A stretch of DNA of 64,000 bases from Auanema rhodensis (taxonomy: Eukaryota; Animalia; Nematoda). This document shows, piece by piece, positions 1 through 64,000 of this stretch (position 1 is the first letter of the stretch; every line of letters begins with the position of its first letter). Under the pieces are notes generated by a model. That model was not told where the DNA came from, ran no database searches, and saw nothing but the letters and a program-made list of their open reading frames with translations. The stretch is taken from assembly GCA_964057225.1 (NCBI GenBank), contig OZ059894.1, forward strand, positions 10,478,001-10,542,000, given 5' to 3'. Made by a program: the position numbers and the translations under genes.

Positions 1-1616
1 GTTTATAGCTGGAATAGCAACTACGGTATGTCTTTACCGTTCTTTTCTGGGAATTCATATTAGCCTTTTCCAGAGTTACTCTCTAACTGCTTCTGTACTT
101 TGTATGGAATCTGTATCAACTAAATTCCGTTCTATACTTCCTTTGTGTGGAAATATTGCTTGGGTGCTTGGGTAAATAGCACGTGTAATCCTTCCTCAAC
201 TATAACTTTCTCTGTTTTCAGTTATATTCTTGCTGGAGTTATTGGGATGTTAGATGTTAATTGGAGATGGATGTACTTCATCGCATCAATTCCAGCCATT
301 TTTGTTATTCCAATGGCTTTGTATATCAAAATTATCAAAGAATATAGTGAAATCATATATTTAGGAAATGTCCCGAATCCTTAAACTGGCTTATCACGAA
401 AAACAAAACAAAAGCCGTAAGACGGTATTTCCTAATATGAAAAGATCTCAACCTTCAATTACTATTTTCAGATATATTCATACATCAACACGTATCAATG
501 GATGTGGAATAGCTTTGGATGAATGTAAATCAGCTAATGCAATTGTATCAGAATACGTAAGTTTAGCGACTTCTTAGGTCAAAAAAAAACTTTTTTTTTA
601 AAGAAAAGTCGAACTTTCATGGATATTATTGCTAATACATCTCTGTTTATAACACTTATTTTCAATTGTTATATATTGTAAGAATTATTATTATATTTCT
701 CAATTTCAAATCAATATTCTTCTCAGAATTGTTATGAATGGTACATATTGGGCATTATCACTGTATTCTGTGGATTTAAGTGAGAACAAGCGTCTTGGAT
801 TCTTCCTATCAGCCATTGTTGAGATTCCAGCTACTCTTGTTTCTTCCTATTTCATGGTATAATATCAATATTTTACTAATATTTTCATAATTACTTTCAT
901 TTTGTTTTAGGTCTATTTCAAACGGAAAACTGTTGCTGTTGGAGCTTTACTGCTTACAGCAATATGTATGTTCGTTATGGTTTATATTCCAGGTAATATA
1001 AGTTTGTTATTTCAATTATTCTTATATCCATATGTATCTTCAGTACCACCTCAATTTTTCATTATCTTGCCTTTACTTGCTAAGAGTTTAAATACTGTGA
1101 TATGGTCTGTACACCCACTTCTGGCCGGTGAAGCAGCTCCTACATCTGTCCGAAATGTCTATACTGGATTTGCTGCATTTATAGGAGATATTGGAGGAGT
1201 TGCAGCCCCGTATTTGAAACGTTTGGTTTGTTTATTATTTTCAACTTAAAACTGATAATGAACCTGTTAAGGAATCTCTAAATAAAAATGCCCCTACACT
1301 CCTTATTGCGATAATGTCTGTGTTTGCTGGCTTATTTGTATTCATACTTCCCGAAACTAAGGATAAGCCATTACCTGAAGATATCGGTAATAATGTTTGA
1401 TAGTTTTTGAGCATGTATAAGCTTGTTTTCAGATGATTTCGATGAGGGAGTTGTAATTCATAAACTCATGAAGATACTGGGAAGGGAAACCAACGAAAAA
1501 AACGAAAAAAACGCTTTAAATGATGTAAGAGATTCATAATTGCATGCAACTTGGGTTTTCTATTATAGCAACTGGCACCCATGATTGTGATAAACACAGA
1601 TACTGCACAGGCCTAG
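1..1616 (+). CDS. MFS/SLC22 organic cation transporter-like protein, 3' part (5' end outside window), multi-exon
   Basis: Spliced exons give hydrophobic TM segments and SLC22 motifs: WRWMY, PESLNWL, E-x-x-PT-x-x-R (GEAAPTSVRN), LPETKDKPLPE; stop TAG 1614-1616. Confidence 0.85.
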
Positions 1617-1953
1617 AGCTTACTACAAGAATCTCCATACCCTTTGTAATTCCAAAACTTTAAAGACTTAGTCTTAATTCTATTTTATTGTCAAAATATG
1701 AAATTTCTAATTTATAAAACTTGGAATTTCTTATGAAATTATAAGATAAATATGAATTTAAACTAAAATTAAATGACAAGGATAGAAGAAGAACATTAAT
1801 GTACAACCGGTTACTTGAAGTTTGAAATAAAAAATAAAAATAATCAAACTATCACATTTCAGTTTCGTGCACTAATCGGTTGCTCCAATGATAAAGTAGT
1901 TCTGAATATTTCACGCACATATTTTAGAAATTGATTAACAAGAAAATTCTCAG

Positions 1954-3166
1954 TTATTCCGTAATCTTGAACGATACTTCTTTTGTAGACCAGAGAGCAT
2001 TTTCAATATCTTTGGGTTTATCAGCCTGCAAATCATATTTTCTGATTCGTTTATTGGTTCACAAACTAACTATGCGTTTCTCGAAGTAATGAACATGATC
2101 ATCTTTATCCACTATTATAATACTATGGGAACGAGTACCATATCTAGAATCGATTAAATACTTTACTCATCAAATATAATTTCATATACCTAAAACCAGT
2201 TGTTTCTGGGTAACGGACAAATATAGAACTAAGAGGTAGACAGAAATCTTCACTACGTTCAGTTTGAGTAGAATATTGTGCATCGGGGAAATTACTGAAT
2301 TAAAAATTGAACTTCATCTATAAACCTGAATAGATACCTTGCTCTGTCGGTTGCTATATCAAGAAGTCCATCAATAATATCCTGAACGCTGGTTTCGTCG
2401 GTAACAGTTTCAATGAACTTTTCAAATCTATAAATTGGAGAATGAAAAGAGTTATAATCGCATAATCAACCTCATCTTTCCATATATAGCTTTCTTATAA
2501 GGTTTCTTCATTATACTATTACCAATGACGTGAGTTCCTATATATCAATTGAAATATCAATTTTATCTTTTACAAATTGCGAAAACCTCGAGGCCAAGAC
2601 ACAGTTTCACACTCATCTTCATTGAATTGATTGGAAAAGGAGAACAGATTGTAGAGATTTTGCTCATCCCTAAGATTTATTTGAACGTTTTCCTTTTTCC
2701 TCTCATTCAAACCTTTCCAAAGCAACAAAATGATAACCATTGTATTGTGAGCATGTTTTAGCCAATTCATCACAATACACTTTGGCAGATGCGTTAGATT
2801 TAACGAATGTTGAAGGAATATTTCCTGTTAATTTCATTTTATATTCCTATAATAACAACTGTAGAACCTCTACTTGGAGCATCTGCAAGCTTAGTGGCAA
2901 CTGGCTGGGTAATGGAGAGCAGATTTCCTATTTTTCCATGCTTATTAATGCATAGCCATGTACCTTTAGCAGGATCTTGTTCATCAATTCCTTAAGTAAT
3001 ATACAATGATAAGAAAATAAATCGATTAGAACGTACCACCCAATACACCATCTCTCCAATCAAGTTCCCCAGTTGCTCGATCAATTAGCTCGTCCCTATT
3101 GTTCAAAATGATTAAACGGTATTTTCCATTTGGATCATTGGCATTGAAAATGAATGTTATACACAT
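1954..3166 (-). CDS. TANGO2: TANGO2 / NRDE family protein (hrg-9/hrg-10-like)
   Basis: N-terminal MCITF...LIILNNRDE, GTWLCINKHGKIG, YGTR; stop at 1954. Confidence 0.92.
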
Positions 3167-3497
3167 CGTCGTGCAAGCTAAACAAAAGAAATGTGATATT
3201 TCAAGAGAAAAATGTAATATTCTATTGTACTTATCGTCCCAGTTATATGGACTGATAGACAGAAAACGTTTCGAACTTTCTATTTCACGTGCCCTTTTCC
3301 AAAAAAACGTGACTTTAAACTTGGAGAAGAATTCGAAGCAAACTTTGCAAACCAATGAATAACACAAGGTATGGTATGAGCCATATTATCACAAAGTAAG
3401 ACAACAAGGAAAATAAATTCAAAAACATTTATTAGTTTCTTCATATTTACATTTAGAAATTAGTAATATAAATATACAAGTTATATATTAGAAACAT

Positions 3498-4398
3498 CTA
3501 TGACATTGTTATTTTATGAACATTTCGTAAATGCCCGCGCAAAGTATCCTTATCTTTAAAGCGAGCGGAGCATGCTTCACATATATGACTGAAAATCTAT
3601 TTTAATACATAGCTGAATAGCATGAGGCTTACTTCCGAATACTGAAATGTGCTCTTTGCATATGACGATCTAGATTAAATTTTCGATTGGTGGAGAAATT
3701 ACAAAGCTGACATGCGAAAGCTCCAGTTTTAGAAGTATCAATGAATTTAGTTTGGTGATCCGTTTGAATGCCATGCCTGAAATCGATAATTTAATTAAAA
3801 TATCCGTATATAGCATTTCCACCTATACAAAGCTTTTCTATTGGTACCTATATATGAACATGAAAAGCACTTATATTTTGATGTTGTAGTTAATAAATTA
3901 ATTGTATCCGACAACCCGTGTACATCAAATTCCTACAAACATTAGCCTTCTGAATCATACAGTCATGAGAAGATCGAGATACCTGCTCTATTTCTTGTTC
4001 CTTAGGCTTACTCGTAGTAGGAGTATTAAAACAATCAGAAAAATCACAATTTCCCATTAAATTCAAATTAACACTATCAGGAAAACTAAGTGAAGTCCAA
4101 TCATTTGAGAACCTTTCCTTAAATGTTGAGCGTATTTTACATCAGAGCGAGCTTTTTAGGAACATGCCATTAGAATACGTTCTGCTTCACCAGCCACCGA
4201 TTTCGTAGCCTCGTCTTGTACTCTACGGCGATAGTGTTCCTCATTAAGCTCTTGAAGCAAAGTTGTAAAATCGCCTAAAAACGAGATCGCATAAAGTTCA
4301 TTTGAAACTATTATACTCAATGCTTGTTCCTGTTCCTCTACGGAAAATTGTAAAAACAATCTATGGATACTGTCGAGGTTTGTCTTGAAATCATTCAT
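3498..4398 (-). CDS. Protein with three C-terminal C2H2 zinc fingers
   Basis: Spliced translation CFSC..ALYRHGIQTDH, CQLC..NLDRHMQRAH, CEAC..LRGHLRNVH; first intron appears to be GC-AG (4167-4118). Confidence 0.8.
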
Positions 4399-4588
4399 CA
4401 AACTAAAAAATAAACATTGTTTTCTTAGAATTCATTCATTAGATATAAGATGGACCATAGCCAAATTTTTAATTATAAATAAAGAAATTCACGAACACAT
4501 CGTTAAGTGAAAAATATACAACTATAATGTTATGCATACAAGGAATAAATTATTGGAATTTTTGGATTAGAAATAATATTGAAGGTAT

Positions 4589-5850
4589 TTATCGCAAGTC
4601 ATCTTCATCATCTTCTCCATCATTTGCTTCGCCAGTTGGAGCTTTCAGTTTCTTTTGCAGACGTAAATACTATACAACAACATATTATGAATTCGTATAT
4701 AAATTAAAGGTCTAACCTCATTATCCATGCTCTTGAGAGATCCGCAGTTCAACACATTTTGAAACTGCTCATCATCACCATTTTCATAAGAGTATATGAG
4801 TTGTTGGCATGCTCGAGCATCATCAGTAAACTCAAATTCCGGGCACACACTGAAAACGACTCATGAAAGGAGGATCAAATGGAATCTTGATCACCTCAAA
4901 ACCCAGCCATAATGCTTCGTAGCAGCTACAGAATCTTCGAGAGCAAGCTGAGTAAGAATCAAGCCAATCGCGAGTTGACCAACTCTAGGACTCTCCTAAA
5001 GTTTAACAAGGTTGACAAACATTTCCGCATTAAGATGCTGACCTTCACTTCAACATATTTCTCAATTTCTTCGCGAATGGCTTTGGCAGCTTCACTGTAC
5101 CGTTCAAGTTTTAAATTGATTTTCGTAATCTGATTCAAAAATTCTCCAGCCATCTTGGATCTATCAGACTGTTGAACCAAGGCTAAACCTTTTTCAAACA
5201 GCTAAATAGCAAAAACACAACGGTTTGATACAAGTGTTGGATTTAAGTACCTGAATAGCCTTAAGAGGCTCACCCTGTACAATAACTTTTGCGGCTTTTT
5301 CCACAGTCATGGCTGCAGTGTCAAGACTTCCAGCTGTAGCATAACTATAGAATACACTTTAACTACTTGAACCCAACAAACTAGGGTACTAACCCATCAA
5401 TAGCCTGTTCAAAATAAGTGTAGGCGCTAGCACTATCACCTGAATCACGAGACAACATGGCAGCTCCTTCACGAGCCCTGAATGAAGGTTTTAGCTAAAC
5501 AATAGCCAATTAGAGCTAACTTAGCAGCATGGAAAATATTTCCGTTTTGCTCATACTGTTTAGCCGCTTCCAACAGAACACGCACTGCACTTTTAGTATC
5601 ATTCGCGTTTCTAAAACACCGCAACGATGTTTCATAGCATTTTTCATTTTTAAAAACCTATAGCAGACCGAAGCTCTTTCCAACGCGGTCGCTGCACCGT
5701 CGAAGTCCGGCTTGAACTTAAGCTTAATCATTGAAGTTTTCAGACTGTAACACCACTCTATATAAGGCATAGTTATAAGAACAAACGGAACCATTCAGCT
5801 GCGCGCTTTTCGCACTCCTGTGCCTCTGCGAGCCTTGCTGCGGATGCCAT
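4589..5850 (-). CDS. NAPG: gamma-SNAP (NSF attachment protein gamma)
   Basis: AAECLKTSMIKLKFKPDFDGAA..., DTAAMTVEKAAK, LKSMDNEYLR, acidic C-terminus EDDEDDLR. Confidence 0.92.
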
Positions 5851-6480
5851 TTAGCTGAAATAGCTACATATTAGGCGAAAACAGCCTCATGAACATAAAA
5901 GACTTGAGAAAGATAGAGCAACCAGATTCAGAAATGACTAACTGATTATTCAATGAAAACAACAAGGAGCTGGAAATTTATTCCATGCACCATGAAAGAT
6001 GTGAGACTTGAAGACGAGAACCTTGATATAGAAGACATCGTACAAGAAATAAAAGTCGACTGAAACACGAGTTGGGAATCCAGAGAGTGTGATGTAATTT
6101 GGTAGTAAAACCGCAAGAAATCGTGATCTGAGAGCTTACCATATTTAGTGAACATGAATTGAATATGAGACAAGGTTTATCAAAGAAATAAGACGACAAA
6201 GGGCGCATATTTACTAAGATACATGATTTATAGACAGTGCTTGCAAAGGAACACATAAAAAATACAACATCAGAAAGTCTGATTTTGTTTTCAGATAGGA
6301 ATGAGATAACTCAGTACTCCGCATGGATTATTACAAATATTAAATTAATATGAAATTAAAAGTAAAGGTCGGGAAGCGTGTGTGATGAAGAGATGTGATA
6401 CAGGCCTTATGGCCTTAAACCGCTTCTGCAATTAAGCGCCTCATTGATAACTCGTACACTTTAAAAAGAACGTACGGATA

Positions 6481-8060
6481 TTATCCTCTTCGCCAGAAAG
6501 ACTGAAACAAAGATTAGAAATAGGAGAGGAATATTAGAAGAGTTTTCGGTCAAAGAGGACTCAAAAAGAGATAGGAGGGAGAAGAAATCGATAATAATAT
6601 TAGACCATATAAGGCTGTGGTATTCTAACTAACGAAAACTTACGGGATCAGCTTGGTACCCCTGGTCACCGAAGCCGGCTACACCGTGGTTAGCAGGCAA
6701 TTGAGCGGGCTGCTCCTGTCCAGAACGCATCTGTGCCATAGCTGCAACGCCTAATCCGAGGCCGAGGCCCATAATGTTATACTTAGCAAGCACCTCAAAC
6801 CAAATCCATAATATCGCAACTACTAAGCAAATTCTTACCTGCATAGCTTGCATAACTTCGGCAACGCTTGCTTCGTTAAAGCCGGATGTTCTCAGAGTGT
6901 TTTGTAGGTTATCCAGGAACGCCAAAAGCTATATATTGCAACACATAGAACTTGTATAAAGCTTCTGGGAATTACCTCGTTATTTCCAAGCCCATTCATT
7001 GGATTATACTGGAATTTTCCTCCAGTGTTATTCTGTCCGCCATATCCATAGTTATTGTATGGAGCGTTTCCACCACCGTTTCCTCCATAGTTTCCACCAG
7101 AGCCATTATTGTAGCCAGAGTTAGATGTGAACGAAGAGTTCTAAACCGGATACTAAGGAACATAACTCATAAGAAGTAACGTACAGCTCCCTTTCCGCCG
7201 AAGTCTTCCTTATTGATTTCACTGCTGTGATGTGGATCAGCTGCAACCTTCTCCAAAACCTTTGATGCGGCAAGAATCAACTGTTGATGTTCTTCGTGGG
7301 CTAATGTGACAACACGTTCAAGAGAATTCTTAGCTTCTGGTGATCCAGCCTTGGGGAAGACCTGATAGAAATAATTACAACGACGAATGAAATGGAATAT
7401 CCAACTTGAATCTGACATCCATAAGCTTCACGAATATCCTTGATGTTAGCTCCTGCTTTACCAATAACCATACCGGCGGAAGTATTGGGCATAACAATCT
7501 TGATCTGAAAGTAATTTAAAATAAGAATGATATAACATCCTTATAACCAATTACCTCAGAACCGCGGTTAGCTCCCTTGTGATCAAAAGCATCAGTTCCA
7601 GTTACTCCGTCACATTTCTCTCTGATTTTCTCCATAATAGCTTCCACAACAGCAACAACATTTTGAAGTTTTCCCTTTACTAGGCATACTCTTTCACTGG
7701 TACCTGGAAAGTATAGAATTAAATTTAAACCTTTCAAATATAAGATATACCTGGATAGGTATCAGAACTTTTGCTCATTTGAACACGACAATTGTTATCG
7801 GTCTTCAAAGCTCTCATAGCTTCACCACCTTTTCCAATAATAGCTCCAACGGCAGCAGAAGGGATAAGAATTTTCACAGACAATTGATCTGAAGAAAATC
7901 AAATAAATTGAATTTCTTTAAATTATTTACTACTTTCTTCGCCATCAAGATGGGCTTTCTTGCTAACTGGTCCATCAGAGCTGTCTTGGGCTCTCTTGGT
8001 TCCGGCCTGCATAAGAGTGCCGTTATCTTCATTGCTGGCAGTTTCTTCCTTAGTAGACAT
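6481..8060 (-). CDS. nova-1: NOVA/pasilla-family KH-domain splicing regulator (two KH domains found; last exon uncertain)
   Basis: KH1 KILIPSAAVGAIIGKGGE...YPGTSERVCLV; KH2 MPNTSAGMVIGKAGANIK...SLERVVT; linker LRTSGFNE...VLAKYNIMGLGLG. Confidence 0.88.
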
Positions 8061-8540
8061 GTTAACTATAATATTAAAAATAATTAATATTTCTATTTAA
8101 TATAAATATAAAATAATAAGAAATGTTACAAATATATAAAATGAAAGAAAAGAACGCTGCCAAAAAATGGAGGTCACTCAGAGGAACACAGCTAACGCTG
8201 CACACGACGCACTGGCTGGATCAATGCCAAGTATTGACCGCGGCCCCTGGCTCCCCCCTACATACATTCAAAAGGATTACTGTATACATCCTTGAAAATC
8301 TTAGAGAACCGCGCGAATTAGTATTTTGAATGTGACAAGAGAGCACCTTTGGCATAATCCTAGATTATATAACATAACCTCGGGACTCAACTCACATTTT
8401 TCGTAAATAAAAAAATGTGAACTCCTATTACCTTGATACGTCATCGGCGCGTCCCGCGTGGAAAAGTAGACTTTCAAACTAACACATTATTTGGATTAAA
8501 AAAGTAGTTTATTTAAAGACAAGGAAATTTTAAAGTTTTA

Positions 8541-9653
8541 TCACATGTTTGCGAACATCCATTTGTATTGTTTACTGAATTGACTGCTAATCTTTTCGAT
8601 TTCTTCACTGGACCGCAATGCTGTCTGTTCTGATCGACACTTATAGACTGGAAGTGATAAGTCATTGTGATTATCTCTGCTGCGTCTGCTCATAGAGAAA
8701 TCCATATTTTGAAGAGATTCGGCTATCTAAAACAATTTATAGCGCAAACATTTGATTAAAATGCTACTTGTTCTGGTGTAAATTCAGATCTGGCTTCATC
8801 TATTTTTTCCATTTTCTGTGTTGAAATTTCTTTTGACGCTCCATGAGTGAATTGTAATTGATCTTGTAAGAGAACAAAAGATTTTGTGAGATATCCCAAT
8901 TTAAAGTTTGGCCCAGCCTGAATTCCAGCCTGAGAATTAAAAATAAAGTACAAACTATTGCCTAACCTTAATGTTTGGACATTTGCCAAAAGCAAGCCAA
9001 TAGTCCGGGAGATCAACAGTAGAACATAGCATAGAAAGATAGGTGATGTACAGCTTTATAGCCCAAGGTTCATTGATCTTAATTTACTTAATTTATTGAA
9101 TTATTTTGTAACTTGCTATTACATTTCTAAGTACTTTTATTGCTGTATCCCAATATTGCATCTGATCACTATAATTTTGAATAAGGTTTTCATACAAGTT
9201 TAGGAATTTCTTGACGTCACAATCTATTGAAGAATCCTAAAATTGTGAAAAATTTGCTCAAAGCTTCAAAAATGTTTGTGACTTTAGCAAAACATCTTAG
9301 AATGGAATCATATATTGCGATCATGTGGAGCCTGTTATGCTTTCGCGAATCCAAATCATTTAAGTAACACTAAGACGAAATAAAATTATGTAAATAAATT
9401 TTCAACTTTTAAACTTCATAAGCCTCGCTATAATGCTTATTGGAATACAAAAAGGTTGCCTTATGATTGTCATCATCACTTAAATAAAATAAAATTTTTT
9501 TTTTTGATTGCAGTCGTACTCATATTTTGTGTCGAAAAACCATTTTTCTTGCTGAATAAACGGTTCATAATCCTCGGCTTTTATGAACTTCAACTCTTCT
9601 TCATCTTCTTCAACATCATCAATGACGAAATCAAAAAAAGCATCTTCTAACAT
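8541..9653 (-). CDS. C8orf76-like TPR-like protein
   Basis: MLEDAFFDF..YEPFIQQEKWFFD..KATFLYSNKHYSEAY..DSILRC..PDYWLAFG resembles my recollection of the C8orf76 pattern; six-exon model stays in frame. Confidence 0.6.
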
Positions 9654-9811
9654 TTCCTAAAACTTGGAGTTCTCATGATTATATGTGCATCTATGGAAAA
9701 TACAACGGTGAATTTAATCACTTGCCCTATACTTTTTATAACGATTTATAAAATTGTTTTCTAAACGGCTAACAAACAAATATAATCTAAAACAAAACAA
9801 ATAAAATAGTT

Positions 9812-10142
9812 TCATTCTATTTTTCTTTTGCTTTTTCTTTGCTGTATTGCTGGGGCTGTGCTTTCACCATACAATTCTTGAATGCAGTCAACTAGAAAAC
9901 GGAAAAAGTATAAAAGTATGAGAAACTGGGCAAGCAAACCTGGTCTTGACACTGTCTCCAGTCTCCTTTATCACCCATGCACTCCACTACTCCCATATGA
10001 TTATCCCAACATCCGGACTTTCTGTTAAATTATTTTATGCAATTTGTGATAATTCATGAGATTCAAACCTAATTAAAGATTCAACTCTATCTTCCTCTTC
10101 AGCGTTTTTGGCCCAGTGGGAATTCGTGTCTTTATCAGCCAT
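9812..10142 (-). CDS. COA4: COA4/CHCHD8 twin CX9C mitochondrial intermembrane-space protein
   Basis: EEEDRVESLIRKSGCWDNHMGVVECM...DWRQCQDQLTAFKNCM. Confidence 0.9.
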
Positions 10143-10325
10143 CTTTCTAAGTTTATTACAACATGTCAATATAAATTTTTTTTGACAATAACTCTGGGTC
10201 AACCAAGATATTTAAGATAACATCGCAACATATATATATATATATTTATGTATATAAAAATGTGATAAATTACATATAATACATGCAAATATTTACAAAA
10301 AAAAAGGAATGACTTTCGCAGCTTT

Positions 10326-12444
10326 TTATGGTTTTCCTTTAAGTTGATCAAATCTTTTGGCCAATTCATCGAAATCCAGGTTTCCACTAGCACCAAGACC
10401 ACCGCCGATTCCACCACCGCTGTTTCCATTACCAGTATTATTGAAATTAGTTGGTGGATCAGGCAAACGCAAGTCTGAAAAAAAACTTATACAAAATGCA
10501 CAAATAATGCTACTATACCAGCTTCAAAGCTGTCTTTCTTCGGAACTTGTGGAGGAGCAGTTGGCCCTCCAGCTTTGTCATTGTTCATCACGACAGAATT
10601 CTAAAAAGTTGAAAGTTAGAAGAAGATAAGAAAAACAGAATTTTTTCTTTTTATATTAATAGTTAGGACCTTATTATTGATTTTCGCGCTATTGCTACGC
10701 TTACAAGAGCTACACTTGCGAACTCTACGCTTTGATTCAGCGCTAGATAATGTTTTACTTCTACTCATCAAGAGCATGGCTGAAAAAAAGGATGACATAA
10801 ACTGGTATTAAGCAGCTTGGAATAAAATAAGAAAGACGGAAACATTAAAAATTGAAAACATTCCAATCCAAGTTGCCAAAAGTGGGGAGGAACGAACTAA
10901 GGGGAGGCGCTTGCAACATATTCAAGAAAAAGACGAATAGATTTTAAATCTTATTTTAGATGATTATAGGAGACATTGCCTAGTCTGCTGACTGAACTAA
11001 TTTCTTTATCGAGTTAGAAAGCATGAAGACTTTTTCAAAAAGAATTGCAAAACATTCTTAAAAAAACTGATTTGCAGTGTTAACAAGCTAACACATACTC
11101 TTTGACTTAAGGCTGGATATGCAGCATCGTTAGGGTAAACAGGAACCCCGTTTGGTCCAATTTTGGGAAGTTGAAATTGTACGCCAGGAGTACTAAAAAG
11201 AGGGTATGAGAAATTGATGAAGCTCTTAAAGTTACTTTATTGCTGCAGGAGCAGCATATTCACTTGGAACGTCACTGTAATCATTATTCTGTGGTGGAAC
11301 ATTCGGAACTTCGTAAATATTTCCTTAAGATTGTTAAAATGAAAAGGAAATTATAGTGGAAAAACAAACCTCCTCCAATACCTCCATTACCTCCGCTATT
11401 TCCACCAAAGCCATTGTTATAATCAGGTGGGGGTGGTGGAGGTATGCCACCGCCGGGATTTCCTCCCCCATTTGGTCCAGGTCCTCTGGGTGGGAAGTCA
11501 TTTGGCATATTCCAACCGTAGGGTTGCTTAAGTTATAATAATTACAAATGTTTAAAGTCAATTGAAAATACCTGAGGCTGGAAGGCTTCAACGGCTGGTT
11601 GAACTTCACCAGCATTCTTGAAATCAATCAAAAGCTTCTCAGCTTGAGCAATTTCATCTTCTCTCATAACATCTGGATCAGGAGTAAATGGAATACCCGC
11701 GCTATCAGCAATCAGAATAAGATATCTTAAGAATATAACAATTATACCGCTTCAACGAAAAATGAACCTTTCTACTAAGAGCTTCGGTGGAGCAGCTACA
11801 CTTAATTTTTGAATAAGTTTAGGATTGACCTAAAATTAATATACTATGGATTAACTCAGAACAATATTAAAATACTTTAGCTGGGTAATCCAACTGATTT
11901 CCTCGGGCTGCTTCAGCAAAGGGTTTACCGTATTTCACAGTCAATTGATCATTGATTGTCTTAAAAGCTGATTCAGCATTGACATCTTAAACTTTCAAAC
12001 CTTGAACTCAGCTATATCACAGGCTACGCGTGGAGCGGCCCATAAAATACTTATAATGGCTTCAGCAATTCCATCATCCAAATTCCTTCAAAAATAGAAT
12101 TGAAAGAAAAATATCAATTTTGAAGATTACTTCATTTGTTCTATCAATCCAAATCTGGCAAGTAAAAGATCACAGTACATTTCCAAAATTTCGAATGCTT
12201 CTACAAGAAAATCTTCTCTTATGATATGTTCAACTCTGATTCTAGCTCGATCCTCCTTGTGGACTTAAAAAACAAGCATAACATCATTTCAATAATGTGG
12301 CTTACTAGCAATGAAATCGGCAATTTCTGTTCGTGCTTTCATGGCCATCTCTGTCTTTTTCTTACCCATCATTTTTAGTCTATTGACGGCAAGCCTAAGA
12401 TTTGTTTTCAGCTTAGGATATTGAGCTCCCCATGAGATGGACAT
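10326..12444 (-). CDS. IST1: IST1 ESCRT-III-associated factor
   Basis: KLKTNLRLAVNRLK...DRARIRVEHIIREDFLVEAFEILEMYCDLLLARFGL; C-terminal MIM DFDELAKRFDQLK. Confidence 0.96.
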
Positions 12445-12851
12445 TTTCTGAGAATTAAAGTATTAAAAACCAAATATTTCATTCAATCAACATAAATGAT
12501 AAAAAAGGGTAAAATTCAAGCATTATTTCAAAGAAAAAATGTTAAAATCGATAGCTACGCTAAGGAAAAAATACATAACTACGTTTCTTCAATTCTAATG
12601 TTCTAGTAGATAAAGATGATTCAGCTGAGGACTGTATTCCTATCATAATTATTAAAGGTCTAAGGTCATTAACATCAGAGCGCGGCATACAATAGCGCGT
12701 CGATTGAATTTGCATATGCTTGGCCTGTCGCTTAAATGAGTTATTACATATAGACATTAATTTGCATTTTTTTTAATATTAAGTATTGTTTTGTTAATTT
12801 ATATGAATTTTATAATTCAATTCAATATTTCAAATTACAGAATTATTTAAA

Positions 12852-13891
12852 ATGGAGAATTTGCCTGTTATGAGCTCTCCATCTTCCAATGTATCTCCTA
12901 GATTTGAGCGCACGAAAGGTTAGTGTTTTGTATTTTTCTATTCATATTTTTTTATTCAGTTTTAATTGATTGGTATGTATCTCCATATCAAACATTTCAA
13001 GTTAATGATTGTAGAAGTAAAGTTATGAAATTGTCAACTAAAGCTAAAAGCGCTGATTTGTTATCTTCACCAAGTAAGAGCATAAATCTTCTATTTATTT
13101 AAATGCGTTTTAAAGATCGACGTTCTGATTCCGAATCTGAATCTTCTTTTTTTCCCGATTTTGCCTGTGAAGGCAATTCGTTCTTTACGAGCGATGATAC
13201 ATCTTTTGCTTCAATGGTAAGCTTATTCATTCTCTTTTTTTGCGATGTAAATATTTTCTCAGGAACGAATCACACCCGGAAAATCAGTAAAAGTGTTGGG
13301 GCGTTGGAAATTGCGCCGAACAGAGCCTGATGAAGATATACCGGAAACTCCTCCGCAACCAAAAGACGAAGCTGCTGATATATTAGCAACGGCATTGCGA
13401 CTAGGCCAGACTTCATTAAGTAAATGATTGTGCTATACTATAAATAATGAGAACCACGACTTTCAGAAATTCTTGAAAAAGATATGAAACGACGAGCTCC
13501 CCTAGTTGTATCCCCAGTTTCAACTCCAAGACGACGAAATAGGTTTGGAATTTTTCCTTTTTTTTTTTCAAAATTTGATATTCAATTTTTTTATTTTTAA
13601 ACTTTCAGAGAAGAAAATAAAAATGAAGCTGATGCTGTTTCAAGTAAAAGGTATTAGTTTATTTTAGCATGTTTTGTTTAAATGATTTTTTTGTTTTAGA
13701 GAAAAAATTCTCACCCCTACCCTACTAAGGCCTCAACCCGCTAACCCTAGTACTACTATTGATAATTCTACGCCTAAATCAACTTTAACAAGGTAAATTT
13801 TTAAAATTCATCAAGTTAATAGTTATGTGTTTCTAGAAAGCCATTACGTTCTCAAGGGAATCTTCGCATATCATTAGAAGGCGATTATTAG
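12852..13891 (+). CDS. Hypothetical low-complexity protein, S/T-P rich, with a C-terminal D-box-like motif
   Basis: Eight exons joined by canonical GT-AG introns keep one frame; no domain recognised. Confidence 0.7.
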
Positions 13892-14177
13892 TTGAAATAT
13901 ATACATATTGCATGCTCGAGTTTATTACTCAAAAAAGCAAAAAAATTCTAATTTGATTGTGAAACTTATGCACTTAACGTTGTTTACATTTTATAGTAAT
14001 TGCACGAATTGTATATTATTGTATAATAAAATTGAATTTTATTGAAATAAGAATCATTAATACATAAGTTTGCATCTTTCTATACTTAAGTTACAATTAT
14101 ATTCAAACAGTATTTTTATTTTTTACAGAAGAATTTTAATGTTCCTCGAACTATAAAATATATTGAAACTAATTATA

Positions 14178-15707
14178 ATGGAAAAATTACCTACTGAGAT
14201 TCTTCATAAAATATTCTCGTATTTGCCCAGGTATTTCATAAAGTTGACTCAAAGGCATTTCCATCGCTCAGACGACATTTGGAAGTTCTTCAAGAGGTCT
14301 TCAAGCCTAATCAACGTTTAGATAATATTGTCTCAAGGTATATAGTAGATAATCGTCCCCAGAAGACTACTTCAATTAAAATATGTGGCAAAACGAAGCA
14401 GCTTCCAGTTGTATGTTTCATTTTTGATCTCGTTTTTGATTGATTTTTATGTAGGTTCACTCAGAATATTCTATTCTAATTGAGAGAGAACTTGGATGTA
14501 AGGAAATTATTATTTATCATAAACGATCTGCATCGTTCTTTTCTGGACATCCCACCCAATATGGCGTAGCTGGAGATATGGTATTAGTTTCTTTTTTCTT
14601 ACCGGTAATGAGAAAAATTTTTTTATAGGCTTACTTTTGTTATGTTGATGCTTCCTTGACGATGAGAATATCTGTTTTTTGTGATGAACCCTTCAAAACA
14701 CTGCGATATGCTATACTTTCTGAGATAGATCAGACTTTTGTACCTAACTTGAAGTTTCAAGATGTAAGTCTTCTTTTTATTACTTTAGAAATGAAGAAAA
14801 TAAATAAAACTAGCAATCGTGTTGTTTATAAAGAGTTAAACAAAATTTGCTTACAACATGGCATAAGTTTTGAATATATTATTTGTTCTTTAGCTGGTAT
14901 TGAACTCTTGTTTGGTCGAACTATTCAAAGATTGGAAGAAAATTACTGATCCCATGATTTTATCATTGAACTTAACGTCGATGGATTTAAGAGAAGAACC
15001 TGTTGGCTTAATTACGCAATATTGTTTAATTTTTTTTTGTATTACAGGGAATTTTCTGTGAATTCATTTCTATGATTCGTCCAAATGTATTATTTGTTCG
15101 AGATCCAGTTATTAGAGATGGATTATCCATAAGTTCCATATACTCCCGCAAATTTTTCTCTGATAGTGCTGTATGTTATGCTTGTACTTGAAAATTGTTT
15201 TTAAAGCAAGCTTACTTTAGGTGATGCGTTGCTCTCTTGTTCATTTGACGGATGTTGGAAACTGGAGATTTACTAACATAATCCAGTCAATGGCTGAGTT
15301 TATCATAAACGGGAACTGGGTTAACTTGCACATATCTTATGAAGTCGTTCTTACTCATATACCTATCATGCGTGTTTTAGCTGTAAGTTATTTTTGACTC
15401 AATCAAAAATATATTTCATAATTCTTATTCAGAAATGGAATGCTGGCGAAAAAGATATCCATAATATGACTCTTGCCTTATCTTCAAATGCCGTGGCAAT
15501 GAGTATTGTACGAGCTATCGAAAACAGTATCACTTCGGATCAATTGAAGGTTAGAATATTTCACATTTTGTAGTTATAAAATATATTCAGATCGATGAAA
15601 GCTATACGACTACAAGTGATATGACCCGTTTTATCAATGTTAATAACAAATGTTTGTATGTGAGAGTTACTCCTTTCAGTTTTACTGCTAATGTTTATCA
15701 TATGTAA
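14178..15707 (+). CDS. F-box protein
   Basis: N-terminal MEKLPTEILHKIFSYLP F-box signature; open multi-exon frame to TAA 15705-15707. Confidence 0.8.
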
Positions 15708-15962
15708 CATTTCCTCTAGTCACTTGTCTAATACTTTATCACTTTTTTCATGTATATACTAATTCAGTTTGCAAATGTTATACTTTTGGAAAGCTTGATC
15801 TCTATACTTCAAGATTACGGAATATATAGCTTTGATTAAAATGTGAAATGCATTCTATATTTTATTATCAATCTCGTCTTCATTTTTATTATTTTAAAAC
15901 ATATTATTAAATAGTTATATTTACCTGTGCATGTATTCATGATTTATAAATAATTGAGATCA

Positions 15963-18173
15963 TTAATCCAGTGGGATGTCTGTTTGTAATTCAACTTCTG
16001 GTTTAATTGATGGTGTTGGATCAGGAGACGATGATACAAAAGCTGATGAATGAGCTTAAATAGAAAAGAAATAATAAAAACTATTTTGAATCTAAACTTA
16101 CATCCCATGAAGGAATTAATACTACGTTGTAGGTTTAAACGGCGATTATCAAGTTTTATTATACTAACGATAGGATCATAGATTTCTTTTCGAGCTCGTA
16201 GTCCCCACAGAAAATCATTGTGATTGAATTTGTACAATTTTCTGTAAATGAAACGAATTAGTAAAAGGGTTGAGTTACACAACCAACTTTGCCAATTTTA
16301 CAGTGGTATTTGGTAGAGTTTTCATCAAATATCCTTCTACATCATTAGAATTGGCTAACCAATCATAATCAGAATAGAAAAGATACATTGGCACATTGAC
16401 AGCATGCAAATCATAAACTGGTGGCTCAGCCTGAGATGTTGAATTTAATATGGATTAGAAGATAACTAATTGCTTACTGTTCCATAGTGATTAAGATTTC
16501 CTGTTAGTCCATAATCGAAAGAGCTCATACTGCGGCGGCGGACCATTTGAGCAAAGTGTAGCATGTTTCGAACAGATGTTCCAGCTGGGTTATGAGCTAG
16601 GAAGATTCCAATTCTTGTCTGAATAAAAATCAGCTTATACAATAAATTGAATAGAGAAACGAACCGAATTGAGTTGGTTACTATTAGGCCCACTGACAGA
16701 AAATATAAAGTTTTCACAGATGGGATTATTCACAGAAACATCGCATATTATATCAGTTAACATTCGCGTAAAGATATTATTGGACATAAATTCATTATCT
16801 CCGAATATAGAATAGACTAACTGAAACAGTTTTTGATGTATTTTATCATATATATTTATATTTATATATGTCCTAAATCAGTCAATCTCTTCATAGAATC
16901 ATATTTAGCGATCAAAATGTATTTTCTCATATTTTTACGTCAAATTTCACGTCAAATTTACGGGAATAATTGGAATAATCATCATTTCTTGAAAAAGTGC
17001 GTATTTGGTTGCTTTTTTCTCTCTTTTCCTACGTTTATTTGTTTAAAACGTTTATGGTGAATAGTATATTTTGACTCACGTTGAATTGATCATAAATTTT
17101 TCCTAAATAATGGAATAATCCTTGAACGTTAGACATTCTAGCCACAGGTGCAAGAGCAAACATTTTTCTTATCTTAAAATAGTAAATGTTTTTATACAAA
17201 AGTAATATTATCAATTTACTTTATTTTTGAATTCTGGCTGATGACTGAGTTCTGCAAACATAGTTAACGTTCCTTGACTATGACCAACGTAGTACAGAAA
17301 AGGCTGACTAGTTTCATTCAAAACATAATTTATCATAGCGGGTAAATCATATTTAGCCATTTGTTCCCAACTAAATTTTCAAAATATCATGTATTTAATA
17401 GAATATTTACATTACCTAAATCTCCAGAAACGAGCTTCTGAAGACCTGTACTCTGTATGTTTTTTAGAGTATATATTGCCCCTCATATTTCCTAGCCAAA
17501 CATCAAACCCAGAATCAGCAAATATGAATCCTAAAAATTACCGATTGAGAACTCGTTTGATATCATATTCTTCTTTTTTCTTTTTATATATTTATATTTA
17601 TATAGACTTCAAACCTGCAGATTGATGAGGAAGATTCAAAAGCCAAATTGAACTGGTGCAGAGAAGTCCATGTTGTAGAAAAACGACAGGACGATTTGTT
17701 GATGATGACTGTGAATCGTCTTAAGAATATGAATAAGATTTTTTAAAATGAGAGATATGCACTTTTTCCTCGTGGAATTCGATGTAATTGGAGAATATAT
17801 CCATCTTCAGTAACAACATTATGAATTTCCACAGGATAACCCCAATGATTCACTATTTCTGGCTAAATTAATAGGATTAGGTCAAGAAATGACGATTTTT
17901 CCAACTTACAACGTTCATTAAGGCTTCAATATCTAGACTAATTGAAGGCATTGATTTATTTATGAAGTTGAAGTCTTGAAACTGTGGAGTACTAAGGGAT
18001 GGCATAGGTGTCGGTATCATCATGGTGGCATAAGGATTGAATATATCATTCTGGACGGGTGCTCCATACAAAAATTCCCTTCCTTTGAACTGTTGTTGTG
18101 AATGCAAGGAAGGAATTAGAAGCAGGAGAAGGAAAAACGAGAAAAGGATTGAATCGTGAGTCCACGATTGCAT
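15963..18173 (-). CDS. Lysosomal acid lipase-like (lipl family) alpha/beta hydrolase
   Basis: Signal peptide, [37 protein letters not shown], catalytic [13 protein letters not shown]. Confidence 0.95.
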
Positions 18174-19542
18174 AGACGAGATTTTCTGAGCTTGAATCTG
18201 GAAACAAGTCAAAATTCATAATATAGAAAACAAAGAAACAAATAAGTATTACATATGAATCAACAAGTACAATAATTTAAAAAAATTTAAATTATTAATA
18301 ATCGAAAATACAACAGCTTGCGACAAATTCAACAGGTAAACGGTAATGATTCTAGAATGGGCAAAGATTGTGGTCTCTGAAAGGAGGTCAAATAAGAAGA
18401 AGGAAGAGAGGTGATATTTCGAGAGAAATGAAGAAGAACAGAGAAACAAGGACGGACATCTAGATGATGGAGGCCTCACAATCAGTTGAAAGACCTGTAA
18501 ACGTGATACACATGTAATAATATATCGTAGATTTTAAAATTTCTATTTAGTCACGGCTTCTTTCTATTCATCGTTTTTCCAATATGAATGTCTTCATAAT
18601 TTGATGAAAATTTTACCAAAACAACATCATATTCGTCTATAATATAGACATATATCTTGAATTTTCATGTTTATATTGTTGTTCATCAAGTTTACTAACG
18701 TTACTAACGTTACGAATGAAACGAATCAAGGTCATAAACATTCTCTTTAAACGTTCTTTCATATAAAGGTAAAAAGCTAAAAGGGTTTTAGCTATTTATT
18801 TTTATTTATCCAACATCTTTCTTTTCAAAATCAAGATTTCCAGGTCTCACATACTTTTTTGTCATGTGAATAGCTAAAGCCATCATTCAGCTCACCATTA
18901 TCTTTTTTTTATCGAAAATGCGTTGTCATCGTGGATAATGGATTTCAAATATGAAAAGTTAACTTCTTCTGAAATCTCTGGAAGTATGTAAGCAGTGAAA
19001 ATGTTTTTCTTCATGCTTGTACAGACATATGTATATCTGCAATCTGAAGTGAGAAAAGCATCCATTTTTTATGAATGAAAATTCCATTCCAACTGTCAAA
19101 ACTGGCAATAATTTTCAAATGAGCCACTGAAACAGCCATTAATTAGTTGGCAAAGATCTGAACATCTCTCAGTGATGACCATGCTGTCAATCTGATGGTT
19201 ACGAGGCGTTGTTCAAGTATTTTTTTCTCGAAATCGTGACTAATTGCTCTGAGTCCAAGTGGCAGATTGGAAAATCATTAGAAAACTACAAGATTAGTAA
19301 TTACTGTTTTAGTACAAGTATATAACATACTCATAGTTATACTGTATTCATTTGAATTGTTTTGAAGGATATAACTATGATAACCTATCGAGAGCTTCTT
19401 CTAATAAAGCTTCAAGTGATAATGAGAATAAGTTTTAAGCTTTTACTATAATTTAATAGCTTAAAGTTGTAAAAAAAACTATAAACACGAATTGAGAATG
19501 TTTACTACCTCAATAGCATTTTTTTTCAGCTTCAAGAAAAAA

Positions 19543-20948
19543 ATGGCTGCCCTTGTCCGACAAGACTCTGCACACATTGTAAGCCACGCCTTTTTTTTGA
19601 CCTTTTAATTTTTCAAAAAATTCATTGAAGATCTTCTGTTCAGATTTTTTTTAGTCGTTAGTTTAGGGCTTCCTTGCACCCATGCCAAAGGAACAGTATA
19701 TGTGTCAATTGTGTGCTAATCACGGAATATTTAATCAACCTAAAAAAGGCCACAAGCAAAGATGTCCTCATAAGCATTGTTCGTAAGTTTGTATTTTTCT
19801 TTAATATTTTCTCTCTTTTCGTTCTCAGATGTAATCTATGCGCTTTAAATACAAAACGAAGAGCTCTTGATCAAATCGAACGGCATCTTAAAAGTTCAAA
19901 TTCTGGAGAAAAACATTCTACAACTGAAGTGGAAGTAGAAAGACCACTTAGTGTTCTTCCAGGTCAGTTTGAATCTAAACAAACTAAAGAATGAAAACTT
20001 GAGCTGTATGCTCATGATAGAACTTATTTCGTTTGACTCTGAAGGCGCAAAAATACAAACTTGACTTTTCAAAAAAACATTTTACTGGAAAAAAGGGAAA
20101 ATAAATCGAACAAGTTTGAAGAAATTAAACACAAAAAACATGAAAAAAACAAAGACTTATCGAGATCTATCTAGATAATTTACACACATTTTTCACCCCT
20201 ACCTTGGTCGGCTGTCCTTTCATTACTAGCAAACCAATTAATTTCACAACTGTCCAAGCCATTCCAATAGTCTCTTCACTAATCATAGACCACCCACTTA
20301 GATACTTCTCAATCTATCCAGCAACATATGATGATAAAACTTTAATATTTCTCATTTAAGGTTCCAATTCAAACAATAATACCAATCACAATGTACTTAC
20401 CTCTCCATCTCTCTTGCCCTCCCAACAACCTATTCAAGCATTTTCCATTAGGTGAGAAGAATATAAGCTTTTACGAAAAATAAGTTCGGCTTTCGAGAAC
20501 TTGATGAGAAACTATTCACTGTCACCACATTTGAATACAAAGTTACTGTAGTAACTAGCGTTCACGTTTGGTTTTTAACAAAATCCTCCCGTTTTTAAGG
20601 CATTATCGTAGGAAAAAAATAATTAAAGCTTCTCGGTGATCCAACCTGCTTGTATCAGTGTTTGAAAGCTTCCTTATCTGAAACATGTGAAAGGGAATTT
20701 GAAATAATGATCTTACAGTGAAACAAGAAATGTGAATTTAACTCCTTTCTATTCGACAACTCAATTTCCATTAATAGAAGGATCACATGGGAAAGTTTGT
20801 AAGTTTATTGTTTCCAAGTTGACTAAAGTTCAGAAGGGTGAATGTACTTGCAGTTGATGTAGCACTGAGCAACTTTTCCGATGCGTTCAACCAGATTCCT
20901 CAATCTCGACGGAGCATATTCCACAGTGCAGAAGATCTTGCTCGATGA
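19543..20948 (+). CDS. mab-23: DM-domain transcription factor MAB-23
   Basis: MPKEQYMCQLCANHGIFNQPKKGHKQRCPHKHCSCNLCALNTKRRALDQIER matches the MAB-23 DM domain as I recall it; three further exons (about 20361-20451, 20719-20798, 20854-20948) continue the frame. Confidence 0.9.
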
Positions 20949-21302
20949 ACCTCTCTTCTCATCTCTACTCGTTCCCTTTGTTTGTTAATATTTTGTATTT
21001 ATTGAATTCTAATACAGTATTGGATCTCACTGTTTTTTAAGAATTTATAAGAAATCATCGAGAATAATTTGCTGTAAGTGTCGGAAACAGGCACCAATAC
21101 GTCTGGTGTTCATTCCCATTTTTTCCGCTCAGGTTTTTTCATCCCATTTCATGAGGTTTAAGCAATTGACAAACGTCAACTTTAGCTGTGAAATATGCGA
21201 ACAATTAAAATAATACGAATATAATAGAATATTATGTAATTCAGTTATTTCTTTGAAAATTTTCCAAAAACGAAATTTTAAAAAAGGAGTTTCAGCAAAA
21301 AG
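20021..21302 (+). repeat. Direct repeat copy 1 (1282 bp): 3' half of mab-23 plus downstream DNA
   Basis: Identical to 23553-24834 except one mismatch that I could find (T20630 vs A24162). Confidence 0.97.
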
Positions 21303-21932
21303 GAAATCTTTTCTACATTTTTGTGATTAAATAAAAATGAATTATACTTTCCCGGATGAGAAGTGAAACGTGTAACGACGTATGCGTAAATCAGCTACTT
21401 TCTATAGATAAGGACGCTTACGAAACATCATAAAGGCTGGAAATTTAATAGGCTTGTACCAACGTTCATCAAGAATTATCTTTGCAACTCTCTATCCATA
21501 TTATAGACAGGCTAAAGCTATAATTTAACATTCGATTCCTTTGAAAGAAATATTCAGTAGTAACAATTTCCATAAAAAAAATAGTTTCAAAACCACGATT
21601 CTGGGTCGGAATTTCTGAAAAAAAAAACAATTTTATGCTGACATTTGCTGTTATTTTAAGTGTCACGTGCTTGTTTATTAACTTATAAAGGTTTCAATCT
21701 CAATACAGACGTTATATATTATATTTAAAATATGATATTTAAGAGTGTTATCATTATAAGAATTACGATGTCCGGGATGACATATCAATTAATACTTCTA
21801 TTTAAACAATTAGATAAGGATTTCACTTCTATTTCGTATGAAATCGCTTCTTCGGTTGGAGCAATTGTCTGACATCTTGTTTAAATTCTTCGATTCTTGC
21901 ATTATTATTATTAATAATACGGGATTTTTAGG

Positions 21933-23473
21933 ATGAAGTTAGCCATCCTCATTGGCCTCGTCGGCCTTGCAATGGCCGCTGTACACCAGCACAAACTTTC
22001 ATGGCATCCTTCTAGACGTATGCGCCTGAAAGAAAGCGGAGAACTTGAAGCTTATATTGAGCACCAACAAATGCTTCGTACTAGCAACTTAGATAGTGTC
22101 TCCGAAACTGTAAACCTACCTATAATGAGAAATATTCTGAATGAAGAACTTGTAGGTTCTTGATTATGGAGATTATGAATATGTTGGAAACATCACCATC
22201 GGAACTCCACCACAAAACTTCGTTGTTGTACTTGATACTGGATCTGCCAATCTCTGGATTCCAGCCACTAATTGCGAGTAAGTTCCCTACAGACGTTTCC
22301 ATAGTATTGAAATGTAATTCACATTATTTACAGTTTCTCATGCGTTAGAAAGCATAAGTTTGATACCAAAAAGTCCTCCACCTTTAAGGAGAACGGAAAG
22401 CCATGGAAGATCACATACGGTTCTGGAAATGCTAAGGGAGTTTTGGCTGAAGATACTGTCAGAGTATGTTTTTTATATGAATATCAGTACACTTTTGTTA
22501 ATATTTCCTATCGTTGTGTGCACAATTATCTAAGAACTGAACACTGTATGATAACTGTCTTTTAGTTCGGAGCTTCTGGAACCAAGCAACTTGCTGTCCC
22601 AGCTACTACTTTTGGAGTTGCCTCTCATATCTCTTCTGATTTCTTAACTGATCCTGCTGATGGTATTCTTGGTCTTGCTTTCACCACTCTTGCCGTAGAT
22701 AAAGTTGTACCACCTCTTATCAATGCTATCAACCAAAGTATGATCAGATTTGTATAGCACGTATTAATTTTCTAATTAGATTTACTCGACAAGCCTTTGT
22801 TCACTGTCTGGCTTGAGCACAGAGGTGAGTTGAATGGAGTCGGTGGAGGAGTCTTCACTTATGGAGATATTGACACCACAAACTGCGGACCTGTTATTGC
22901 TTATGAACCATTATCTTCTGCCACATACTTTGAGTTCAAGGTAAATGAGAATTTCGGAAGAAACATATAATAATTTTGTTTCCAGACCCATGGATTCAAC
23001 TATGGACCTTTCTCTTCCACTAAGACCGCAAGTGTCATCTCTGACACTGGAACCTCTCTCATTGGAGGAAGCAAGGCTCTTGTAAAATCTTTGGCCGAAG
23101 CCGCTGGAGGAAAAGTATGCTAAGAACCTAGATGAATACTAAAACAGTGATTTTGTTCAGTACAATGCTCAAGAGGAAATCTATACCATTGACTGTAATG
23201 CTCAGCCAGGAAACTTCAACATCGTCATTGGAGCAAACACCTATTCAATTCAACCTGTTAACATGATTCTTAAGGTACACCTATCTAATAGACCAGGATT
23301 ATTCATTAATTGCTTTTCAGAACGGTAAGGATTGCATCCTTGCTCTATTCCCCTTCAGTTCCGGAGGATTCGGACCTTCCTGGATTCTTGGAGATCCATT
23401 CATCCGTCAATACTGTAACATCTATGATATCGGAAACAAAAGAATGGGATTCGCCACTTCTAAGCAGAAGTAA
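21933..23473 (+). CDS. Secreted pepsin-family aspartic protease (ASP-6/ASP-5-like), copy A
   Basis: Signal peptide, [58 protein letters not shown]. Confidence 0.96.
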
Positions 23474-23552
23474 AAGCCAACGTATGATTGTAAATACAAT
23501 AGATAATAAAGATATTCAGACATTACTTGTATCTCTAAATGAAATTATACTA

Positions 23553-24834
23553 AACTTATTTCGTTTGACTCTGAAGGCGCAAAAATACAAACTTGACTTT
23601 TCAAAAAAACATTTTACTGGAAAAAAGGGAAAATAAATCGAACAAGTTTGAAGAAATTAAACACAAAAAACATGAAAAAAACAAAGACTTATCGAGATCT
23701 ATCTAGATAATTTACACACATTTTTCACCCCTACCTTGGTCGGCTGTCCTTTCATTACTAGCAAACCAATTAATTTCACAACTGTCCAAGCCATTCCAAT
23801 AGTCTCTTCACTAATCATAGACCACCCACTTAGATACTTCTCAATCTATCCAGCAACATATGATGATAAAACTTTAATATTTCTCATTTAAGGTTCCAAT
23901 TCAAACAATAATACCAATCACAATGTACTTACCTCTCCATCTCTCTTGCCCTCCCAACAACCTATTCAAGCATTTTCCATTAGGTGAGAAGAATATAAGC
24001 TTTTACGAAAAATAAGTTCGGCTTTCGAGAACTTGATGAGAAACTATTCACTGTCACCACATTTGAATACAAAGTTACTGTAGTAACTAGCGTTCACGTT
24101 TGGTTTTTAACAAAATCCTCCCGTTTTTAAGGCATTATCGTAGGAAAAAAATAATTAAAGCATCTCGGTGATCCAACCTGCTTGTATCAGTGTTTGAAAG
24201 CTTCCTTATCTGAAACATGTGAAAGGGAATTTGAAATAATGATCTTACAGTGAAACAAGAAATGTGAATTTAACTCCTTTCTATTCGACAACTCAATTTC
24301 CATTAATAGAAGGATCACATGGGAAAGTTTGTAAGTTTATTGTTTCCAAGTTGACTAAAGTTCAGAAGGGTGAATGTACTTGCAGTTGATGTAGCACTGA
24401 GCAACTTTTCCGATGCGTTCAACCAGATTCCTCAATCTCGACGGAGCATATTCCACAGTGCAGAAGATCTTGCTCGATGAACCTCTCTTCTCATCTCTAC
24501 TCGTTCCCTTTGTTTGTTAATATTTTGTATTTATTGAATTCTAATACAGTATTGGATCTCACTGTTTTTTAAGAATTTATAAGAAATCATCGAGAATAAT
24601 TTGCTGTAAGTGTCGGAAACAGGCACCAATACGTCTGGTGTTCATTCCCATTTTTTCCGCTCAGGTTTTTTCATCCCATTTCATGAGGTTTAAGCAATTG
24701 ACAAACGTCAACTTTAGCTGTGAAATATGCGAACAATTAAAATAATACGAATATAATAGAATATTATGTAATTCAGTTATTTCTTTGAAAATTTTCCAAA
24801 AACGAAATTTTAAAAAAGGAGTTTCAGCAAAAAG
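23553..24834 (+). repeat. Direct repeat copy 2 (1282 bp): promoterless duplicate of mab-23 exons 4-6 and 3' UTR, no DM domain
   Basis: Offset 3532 bp from copy 1; begins about 80 nt after the copy A protease stop codon. Confidence 0.97.
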
Positions 24835-25362
24835 TAATTTGAAAATAATCCTTCCTACCTTAGGTAAGTATGCACAATTTATAATATAATAATCTTCTCG
24901 AACATAATAGAATGTTGAAAGCAAATTTATTCCTTTGTTCTCGATAACAACAATGATATCTTAAATTAAAAAGTGCAAAATAAAAGTTTGAAATACGATA
25001 TAAATAAGGTTTTAGGCTATTTAATTCTTTCAATTCATGAAAATATGAATTTTAATAAATAATATGTGATTTTAAGCTGTTGTTCTTGTCATATGCAAAC
25101 TTTTAGTCTTCGTGATTGCTCGAAAATTAAAATATATACATATCTGTATATATATGGAGAATACTGTTGTTCATTCCAAGTATTTGCCTTACATTTCTGT
25201 TTTTATTGTCTAATAGAATCAATTGCAGTGACAGCAATTGCTAATTGTTCTGATTCTTATTTTAGGATTTCATAACTCTGTTCAGGTTTATCAAATCCCT
25301 GATTCAAATCTTATAAAACTTAAATTTTATATAAATTCAGCAACATTTCATTTTTTTTCGGA

Positions 25363-26876
<1,514 letters not shown>

Positions 26877-28173
26877 AAATTAAAAATGTATATGTATATG
26901 TAGTTGGTAATTAAAATGAAAATTTCATTCAGAATATTTGATGTTAATAAACAATTAATAATTATCTCTCACATTATATAATCCCTTGTTAATAATAAAA
27001 ATATTTTCGTTCAATTTATTTACCTGATTTACTCTTACATCTACCAGCTCTGTGGCGCCCGCCAGTTTGAATTTGAAAACACGCCAAAAGCATGTGACCA
27101 TTATGCTAATGACCATCTGATTATGCTTCAAAAAAACGCTACGGAGATTTAAAAACATAAACAAGCCAAATTATAAAAATAATATTAATTTAATGCATCA
27201 ATTCCCACAAATATCTATTATATTAATAAACATAAAGAAATTGTAATCGGATCAAGCTTTATGCCAAAATAAAGATTGGCAGCATGCCCTTTAACTAATG
27301 GAAGAAGGCAAAAGAGTGAGATGTGCTATTTTCAATTATGGCTTAGGGGCAAGATCTTACATCTATTCTATGTATGTCATCAGATCAAGCCTCTTCTTTT
27401 ACATTCCCAGTCTCATTTCTATTTTATCTCTATATCTCCATTTTTTCCCTTTCTCTCTACACTTCTTTTTATCTACTTATCCTTCCCTTTTTTGCTCATT
27501 TTATTTTCAGTTTGCTTTGACATTTATTGCTGAAAATATTATAGGTTTTCGTTTCAATTTTCACGATATACATTAATTTTTAAATTGAATAAAACAAATA
27601 GGCTAAGAGATTTCTTTTTTTACGGCTGTGAAGCTAAAAGAAATAATTAACAGAAATGTTGCAACTTATTGCAACCAACCCATTCTTACACATTACCAAA
27701 ACTTGCTTTACTTCACAACTAATCTTCTTCATTTTCTCCTCTTTTTCATTAGGAAAATTACTTCATTCAACTTGCGACTTCAGGAATTGTACTACTTTGA
27801 TACTTTTTGAAGTAGGAATATGCCTCCAAATTAAAAATGAATCGTCATACTTATTTTCTCATCGGCATTCGTCCTACACTTTCGTGAAATCACAAAAGGA
27901 TAGACGAAGCCAATTAAATCACAAAGGCTTTGGCTTAAGCCACATTTCATCTAAACCAATTAGATATCCCTGATTTGTTTCTCTGACTCCAACTTATACG
28001 GTTAATCGTCTATCTAGCTTTTCGTACTTACTAGAATTGGTAGGTTAAACTTCCCATTTTCTATTCTAATACATACACTTATCGTGTATTCTTCTATTTT
28101 ATGTTTTTTTAATATTTTATAACATTTTTACTGAACAACTATGATTTCATTTCACTTCAGCAGGTAGATAAAA

Positions 28174-29312
28174 ATGGATCTCAAGGAGTATATAGTTGGA
28201 GCTAAGGAGCCATCAGCCAAAATGTATGTTTGAATGTCGTGTAAAGAGGATATATGAGGACATATGCGATTGTTTCATGATAATCTATTCTTATCAGATA
28301 GATCTCGCTAAGACTTTCACCCTGAAGTTTGCAAATAGATAATGTGATCAACTTCAAAGAAAACTATAGTTCAAAGTGAGAACCTCCTCTACAAGTATTT
28401 TTGCAAAGTTGTTACACTACATGTAGTAAAAATCAGTTTTACTTTAGCTATTTTATATTAAAGTCTCTTAGGTTTATGTCACTCATGTTTTCATTGTTAT
28501 TTTTAACAACAACAAGTACATCATTCAGAATTTCATAAGATGTGCTCATGAAAACATGCGAAAAGAAAAAAATAATTGTAAAGTCATGCATGTTCATATT
28601 GTGCAAGGCAAAACAATATTGTATAAAATGATACGAGAGAAAGAAAATTTTTAAAAATCTGTCAGTCGTATGTGTGGTTTAAAAACTGGCCCTGTAGTAG
28701 TGACCAACGTTTTGGAAACTTCCGAAGTCAACGCGATCTATGTATATGCAGATCGCTAAACTTGTTGATCATTGAATTGGTTAGATATTTAGTCGATGGA
28801 TCTGGGAATACAGATGCAAAAACATAATAGCTACCATACTTGTCAGTATAATTGAAAATGTGACGTATACGAATGCGACTTTAGCGTTCTCTAATCAATA
28901 TTCGAAAAAAAAAGAAAGATGAGTCCTCACGCTGTTTTTTAAAGAAATGAAGAAACAACCATCTATAATTAGGATATCTTATCAAACACTATCTTTAATA
29001 TCTTTAACAATCGGTTAGGTATGAAACAGGTTCAGTTGTTCCTGCGTATCGCGTATTCGTCGAGTATGATCAGCTTGCTGTGTATCCTTGGACAAAGATC
29101 TTAAATCAACCTTATTTTTCAGAGACGGAGTAGCTTTTGCCGTTATAAGTATAGCAGTGTTTGTTGGTATTTTCACAGCTATCAAACTGTGTAATATCTG
29201 CGTTACAAAGAATATAAATCTACATGATGGAGATGAAGTAGAACGATCAGCACGAACCCATACAGCCATTACTTTGAAAGGATCAAGTGGAATGCGATAT
29301 TCAGTCGCATAA
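28174..29312 (+). CDS. Small (about 79 aa) single-pass membrane protein, two exons
   Basis: MDLKEYIVGAKEPSAK spliced via gtatgt...ttttcag to IDGVAFAVISIAVFVGIFTAIKLCNIC...RYSVA*. Confidence 0.6.
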
Positions 29313-30037
29313 TCACCTGTATTATATTATATTCATCTATTTCATAGATCTGTACATTTATAACGAGTAAATTTTAACATTCACATTCTTCAAGCCAATA
29401 AACATGTTGTTTCATTCATAGTGCATGATCTTACCCAAAAAATAATGGGACCTTAGAAAAAAAAATCTCATCAGATTTAAGCTACCTCTTCTCATATTAA
29501 ATTTATATACATACGTGAAAATGCTTTTCTAATCGGAAAAAATAGAAAGAAAGACCAAGCGATAGATAGAGACACATACATTCGTACACAAGCAGTCGAG
29601 CGAATCAATCGCGTTTTATATAGCCAGTCTGTTTGAGAGCTACAGTACCTGTTGGAACCTGAACATCAGCAATTTTGCAAGTATATATAAGAACGGCAGG
29701 ACTGGCGAGGGATGCAGCCTCGTTTCTTCGTTTCCTTTAACTTTTCTCTTTTTTCTCTTCTCTTGTCTCTCTCTCTACCTCCGACTTTTTTCTCTTGTTT
29801 CTCTTCATATGTCTGTTTCTTTTTTTCCCCATAGCTCTATGAACTATCAGCATTCCGCACACTCTTTTCATTTCTTGTCGCATTGTGCGAGAGTAGAAAA
29901 TTCATTTTTTTTAGATGCTAAACTACTAGTTCGGCACAAATAAACCACATAAGAAATTAAAATTCGGATTATTACGCAGTCAGTTTTCAAAATTATACCA
30001 TCGCTCTTTCTGTGCTAACTTCTTTCGAAGACGAAGA

Positions 30038-31303
30038 ATGAACGATCTCACGCCCCAATACAATTCGCAAATTTACCCGGGAGCAGGCAAGAATATTTTA
30101 GGTTTAAATTTAAATATAAAAAATATCACAGGTCCCTCTAATGGACTTAATAACACATGCACTCCTCCTGTAACTCCTACGGAATGGTCTCTAGCTTCTC
30201 AAGCAACATTACTACCACCGACGGCCATTCCTCAAATTCCCTCAACTGCTGTTGGGGTATCCTCTGGTCCAGGACCTTTACGTAGACGCAGATTTAGCGC
30301 AGCAAGAATTCAACCAGTATGTTCTCACTTAATACGGTCGTGTTATTTGCTAATCCAGACTCGAATCAAAAAAGTAATGCAAGCTGATGAGGATATTGGG
30401 AGAATGGTAGCGTCTGTCCCAGTCGCTATTGGTAGGGCAATGGAACATTTTGCTGAAAAGTTTCTATTGGTAACTTTCGAGATAATATATAAATTTTATG
30501 TGTTTTTTAAGGCGTCAGCTCAAGTAACTCAAACTTACAACTCTCGAACTCTTACTCCGGCACACATGTAAGCTTCTAAAAAGATTTAATGAACTGTTTT
30601 AAGCCTTGTTGTTATAGGAAAATGGCTATGATGAAAACACCCTGCTTTCGATTTCTCGAAAATATAATGAAAGAAATTGGAGTTCCTGGTCGAGCTATCG
30701 AAGGGGAACCTTACAAAATGTCGCCTATATCTCAACCGTTGGTAACGTTTTTTTTTGTTGTAATAACATTAAAAAAATATTTCAGTATTCTCCCACCACT
30801 CCAGAACCTTATCCGAGAATGGATCAGGTTTTGTCTCCTGTTCAAATGCCAGGTACAAATATTTCATTATTACTGTAACTCTATTGTCATCTTTGCAGGA
30901 AATATGAATCAAATGAGCATGGCCTTCGGTTTTGGAATACCTGCGGTAATGTCTTATGAAGTCTCCCCAGTAGTTCCGGTAAGTTATTTTTTTCAAAACT
31001 TGTATCATTTCTGGCTTTCAGCCTGATATAGTGGAAGTAGCTCCTAAAAAAAGTTCAGCTCGTAAAAGCGTAGATGCCCCGGAAGGTGATAAGCCAAAAC
31101 GAGGCAGACCCAAAAAAAAAAAGGACGATAAATGCATAGATGAAGCGTTGTGTGCTGAAGCTACTCATTGTATTGAACAGGTAAATATTTAAATTTAAAT
31201 TTATTAAGTATTGTAATATTCATTACAGGAGGACAAAGATAGAGAGTTGATGCCTCCCCCTCCATTGCCTATCGCTATCAATCGGGCAAAACCATTAGCC
31301 TGA
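30038..31303 (+). CDS. DRAP1: DRAP1 / NC2-alpha histone-fold repressor
   Basis: RIKKVMQADEDIGRMVASVPVAIGRAMEHF...RTLTPAHMK. Confidence 0.9.
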
Positions 31304-31640
31304 TATTATATTTTGAAGATACTTTTCTGCGCATATGGGTATTAATTTAGTGACATTCTGAAAACTTGTCAATATTATTTTAATGGGTGATCTCATTTAA
31401 GCTCATTCCTAAATATCACTATTATTCTGATTAATAATTATGTTGTATTGCCAATTAGAGAAGTTGAATGTGCCTGTAACATAGTTTTTTTAAAACTATA
31501 TGAGCTTGATTTTGTCCTTTTTACAATTACTACAATGAATGGTTAAATACCCAAAAAACGTGTTCATCATTTGAGTATAGTGTCTCCGTTATCTTTTTTT
31601 GTTGATATTCAACATGGTACCCGAATTCTTCAGTTTCTCA

Positions 31641-34600
31641 ATGTCCCAACCTACTAAACGAGCGGCGGGTCCCAGCACAACAGCTGCTAAAAGAAGAAAG
31701 GAAGATGAAGATACTCAGAAGGTCGGATTCAGCTTGTAGGGAAATTTTTTTTATTGTGTATGTGCTACAGACTCGCTCTGCCTTCGAAATTCAGTTGGAG
31801 AAGTTGGGTATCTCAGGGGCGGATAAAACGAAATGGGCCAGGTCTCCCTTACCGGAAGGCTTAGGAGTAACGTCTGCAATTGCTCTACAGGTGTGGCTAT
31901 CGAAAGTGAATGAACAAACATTGCCTTTCAGGTTTTTGATCTTGAAACTTTTTATGAACCTGGATCTTCCTCATATGATAAAACAAATGTTAGATTGTAC
32001 GGAATTACCTCAGCCGGTAATTCTGTTTGTGCAATTATAACTGATTATTTCCCACATTTTTATTTTCAAGTAAGGAATGATCTCCAATTCTGTACATTTA
32101 AGTGGTTTAATAGGCTCCAGAAGGGTTTTCTGTTGAACATCTCGACAATGCCCAACGTGTTCTCAATAACTTAGTTGCTAATTGTATTAAAAGAGGAAAC
32201 ACATCTAACATGACTGCTGCGGTTAGCGCTATAGTTCCTAATGTTTGAACTGTTTTCCTTGTTGTAGGTTGCCGATAATTTGGTTCATCTCAAACTTGTT
32301 CAAGGAGAAAGTGTATATTATTACAGAGGTATCACTAAACTGCTCTGGCAAACCATCTAGACGATTTCAGGGTCGGAAAAGAAATATCCCTTTATTAAAG
32401 TTACGGGAACTACAAATGCTCTTAGCAAATTAAAAGCTGAATTGAGAAGTACTATGCCAAATTTAACAGGAAATAAGGCTGTTAAGGTAGAGTTGGCGCA
32501 TAAACTCTTCGCAAGTATCATCTTTAGATTGACACTTTGTATGAAGCAAATATTGATGCGGAAGTAAAATTCATGGCTAAAACTAGCATTGTCGGATGCG
32601 GATGGGTTGAGATTCCTGCTGGAAAAGGAAAAATCCTTCATGCCAAAGAACAGACTTCACGGTACTCACTCAGCTCAATTAAACTAATTAAAAATTTCCC
32701 TCATCTAGGTGCCAATTGGAAATTTCGGTTTCTGTTTCGGACATAATCGTACATGAGCCTGAAGGCGAGTGGTCCGATGTTGCTCCTATTAGGTTCGAAA
32801 AATCAAAACATTAAACTATTATCGTGCTTGTTCTAGAACTTTGTCTTTCGATATTGAATGCATGGGACGTCGCGGAGTTTTCCCCGAAGCAAGTGAAGAC
32901 CCCGTTATTCAAATTGCTAATATGGTCAAAGTCAGCTTGTTATAAAGATATAAATCTACAAACAACATATTTTATAGATTGAAGGTCAATCTGAACCATT
33001 TATCAGAAATTGCTTTGTGCTCGGAACTTGTGCTCCCGTTATAGGTTCAAACATCATTCAGTGCGCTACTGAAAAAGACTTATTAGAAAAGTAAACAAAG
33101 CCAATTAAGAATTTGAAATAACTATATTTCTGACTTCTAGATGGGCCGAGTTTGTTAGAGAAGTAGATCCTGATATTTTAACTGGGTACAATATTTTAAA
33201 TTTCGATCTTCCATATATTTTGGATAGAGCTAAGGTATTGAATTTTCTAGAAATTACGAAACAAGATATTGTTGCTTTAAGGCTTTGAAATTACCAAGTG
33301 TTGCTTTACTGGGAAGACTGAAAGATAAGCCATCTAGTGTTCGAGATGCTGCCCTTTCCTCAAAGCAAATGGGAAGCCGTGTTAATAAGAGCATTGATAT
33401 TCATGGAAGAGTTATTTTCGATGTTTTGCAAGTAAGAACAACAACTTACAACAATAGTACAGAGAATATTTTCAGGTTGTATTAAGAGATTACAAGTTGC
33501 GTAGTTATACTTTAAACAGTGTATCATATCATTTCTTGTCTGAACAGAAAGAAGATGTTGAACATAGTGTTATCCCCGATCTTCAACAGGGAGATGATCA
33601 AACTAGAAGAAGGTTGATTCAATAAAATATATTAAATTCATCCAAAAATTCTAGATTAGCCATTTATTGTATGAAGGATGCTGCTTTACCGCTTCGCCTT
33701 CTGGATAAACTTATGTCTATCATTAACTATATGGAAATGGCTAGGGTAACTGGTGTTCCTTTGAATTATCTTCTAACCAGAGGGCAACAAATTAAGGTAT
33801 TAAGTAATAGAAATTTTGTTATTATTATATCTTTTTCAGATTCTTTCTATGATGCTTCGTCAGTGCAAAGCTTCTCAATTCTTCCTACCTGTTATTGAAT
33901 CTGTTGGAAACGATGGTGAAGGGTGAGCACAAGATTATTCTTTTTTTTGTTTAAATCGGCCAGCTTCTGTAATTGTTTGCTGAATATTTGATATAGATAT
34001 TCTTCACTCACTTTATTTGATTTGCAAAGCCAATTCAACCGATCAGTGTCAACGCAAACGAAAAATTTTTTTCCGCGAATGGACAAGATTGGTCATTCCT
34101 ACAATTTTTTTCAGATATGAAGGTGCTACAGTTATTGAACCACTTCGTGGTTTCTATAATGAACCTATTGCTACTCTTGATTTTGCTTCTCTTTATCCAT
34201 CCATTATGATTGCTCACAATCTTTGCTATACCACATTGATGAGCAAACCTGAAGGTGAAGAAGGAAAAGTAAGCGTTTTTATCTGATTTCATTGGACTAT
34301 ACATTACGTTATATAGGATTATATCAAAACACCTGCTGGAAACTACTTTGCCACCAGAGCTAAGAGAGAAGGATTACTTCCCAGAATTTTGGAAGATATT
34401 CTTGCAGCAAGGTAATATATTCTTCTTGTCTTTTGTTATATTAGTGTTCTTATTTAAGAAAGAGAGCAAAGAATGATATGAAACATGCTAAAGACGAGTT
34501 CAAGAAAATGGTTCTGAATGGTAGACAGCTTGCTTTGAAGGCATTATTCCTCTAAATTTGTTTCGATTTTACCTTTTTTTTTCAGATTTCTGCTAACTCC

Positions 34601-36232
34601 GTATATGGTTTCACTGGAGCGACTGTAGGAAAACTCCCATGCTTAGAAATTTCCCAATCTGTAACTGCGTTTGGAAGAGCTATGATCGATTTAACTAAAA
34701 ACGAAGTTGAAAAAAGATACACAAAGGGAGCTCTTGATGGCAAATGCCCTGCAAATGCTCAGGTTTATTCACTATGCTAGGTTATACTCATATGTAAGTT
34801 AATATTTAAGGTTGTTTATGGAGATACTGATTCTGTTATGGTTAAATTTGGTGTTCAAACTGTTAAAGAGGCTATGGATATTGGTTTGCATGCTGCAACT
34901 GAGATTTCCAAGATCTTCACTGCACCTATTAAACTTGAATTTGAAAAGGTTGGACTTTCAAACCATTCTCTATTACATTATTGGTTCACAGGTTTATTTT
35001 CCTTATCTTCTCATTAATAAGAAACGTTATGCTGGTTTATACTTCACTAAACCTGACAAGCATGACAAGATGGATTGCAAGGTATCATTATTTTCGTTAT
35101 AAATGACTTTCGTATTTCTACACAGGGTCTCGAAACTGTTCGACGTGATAACTGTCCTTTGGTAGCCAAAGTTCTTGGAACATGCTTGGAAATGTTGCTT
35201 ATCAATCGCGATGCTGACGCTGCTTTAGATTTTGCGAAAAAGTATGAAAGCAAATCTATTCTCTCATATTTCTGTTTTGCAGAACTATTGCCGATCTATT
35301 ATGCAATAAAATCGACATATCTCTTCTTATCATCAGTAAAGAATTAACTAAATCTGGAGATGTATGTGAAGACTTCAGATTACCTTTTCCAATTCTCCCA
35401 TTTTTAGAAATATCAAGCCAAACAAGCTCATGTCGAATTAGCTACTCGTATGCACAAGAGAGATCCCGGATCAGCTCCTCGTTTGGGAGACCGTGTGCCT
35501 TATGTTATCAGTAATTCCATATTTTTAAAATTTTAAAATATATTTTTTTTTAAGTTGCTGCTGCCAAGAACGTTCCAGCTTATGAGAAAGCAGAGGATCC
35601 TACTTATGTACTTCAAAATAACATTCCAATTGATACAAAACATTACCTCACTAATCAATTAGCTAAACCTCTTGCCAGAATTTTTGACCCCATTTTGGGA
35701 GACAGAGCCGAAAAGGTATGGTCTTTTGATGTTTGAATCTGTTTTCATCGTATATATATTTTTAGATTCTTACTGAAGGAGAACACACACGTGTTCGCGC
35801 TGTTGTTCAAAGTAAAGTTGGTGGCCTTGCCGCTTTTACCAAGAAAGCTGCTACATGTCTTGGGTAAATCATATAATGTCCTTCTTTATCTACATGATCT
35901 ATTGTTTTCAGCTGTAAGAGTGTTCTCAAAGATCAAACTGCTCCTGTATGCAATCATTGCCGCGAGAAGCTTCCTGAAATCTATTCCACGAGGTATGGAT
36001 TATCTTTTAATTGGCTCTCGTTATTCATCATTTCAGAGTGACTGCTATGAATGATATTGAAAATCAATTCTGCCGTCTCTGGACTGAATGCCAAAATTGT
36101 GCTAAAAGCTTGCATGAGAAAGTCAATTGCTCTTCTCGTGATTGTCCAATTTATTACATGAGAGAGAAGGTTAGAAACGATTTGAAAGAATCCTATGATG
36201 TTCTTCAACGCTTTGGAACCCCTACCTGGTGA
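31641..36232 (+). CDS. POLD1: DNA polymerase delta catalytic subunit
   Basis: SFDIEC exonuclease motif, [30 protein letters not shown]-terminal CysA/CysB clusters. Confidence 0.99.
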
Positions 36233-36509
36233 AAATATTTTTTCTTGTAAATACGTTTTCGATATTTTAAAAATCGTTTTTCGAGTATTTTATCACGTTT
36301 TACTGGTTTTTTTGGCATCTCGCTTTTCTTTTGTATCTCAATCAACCTCTACTGGTGTTTCATGACATTTGACTACTTGTTTTATGCATAAAGGATCTTA
36401 TAACTATATCTTTTCCTTTATTTCTTCCTACAGATTGTTACAAATACAAAATATTCTATCTTACTATGACAATTACTTAATTATTCAACATATTTCAACG
36501 TTCAGCTTA

Positions 36510-39500
36510 ATGAACTTATCATGGGTTATACTGTTTGCAATACTAATAGCACTAGTGCAGTGTCTCGAATTCACTGATGATGTGATCTTAAGGTTTATTT
36601 TATATTCTAAAAGCTTCACGAAAATACGTTTATATCTTTCCAGTTATCGGGAAAAAGTTAGAGGAATGTTTAATCATGCCTATGATGGCTATTTAAAGCA
36701 TGCATTTCCCTTAGATGAGTTAAAACCCTTATCCTGCATTGGTTAGATAGTTTTATTTTTTTTTAATTCTGGAAACTTCAGGTGTTGATACTTGGGGTTC
36801 TTTCTCCCTCTCTTTAGTAGATGCGCTTGATACTTTAATAGTTATTGGAAATCATACTGAGTTTATCAGAGCTGTTGATTTAGTTTTGAAATCGGTTTCA
36901 AATAGTTTTGATTCTAATCAAATTATTTTAAATCTCAGGTTAAAACTGATGTTAATGTGAATGTATCAGTTTTCGAAACCAATATCCGTGTTGTTGGTGG
37001 ATTGCTCTCTGCTCACATGCTTAGTGGACAAGTAAAAGGTAAGTACAGTAGCTGGATTGTAAAATTATTTTACATCAAATTAGGATATAAATTGGAAGAA
37101 GGTTGGCCATGCAATGGTCCACTACTTCGGTTAGCTGAACAAATGGCTTCGCGGCTGCTCCCTGCATTCAATACTGGTCAGTGCGAAGCTGATTCAAATA
37201 TTTTCAATCATAGTAATTTAGAAACAGGAATGCCATATGGTACAGTTAACCTGAAATATGGTGTTCATAGAGAGGAAACACCAATTACATGTACGGCATC
37301 TATAGGGACATTCATTGTTGGTATGTTGTTGTAGTCATTCATGCTTGTATAACATATTTTTTTCAGAATTCGGAACACTTTCTCGACTGGTTGGAGATCC
37401 AATATATGAAAGAGTAGCATTGAAAGCTTTAGATTCTTTGGATAAAACTAAATCAAGCATAGGCTTATTAGGAAATCATATTAATGTAGTGACGGGTATG
37501 TTTCTGTGATGATCTTGTCCATTTTTGTTTTCTAAACATTAGTTGCATGAAATAATCTTGTTCTTATAACTAGACGATTTCTAATGGCCTAATTACAGGA
37601 CAATGGACTGCTACTGATGCTGGTATTGGAGCAGGGGTCGATTCGTACTTTGAATATTTAGTGAAAGGAGGATTACTGTTTCAACGTCCTATGTTATTGA
37701 AAACGTTTTATGGTATAGAATTACTTTTTTTGTATTTTTCTGTTTACTTATTGCTTGTAGAACATAAAAAAGCTATAGAAAAATATATTCGAAAGGATGA
37801 TTGGTTCATGTGGGTTAATATGTTTAAAGGAGGAGTTACGTTTCCTATTTTTCAATCATTGGAAGCGTTTTGGCCTGGCATTTTGGTAAAATTTATTTAA
37901 ATTTCATAATATTGAACTTAATTAAGACTTTGATTGGTGACATTGAAGATGCACGAAGAATTATGCTACAATATTCAAAAACCATTCGAAGTTATGGATT
38001 TCCACCTGAATTTTACAATATTCCGGAGGGTCACCCTGTAAATTAGATCTGAATATCAAGGAGCTATACTATTTTTATCTTAGACTGATAAAAGAGCTGC
38101 TTTTCCTTTGAGACCTGAAATGGCAGAAAGTCTAATGTATCTATACCGTGGAACCAAGGATCCAATTTTTCTTGAGCTAGGAGCCCAACTCGTAGATGTA
38201 TGTTTCACTTACTTAACGCTTTATTATCAATAATTGATTTATCTAAATTAAAAATATTTTTAGGCTATAGAACATAGTGCTAAGACAAAATGTGGGTATG
38301 GAACTGTACATGATGTTCGAGAACATGACATTGAGGATAGGTAAGAGCTGTCGAAAAGCATTTTTCACTCATATTAAATTTTAGAATGGAATCATTCTTT
38401 CTTGCTGAAACCACTAAATATTTATATTTATTGTTTGATCCTGATAATTTTCTACACAATGACGGTAGTCAATCGACTGTTATTGATACTCCACATGGAA
38501 AATGCGCTATTGCTGCTGGTGGTTACATCTTCAATACGGAAGCTCATCCTGTTGACCCTGGTATTATCGAATGTTGCTCTAGCAAACGAATTCAAGAAAA
38601 AGATGCCTTGAAGTATGTTTTGTTGTAACAGCAATAAGATATGTGAGTACTTTTAGGGAATGGGAGAGTGGTTTTGATGCATCATCAATGGTACAACCTC
38701 CGGAACCTACACCTGATAAGGTATGATAGTCAATGTATATATTTTTAATCAAATTTGTTGTCAGACGGACGATGCTACCCGTAACGTCAACAAGAATGTA
38801 AAGCAATCAACATTACCTAGAACAAAACCTCAGCGAACTTTCAAAAAGAAAAACAGAAGAGGGAAGGAGGCCCTAAAGAAAGTAATATTTTAATTTTCCT
38901 AAATTTCTATTTTGACTACAATTGCGATTCTTAGTGATTTTCCTTATATAGATTCGTGAAGTCATCAAAGTAGCTCGTTTGATGGATGAAGAAAAACAAC
39001 AGAAAGGTGAGAAAACAGGAGTAACTAGAATTTTCGTTGATTGGCTTACGAAGTTTTATCAAGAGTACGAGGTAATTTGAAACAAATTCAAAACTTTTAG
39101 TAAATCTTCCATTAATATAGGATGTTCCTTATAATGCTATAGAATTCGATAGTTTATCGTTAAATAAGATTAAGGATAGATTACTAAAGCGATATTATGC
39201 TGAACAAATTATTGTGCCACAAGCACTTTCTGTAGTAGGAAGATGTTTTCCAGATTTTGTTCTCAAATTAACTTTCAGACACATTGCCATCCTTTAGACT
39301 TTATCGGTGAAAGTGTGAATTTCCGTTTAATGCTTAGTATTATTTACAAGAAACACATATATCCCTCTCAAAAGGTTAGATATATCATTAACACTTTGAT
39401 AAATTATTGAATTCAGGTTGACTTTTTGATGAGCCCCATCTGTAAACTGGATGAAATTCCTCGAATCGAGGATAGTTATATGAACATTCCACCTCGTATG

Positions 39501-39753
39501 TTCTTTTACTATAAATTATAGTTCTTTTCTATTGATTTTAGCTCCGATTGATGATCACATTCCTGGAGACATCCCAGATGATATCTTCCTTGATTATAAA
39601 TCTTTACCCTTCAATGTTAACGAGGAGAATGCTGATCCTGCTCTAGACTTTGAGTTGTTACTTGGCCCGCCACAAGAGTTTAGTTCTTTATTCACTGGTC
39701 AACATCTAGTAGCTCTTAGAAACCCACCAAAAAGGAAAAAAAAGAAAAATTAA
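36510..39753 (+). CDS. EDEM2: ER degradation-enhancing alpha-mannosidase-like protein 2 (GH47)
   Basis: Signal peptide, [68 protein letters not shown]. Confidence 0.95.
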
Positions 39754-39984
39754 GAGTTTTTGAATTGAATTTTTTGTTATCGAGTTTGTTAATGTATTAA
39801 GTTGTTTGTTCTCGGGTGTATTTAGTCTGTGATACTTATATAAGTTAATATTCAAGCTTGTTTTACCACATAAATGTACATTAACATCATTTCTATATAG
39901 AATTTTCATGGAAAATGATATTATACGTTTCTTATATTTTATCTTGTTGTGCTAATTTCTTTGGAAAATGTCTCGTATTAGCGA

Positions 39985-42421
39985 ATGCTCTCTTCTCGTT
40001 ATTTTGGACATCTAAGAAGATTTTCATCTGTGAACGCTTATTCTTTACGCTCCCACACTTGTGGAGAATTGTCGTTAAAGAATGAAGGTAATACTGAAAT
40101 TTCAGTTTTCTCTACTTTCCTTTTCAGGAGAACAAGTTAAGTTGATGGGCTGGTTAGCCTATAAACGAATGAATAAATTTCTTGTTCTTCGAGATTCTTA
40201 TGGCATGGTCCAGGTAATTTGTTTTGCTGTTAATATGGGTTTTATTGTTCCTTAGGTCACAGTTCCTTCTAATGAATACAAAGATGTTCCTTATGAATCT
40301 GTCATACAAATCGAAGGTACTGTTAGAAGTCGTGGAAACAATGTTAATCCCAAGATGCCAACTGGTGAAATCGAGGTTGAAATTGGTCCTTGAGTATTCT
40401 TTTTCATGTTTCCTGTACAGGTTGAAGTTTCAAAACTTGAAGTTTTAAATAAGTGTGACCCAAAGCTACCTTTAATACCAAATGAAGAGGTATCTGAAAA
40501 AACTAGGCTACGTTATCGATATTTGGATATTCGAGGAAATAAAATGCAAAACGCTTTGAGAATAAGATCAAAACTAGTTCATGAAATGCGCAAGTTTCTT
40601 ATAGAAAGTAGAGATTTCGTAGATGTAAGTTTTCTTCGTTTGACTTTAATTTGCGCTTATCTCACTATGTAAGGTTGAAACTCCTACGTTGTTCCGCAGG
40701 ACACCAGGAGGTGCAGCAGAGTTTTTAGTTCCGGCATCTGCTCCAAATATGGTACTAAATTGTGAAAAATTTCCTTGGATTCACTTTCGTTTTGTTTTTT
40801 AGGGGTCCTGTTATTCATTACCACAGAGCCCCCAACAATTCAAACAACTTCTCATGGTTGGAGGAATTGATAGATATTTCCAAGTTTGTGTTTTTTATTT
40901 TTTGAAAATAAAATCTAGTATTTCATAGATTGCACGTTGTTATCGCGATGAAGGGTCAAAGGGAGATAGACAACCAGAATTTACACAGGTTCTATGATGA
41001 AAAGAAATAAAATAGTGCTTGTTTAAGGTTGATTTGGAGTTATCGTTTACAAATCAAGCTGAGGTTATGCACCTTGTAGAAGATTTAATCTGTAGCTCAT
41101 GGCCAGAACATTTGGTTAATTCATGATGTGTTTACAGTTTTCATGAACATTTGATGTTTTAGAAGGATTTAACACCAACTAGTCCTTTCCCTCATTTGAC
41201 CTTTGAAGATGCTATGAGATTATACGGTAGTGATAAGCCTGATATGAGAATTCCATGGAAAATTGAAGATGGCACCTCTCTCCTAGGTAAATAACAAGTT
41301 TCGCAGTCGTAGTCACTTAGTACATTCAGAGTTTCTGAAGCCAAAAGATTCGGACGACTCATGGTGCGCAAGAGTGATTGTTTGTAAGAATCAGAAGAAT
41401 TTACTTACGGGTTCCTTCCGTAAAGAAGCTAAACGTCTTCTACAGATGAACGACAAATGCGCTGTAGGATCAGAAGTTGAATGTGCTCTAGCTGCTATTT
41501 TCAGACATTTGACTTATATTCGATGGATAAACAACAATGGTTCAAAAAAATTGAGAATCAGAAACTAATTTCCGAATTAAATATAGAGGAAGATGATTTA
41601 GTGGTTTTCGCGTAAGATTAAAAAGTTCCGTTTGAACTATTTTAAAGTTTTTTGATAGTTGGGGAAAAGAAGAGAATGTTCAATGGAGCTTAGGTCAATT
41701 GAGAAATTATATTGGAGAAGCTTCAGGTCTCCGTAAAGAGCGAAAGGTTACTGTATACTGGATTAAATTTGAAAAAAAAACTTTTTTTGGTTTAGATTAC
41801 TTGTCATTGGGTTATAGATTTTCCACTGTTCTCTGTTGAGGATGGAAAACTAGTCAGTACCCATCATCCCTTTACAGCGCCTATACCGGAACATGAACTG
41901 TGGTTAAATGATTCAACCAAAAGAAGTTTAATAAAAGGTGTTGATGTAAATAAAGTGCAGTTTAAACTCAATCCCTTTCAGGGCAGCATTATGATCTCGT
42001 GATTAATGGCGTTGAAATGGGTGGAGGATCGATTCGTATTCATGATCCCAAGCAGCAAGAACTTGTGCTCAATATTTTGGGTGAACAATGTTCGGAAATG
42101 GTTTTTCTCTAGTTCTCTTACCTGGTGTGTTCAATCTGTTTTTAGTCTCATTTGATATCAGCGCTATCACATGGTGCTCCACCTCACGGTGGATTCGCCA
42201 TTGGCTTAGATAGGTACACAGCTTTTCTAGTTGGGGAAGGAAACCCAACAATTCCAGTTAGAGAGGTTAAAGGCTTTCCATTATCACCAAGTATGTAACC
42301 GTTTTTTCAGGTAATTGCATTCCCAAAAACAAAGGAAGGTAAAGATCTGATGAGTTCTGCCCCCGCTGTACCATCCAAGGAAGACTGCCAAAGATATGGT
42401 TTTGAGATGAAGCTTCAGTAA
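39985..42421 (+). CDS. DARS2: Mitochondrial aspartyl-tRNA synthetase
   Basis: Arg-rich presequence, [54 protein letters not shown]. Confidence 0.97.
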
Positions 42422-45400
42422 TATAATTAGATGTTGTTGATACATCTAAGATGTATATTTGATTTAGAAGCGAATATAGATAGTTTGATGTTTGTTATAT
42501 AATTTTATTTGATATAGCACCTATTCTTGTACATAATGTATTTCCTTTTTTCGGAAATTCACGATGTGTTTGATTATTTACTGATGTTGTCTGTTATATT
42601 ATTGTTGTTAACTATAGTAATAGTAAAGCTTTTCATCAGTTTTTTTTCTAAAATCAGCCTTTTCTTAGATTATATTGTAGTGAATGAAAACATTTTTCCA
42701 TTTCAATGATGGAATAAGCGAATGGAAACGTAATACTTACGACGATTGTTGTAGCTTATCTTACTTCGCGACCTTCAACTTCATTTCGAGCAGCATGTAA
42801 TAGCTATTCTCAACGATTCTATAAACTTCTAAGCTACATAGTCTTCCACAGTTTATCGCGCAAACTACCCAATGTGGCAACAGAAAATGAAAGAGAATGA
42901 GGGAGTTTCGAGATTGCCAGACTGACTAATCTGAGCCAAAACCGGATCAACGGGTAGACAGTAACACTCTTCTTCCTTCTGTGTCTAGCATTTTCTCTTT
43001 TTCACCTATTTCACTACATTACATATAGCCATTTTCATGTACTCTGCCAGGTAGGAGTGGCTTTGACACAACATCAACGATAGCAATGAAGTTGAGTTGA
43101 CAACAGTATATGAAAGCAATTGTGTACTATCCTTATTTCCTTTCTTCTTCATTCTTTTTTTGGAATCAGCTTGTCTATCGTTTTCTTTTATGTTACTGTC
43201 ATTCTTCTTCTTCTTTTCTTCTTCGTTTTCCAGACTTGATGTATATTTCCTTTTTTCTTTTTCTGTTGTCATATCTTACTCTCGATTATGAAAGCTGATG
43301 TTGGTTTGTTGTATTGGTCTCCGCCCTATTTCGGAGATGCTTGATTATTAGAGAAGTATCACATTCAGTTTGTACCTTGTTGACTTCTGAAGATGTTCAC
43401 ATTCTTACTACAACATCTGTCACCATATCAGTTGTTTTTCATACATCGTCTATATCATCATTCACATAATTGATTATGATGAAGGTGACTTTTCCTACCT
43501 TATAAAGACAGTTTTCATCTTCTTCTCTTCTCAATTACAACTGATTTGCTGGGTTAATCATCTTTCCCGCTGACTTTGTTTGCTTTAATGAATACTTCTC
43601 ATATTTATTTCGTCTTGTCGATTTCATCTTTCTCCCCACCCCTGCAACCCTGTGTTAGTTAATCACAAAGCTAGTTCTCGTACTTTCTCTCAATTCCAAC
43701 ACAGAGCTTACGTCAAACATTAACTTTGATGATGATATTGGTTTGCGGCCAATATGAAAATTCAATTCCAGGCATAAGATATCTTACTTCAATACCTTTC
43801 AAATGAAAACTTAAGCGCGAAAAATGGAAATTTTGAACAGTTCATTTCTTTCCGAACACATGCTCCGATCGGTTGCTCTCTGAAACTTTCCCGTCTCTGC
43901 CTCCACCTCTCGTTTCACCTTTCCCAGCTTACCCTGTGTTCAGATCTTTTTTCAAACAAACTAAATTTGAAGTAACTTTTTAGTATTTGGTTAAGTATTT
44001 TTCCTTCGCATTCTACACGTTTTAGCAATATATTGAATATTTGGCAGTTGCATATTGGCAATGTTTGTTTTTATTGTGTTTTCAAATAGAAAAACAGCGA
44101 AATCACGTTAGCAATGAGATCTGGGTCCCGTTTCTCTCGTATTTTCGATTGATTTGATAATTGACTAGAATGTTTGAAAGTTATTCCGGACTTGTCATTC
44201 AATTATCCTTCTTGTCTCCTCTGTTGCCGTTCATATCTCATTTTTATATTTTGAGTTTATAATGTCTGAAGTTGAATCCTTTTCTAAATATCAAAATGTC
44301 ATTGTGATAAAACAATGACGAGACAAGAGCAATAACAACGAGTTATTCCATCGAACAGTTGAATTGCTTTTTTTAAAAGTTTGAGATAATATCAAATTTA
44401 TTATTATATTTTACATCCTATGTAATAATACACATATATACATGATTTTGTCAGTTGAAATATGTTTCCTGAATTCTCTAAAGGTTTCAAAGAAAGTTTT
44501 CGCAACCAGGCAGAAACCTGGAGTTGAAACTACTCTCAGTTAGGAGATCCTGAAAACATAGCTAGGTTTCTTAATAAAACCCATCGAGTAGTGTTTCCAT
44601 CGGAAGTTATTTCTTAAAAATCGAAAAGAAAATGTTCCAAACGGAAACAATAAGCATTGAACTTTCCGCCTACTCTACAACGATAGACCGGATGCCAAAC
44701 ATGGTGAGATGATAGAGGCAGAGAGAGAGAAAGAGAGAGAGAGAAAAAAAGAAACTTGAGAGATTGAGAGAAAGAGAAGGGAGTTAAGTGAGAAAACATG
44801 AAAAGAACTATAGATATATGGCAGACAGGGAACAGTAAAGAAAAATAGATTCACATAGATAGAGAGAAAGGAGAAGAAAAATAGAGAAAGAAAGAGAATA
44901 TGTATGATATCAAAAGCTGGAAGTTATTAGACGAGACGAACCAATTATCTTTTTTCCCCAAAAAGCAACTTCTTAAACTGTGAACCTTGTTCGCAAAAGT
45001 AGGTAGGTGTGTATGCTCACGCTGCATGTTGCACATACCACCAAGCGATTAAGCTGTTGCTACGAAATAAGGATTTTCATCATCTCAACTTAAACAAACC
45101 TTGGAGTGTGTTTCAAACAATTAGCAAATATTTCATCTTAATCTTGAATCTTTCTAGTTTTCTATTTGCCTGACCCTAACGTTCCGGAATTACGTGACCC
45201 TATAGGTAGGCGTTGATTATATCATAACTGTTGTATATAAACCCTGCTACGACTCATATAATCCTTCACTTTTCCATTCTTTCTTCCGTCTCCCCATCGA
45301 TCTGAGGCTTAACGTCAAATCTACTCAAGTTTTAGTTATTCTATTCCATCGGAATAAGCATATTTTAACCAACCGTTTCTGATGTTTGAGAGGCTTTTAT

Positions 45401-46377
45401 TTCGAATTTTTAAAAAAAAGACACGATATGTTCAGTCTCGGCTACATTTTTTGATCGACTATCCGATAATTAAAACGATTTTTAAATGAAATCTTTCAAG
45501 TTTTTACTGGAAACAGATCTGTTTTCCTTGGCAAACCACGTTAAACTCTTCGTCTGTCATATGCTTTTAACAACAAAAAACTGATTCGCATTCAATGAAC
45601 TATCTTCTCATGTATATAAACGGTATATACGTAAATATTTTATAATATCATACAATATATTTTTAAAAATATTTAAAAAAATCTATTTTGATTTCATTTA
45701 GAGGTCGTATATCTTGTTATTTTCATGAAATGTACGTCGCTTGCTAAACTCGATGCTACTGAAAGCGGAACTGTCTATATAAGTTCATTGTACTTCTATA
45801 TCCTTCTTCACATTTTCTTTTATAAATAATATTTTTAACTATAATTAATAGTTCATAATTCAATTTTTGATGTTTTCCTGCAAATTTTGATCCAATCTCT
45901 CATATATGCTAATGAAACATGGACACGTGAATTCCACGTAAAAATCGTTGTTATGTTTACTTCTTGCAAAGTATGATGCGAAGAACGGTTGTTGAACTTT
46001 ATTCTTTTCTTTTTGCGCACAATACTTTCAAAGATTATCGTTTTTTTTGCTGTTAACTTAAGCTTATAGTAAGTTGTCTTTCTAAATTCTCTTGAATGAA
46101 AAGTAAATATGTTGAAAAAAAATTCAATTTCTCTCTGAAACGTTATAATTGTCTCGGAAAACGAAAAAAATAACAAATAACTAAAAGATATTTACTTTTT
46201 GATTCTACCGAGTTGTTATTTTGCTACCATAAGCCATTTTTTTACGTTTCGTCGTCTTCCGTTTTGAATTTGATGTACACTCAGAGATTTTTTTTATTAT
46301 TTTATAAATTAGTTCTCTTTTATCTCTATTTACTGTACTCTCTGAATCTTCATTCTTGAACTTTAAAATTGTTTCAG

Positions 46378-49300
46378 ATGGTCGGTGTTCGGGACAATTC
46401 CAGTCCGCCTAGACGAGGATCACCTAGCGATGTCTTCAGCCAAGACATTAATGATATTCACAAGCGCAGAGCAACCCCATCTGAAGGGTAAGCATGCTAC
46501 ATTTCATTTTCGTTGTTTTGGGCTTTGCTTTTTCAAAAAATTAAAGAGAGAAGACATTCCCTTTTAAAACGATGCAAGAGATGAATTCGGAATTCTATTG
46601 TAACGACAATAAATTGTTTGCACATATTGAATGAAAGCTGTCAGAAAGTTCGATATGACGACTGTCAGTTGAATTCAAATAATTGATTTTCCATAATTAA
46701 AGAAATCATTTGATTCTGAAGCCTTTTCGATGAGAATCGATTTAAGCCATTTATCTGATGATCCTCTATCATCCACTACTAGTAAATCTGATTCATTTTC
46801 TCGAAAATTTCGAATCTATCGACGATATTACTGTGCCGTTTTACGTAATCGAAAGTCAGTTATATTATAATACTAATGAACTTTTAAAATCTTTGTTTAT
46901 TTTCTTCAATACTTACCAATGTCGCCCTCCCACCTCTCTCTCTCTATCTCTCTCTCTCTCTCTTAACATTTCATTTATTTCTGATAAAAATATCTTTTTT
47001 TTTCTTTTGTAACGATCACTCTTCATGTCTATTTGCCAAATTGTTGTATCTGAAAGGCATTATCGGTAGTTAAACAACGAGAAATCATTCTCTAAACTAA
47101 AGTTGTTTCTGAATCAAACTACACGTCACTTATGATCTTTGACAGTCATTTAAGAAGAGATTTAAACCAAAAAGAAATGTTTATAAACAAGGACAAATCA
47201 ATTATTTAGTCCTTTAATCTATATCAAAGCTAAGAAACAAATATATTTGTGTTATTCCTTTATTCACAAATTCTTTGATGATTAAGATGATTTTGAATAA
47301 AAGGTTTTGTCCTTTGAGGACAATGAAAGAGAAAAAAAAACTAAAATATTTTATAAATATATAATAATAATATAGATTTTTATTAATATTATAATCTTCT
47401 TTTAAAAAGATTTTCTAAAATATAAGTTAAAGCAGATGTTAAGATGATGTGATTGCTGAAATTCTCTTATTTTCTTAATCGACTGAAAAGCTTCATATTG
47501 CTGATATTAAGAAGATCAGATAGATTATGAGAGATTTCTATTCTTCATCCTAAATTATCTTCTTTTCTGTTCTCCTTTTCAAGATTCAAATTGTAAAATA
47601 AATTTTTCTTTTCATCTTTTGCTGCTTATTCTTCTCAATTCTCTTTTATTATTCTTTCTATTCACTCTATACTTCCTCCTTCTATTAGTTCTTAAGTATT
47701 CTCCTTTGTGCTATGGCCAATAGGTTTGATTCCAACATCATTTATTTTGAAAAAAAATGAAAGATTTTCAATGAAAACTTCCTCATAATTCTGATTTAGA
47801 TGTACTCGAACAGTGGCTATTCTATGTGCCATATTGGCTACAGTCTTTCTACTTTCAACTATAGCTTTAGCTATAGTTGTAGGTATAAAGTATAATGAAG
47901 ACAACAAGGTAGATCATTCAAGTGAGGTATGTCATGAAGCTTTTCCTTTTTATTTTTTTCAAAATAAAGATTTTCTTCTTTAAAGTTGAAACTTCTGTCT
48001 TCTGCTTATATTTGGCAGAATTCTTTAGCTTTATCAATATAATCATTAATTCCATTTTTTTGTTTTTAAATATCAACCAATGTGACGTTTATAAGGTCTT
48101 TTACTTCTACTTTTTTAATTGTTTCAATAAGCATTTTCCTTTTTTTTTTAAAAATTGGAAAGCTTTGTCCTTGTGTCTTTCACGATTTTTTTTGAAGCAG
48201 ATAACATCATCCAACAACCAAAACGGTAATACATCGGGAAATTCAAGCAGTGCAGGAGCATCAGGACCTAGTTTGATCTACAATCCGGATGAGAATAACG
48301 TATAGATTTATAGAAATTTTCGATTCTTCCGCTTCTTACTTACCTCCATAGCTTAGTTGTTTCCATATTCCCTTCCTAATCTGCATGTGTAACTCCTTAA
48401 CCATTGAACCAGAAATGAAAAAAAAACATAAATATTCTTAAAATAACTATATGATATAGTTAATATACTAATAAGTATTATGTTTTATTACTTAATGTTA
48501 TGTTTAGAGCTTAGTTTTGGATGTTAAAGCATAAGCTCATATAATATGCATCTATGAGATTTAGTTGTACAGCTTTTGCACCCAATCTAACAAATTTCTG
48601 AAATAGAAATACTAAAACAGCATTTTCTTTTCCCCTTTTTTTGGGATAAAATGGTTTTAGAAGATGAGATATAAGTTTTTTCATATTTTAGCCGTTCCGT
48701 GATGATCGACCAATACTCCAGGATAATTGGCCATTACCATCAGGCAGTCTCTATGCTCATTATAAAAAGGCTTCTGTAGCATCTGATCATGGACTTTGTT
48801 CTGAAATTGGAAGGTTTTCATATATACTTCGATAATCTCTCACAAAAAAATGTTATAGAGATGTGTTGATTGAAGGAGGAAATGCTGTTGATGCGATGAT
48901 TGCCACCCTCGCATGTATCGGAGTTGTTAATCCTCAATCTAGTGGATTAGGAGGAGGATTTCTTATGACCCTCTATAATCAGTAAATTTCAAATTTGTCA
49001 TTTTATTTCATTTTTCAATTTAATTTAGAACTACGGGACGTTGTCAGACTATTGATGCTCGTGAATCTGCACCAGCTGCTGCTAATCAAGATATGTTCTT
49101 GAGTCTTCCTAAAGATTCCAGCGTCTTTGGTATGCTTTTGTCGACATCTAAGTTCAAAAATATCCAATTTAAAGGTTACAAAGCTATTGCTACCCCGGCT
49201 GAACTTCACGGATATTGGACTGTATTCCAAAAATTCGGATCAAAGAAGATTGCCTGGTCTAGACTTCTTGAGCCATCCATCAAATTGGCTAATGAAGGCT

Positions 49301-50248
49301 TCCCAGTTTCTTCTAATCTGGCCATGGTATTAAGCGACAAGGAAAGTATGATTCAAGCTGAGCCTAGTATGAAGTAAGCTGCTAAGAAAATCAATGAAAC
49401 AACTCATTTCTTCAATTAAGAGAATTGTTTGTTGATCCTGCAACTGGAAGAGTTTACGAGGAAGGTGACATCCTTAAGCGACAAACATTAGGCTTCACAC
49501 TTCAGGTTTATAAACAAAGTTTTAAGAAAATCAGACAACTTGTTTAGATGCTTGCTAATGAATCTGACCCACTTGCTTTGTTCTATACTGGAGGTATGGC
49601 TCAGCAAATTATCGGAGAAATGAGTAGTGCTGGAGGATTATTAACCAAAGAAGATTTAGCTAACTATAAGACAAGAATCATTGAGAATCCACTTGTTGCC
49701 GGTAATATCATAGCTTTTCGTAGATGAAACTTCAACGAAAACTTGGTTTCAGAACTTCCAGGAGACTTGGAGATGTGCGGACCACCACCACCATCTTCCT
49801 TTGCTATTACCCAAAGCATTATTGCTGTTATGGCTGGTGAACAATGCTTCAAGTTTTAAGAAAATACTTTAAAGTTTTCAGAATTCTATAGTGGATCGAA
49901 TGCTGATTTGAACGATCCACTGGTCTATCATCGTTTGATTGAAGCTGAGAAGTTTGCTTATGCTCAAAGAACGAAATTAGGAGACTTAGACTTCGTAGAA
50001 TCAGCTAAAGAACTTGTAGCCAACTTGACCAGCAAGTAAGTTTATTCAGATATTAAGCTTTGAATAATGTTCAAATCTTATAGTGCTTATGCTAAATGGG
50101 TCAAATCCATGATTAAAGAAACTGGACAACCACTAGAATACTATATGGGAGATATGACTACTCAGGTAATTTTGAAAAAAAATTAAATTTTTTCATTTAA
50201 ATTTACTCGAATTTCTCTTTTTAAGTCTTTTAATTTAACAGACGTAAG

Positions 50249-50286
<38 letters not shown>

Positions 50287-51188
50287 TATATTTTAATTTA
50301 AATAATATTTATTTATAAAATTTTTAATAATTCTTTATAGGTACCTGATCATGGTACTTCTCATGTTTCCATCATCGATGAGTTAGGTAATGCTGTTTCT
50401 GCTACATCAACCGTCAATCAAATGTATGTTTTATGACATTCAATGACTTTATTCTTCAATATTTCTTCTTAGATTCGGATCTATGAGAGTTTCTGCTGAA
50501 TTGGGAATCATCTGGAATGATCAAATGGACGACTTCTCCACTCCAGGACAATCCAATGCTTTCGGATTTGCTCCATCTGAAGCCAACTTCATTGCTCCAG
50601 GCAAAAGACCTATGAGTAGCATGAGTCCAATGGTTATTTACAATAAGAATGATAATAAGGTTTTATCTTCAGAGCTTCAGCATCGTGAGCTAATAAAATA
50701 TTATCTTCAGATTGCTATGGTTGCTGGTGCTTCTGGAGGTTCATTCATCATCTCAGCTACAGCTCAAACCGTAGTTAGATCTCTTCTATTCAATCAAACT
50801 ATCAAGGTTTTTATCCAAAATTCATAGATTTTTCCAACCATTCTCTCTTATTCAGGAAGCTATTGATGCTCCACGTATTCATAATCAATATTTACCATTT
50901 GTAACTCAGTTTGAGCATACTGTTCCAAAGGTAATAACATTCCCCTCTGTAACATCTATACAACTAATTCTTTATTTTCAGAGAATTGTCGATACTCTTA
51001 TCAATGATTATAAGCAGAACATGAGTGCTGTTGTCAAGCAAAAGTCTGTTGTCCAAGCTCTTGAACTACAGCCTGATGGTATCATATTTCCGCAAATTTC
51101 CACCCAATTCATGCAACGTTTTTCAGGTTTCATTCATGGCAACAGTGATTTCCGCAGACAAACTGCTACATATCCAGCAGGATTTTAA
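46378..51188 (+). CDS. Gamma-glutamyl transpeptidase, type II membrane protein
   Basis: N-terminal TM anchor; GGNAVDA, SSGLGGGF, IDARESAP, autocleavage DHG|TSH, WNDQMDDFS, PGKRPMSSMSP; 5' exons inferred. Confidence 0.93.
50248..50283 (+). repeat. (GTT)12 microsatellite in a GGT intron
   Basis: Read directly. Confidence 0.95.
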
Positions 51189-51670
51189 ATCAAATTCTAA
51201 AAAAAAATGAGAAAAGTAGCATTTGAATGATTTTCCTACATCATCCAATGACCCCTCCTTCCCTCCCTCTCTTCGAAATAGTTGTTTATAACTATTTTCT
51301 AGTCGTTATGTATCTCAAATGAAAACCGATGTATTACCAACATTCGCCTGTTCATAGCATCCAACCCAAGTTTCGACCATTTTCCTTCAAATCTCTAGCG
51401 GTCTTTTATGATTTTTATAATTTTATTCATCAAAGTTATATGTATGTATATTATTGCGATTTTCATCTAATGTTAGATAGTCATGTATCTGTATCTTATA
51501 TTTCTTGACTTACATTCCATGACCCTATCGGGGTTTTGTATTTTTTATATTTCTTTATAATAAAATCTTTTGTTCATCTTTGTGTTTACTTTGATAACAT
51601 CTTTAAAAAACTATTTATATTACTATAAATGCTTTTGAGAACATAAGGAGTTTTCAAAACATTCCTTTCA

Positions 51671-51742
51671 GGCCGAGTGGTCTAGTGGTATGATTCTCGC
51701 TTAGGGTGCGAGAGGTCCCGGGATCGATCCCCGGCTCGGCCC
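51671..51742 (+). tRNA. tRNA-Pro(AGG)
   Basis: Acceptor stem GGCCGAG/CTCGGCC, anticodon arm CTCGC-TTAGGGT-GCGAG, T-loop GATCGA, followed by a T-run. Confidence 0.96.
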
Positions 51743-52044
51743 CAACTTTTACTTTATTTTTGCTGCAAACAGAAGACTATTCATAGCTCAAAGATGTATG
51801 AAAAAGTATAAAATCTATTCTAAGTGACACTTTAGTAGCCACTTATTAGACATATAAGGAAAGCATCCATTAACGAATATCCGGTAATTTGGTATGCTAG
51901 TTATGAACATGTTGTCGCCTCTTATAAGCATAACATCTTCATATATACTCTGGAGAAAAGAGAATAGGTAGAGCTCATTCCTACTATTCATCATCATCGT
52001 CTTCATCGTCTTCTTCTGACTCATATTCTTGTAATTTGTGAATT

Positions 52045-55000
52045 ATGTACGGCTTACTCATAGAAGGAATTCGATTTATGATCGAAGAAAATTTTGGATC
52101 AGAAGTACTTCAACAGGTAGTTTTTAGAATTTTCCAACTTTTTTTTCGAATTAGAGCTTTAATTTTCTAAAATTTCATTGAAGGTTTTACAAATGACACA
52201 TCTAACTGAAAGAGCAATATCAACACATGATCAATATTCTGAAAATATTGTTCCCAATGTACTGAAAGCAACTTGTGAGATTACGGGTCGCTCAGCAGAT
52301 GAAGTTGGAGTTTTAGCTGGTATATCTATTTAAAAACTTGAACTTTAATTGATTTTTTATTATAAAATAGAAATTTTTATTATAATATTAAGGCCGTTTT
52401 TTCGTAAAATTCTTAATCCGTCATGGATATGGTGATCTAATGCATGTAATGGGAAGACGATTTTCCGATTTCCTTAAAGGTTTAGATAACATTCATGAAT
52501 ATTTCCGATTCAGGTAAGCAATTTAACTCATTTTAAAATATGTTTTCTTCAATTTCTTTCTCTTTTCATCTAAACTTCCTGAAAAAAAAGCTTTTAGTTA
52601 TCCAAAGATTCGTCCACCATCATTCTATTGTTCATCAGAATCCGAAGATGGTTTAATCTTACATTACAGGTTAAAATATTTTTCGAAAATTGTAAAAAAT
52701 AAAAAAAATAATTTAAAGAAGTCGTCGACAAGGCTATATCTCCTATGTTATTGGCCAATTAGTAGAACTTGCTCGGATATTTTATCAACAAGATATTGGA
52801 GTAAAAGTTTTAAAAAAAAAAGAAAAAGGAAAATTTTTATTTGTTATTATCCAATTGTCTTTCAATAATAGTGGATTGGGATTAGATAATAGGTTAATTA
52901 TATAAATTATAAATAAAAAATAAAAGAAAATATTTAGATTAAAAGAAAAAGTCAAAAATTTGAATGAATATCTACCAGTTGATACATTTTCTTTCTTAAA
53001 AATGTTTCCATTTTATATTGCTTTTAATAAAAGATTGGATGTAAGTTATAAAAACCATTAAAGTCCATGCAAAAAAAAAGAATTAAAGATTATTATGTGT
53101 GGACATGGCTTAATCAACTTAATGCCTGATATTCCCGGCCAAAACATGGTTGATGTGTTTGATCTGCAAAAGCCTTGCATCAAATTCACTGCTGAAGGAG
53201 TATGTTGATTAAGAAGATTTGATGTTCTTTATCATATAATCTATGTGATTTTAGTGTTTAGCACATGAAAATTGTAATTTTCAATTGGAATCACTTCATC
53301 CGGTTATTAGAAAAACACAAGAAGAAATTCAAGTAAAGATTAATGGTATTATGGAAGAATCAGTAGAATTGAATAAACTTAGTGCAGATTCTATAGATGG
53401 TATGTAAATCTTTGAATATAATGAGCAAAACAACCAAAATTATATTTAAGAATCAGGAGATTTACCATATGTTGTATTACGTGGTCCAATTATATTTTTG
53501 AAAAGTTGTGAAACATTTCTATTACTTGCTACTTGTGTGTAAGTTTTTTTCAATTTTTATTCAAAAAATACAATATTTTCCAAGTGTTGATGGATTAGAT
53601 TCAATGTTTCGTATGGGAATCTTTTTAAATGATTATGGTGACGCTGATTGTAACAGGTCTTTTTCCCATTTTGTTTTACAAATTTACAAATAAAATTTTA
53701 ATTTTTACAGAGAAATTATAATGGCTTCAATTCAAAAAAGTGATCATTTAAAGAATTTACTTCAAAGTGAAAAACAAAGAAGTCAAGTATATTAATTATT
53801 TTATTTATTTATTAATTAAATATATTTATATATAGGTTTTAACTGAAATGACACGAGAAATTGCTATAAATAAGAAGAAAGCTCGTCAATTATTAGCTCA
53901 GATGATGCCTATTGAGGTTCTTTTTGTGTTTTTATAAAAATTATTATTATTATCATCAAATTAAGGTTGCTAATACTATGCTGAAAACAGGAAAAGCTGA
54001 AGCATGCGAAGCTTTTGAGAATTGTACCGTAGCTTTTATAAAGGTAATAACTAAATTTAATAATAAATTATACATTTATTAGTTAAAAAAATAATAAAAA
54101 TAAATTAGAAAATCACATTTATTTCTTATATTTCTTTCAAAATATCCGAATTATTGTAGATTGTTGATTTTTCAAATCAATCACACGAATTAACAGCTGT
54201 AGAAATAGTAAATTTATTAAATAGGTAATTATTATTATAATTAATTAATTATAAATTATAATAATTTATAGTTTATATTCTTTATTTGATGAAATTGTTG
54301 ATGTACATGGAGTTTATAAAGTTGAAACTATTGGAGAATCATATATGATATCAGCTGGAGTTCCATATTCGTATGTTGTTGTTGTTGTTAGAGCTTTTTA
54401 TATATTTTTACTTTTCATCTTATAGAAATGATCATGATACTGAGATTGTAGCTGATTGTTGCTTGAATATGATCTCAAAAATTCGAGAATCTGAATTCTA
54501 TTTTGGAGATTCCAAGAAAAAGATTGTTCAAGTGAAAATAGGATCATATTCTGGAGCATGTGTTGGTGGTATAGTTGGATTAAGAGCTCCACGATATTGC
54601 TTATTTGGAGATACAGTTAACTGTGCAAGTCGTATGGAAAGTCACAATAAAACAGTAATTATATTAATTATATAAAATATTTTATTATATTTTAGCCTAT
54701 GACTATACAAGTTGGTCAAAAAACGAAAGATCGACTTGATAAGCAAGCGCCTTCCAAGTTTAAAGTAAAACATCGTGGTGTTATAGCTGTTAAAGTAAGT
54801 CAAAGTCTCATCACTAAATTCATGTTTTACTTGAATATTCTTAAGGGAAAAGGTGATATGAAAGCATATGAGATTGTAGCCAAAAGTGGAAGATATCGTT
54901 ATACGAAAGTTCCACCAATACGTCCAGTTGATGAAGACGATGAAGATAATGAATGGAATGATATACTTGATGATGATACTCATCGAAATTCAGCAATGAG

Positions 55001-56601
55001 TCGAATGAGTATAACATGGGGTTATGGGTTTGTTTTCAAATAATTTTCATATTTTAAACTAATTTATATTATTATTATTATTATAAATTAAATTATTTTA
55101 TATAATTTTAACTAAAAAAAGAAAAGGTAATCGATAATGAATAACTATGCTATGAGTTAGAATATCCGAATAAATTCCTAGCGTGCTTAGCTATAATTTA
55201 TATAATATATATGAATATATATATAAATATAATATATATTTCATTCAGAATAGTATATGAAGATCTTTTGCTTACTACTTTTACCTCAAATATCTTTTTG
55301 TTTCTTAAACCTTTTTTATTATTATTTCTTTTATATATTTATAGAGGAGATTCATTAGATCAATCAAGAGTTGGATCATCTATATCACGTAGAGCATCAG
55401 ATTGCTCTACTGTTGAGCTAAACAACGTACATATACCTATTTCTTTTATTTTTGATTTTATTTTATTTTAGACTATTGCTCAAACGATTGCCCAAACTTC
55501 TAATTCTGTTTGTTACGATACATCGTAAGATTTCATTCATCTATTATCGATTAGCTTATAGATTTCTGAAATTTTAGAGAATTTGCAACTGCAAATCCTT
55601 CTGGACAATCACGTCTTGAGCAACAATTGAATCGTACACGTCGTGAGTTAGAGAAGCTCCAAACTACTAAGCCTGATCCAACAGACCTTGGTGCTAGCAC
55701 TGATTCTAAACTTTTTAAAAAATTCGAAAACGGTAAAAGTAAAACAGGTGAATGATGATAATCCCAAATTCTTACACATTTTTTCTTTTTTCTCAGGAAA
55801 AGAATCAGAATTCAAATTAAATCTTCAGCAATCTGAAGATAAGAAGGATATGCCAAAGAAGTCCGAAATAGGAGATCCATATAGTGAAGTTGTTTATACA
55901 TATAGTTAATAAGAAAATGAAATTAATGAATTATAGACACCGAGACCAACACTTGACGAATATAAAGTAATGGAAAAAAATAAAATAATTAAAGAACGTA
56001 TAGAAACAATATCTGAAACATCATCAAATAATTCAACAATTGAAGAAAGTGGTCAAATATCAGATGAAACTATAACTATTCGATCATTACCAAAGGTTTT
56101 CTTTTTTTAAATTATTATTATTCATTACTTACGAGTTAAGTTTAAACTTATCTATTTGAGGAAACTCAAAAGTTTTTTTGAGACTCAAAACTTTAAAAAA
56201 AAAATTATTTGAAAAATTTCGGGGTGGCAACAAATACACTTAAAGCTATAATTTAACTATAATTATATAATTAAGGTTAAAAATAAGACAAATAATGAAG
56301 AATTAAAAGCAGCACAACGATTAGCTAATTCTCAATCAACACGTAAAATTCCTGAGCTAAAAGAAAATGAAGTTCTTACTGTTCTTTTGAATATTTCAAG
56401 TTTTAAAAAAGTTTTAGGTTTTACCAGCAATTAAGAAGACAAATGGAGTTCAAAATCATTCAAATTCAAATGAAAATCATACAGAAGAAAAGAAATGTAA
56501 ATGTGAAACAATACGTATGGATCCTAAATTGAAAACTAAGGTAAATATTTTACAAAAAAAAAGAAAATAAAAATAATTTTTAGGTTTGTTCAATACAATA
56601 A
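52045..56601 (+). CDS. gcy-33: Atypical soluble (H-NOX) guanylate cyclase GCY-33
   Basis: [62 protein letters not shown]-terminal CAAX CSIQ. Confidence 0.93.
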
Positions 56602-57108
56602 TTTAAAATTTTGTTTATTTGAATGTTTTATTATATAATTTGTATAATTAAATAAATAATATGTATGTATGTATGTAGTTAAGAAATAATAAAACTTTAT
56701 AAAATTAATTGAAAGTAAATCTATTTAACTAATTATTTTATATAAATTTCTCTTTAATTATGTCAAAGAAATGGTTAAATTGCTTATCTTTCTTCTATTT
56801 TAAATAAGATATCATATCACTTCTTCTTTATATCGAATAGAATAATCAGAACAAAACTTGAGATGGATTTGAACGAAAATATATCGCCCGAGGGGCTAAG
56901 AGATGAAAGTAAAATTTGAGATTGCTAAATTAGTGAGAGAGTATGGAAATTAGAGAGAGTTGATGATAAGATAATGATGAAATTCGCATTCGATGTCATT
57001 GTTGAACACTTACTCTCCTGATTGTAACCAGTTAGATAATGGAACTGGGTCGAGATACTTGTATAGCATCAGCTGACAACATCCGCAAGTGTAGGCGTCT
57101 GAATCCTT

Positions 57109-57114
57109 TATAAG
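57109..57114 (+). promoter_or_regulatory. Probable TATA box of the collagen gene, with upstream GATA motifs
   Basis: TATAAG about 60 nt before ATG 57170; TGATAAGATAA near 56964 and AGATAA near 57034. Confidence 0.5.
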
Positions 57115-57169
57115 GCGAGAACTGATCATCATTGGCTACGGTAGAGCTCGACTCATCGTCCTCGTCAGT

Positions 57170-58408
<1,239 letters not shown>

Positions 58409-58609
58409 GCGTCTTGCATATGCCCCTGAGGGCCTCACATACCATTTGATGCGCAATGTCCATCTATTTAACTTTCAACTTTGTGAATCAAATTATTTAT
58501 TTGTAATCATTATTAATCTCCACATTTTCTGCAATATAATTAATTTCAAATCTCATGGATACCAAATTTGGTGAAAATCATTTATTACGAGGTCGTGTGT
58601 CAAACAAAT

Positions 58610-58649
58610 TGTGTCGTGAATTCTTATGTGTCGTGAATTCTTATGTGTC
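58610..58649 (+). repeat. 17-bp tandem repeat x2.3 (TGTGTCGTGAATTCTTA) downstream of the collagen stop
   Basis: Read directly. Confidence 0.9.
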
Positions 58650-58921
58650 AACAGTGAAATAAACAGTCAGCAACAATTTCTTCTTTAATTTTCCAATATT
58701 ATTTTAATAATTTGAAATTTTTTTTATTTTCAAATACTCAACCGTGAAGTACGTGTAATTCAAAAAAAGTAATATAATTCACTCTACAGTGCGTACGCTT
58801 ACGTGGAAAATTTGAATAAAAATATGTTAACTATATGCTAATTAGAGAAATTTTTAAAAAAATGAAATAAAATCTTTATTATAAATATAAATAATAATAA
58901 CAATATATACATATACTTTTT

Positions 58922-61900
58922 TCAATAATAATAAATAACATTTAAAGCAAATGTCTCTTCTTGTTGGCCTGTCTCTGAGTTGTGAATGAAAATCAAAATC
59001 TGAAAACATTTTCTAGTCAGCAAGTTTTAGTTTGAGCTTAAAGCTTTAACGTGTAGTGACAAACCTCAATTGTAATTGGTCGTGAAATCACATTGTGAAA
59101 GTGAACAACAAGAGGATGCGATTGATTCGGCTGAATCGTCAAGTTATCTGTTTCAGGAGTCACTAGATCAGGTCTTGAGCAGGAAATTTGAAATATTCGC
59201 GGAATACTATATGAGTTATATATGGGAAGTCTCTTAAAAGATTTAGAATGGAATAGAAGTATTAACACTTCAAACCTTTGATATCAACTTCTTCTCATTC
59301 AAATCAATTTTAACATCAAATCGTTTAGTAATGATTGGAGGTTCAGATTTTGAATGAACAATCCATGAATGAAGAAGATTTCTAGAAGATGTATCAACTG
59401 CTGTAACAACATGAATTCTTCTTCCTAAAATTAAAAATTAAAAATTTTATAATTTATCATTGTGATGCATACCTTGATAATCTGGATTATATGTCATTGG
59501 TAATTGAACAACCTCATTACTTGTAAGATAAGGTTGTTCACTAACTGGCCGTAAACTACGAGCATTTGAGAAAACTTGAATCAATTGATTTGATGTATCA
59601 GACCTTAAATTTATATATTTTTAAATATATTAATATAAATAAAGAACAATATATTGTATTATTATATATATTTAGTTGCTAAACTTGTTATTTATTTTTT
59701 CTAAAGTTAATTTGAAAATAAAAAGCAACAAAATTGTTTGTAAATGAGACTTGCTCGTCAAGATGGCCAGGTGTTAGTAATTCCTAACAGCATCTGAATC
59801 TCTTTTGTTTCTTCTCTAATCTCTCTATATATTGCATGCTATCCTTCTATTTTTTATATTTTTGTGAACTTTTCTTAAGTTTTTCAAGAAAATCAGTTGC
59901 TGGCCAGTTGGCATGCGTTTGATTATTGCCTGAAGCGCCTGCCACCAGCCTTCTTCCCGCCTACCTCAGAATCTAGTGAAGCGATACTCATTCTAGGCTT
60001 CACGCTAGCTAGAATGAGGTTTGTTTTCAAATTTTATTTTAAAAAATTAAATATTATTCTTTTATTCTTTTATAATTCCCTTAAGAGTTATAATAAAAAT
60101 AATTTGATTTTGAAGCTGATATGATCACTCAAAGTACATTATTACATCGAGCATGTGTTTGCTAACTATCATCTCTGATATCTTTAAAGCTTATTTCTAA
60201 ATTCGATCTTGATGAAAACAAATCTTTATACATCTTATTAGAAACTTAAGTTTAACAAATTGAAACTTAAGTTCAATGAAAGAAGATTATGGATACGTTT
60301 GTGTAGGTGGAAAGCTGTTGTTCATATATCTTTCTCTTCTTCACATTAACAAATAAACATCTGTTGATCATTGAAATCTTAACTTATCTTATAAAATTTT
60401 CTTCTTTCAATTCAAAAAATTATTTTCTTTCTGGCAAAGTCCAGATAACATTAGACAAATTGATCATTTTCTGCTTTTCAGTTATTCAGACATGACCGAT
60501 TATACCCTCAGACGAACTCGGAGTGTGGTTGCTCCACGCTCCAGATCATTGGATCGTCCACGTCTGATGGTAAGTTTCATTCTTTTTTTCATCAAATGAA
60601 TTGTTTTTTTTTTACAAAAAAAAATGAGTTGAATAAAGAAAACAGCTGAAGGAACTTGAGATCATAATGTTCTCAAAGCCAATCATTCATAGCTTTTTAC
60701 TTATATATTACACTTTGTTTCCAGCAGACGCCTCCGTAAAATGAGAAAAAAAGTGAACATCATGTGATTGTTTGTTGTTTAAATTGAAAATGATAAAACA
60801 AAATTCTTAACTATATGCAATATAACTCTTAACTTATGCTTTGCAGGTCACTCGTACTGCTTCAGTCCCTGATTTGACTGGCTACTTCAGACACAGCGAT
60901 AAGTACAAGCCACAATTTCACACTGTTTACCAAACGACTCCATATCGCTGGCGTCGTGATTGGGACTTGGTTAGTTATATGATATAGATTAATGTTAAAT
61001 TCAATTTATAGTATGATGACTATTGGTATGATCGTTACTACTACTTCTCTCCACTCTACACGTCTTATATGTATCCTAAGAGACGTTATTACTACAGGTA
61101 TTGATATGAGCTTCACTTCGTCAGTATCTTCTCAACTTTCCAGCGACTACTTGCCAAACCCTTACTACTGGAGCCCAACTTCTAGCTACTGGACCCGTTA
61201 CAAGGGATATTGGTAATCAAATTGTGTTAAGTTTAAATATAATTTGTGAGTTACAGGTATGACTACGATTACCCAAGCTCTTACCGCCGCACCACCAACA
61301 GTGCTTTCAACAGATACTTGAACAGTACCTACACCCCATACAGGTTTATTGAGCTTTCCATATAATCAATCATCTGTTATTTCATTTAAGATCTTACTTA
61401 ATGGATTCTCTTTCAACATCTCTCGGACGTGGATTATCCATGTATAAGGCTGGTAGGGTGTTCAACTAACATATTTTACAAAACATGTAAACAAGCAAGC
61501 TATTTAGTTGAAAATAATAAACAAAATAGATTTTTCTGTTCGTGAACATAGATAACTATATATCCTCAATAACATAGAACAGTTTTTTAGTTCAAAAATT
61601 GAAAAAAAAAGTTTTAAATTCTAATTTACAGCCAGCAATCTATGGTACTACTAATCCATTCTCGCCTCTTTATCTATATCGCTAAATGTTTTATAAAATT
61701 GCATTTTAGGTTTGTTTGTTTTTTAAAAACCAAAAAAATGAAAAAAATGAACAGAAAAATCTATTTTTGTATCAAAAAATTTTGAAAAAAAAAAACTTTT
61801 TTAAATAATCTTTATAGTTATTAAAAATATTTATTTAAGGCTTGATACCTTATCGTACTCTCGATACTTACTGGCTAACCCCAAGCTATTGGGATCGTCG

Positions 61901-63002
61901 TTTCAAAGATTGGAGAGAGCTTTACTGTAGTACAAAGGATACTTATCTTCCAACAACTTATGATAGAAAAGTTAGATCATACTTCGCTACATGGTCAGCT
62001 TAGAAAATGCTTTACACGATCGAAAATGATTCAATTTTCTCTTTAAATATTCATAATACATCTAATTCATTCAATTAGATAAATGAGTAACTAGAGAAAT
62101 TAGTCATATTGTAAAATATAAAATAAATTCTTAACTATATAACTAACCTTCTTATAGTTAAAGACAGTTTAACAGCTTGACCTAATGTTGAATGAATATC
62201 TTTTCGTTCTAATGAATGTACAACAATTCTCCAAATTGAAAGAAGTCTAAGAAAAGTCTCATAATATGAAAATTAAAATTAATTATAATACCTATACATA
62301 TGTGAATCTCCATATAGTATAATTGGAATTACACGACTGCTACCAGGTTCACCACAGAATGCCTAACCAATAGAATAATTATTATAATAAACTTATGTGA
62401 TAAGCATACGCTGATAACAAGTTCTTGCTCAACTCCACGGTTTCTAAGAGCTACTTTAACTGTTGGATCTACTGATCGTAAAGCTAATACACGACGATTT
62501 CCTTTCAAACCAGAAATTAATAAATTTCTTTGAAATTGTGTTGCAGATTCAGAATAGAATCGAATTGTTTGATGAACACACGACGGACGTTGATCCAATC
62601 GTAAATCTAATATCGACACTGGCTCTCCGTTATCCCAACGACGGAATAACACCTGAAATCAAATATTAGAATATACGTGAAACATCTGCAATAGTCAATC
62701 ATTTTCCATTTTTGTTTGAATTTCATAGAAAGAGCCCTTGTTTCATGTTCAAACTTACTTTTGTTTCATTTACATCATCATGTTTACTAATATTGAAATG
62801 TTCGTATAGAAATGGAACGTATATTGACTCCATTGGCTTCAGAAAAACCTGAAAATTTGAAAAATGAATGGAATTTTTCAATTTTTAATGAAGTGATTGG
62901 CAAAGTAAATCCGAAACAGTTGGTCTTTTAAATAGAAAAAGAAAGAATAGCTCAAGGAACGTGCGTAGGCATCAAACAACGTGCTTCCGTGGCGCAATAG
63001 GC

Positions 63003-63038
<36 letters not shown>

Positions 63039-64000
63039 GAGCCCACCCGGGAGCGAAATCTTTTGCATTTTGACATTACCTCGAAATTTCCATTTTTACT
63101 TGCATGAAACATATTTTTCTCCAACGGAGTTGTCAAAGAGTTTTGTTTCTTATAGAAAGACCATTCTTCCTCATCTATCACCACTCTACAATAACAAGTT
63201 TAACGAAGTTGACTTGGAAAATCAAACTTTAGTCCAGGATGATCAATGATTATAACACAATTGATAGGATCAGGGAATGTATTTTGAAGTAAATATTCAA
63301 AGAAATGACTTTCTCCTAAACTGACAACAAGATGATGTTGTAATGTTATACCTGTTAAATGAAATTAATTTTTAAACATAAAAGAAAAACTTTAAAATTA
63401 CCTTGAAAAACTGCTTGAAGAAGTTTAGCTGCTTTACTTTCATTTCTCAATTTTCGATATGCTTCTAATTGTTCATCAAAAATAAATTTTTTGAACATTT
63501 GCTGAAAGAAAAGACTAAATTAAAGTTTTGGAATAAGTTGAAAATACTTTCTGAGCTGTTAAAGGTATTGCTGATTTCAATCTCTCCCATTCACGTAAAC
63601 GATCGTGCATATCTTCATTAAAGATATTCTCATAACGTTGCTGTATATCCAACCTAATATCAATGAATTAAAGAAAATATTTGAAATTACAAAGAACCTT
63701 TGTGCATGCATAAAGCGTTGTAAAGCATCTTGATGTATAGGATTTAATGGTTTTGCCAATATTCGATAAGTATCCACAGATTCTTCACCGATTCTTCGTA
63801 ACCTTCTAGTAACTAGAGCCGTTGTTCGGCTATAAACCATGTCTAAACAAGTGCACAAGTAGAATTCAATCAAGAACATCAACAATCAAGTTTTATGTTT
63901 CTAACGATTAAGCAATAAAAATCATTTTTGACATGTTATATTTGCTTAAGAAACGCGCAGATTATATGTGAAACAAACTATATTTTGCCCCAATATGATG
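58922..64000 (-). CDS. nphp-4: Nephrocystin-4, 3' part (continues beyond window)
   Basis: VHQTIRFY..., RRIHVVTAVD, NSYSIPRIFQISCSRPDLV, C-terminal ILIFIHNSETGQQEETFALNVIYYY*. Confidence 0.88.
60014..62003 (+). CDS. Tyr/Trp/Arg-rich protein gene nested antisense in nphp-4 intron 59604-62147
   Basis: Eight in-frame exons: MS|YSDMTDYTLRRTRS..VTRTASVPDL..YDDYWYDRYYYFSPLY..YLPNPYYW..WSA*; alternative start at ATG 60492. Confidence 0.85.
62983..63055 (+). tRNA. tRNA-Asn(GTT), antisense within an nphp-4 intron
   Basis: Acceptor stem GCTTCCG/CGGGAGC, anticodon arm TTCGG-CTGTTAA-CCGAA, T-loop GTTCGA. Confidence 0.97.

What the first reader, a model, noticed from the sequence alone, without database searches (positions are those of the whole stretch)
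20021..24834. Near-perfect 1.28-kb duplicate of the mab-23 3' half brackets an aspartic protease gene
Seen: 20021-21302 and 23553-24834 differ at one base that I could find, and it is intronic. The repeat carries mab-23 exons 4-6, the stop codon and the 3' UTR but not the DM domain, and protease A lies entirely between the copies. Inference: (a) recombination between the copies would delete or amplify protease A as a 3532-bp unit while leaving mab-23 intact, i.e. a copy-number cassette; (b) mab-23 exon 3 could splice to either 3' half and give an identical protein, with the protease inside an optional intron; (c) read-through from the protease could transcribe the orphan mab-23 tail. The two proteases are far more diverged than the repeat, so one tandem duplication of the whole unit does not explain the layout.
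Basis: partly seen in the sequence, partly recalled or inferred. Interest (0 to 1): 0.8.

Follow-up and report, generated by a model that had tools for sequence, protein, structure and literature searches.

The report
Young partial duplicate of mab-23 tail
A nematode genome holds a real, very recent 1.28-kb copy of the back half of the male-development gene mab-23, lying between two old aspartic-protease genes; it is most likely a dead gene fragment of a kind common in nematodes.

Summary
20021-21302 and 23553-24834 are 1282-bp direct repeats with one mismatch (20630 T / 24162 A), and identity falls to chance at the very next base on both sides. The repeat carries the last three coding exons, the stop codon and the 3' UTR of a complete 166-aa MAB-23 orthologue, without the DM domain. 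An intact, expressed pepsin-type protease gene (A) lies between the copies, and its old paralogue (B) follows copy 2.

Short-read contigs from two other studies break at the repeat edges and show both right-hand continuations. Repeat contigs have about twice the word depth of the flanks and of protease A. This argues against an assembly or haplotype artefact, but no long read was available.

Proteases A and B are 53% identical (dS 0.77), roughly 1000 times more diverged than the repeat. The best reading is a recent blunt-ended copy of the mab-23 tail inserted into the A-B intergenic spacer. It has no promoter and no in-frame ATG, so it is a partial duplicate, probably a pseudogene.

The protease A RNA contig stops 32 nt before copy 2. 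The scan's unchecked notes list many similar near-perfect local duplicates in this genome. Ordinary; low interest.

The parts
20021..21302 (+). Repeat copy 1: the resident 3' half of mab-23 (most of the intron after exon 19829-19962, the last three coding exons, stop, 3' UTR, and about 80 nt beyond the likely poly(A) site)
   Evidence: 1281/1282 identity to copy 2; exon model, ATTAAA at 21204.
23553..24834 (+). Repeat copy 2: orphan mab-23 tail in the spacer between protease A and protease B. It has no DM exons, and the MAB-23 frame of its exons has no ATG.
   Evidence: the translation of exons 3-5 contains no Met; tblastn hits at 23892-23981, 24243-24362 and 24388-24477.
19682..20948 (+). mab-23 orthologue CDS of 166 aa, with exons 19682-19782, 19829-19962, 20361-20451, 20719-20798 and 20854-20948
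   Evidence: all introns GT..AG, open frame; PF00751 DM in exon 1; RNA joints 19782>19829 and 20798>20854; end-to-end alignment with proteins named MAB-23, sharing the C-terminal SIFHSAE-LAR motif.
20630..20630 (+). The only difference between the copies (T here, A at 24162), in the intron before exon 20719-20798
21303..21932 (+). Spacer A, the upstream region of protease A. It has no detectable similarity to spacer B.
   Evidence: local alignment z = 0.79 against shuffles.
21933..23473 (+). Protease A: 8 exons, 385 aa, pepsin-type (A1) aspartic protease with DTGS and DTGT motifs. It is expressed.
   Evidence: 1195-nt RNA contig with seven GT..AG joints, ending at 23521; open CDS; PF00026 on four exons above Pfam's cut-off, and on a fifth just below it.
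24835..25362 (+). Spacer B, the upstream region of protease B
25363..26876 (+). Protease B: 8 exons with the same phases as A, 379 aa, both DTG motifs intact. Intron 5 has a GC donor.
   Evidence: gene model, 53% aa identity to A, dS 0.77, dN 0.36; PF00026.

Best explanation
This is a young, DNA-level, partial gene duplication. The ancestral order was mab-23, protease A, protease B, all on the + strand, with the two proteases being old tandem paralogues. Recently, a 1282-bp piece running from inside a mab-23 intron to about 350 bp past its stop codon was copied. The copy was inserted, with blunt junctions, 2.25 kb downstream into the spacer between the protease A poly(A) site and the protease B promoter. 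mab-23 keeps working through copy 1. Copy 2 has no promoter, no DM domain and no in-frame start codon, so it is a non-coding gene fragment. Its only predictable effect is structural: unequal recombination between the two direct repeats could delete or add the 3532-bp unit holding protease A. Shown here: the repeat, its content, its sharp edges, the age contrast with the proteases, and support from independent reads. Inferred: the direction of copying (copy 1 as parent), the mechanism, and the lack of function.
For: The repeats are 1281/1282 identical, and identity drops to 20-35% at the next base on both sides. The flanks show no residual homology (z = 0.79 and -0.53). There is no shared base at either junction, no terminal inverted repeat and no third copy. 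Introns are retained, so this is not a retrocopy. Copy 1 completes a 166-aa protein that aligns end to end with MAB-23 orthologues. Proteases A and B share all eight exon phases but are only 53% identical, with dS 0.77, so they duplicated long before the repeat arose. In the contigs of two non-source runs from two studies, contigs inside the repeat have word depths of 390-475 (X8) and 1684-2329 (X9). Flank and protease A contigs have 171-245 (X8) and 696-1069 (X9). Contigs stop at 24834 and restart 30 nt before 21303 and 24835, as expected at a two-way repeat branch, and an X10 contig bridges 24834|24835 with 173+134 nt. The protease A mRNA contig ends at 23521, before copy 2. In C. elegans the median duplication span is 1.4 kb, and about half of young duplicates are partial or chimeric (PMC2728529).
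Against: No read spans both copies, because only short-read contigs could be laid. The tool warns that contig depth is not a copy number. By its criterion of 31 nt on both sides, only one of the four junctions is truly bridged. The others are seen with 23-30 nt on the shorter side. No outgroup or single-copy strain was found, so the direction of copying and the ancestral order are inferred by parsimony alone. In the guessed-RNA run, the last two mab-23 exons lie in a contig of depth 15.9 that starts inside an intron. The DM exons have depth 3. Some independent transcription of the tail is therefore not excluded.
Confidence: 0.7

Rival explanations
1. This is an old tandem duplication of the whole unit (mab-23 tail plus protease), as old as the protease pair, with the tail kept identical by continuing gene conversion (concerted evolution) while everything else diverged.
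For: The layout is periodic: tail-protease, tail-protease, with offsets of 3406-3532 bp. Gene conversion does seem to act at this locus, because protease exon 2 plus intron 2 are 84% identical while the other six intron pairs are at shuffle level. With neutral sequence between A and B already unalignable, the lack of flank homology does not by itself exclude an old duplication.
Against: The edges are knife-sharp: 100% identity up to the last base, then chance level, with no gradient. About 1000 of the 1282 bp are intron, UTR or intergenic sequence in an orphan copy under no selection. Keeping such a tract identical over a period in which dS reached 0.77 would need uninterrupted conversion with fixed end points in non-homologous DNA.
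Confidence: 0.12
2. The direction of copying or the ancestral order is different. Copy 2 is the original mab-23 tail, and copy 1 arose upstream of it, either alone or together with spacer A and protease A. For example, protease A might once have been nested in the mab-23 intron, or the block of tail plus protease A might have been inserted into that intron.
For: The two copies are interchangeable in sequence, and the spliced protein is the same with either. Nothing in the junctions marks which copy is derived.
Against: It needs either a same-strand protease gene, with its own poly(A) signal, nested inside the mab-23 intron, or an event that brought protease A from elsewhere to sit exactly beside its own old paralogue. 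Tandem origin of A and B is the simpler account of their adjacency and shared exon structure.
Confidence: 0.1
3. This is an assembly or haplotype artefact, and the genome has only one copy of the tail at this locus.
For: Near-identical repeats of about 1.3 kb are a classic place for assembly errors. No spanning read was seen, and the best-holding runs may be the source of the assembly.
Against: Two runs not flagged as source, from two studies, show about twofold word depth on the repeat contigs. Protease A and both flanks have equal, single depth. The contigs show both continuations after the repeat's right edge (to 21303 and to 24835) and, at its left edge, one entering copy 2 from protease A. 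These require two copies. The only linear arrangement of these pieces is the one in the window.
Confidence: 0.04
4. Copy 2 is functional. It might serve as an alternative 3' half for mab-23, as a separately transcribed regulatory RNA or 3' UTR decoy, or as a selected device for varying protease A copy number.
For: The RNA contig over the last two exons starts inside the intron and has about five times the depth of the DM-exon contig. All splice sites of copy 2 are intact.
Against: Intactness is expected at this age: one substitution in 1282 bp. No RNA contig was placed on copy 2. The protease A transcript ends before it. The tail has no in-frame ATG, and protease A depth equals flank depth. 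Library 3' bias explains the depth difference more simply.
Confidence: 0.05

Closest known systems
Young partial gene duplicates of Caenorhabditis elegans (Katju and Lynch class 'partial'; summarised in PMC2728529)
   Same: It is a short DNA-level duplication (1.28 kb, against a median span of 1.4 kb) on the same chromosome, close by. It covers only part of a gene, retains introns and has almost no divergence.
   Different: It comes from a different, unidentified AT-rich nematode. The copy is not adjacent to its parent but is separated from it by a whole unrelated gene, so it forms a direct repeat around that gene.
Low-copy repeats that mediate non-allelic homologous recombination (segmental-duplication-flanked deletion and duplication loci)
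   Same: Two direct repeats of more than 1 kb at 99.9% identity flank a unique gene-bearing segment. Unequal exchange would remove or add that segment and leave the outer genes intact.
   Different: The scale is much smaller (1.3-kb repeats, a 3.5-kb unit). No deletion or amplification allele has been observed here.
mab-23 of C. elegans and its nematode orthologues (DM-domain transcription factor of male development)
   Same: It has an N-terminal DM domain, a length of about 170 aa, a shared start (MPKEQYMCQLCANHG) and a C-terminal SIFHSAE-LAR motif. It aligns end to end with proteins named MAB-23.
   Different: It is only 38-45% identical to any named relative. A partial tail duplicate next to the gene did not come up in one paper search on mab-23, DM domain and duplication.

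Membership tests
MAB-23 / DM-domain transcription factors | DM DNA-binding domain (PF00751) | tested here: met
   exon 19682-19780 hits PF00751 (E 5.2e-07, 29.9 bits, cut-off 27). The second half of the domain lies in exon 19829-19962 (alignment).
MAB-23 / DM-domain transcription factors | Full-length similarity to proteins named MAB-23, beyond the DM domain | tested here: met
   residues 1-166 align with proteins of 166-230 aa, including CBN-MAB-23, CRE-MAB-23 and MAB23 of T. vitrinus (E 1e-36 to 1e-42). One search shows the shared C-terminal motif with the Steinernema proteins. A reciprocal best-hit test against all DM paralogues was not done.
Peptidase family A1 (pepsin-like aspartic proteases) | PF00026 domain across the protein | tested here: met
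   exons of protease A and of protease B hit PF00026 at profile positions 1-33, 82-131, 191-227 and 274-315.
Peptidase family A1 (pepsin-like aspartic proteases) | Two catalytic Asp-Thr-Gly motifs | tested here: met
   A has VLDTGSA and SDTGTS. B has IDTGSA and SDTGTS. Catalytic activity was not tested.
Partial (structurally incomplete) gene duplicate | Two near-identical genomic copies, one lacking part of the parent's coding sequence, with introns retained | tested here: met
   copy 2 has coding exons 3-5 with their introns, and no DM exons occur near it.
Partial (structurally incomplete) gene duplicate | Both copies exist in the organism, not only in the assembly | tested here: inconclusive
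   the repeat shows about twofold contig word depth, and contigs branch at its edges, in two independent runs. One junction is bridged by more than 31 nt on each side. No spanning long read was available.
Transposable element | Terminal repeats, target-site duplication, many copies | tested here: not met
   no inverted repeats; the ends are unlike each other, and a TA on each side of copy 2 is the only shared flank; the window holds two copies; depth is about 2x, not higher.
Retrocopy (processed pseudogene) | Loss of introns, poly(A) tail | tested here: not met
   all introns are present in copy 2, and the copy starts inside an intron.

The most novel reading that the evidence does not exclude
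The orphan tail is not inert. It may be transcribed on its own, from a start inside the repeat or by read-through, as a non-coding RNA carrying the mab-23 3' UTR, or it may be used as an alternative 3' half. In that case a male-development regulator and a secreted protease would be coupled in one recombining, copy-number-variable unit.
Probability: 0.06. Interest if true: 0.5.

Novelty: new member of a known kind. Interest (0 to 1): 0.2.

Why it matters
It is a clean, datable example of how nematode genomes scatter gene fragments. The breakpoints are exact to the base, the junctions are blunt, and the piece landed a gene away from its source. It also marks a spot where protease A could be lost or gained by unequal exchange, which is useful to know when comparing strains. 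It does not change what is known about mab-23 or about aspartic proteases.

Tried and rejected
- **Outgroup synteny.** The two closest named MAB-23 proteins (Steinernema) are not on record as gene positions. The S. ratti locus has no protease neighbour. P0050 sits on 1.3-kb contigs only. This gave no outgroup.
- **Exact look-up of a window ORF** (first exon of protease A), to find other assemblies: nothing on record.
- **Species identity.** It could not be established. Run names are coded, and the scan's notes give no name.
- **Full-length homology searches.** The spliced MAB-23 and protease proteins have no reference, so I did not type them in. I used stop-free references instead.
- **Non-coding RNA gene inside the repeat as a reason for its duplication.** Rfam gives no match at E up to 0.1.
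- **Transposon, retrocopy and chance.** All rejected; see the membership tests.
- **X10 as a divergent strain.** Its 0.34 share of words is low coverage, not divergence, because the listed pieces are identical to the window.
- **The 20630/24162 difference.** It could not be checked in the runs. No row for either place appears in the 'other letters' table, and the contigs that cover it are not all listed.
Full report
**Observation.** At an offset of 3532 bp, 20021-21302 and 23553-24834 match at 1281 of 1282 positions. The one difference is 20630 T against 24162 A. In 50-nt bins identity is 1.0 throughout the repeat and 0.2-0.35 immediately outside it on both sides. A self-comparison of the whole window finds only these two copies, plus one short 84% match between the two protease genes.

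**What the repeat contains.**
- A five-exon coding model on the + strand has GT..AG introns throughout and gives a 166-aa protein. The exons are 19682-19782, 19829-19962, 20361-20451, 20719-20798 and 20854-20948.
- Exon 1 hits the DM domain (PF00751).
- A word search with a stop-free reference over exon 2 found Steinernema DM proteins of 166-175 aa. A second search with one of these brought in proteins that their sources name MAB-23, from C. brenneri, C. remanei, Brugia, Pristionchus and Trichostrongylus.
- The window's protein aligns with these from residue 1 to 166 at 38-45% identity. With the Steinernema proteins aligned it shares the start MPKEQYMCQLCANHG and the C-terminal SIFHSAE-LAR motif.
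- The gene is therefore a complete mab-23 orthologue of a nematode that has no close relative in the protein collection.
- The repeat begins 58 nt into the intron after exon 19829-19962 and ends 354 nt after the stop. It holds the last three coding exons, the stop, the 3' UTR (ATTAAA at 21204) and a little more, but no DM exon.
- The three exons contain no methionine in the MAB-23 frame, so copy 2 cannot encode the C-terminal part by itself.

**The proteases.**
- An RNA contig of 1195 nt defines protease A as eight exons from 21933 to 23473. The contig has seven GT..AG joints and ends at 23521.
- The CDS is open, 385 aa, and has DTGS and DTGT motifs. Four of its exons hit PF00026 above Pfam's cut-off and a fifth falls just below it.
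- An AATAAA lies at about 23504. The mRNA therefore ends roughly 30 nt before copy 2 begins at 23553.
- Protease B (25363-26876) has the same eight exons in the same phases, 379 aa and both active-site motifs. One intron has a GC donor.
- A and B are 53% identical in protein, with dS 0.77 and dN 0.36. Six of their seven intron pairs, their 3' UTRs and their upstream spacers are no more alike than shuffled sequence.
- They are old tandem paralogues, about a thousand times more diverged than the repeat (0.078%).

- Word depth was compared in X8 and X9, two runs from two studies that are not flagged as possible sources of the assembly.

| Run | Contigs inside the repeat | Contigs on the flanks and on protease A |
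|---|---|---|
| X8 | 475, 444, 390 | 171-245 |
| X9 | 2329, 1684 | 696-1069 |

- Contigs end exactly at 24834. They restart 30 nt before 21303 and 30 nt before 24835, which is what a de Bruijn graph does where one repeat has two continuations.
- One contig enters copy 2 from protease A (23357-23581).
- In X10, one contig crosses 20020|20021 (23+128 nt) and another crosses 24834|24835 (173+134 nt).
The tool also warns that contig depth is not a copy number. I therefore take this as good but not final support.
- Four different junctions and single-depth protease A fit only one linear arrangement, the one in the window.
- No heterozygous differences appear in the 5.9 kb, so a haplotype mix is unlikely.

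**Origin.**
- A single tandem duplication of the 3532-bp unit would have left a second spacer A and protease A after copy 2. Instead there is unrelated spacer B and a protease at 53% identity.
- Two accounts remain: a recent copy of the 1282-bp piece alone, or an old unit duplication whose tails have been kept identical by gene conversion.
- Conversion does seem to occur at this locus. Protease exon 2 plus intron 2 are 84% identical while the other introns are at chance level.
- However, the repeat's edges drop from 100% to chance within one base, with no gradient. Most of the tract is intron, UTR and intergenic DNA in an orphan copy under no selection. Conversion cannot start or end in DNA without homology.
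- I therefore favour a recent duplication (0.7) over concerted evolution (0.12).
- The junctions share no base between source and target flanks. There are no terminal repeats, and the introns are retained. This looks like a blunt, end-joining-type or template-switch insertion of genomic DNA, not a transposon or retrocopy.
- That copy 1 is the parent, and that the order mab-23, A, B is ancestral, rests on parsimony. The alternatives need a protease nested on the same strand inside the mab-23 intron, or need protease A to arrive from elsewhere right beside its own paralogue.
- With a borrowed C. elegans-like mutation rate of about 2-3e-9 per site per generation (my own knowledge, not tested), one difference in 1282 bp suggests on the order of 1e5 generations, with a very wide error.

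**Function.**
- Splicing from 19962 to either acceptor gives the same protein. Copy 2 lies beyond the mab-23 3' end and the whole protease A gene, so copy 1 should be used almost always.
- No RNA contig was laid on copy 2, and the protease A transcript stops before it. Read-through is therefore unsupported, though contigs cannot show rare molecules.
- One oddity remains. The RNA contig over the last two mab-23 exons (20641-20798 joined to 20854-20976) starts 78 nt inside the intron and has depth 15.9. The DM-exon contig has depth 3, and exon 20361-20451 has no contig at all.
- Library 3' bias or intron retention is the simple explanation. An internal start, or transcription of copy 2, cannot be excluded, because the two copies are identical over the contig.
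- Recombination between the repeats would indeed delete or add the protease A unit and leave mab-23 whole. That is true of any such repeat, and no copy-number change is visible in the two runs.

**Comparison with what is known.** In C. elegans the median span of young duplicates is 1.4 kb, and about half are partial or chimeric (PMC2728529). This case fits that class. The scan's own unchecked notes list many other near-perfect local duplicates in this genome, which suggests a common process here rather than a special device. Rfam finds no RNA gene in the region.

**Verdict.** It is a real, young, partial duplicate of the mab-23 tail inserted between two old protease paralogues, and it is probably inert. 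It is a new member of a known kind, of low interest.

Noticed in passing
window 22164-22334 versus 25588-25757: Exon 2 plus intron 2 of the two protease paralogues are 84% identical, and intron 2 alone scores z = 10 against shuffles. The other six intron pairs are at chance level. This is either an older gene-conversion patch or constraint around the DTGS active-site exon.
   Followed up: partly
window 26349: Intron 5 of protease B has a GC donor (gcatat) where protease A has GT. The frame needs this intron. No RNA data were available for B, so it is unknown whether B is spliced correctly or is starting to decay.
   Followed up: no
window 20641-20976: An RNA contig over the last two mab-23 exons begins 78 nt inside the upstream intron. 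Its depth is about five times that of the DM-exon contig, and exon 20361-20451 has no contig.
   Followed up: partly
window 23361-23404 (loose ends): Contigs of a third aspartic-protease paralogue, located elsewhere in the genome, cross-match the conserved last exon. They are highly represented in the guessed-RNA run (depth 404-941, against 102 for protease A).
   Followed up: no
window 16275-17853, - strand: A multi-exon lipase gene (PF04083 lipase N-terminal region, PF00561 alpha/beta hydrolase) lies upstream of mab-23 on the opposite strand.
   Followed up: partly
L001 (Strongyloides ratti, LN609528.1 507637-528650): The S. ratti mab-23 orthologue has no aspartic-protease neighbour. The mab-23/protease adjacency is therefore not shared with S. 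ratti, the one other nematode checked.
   Followed up: partly
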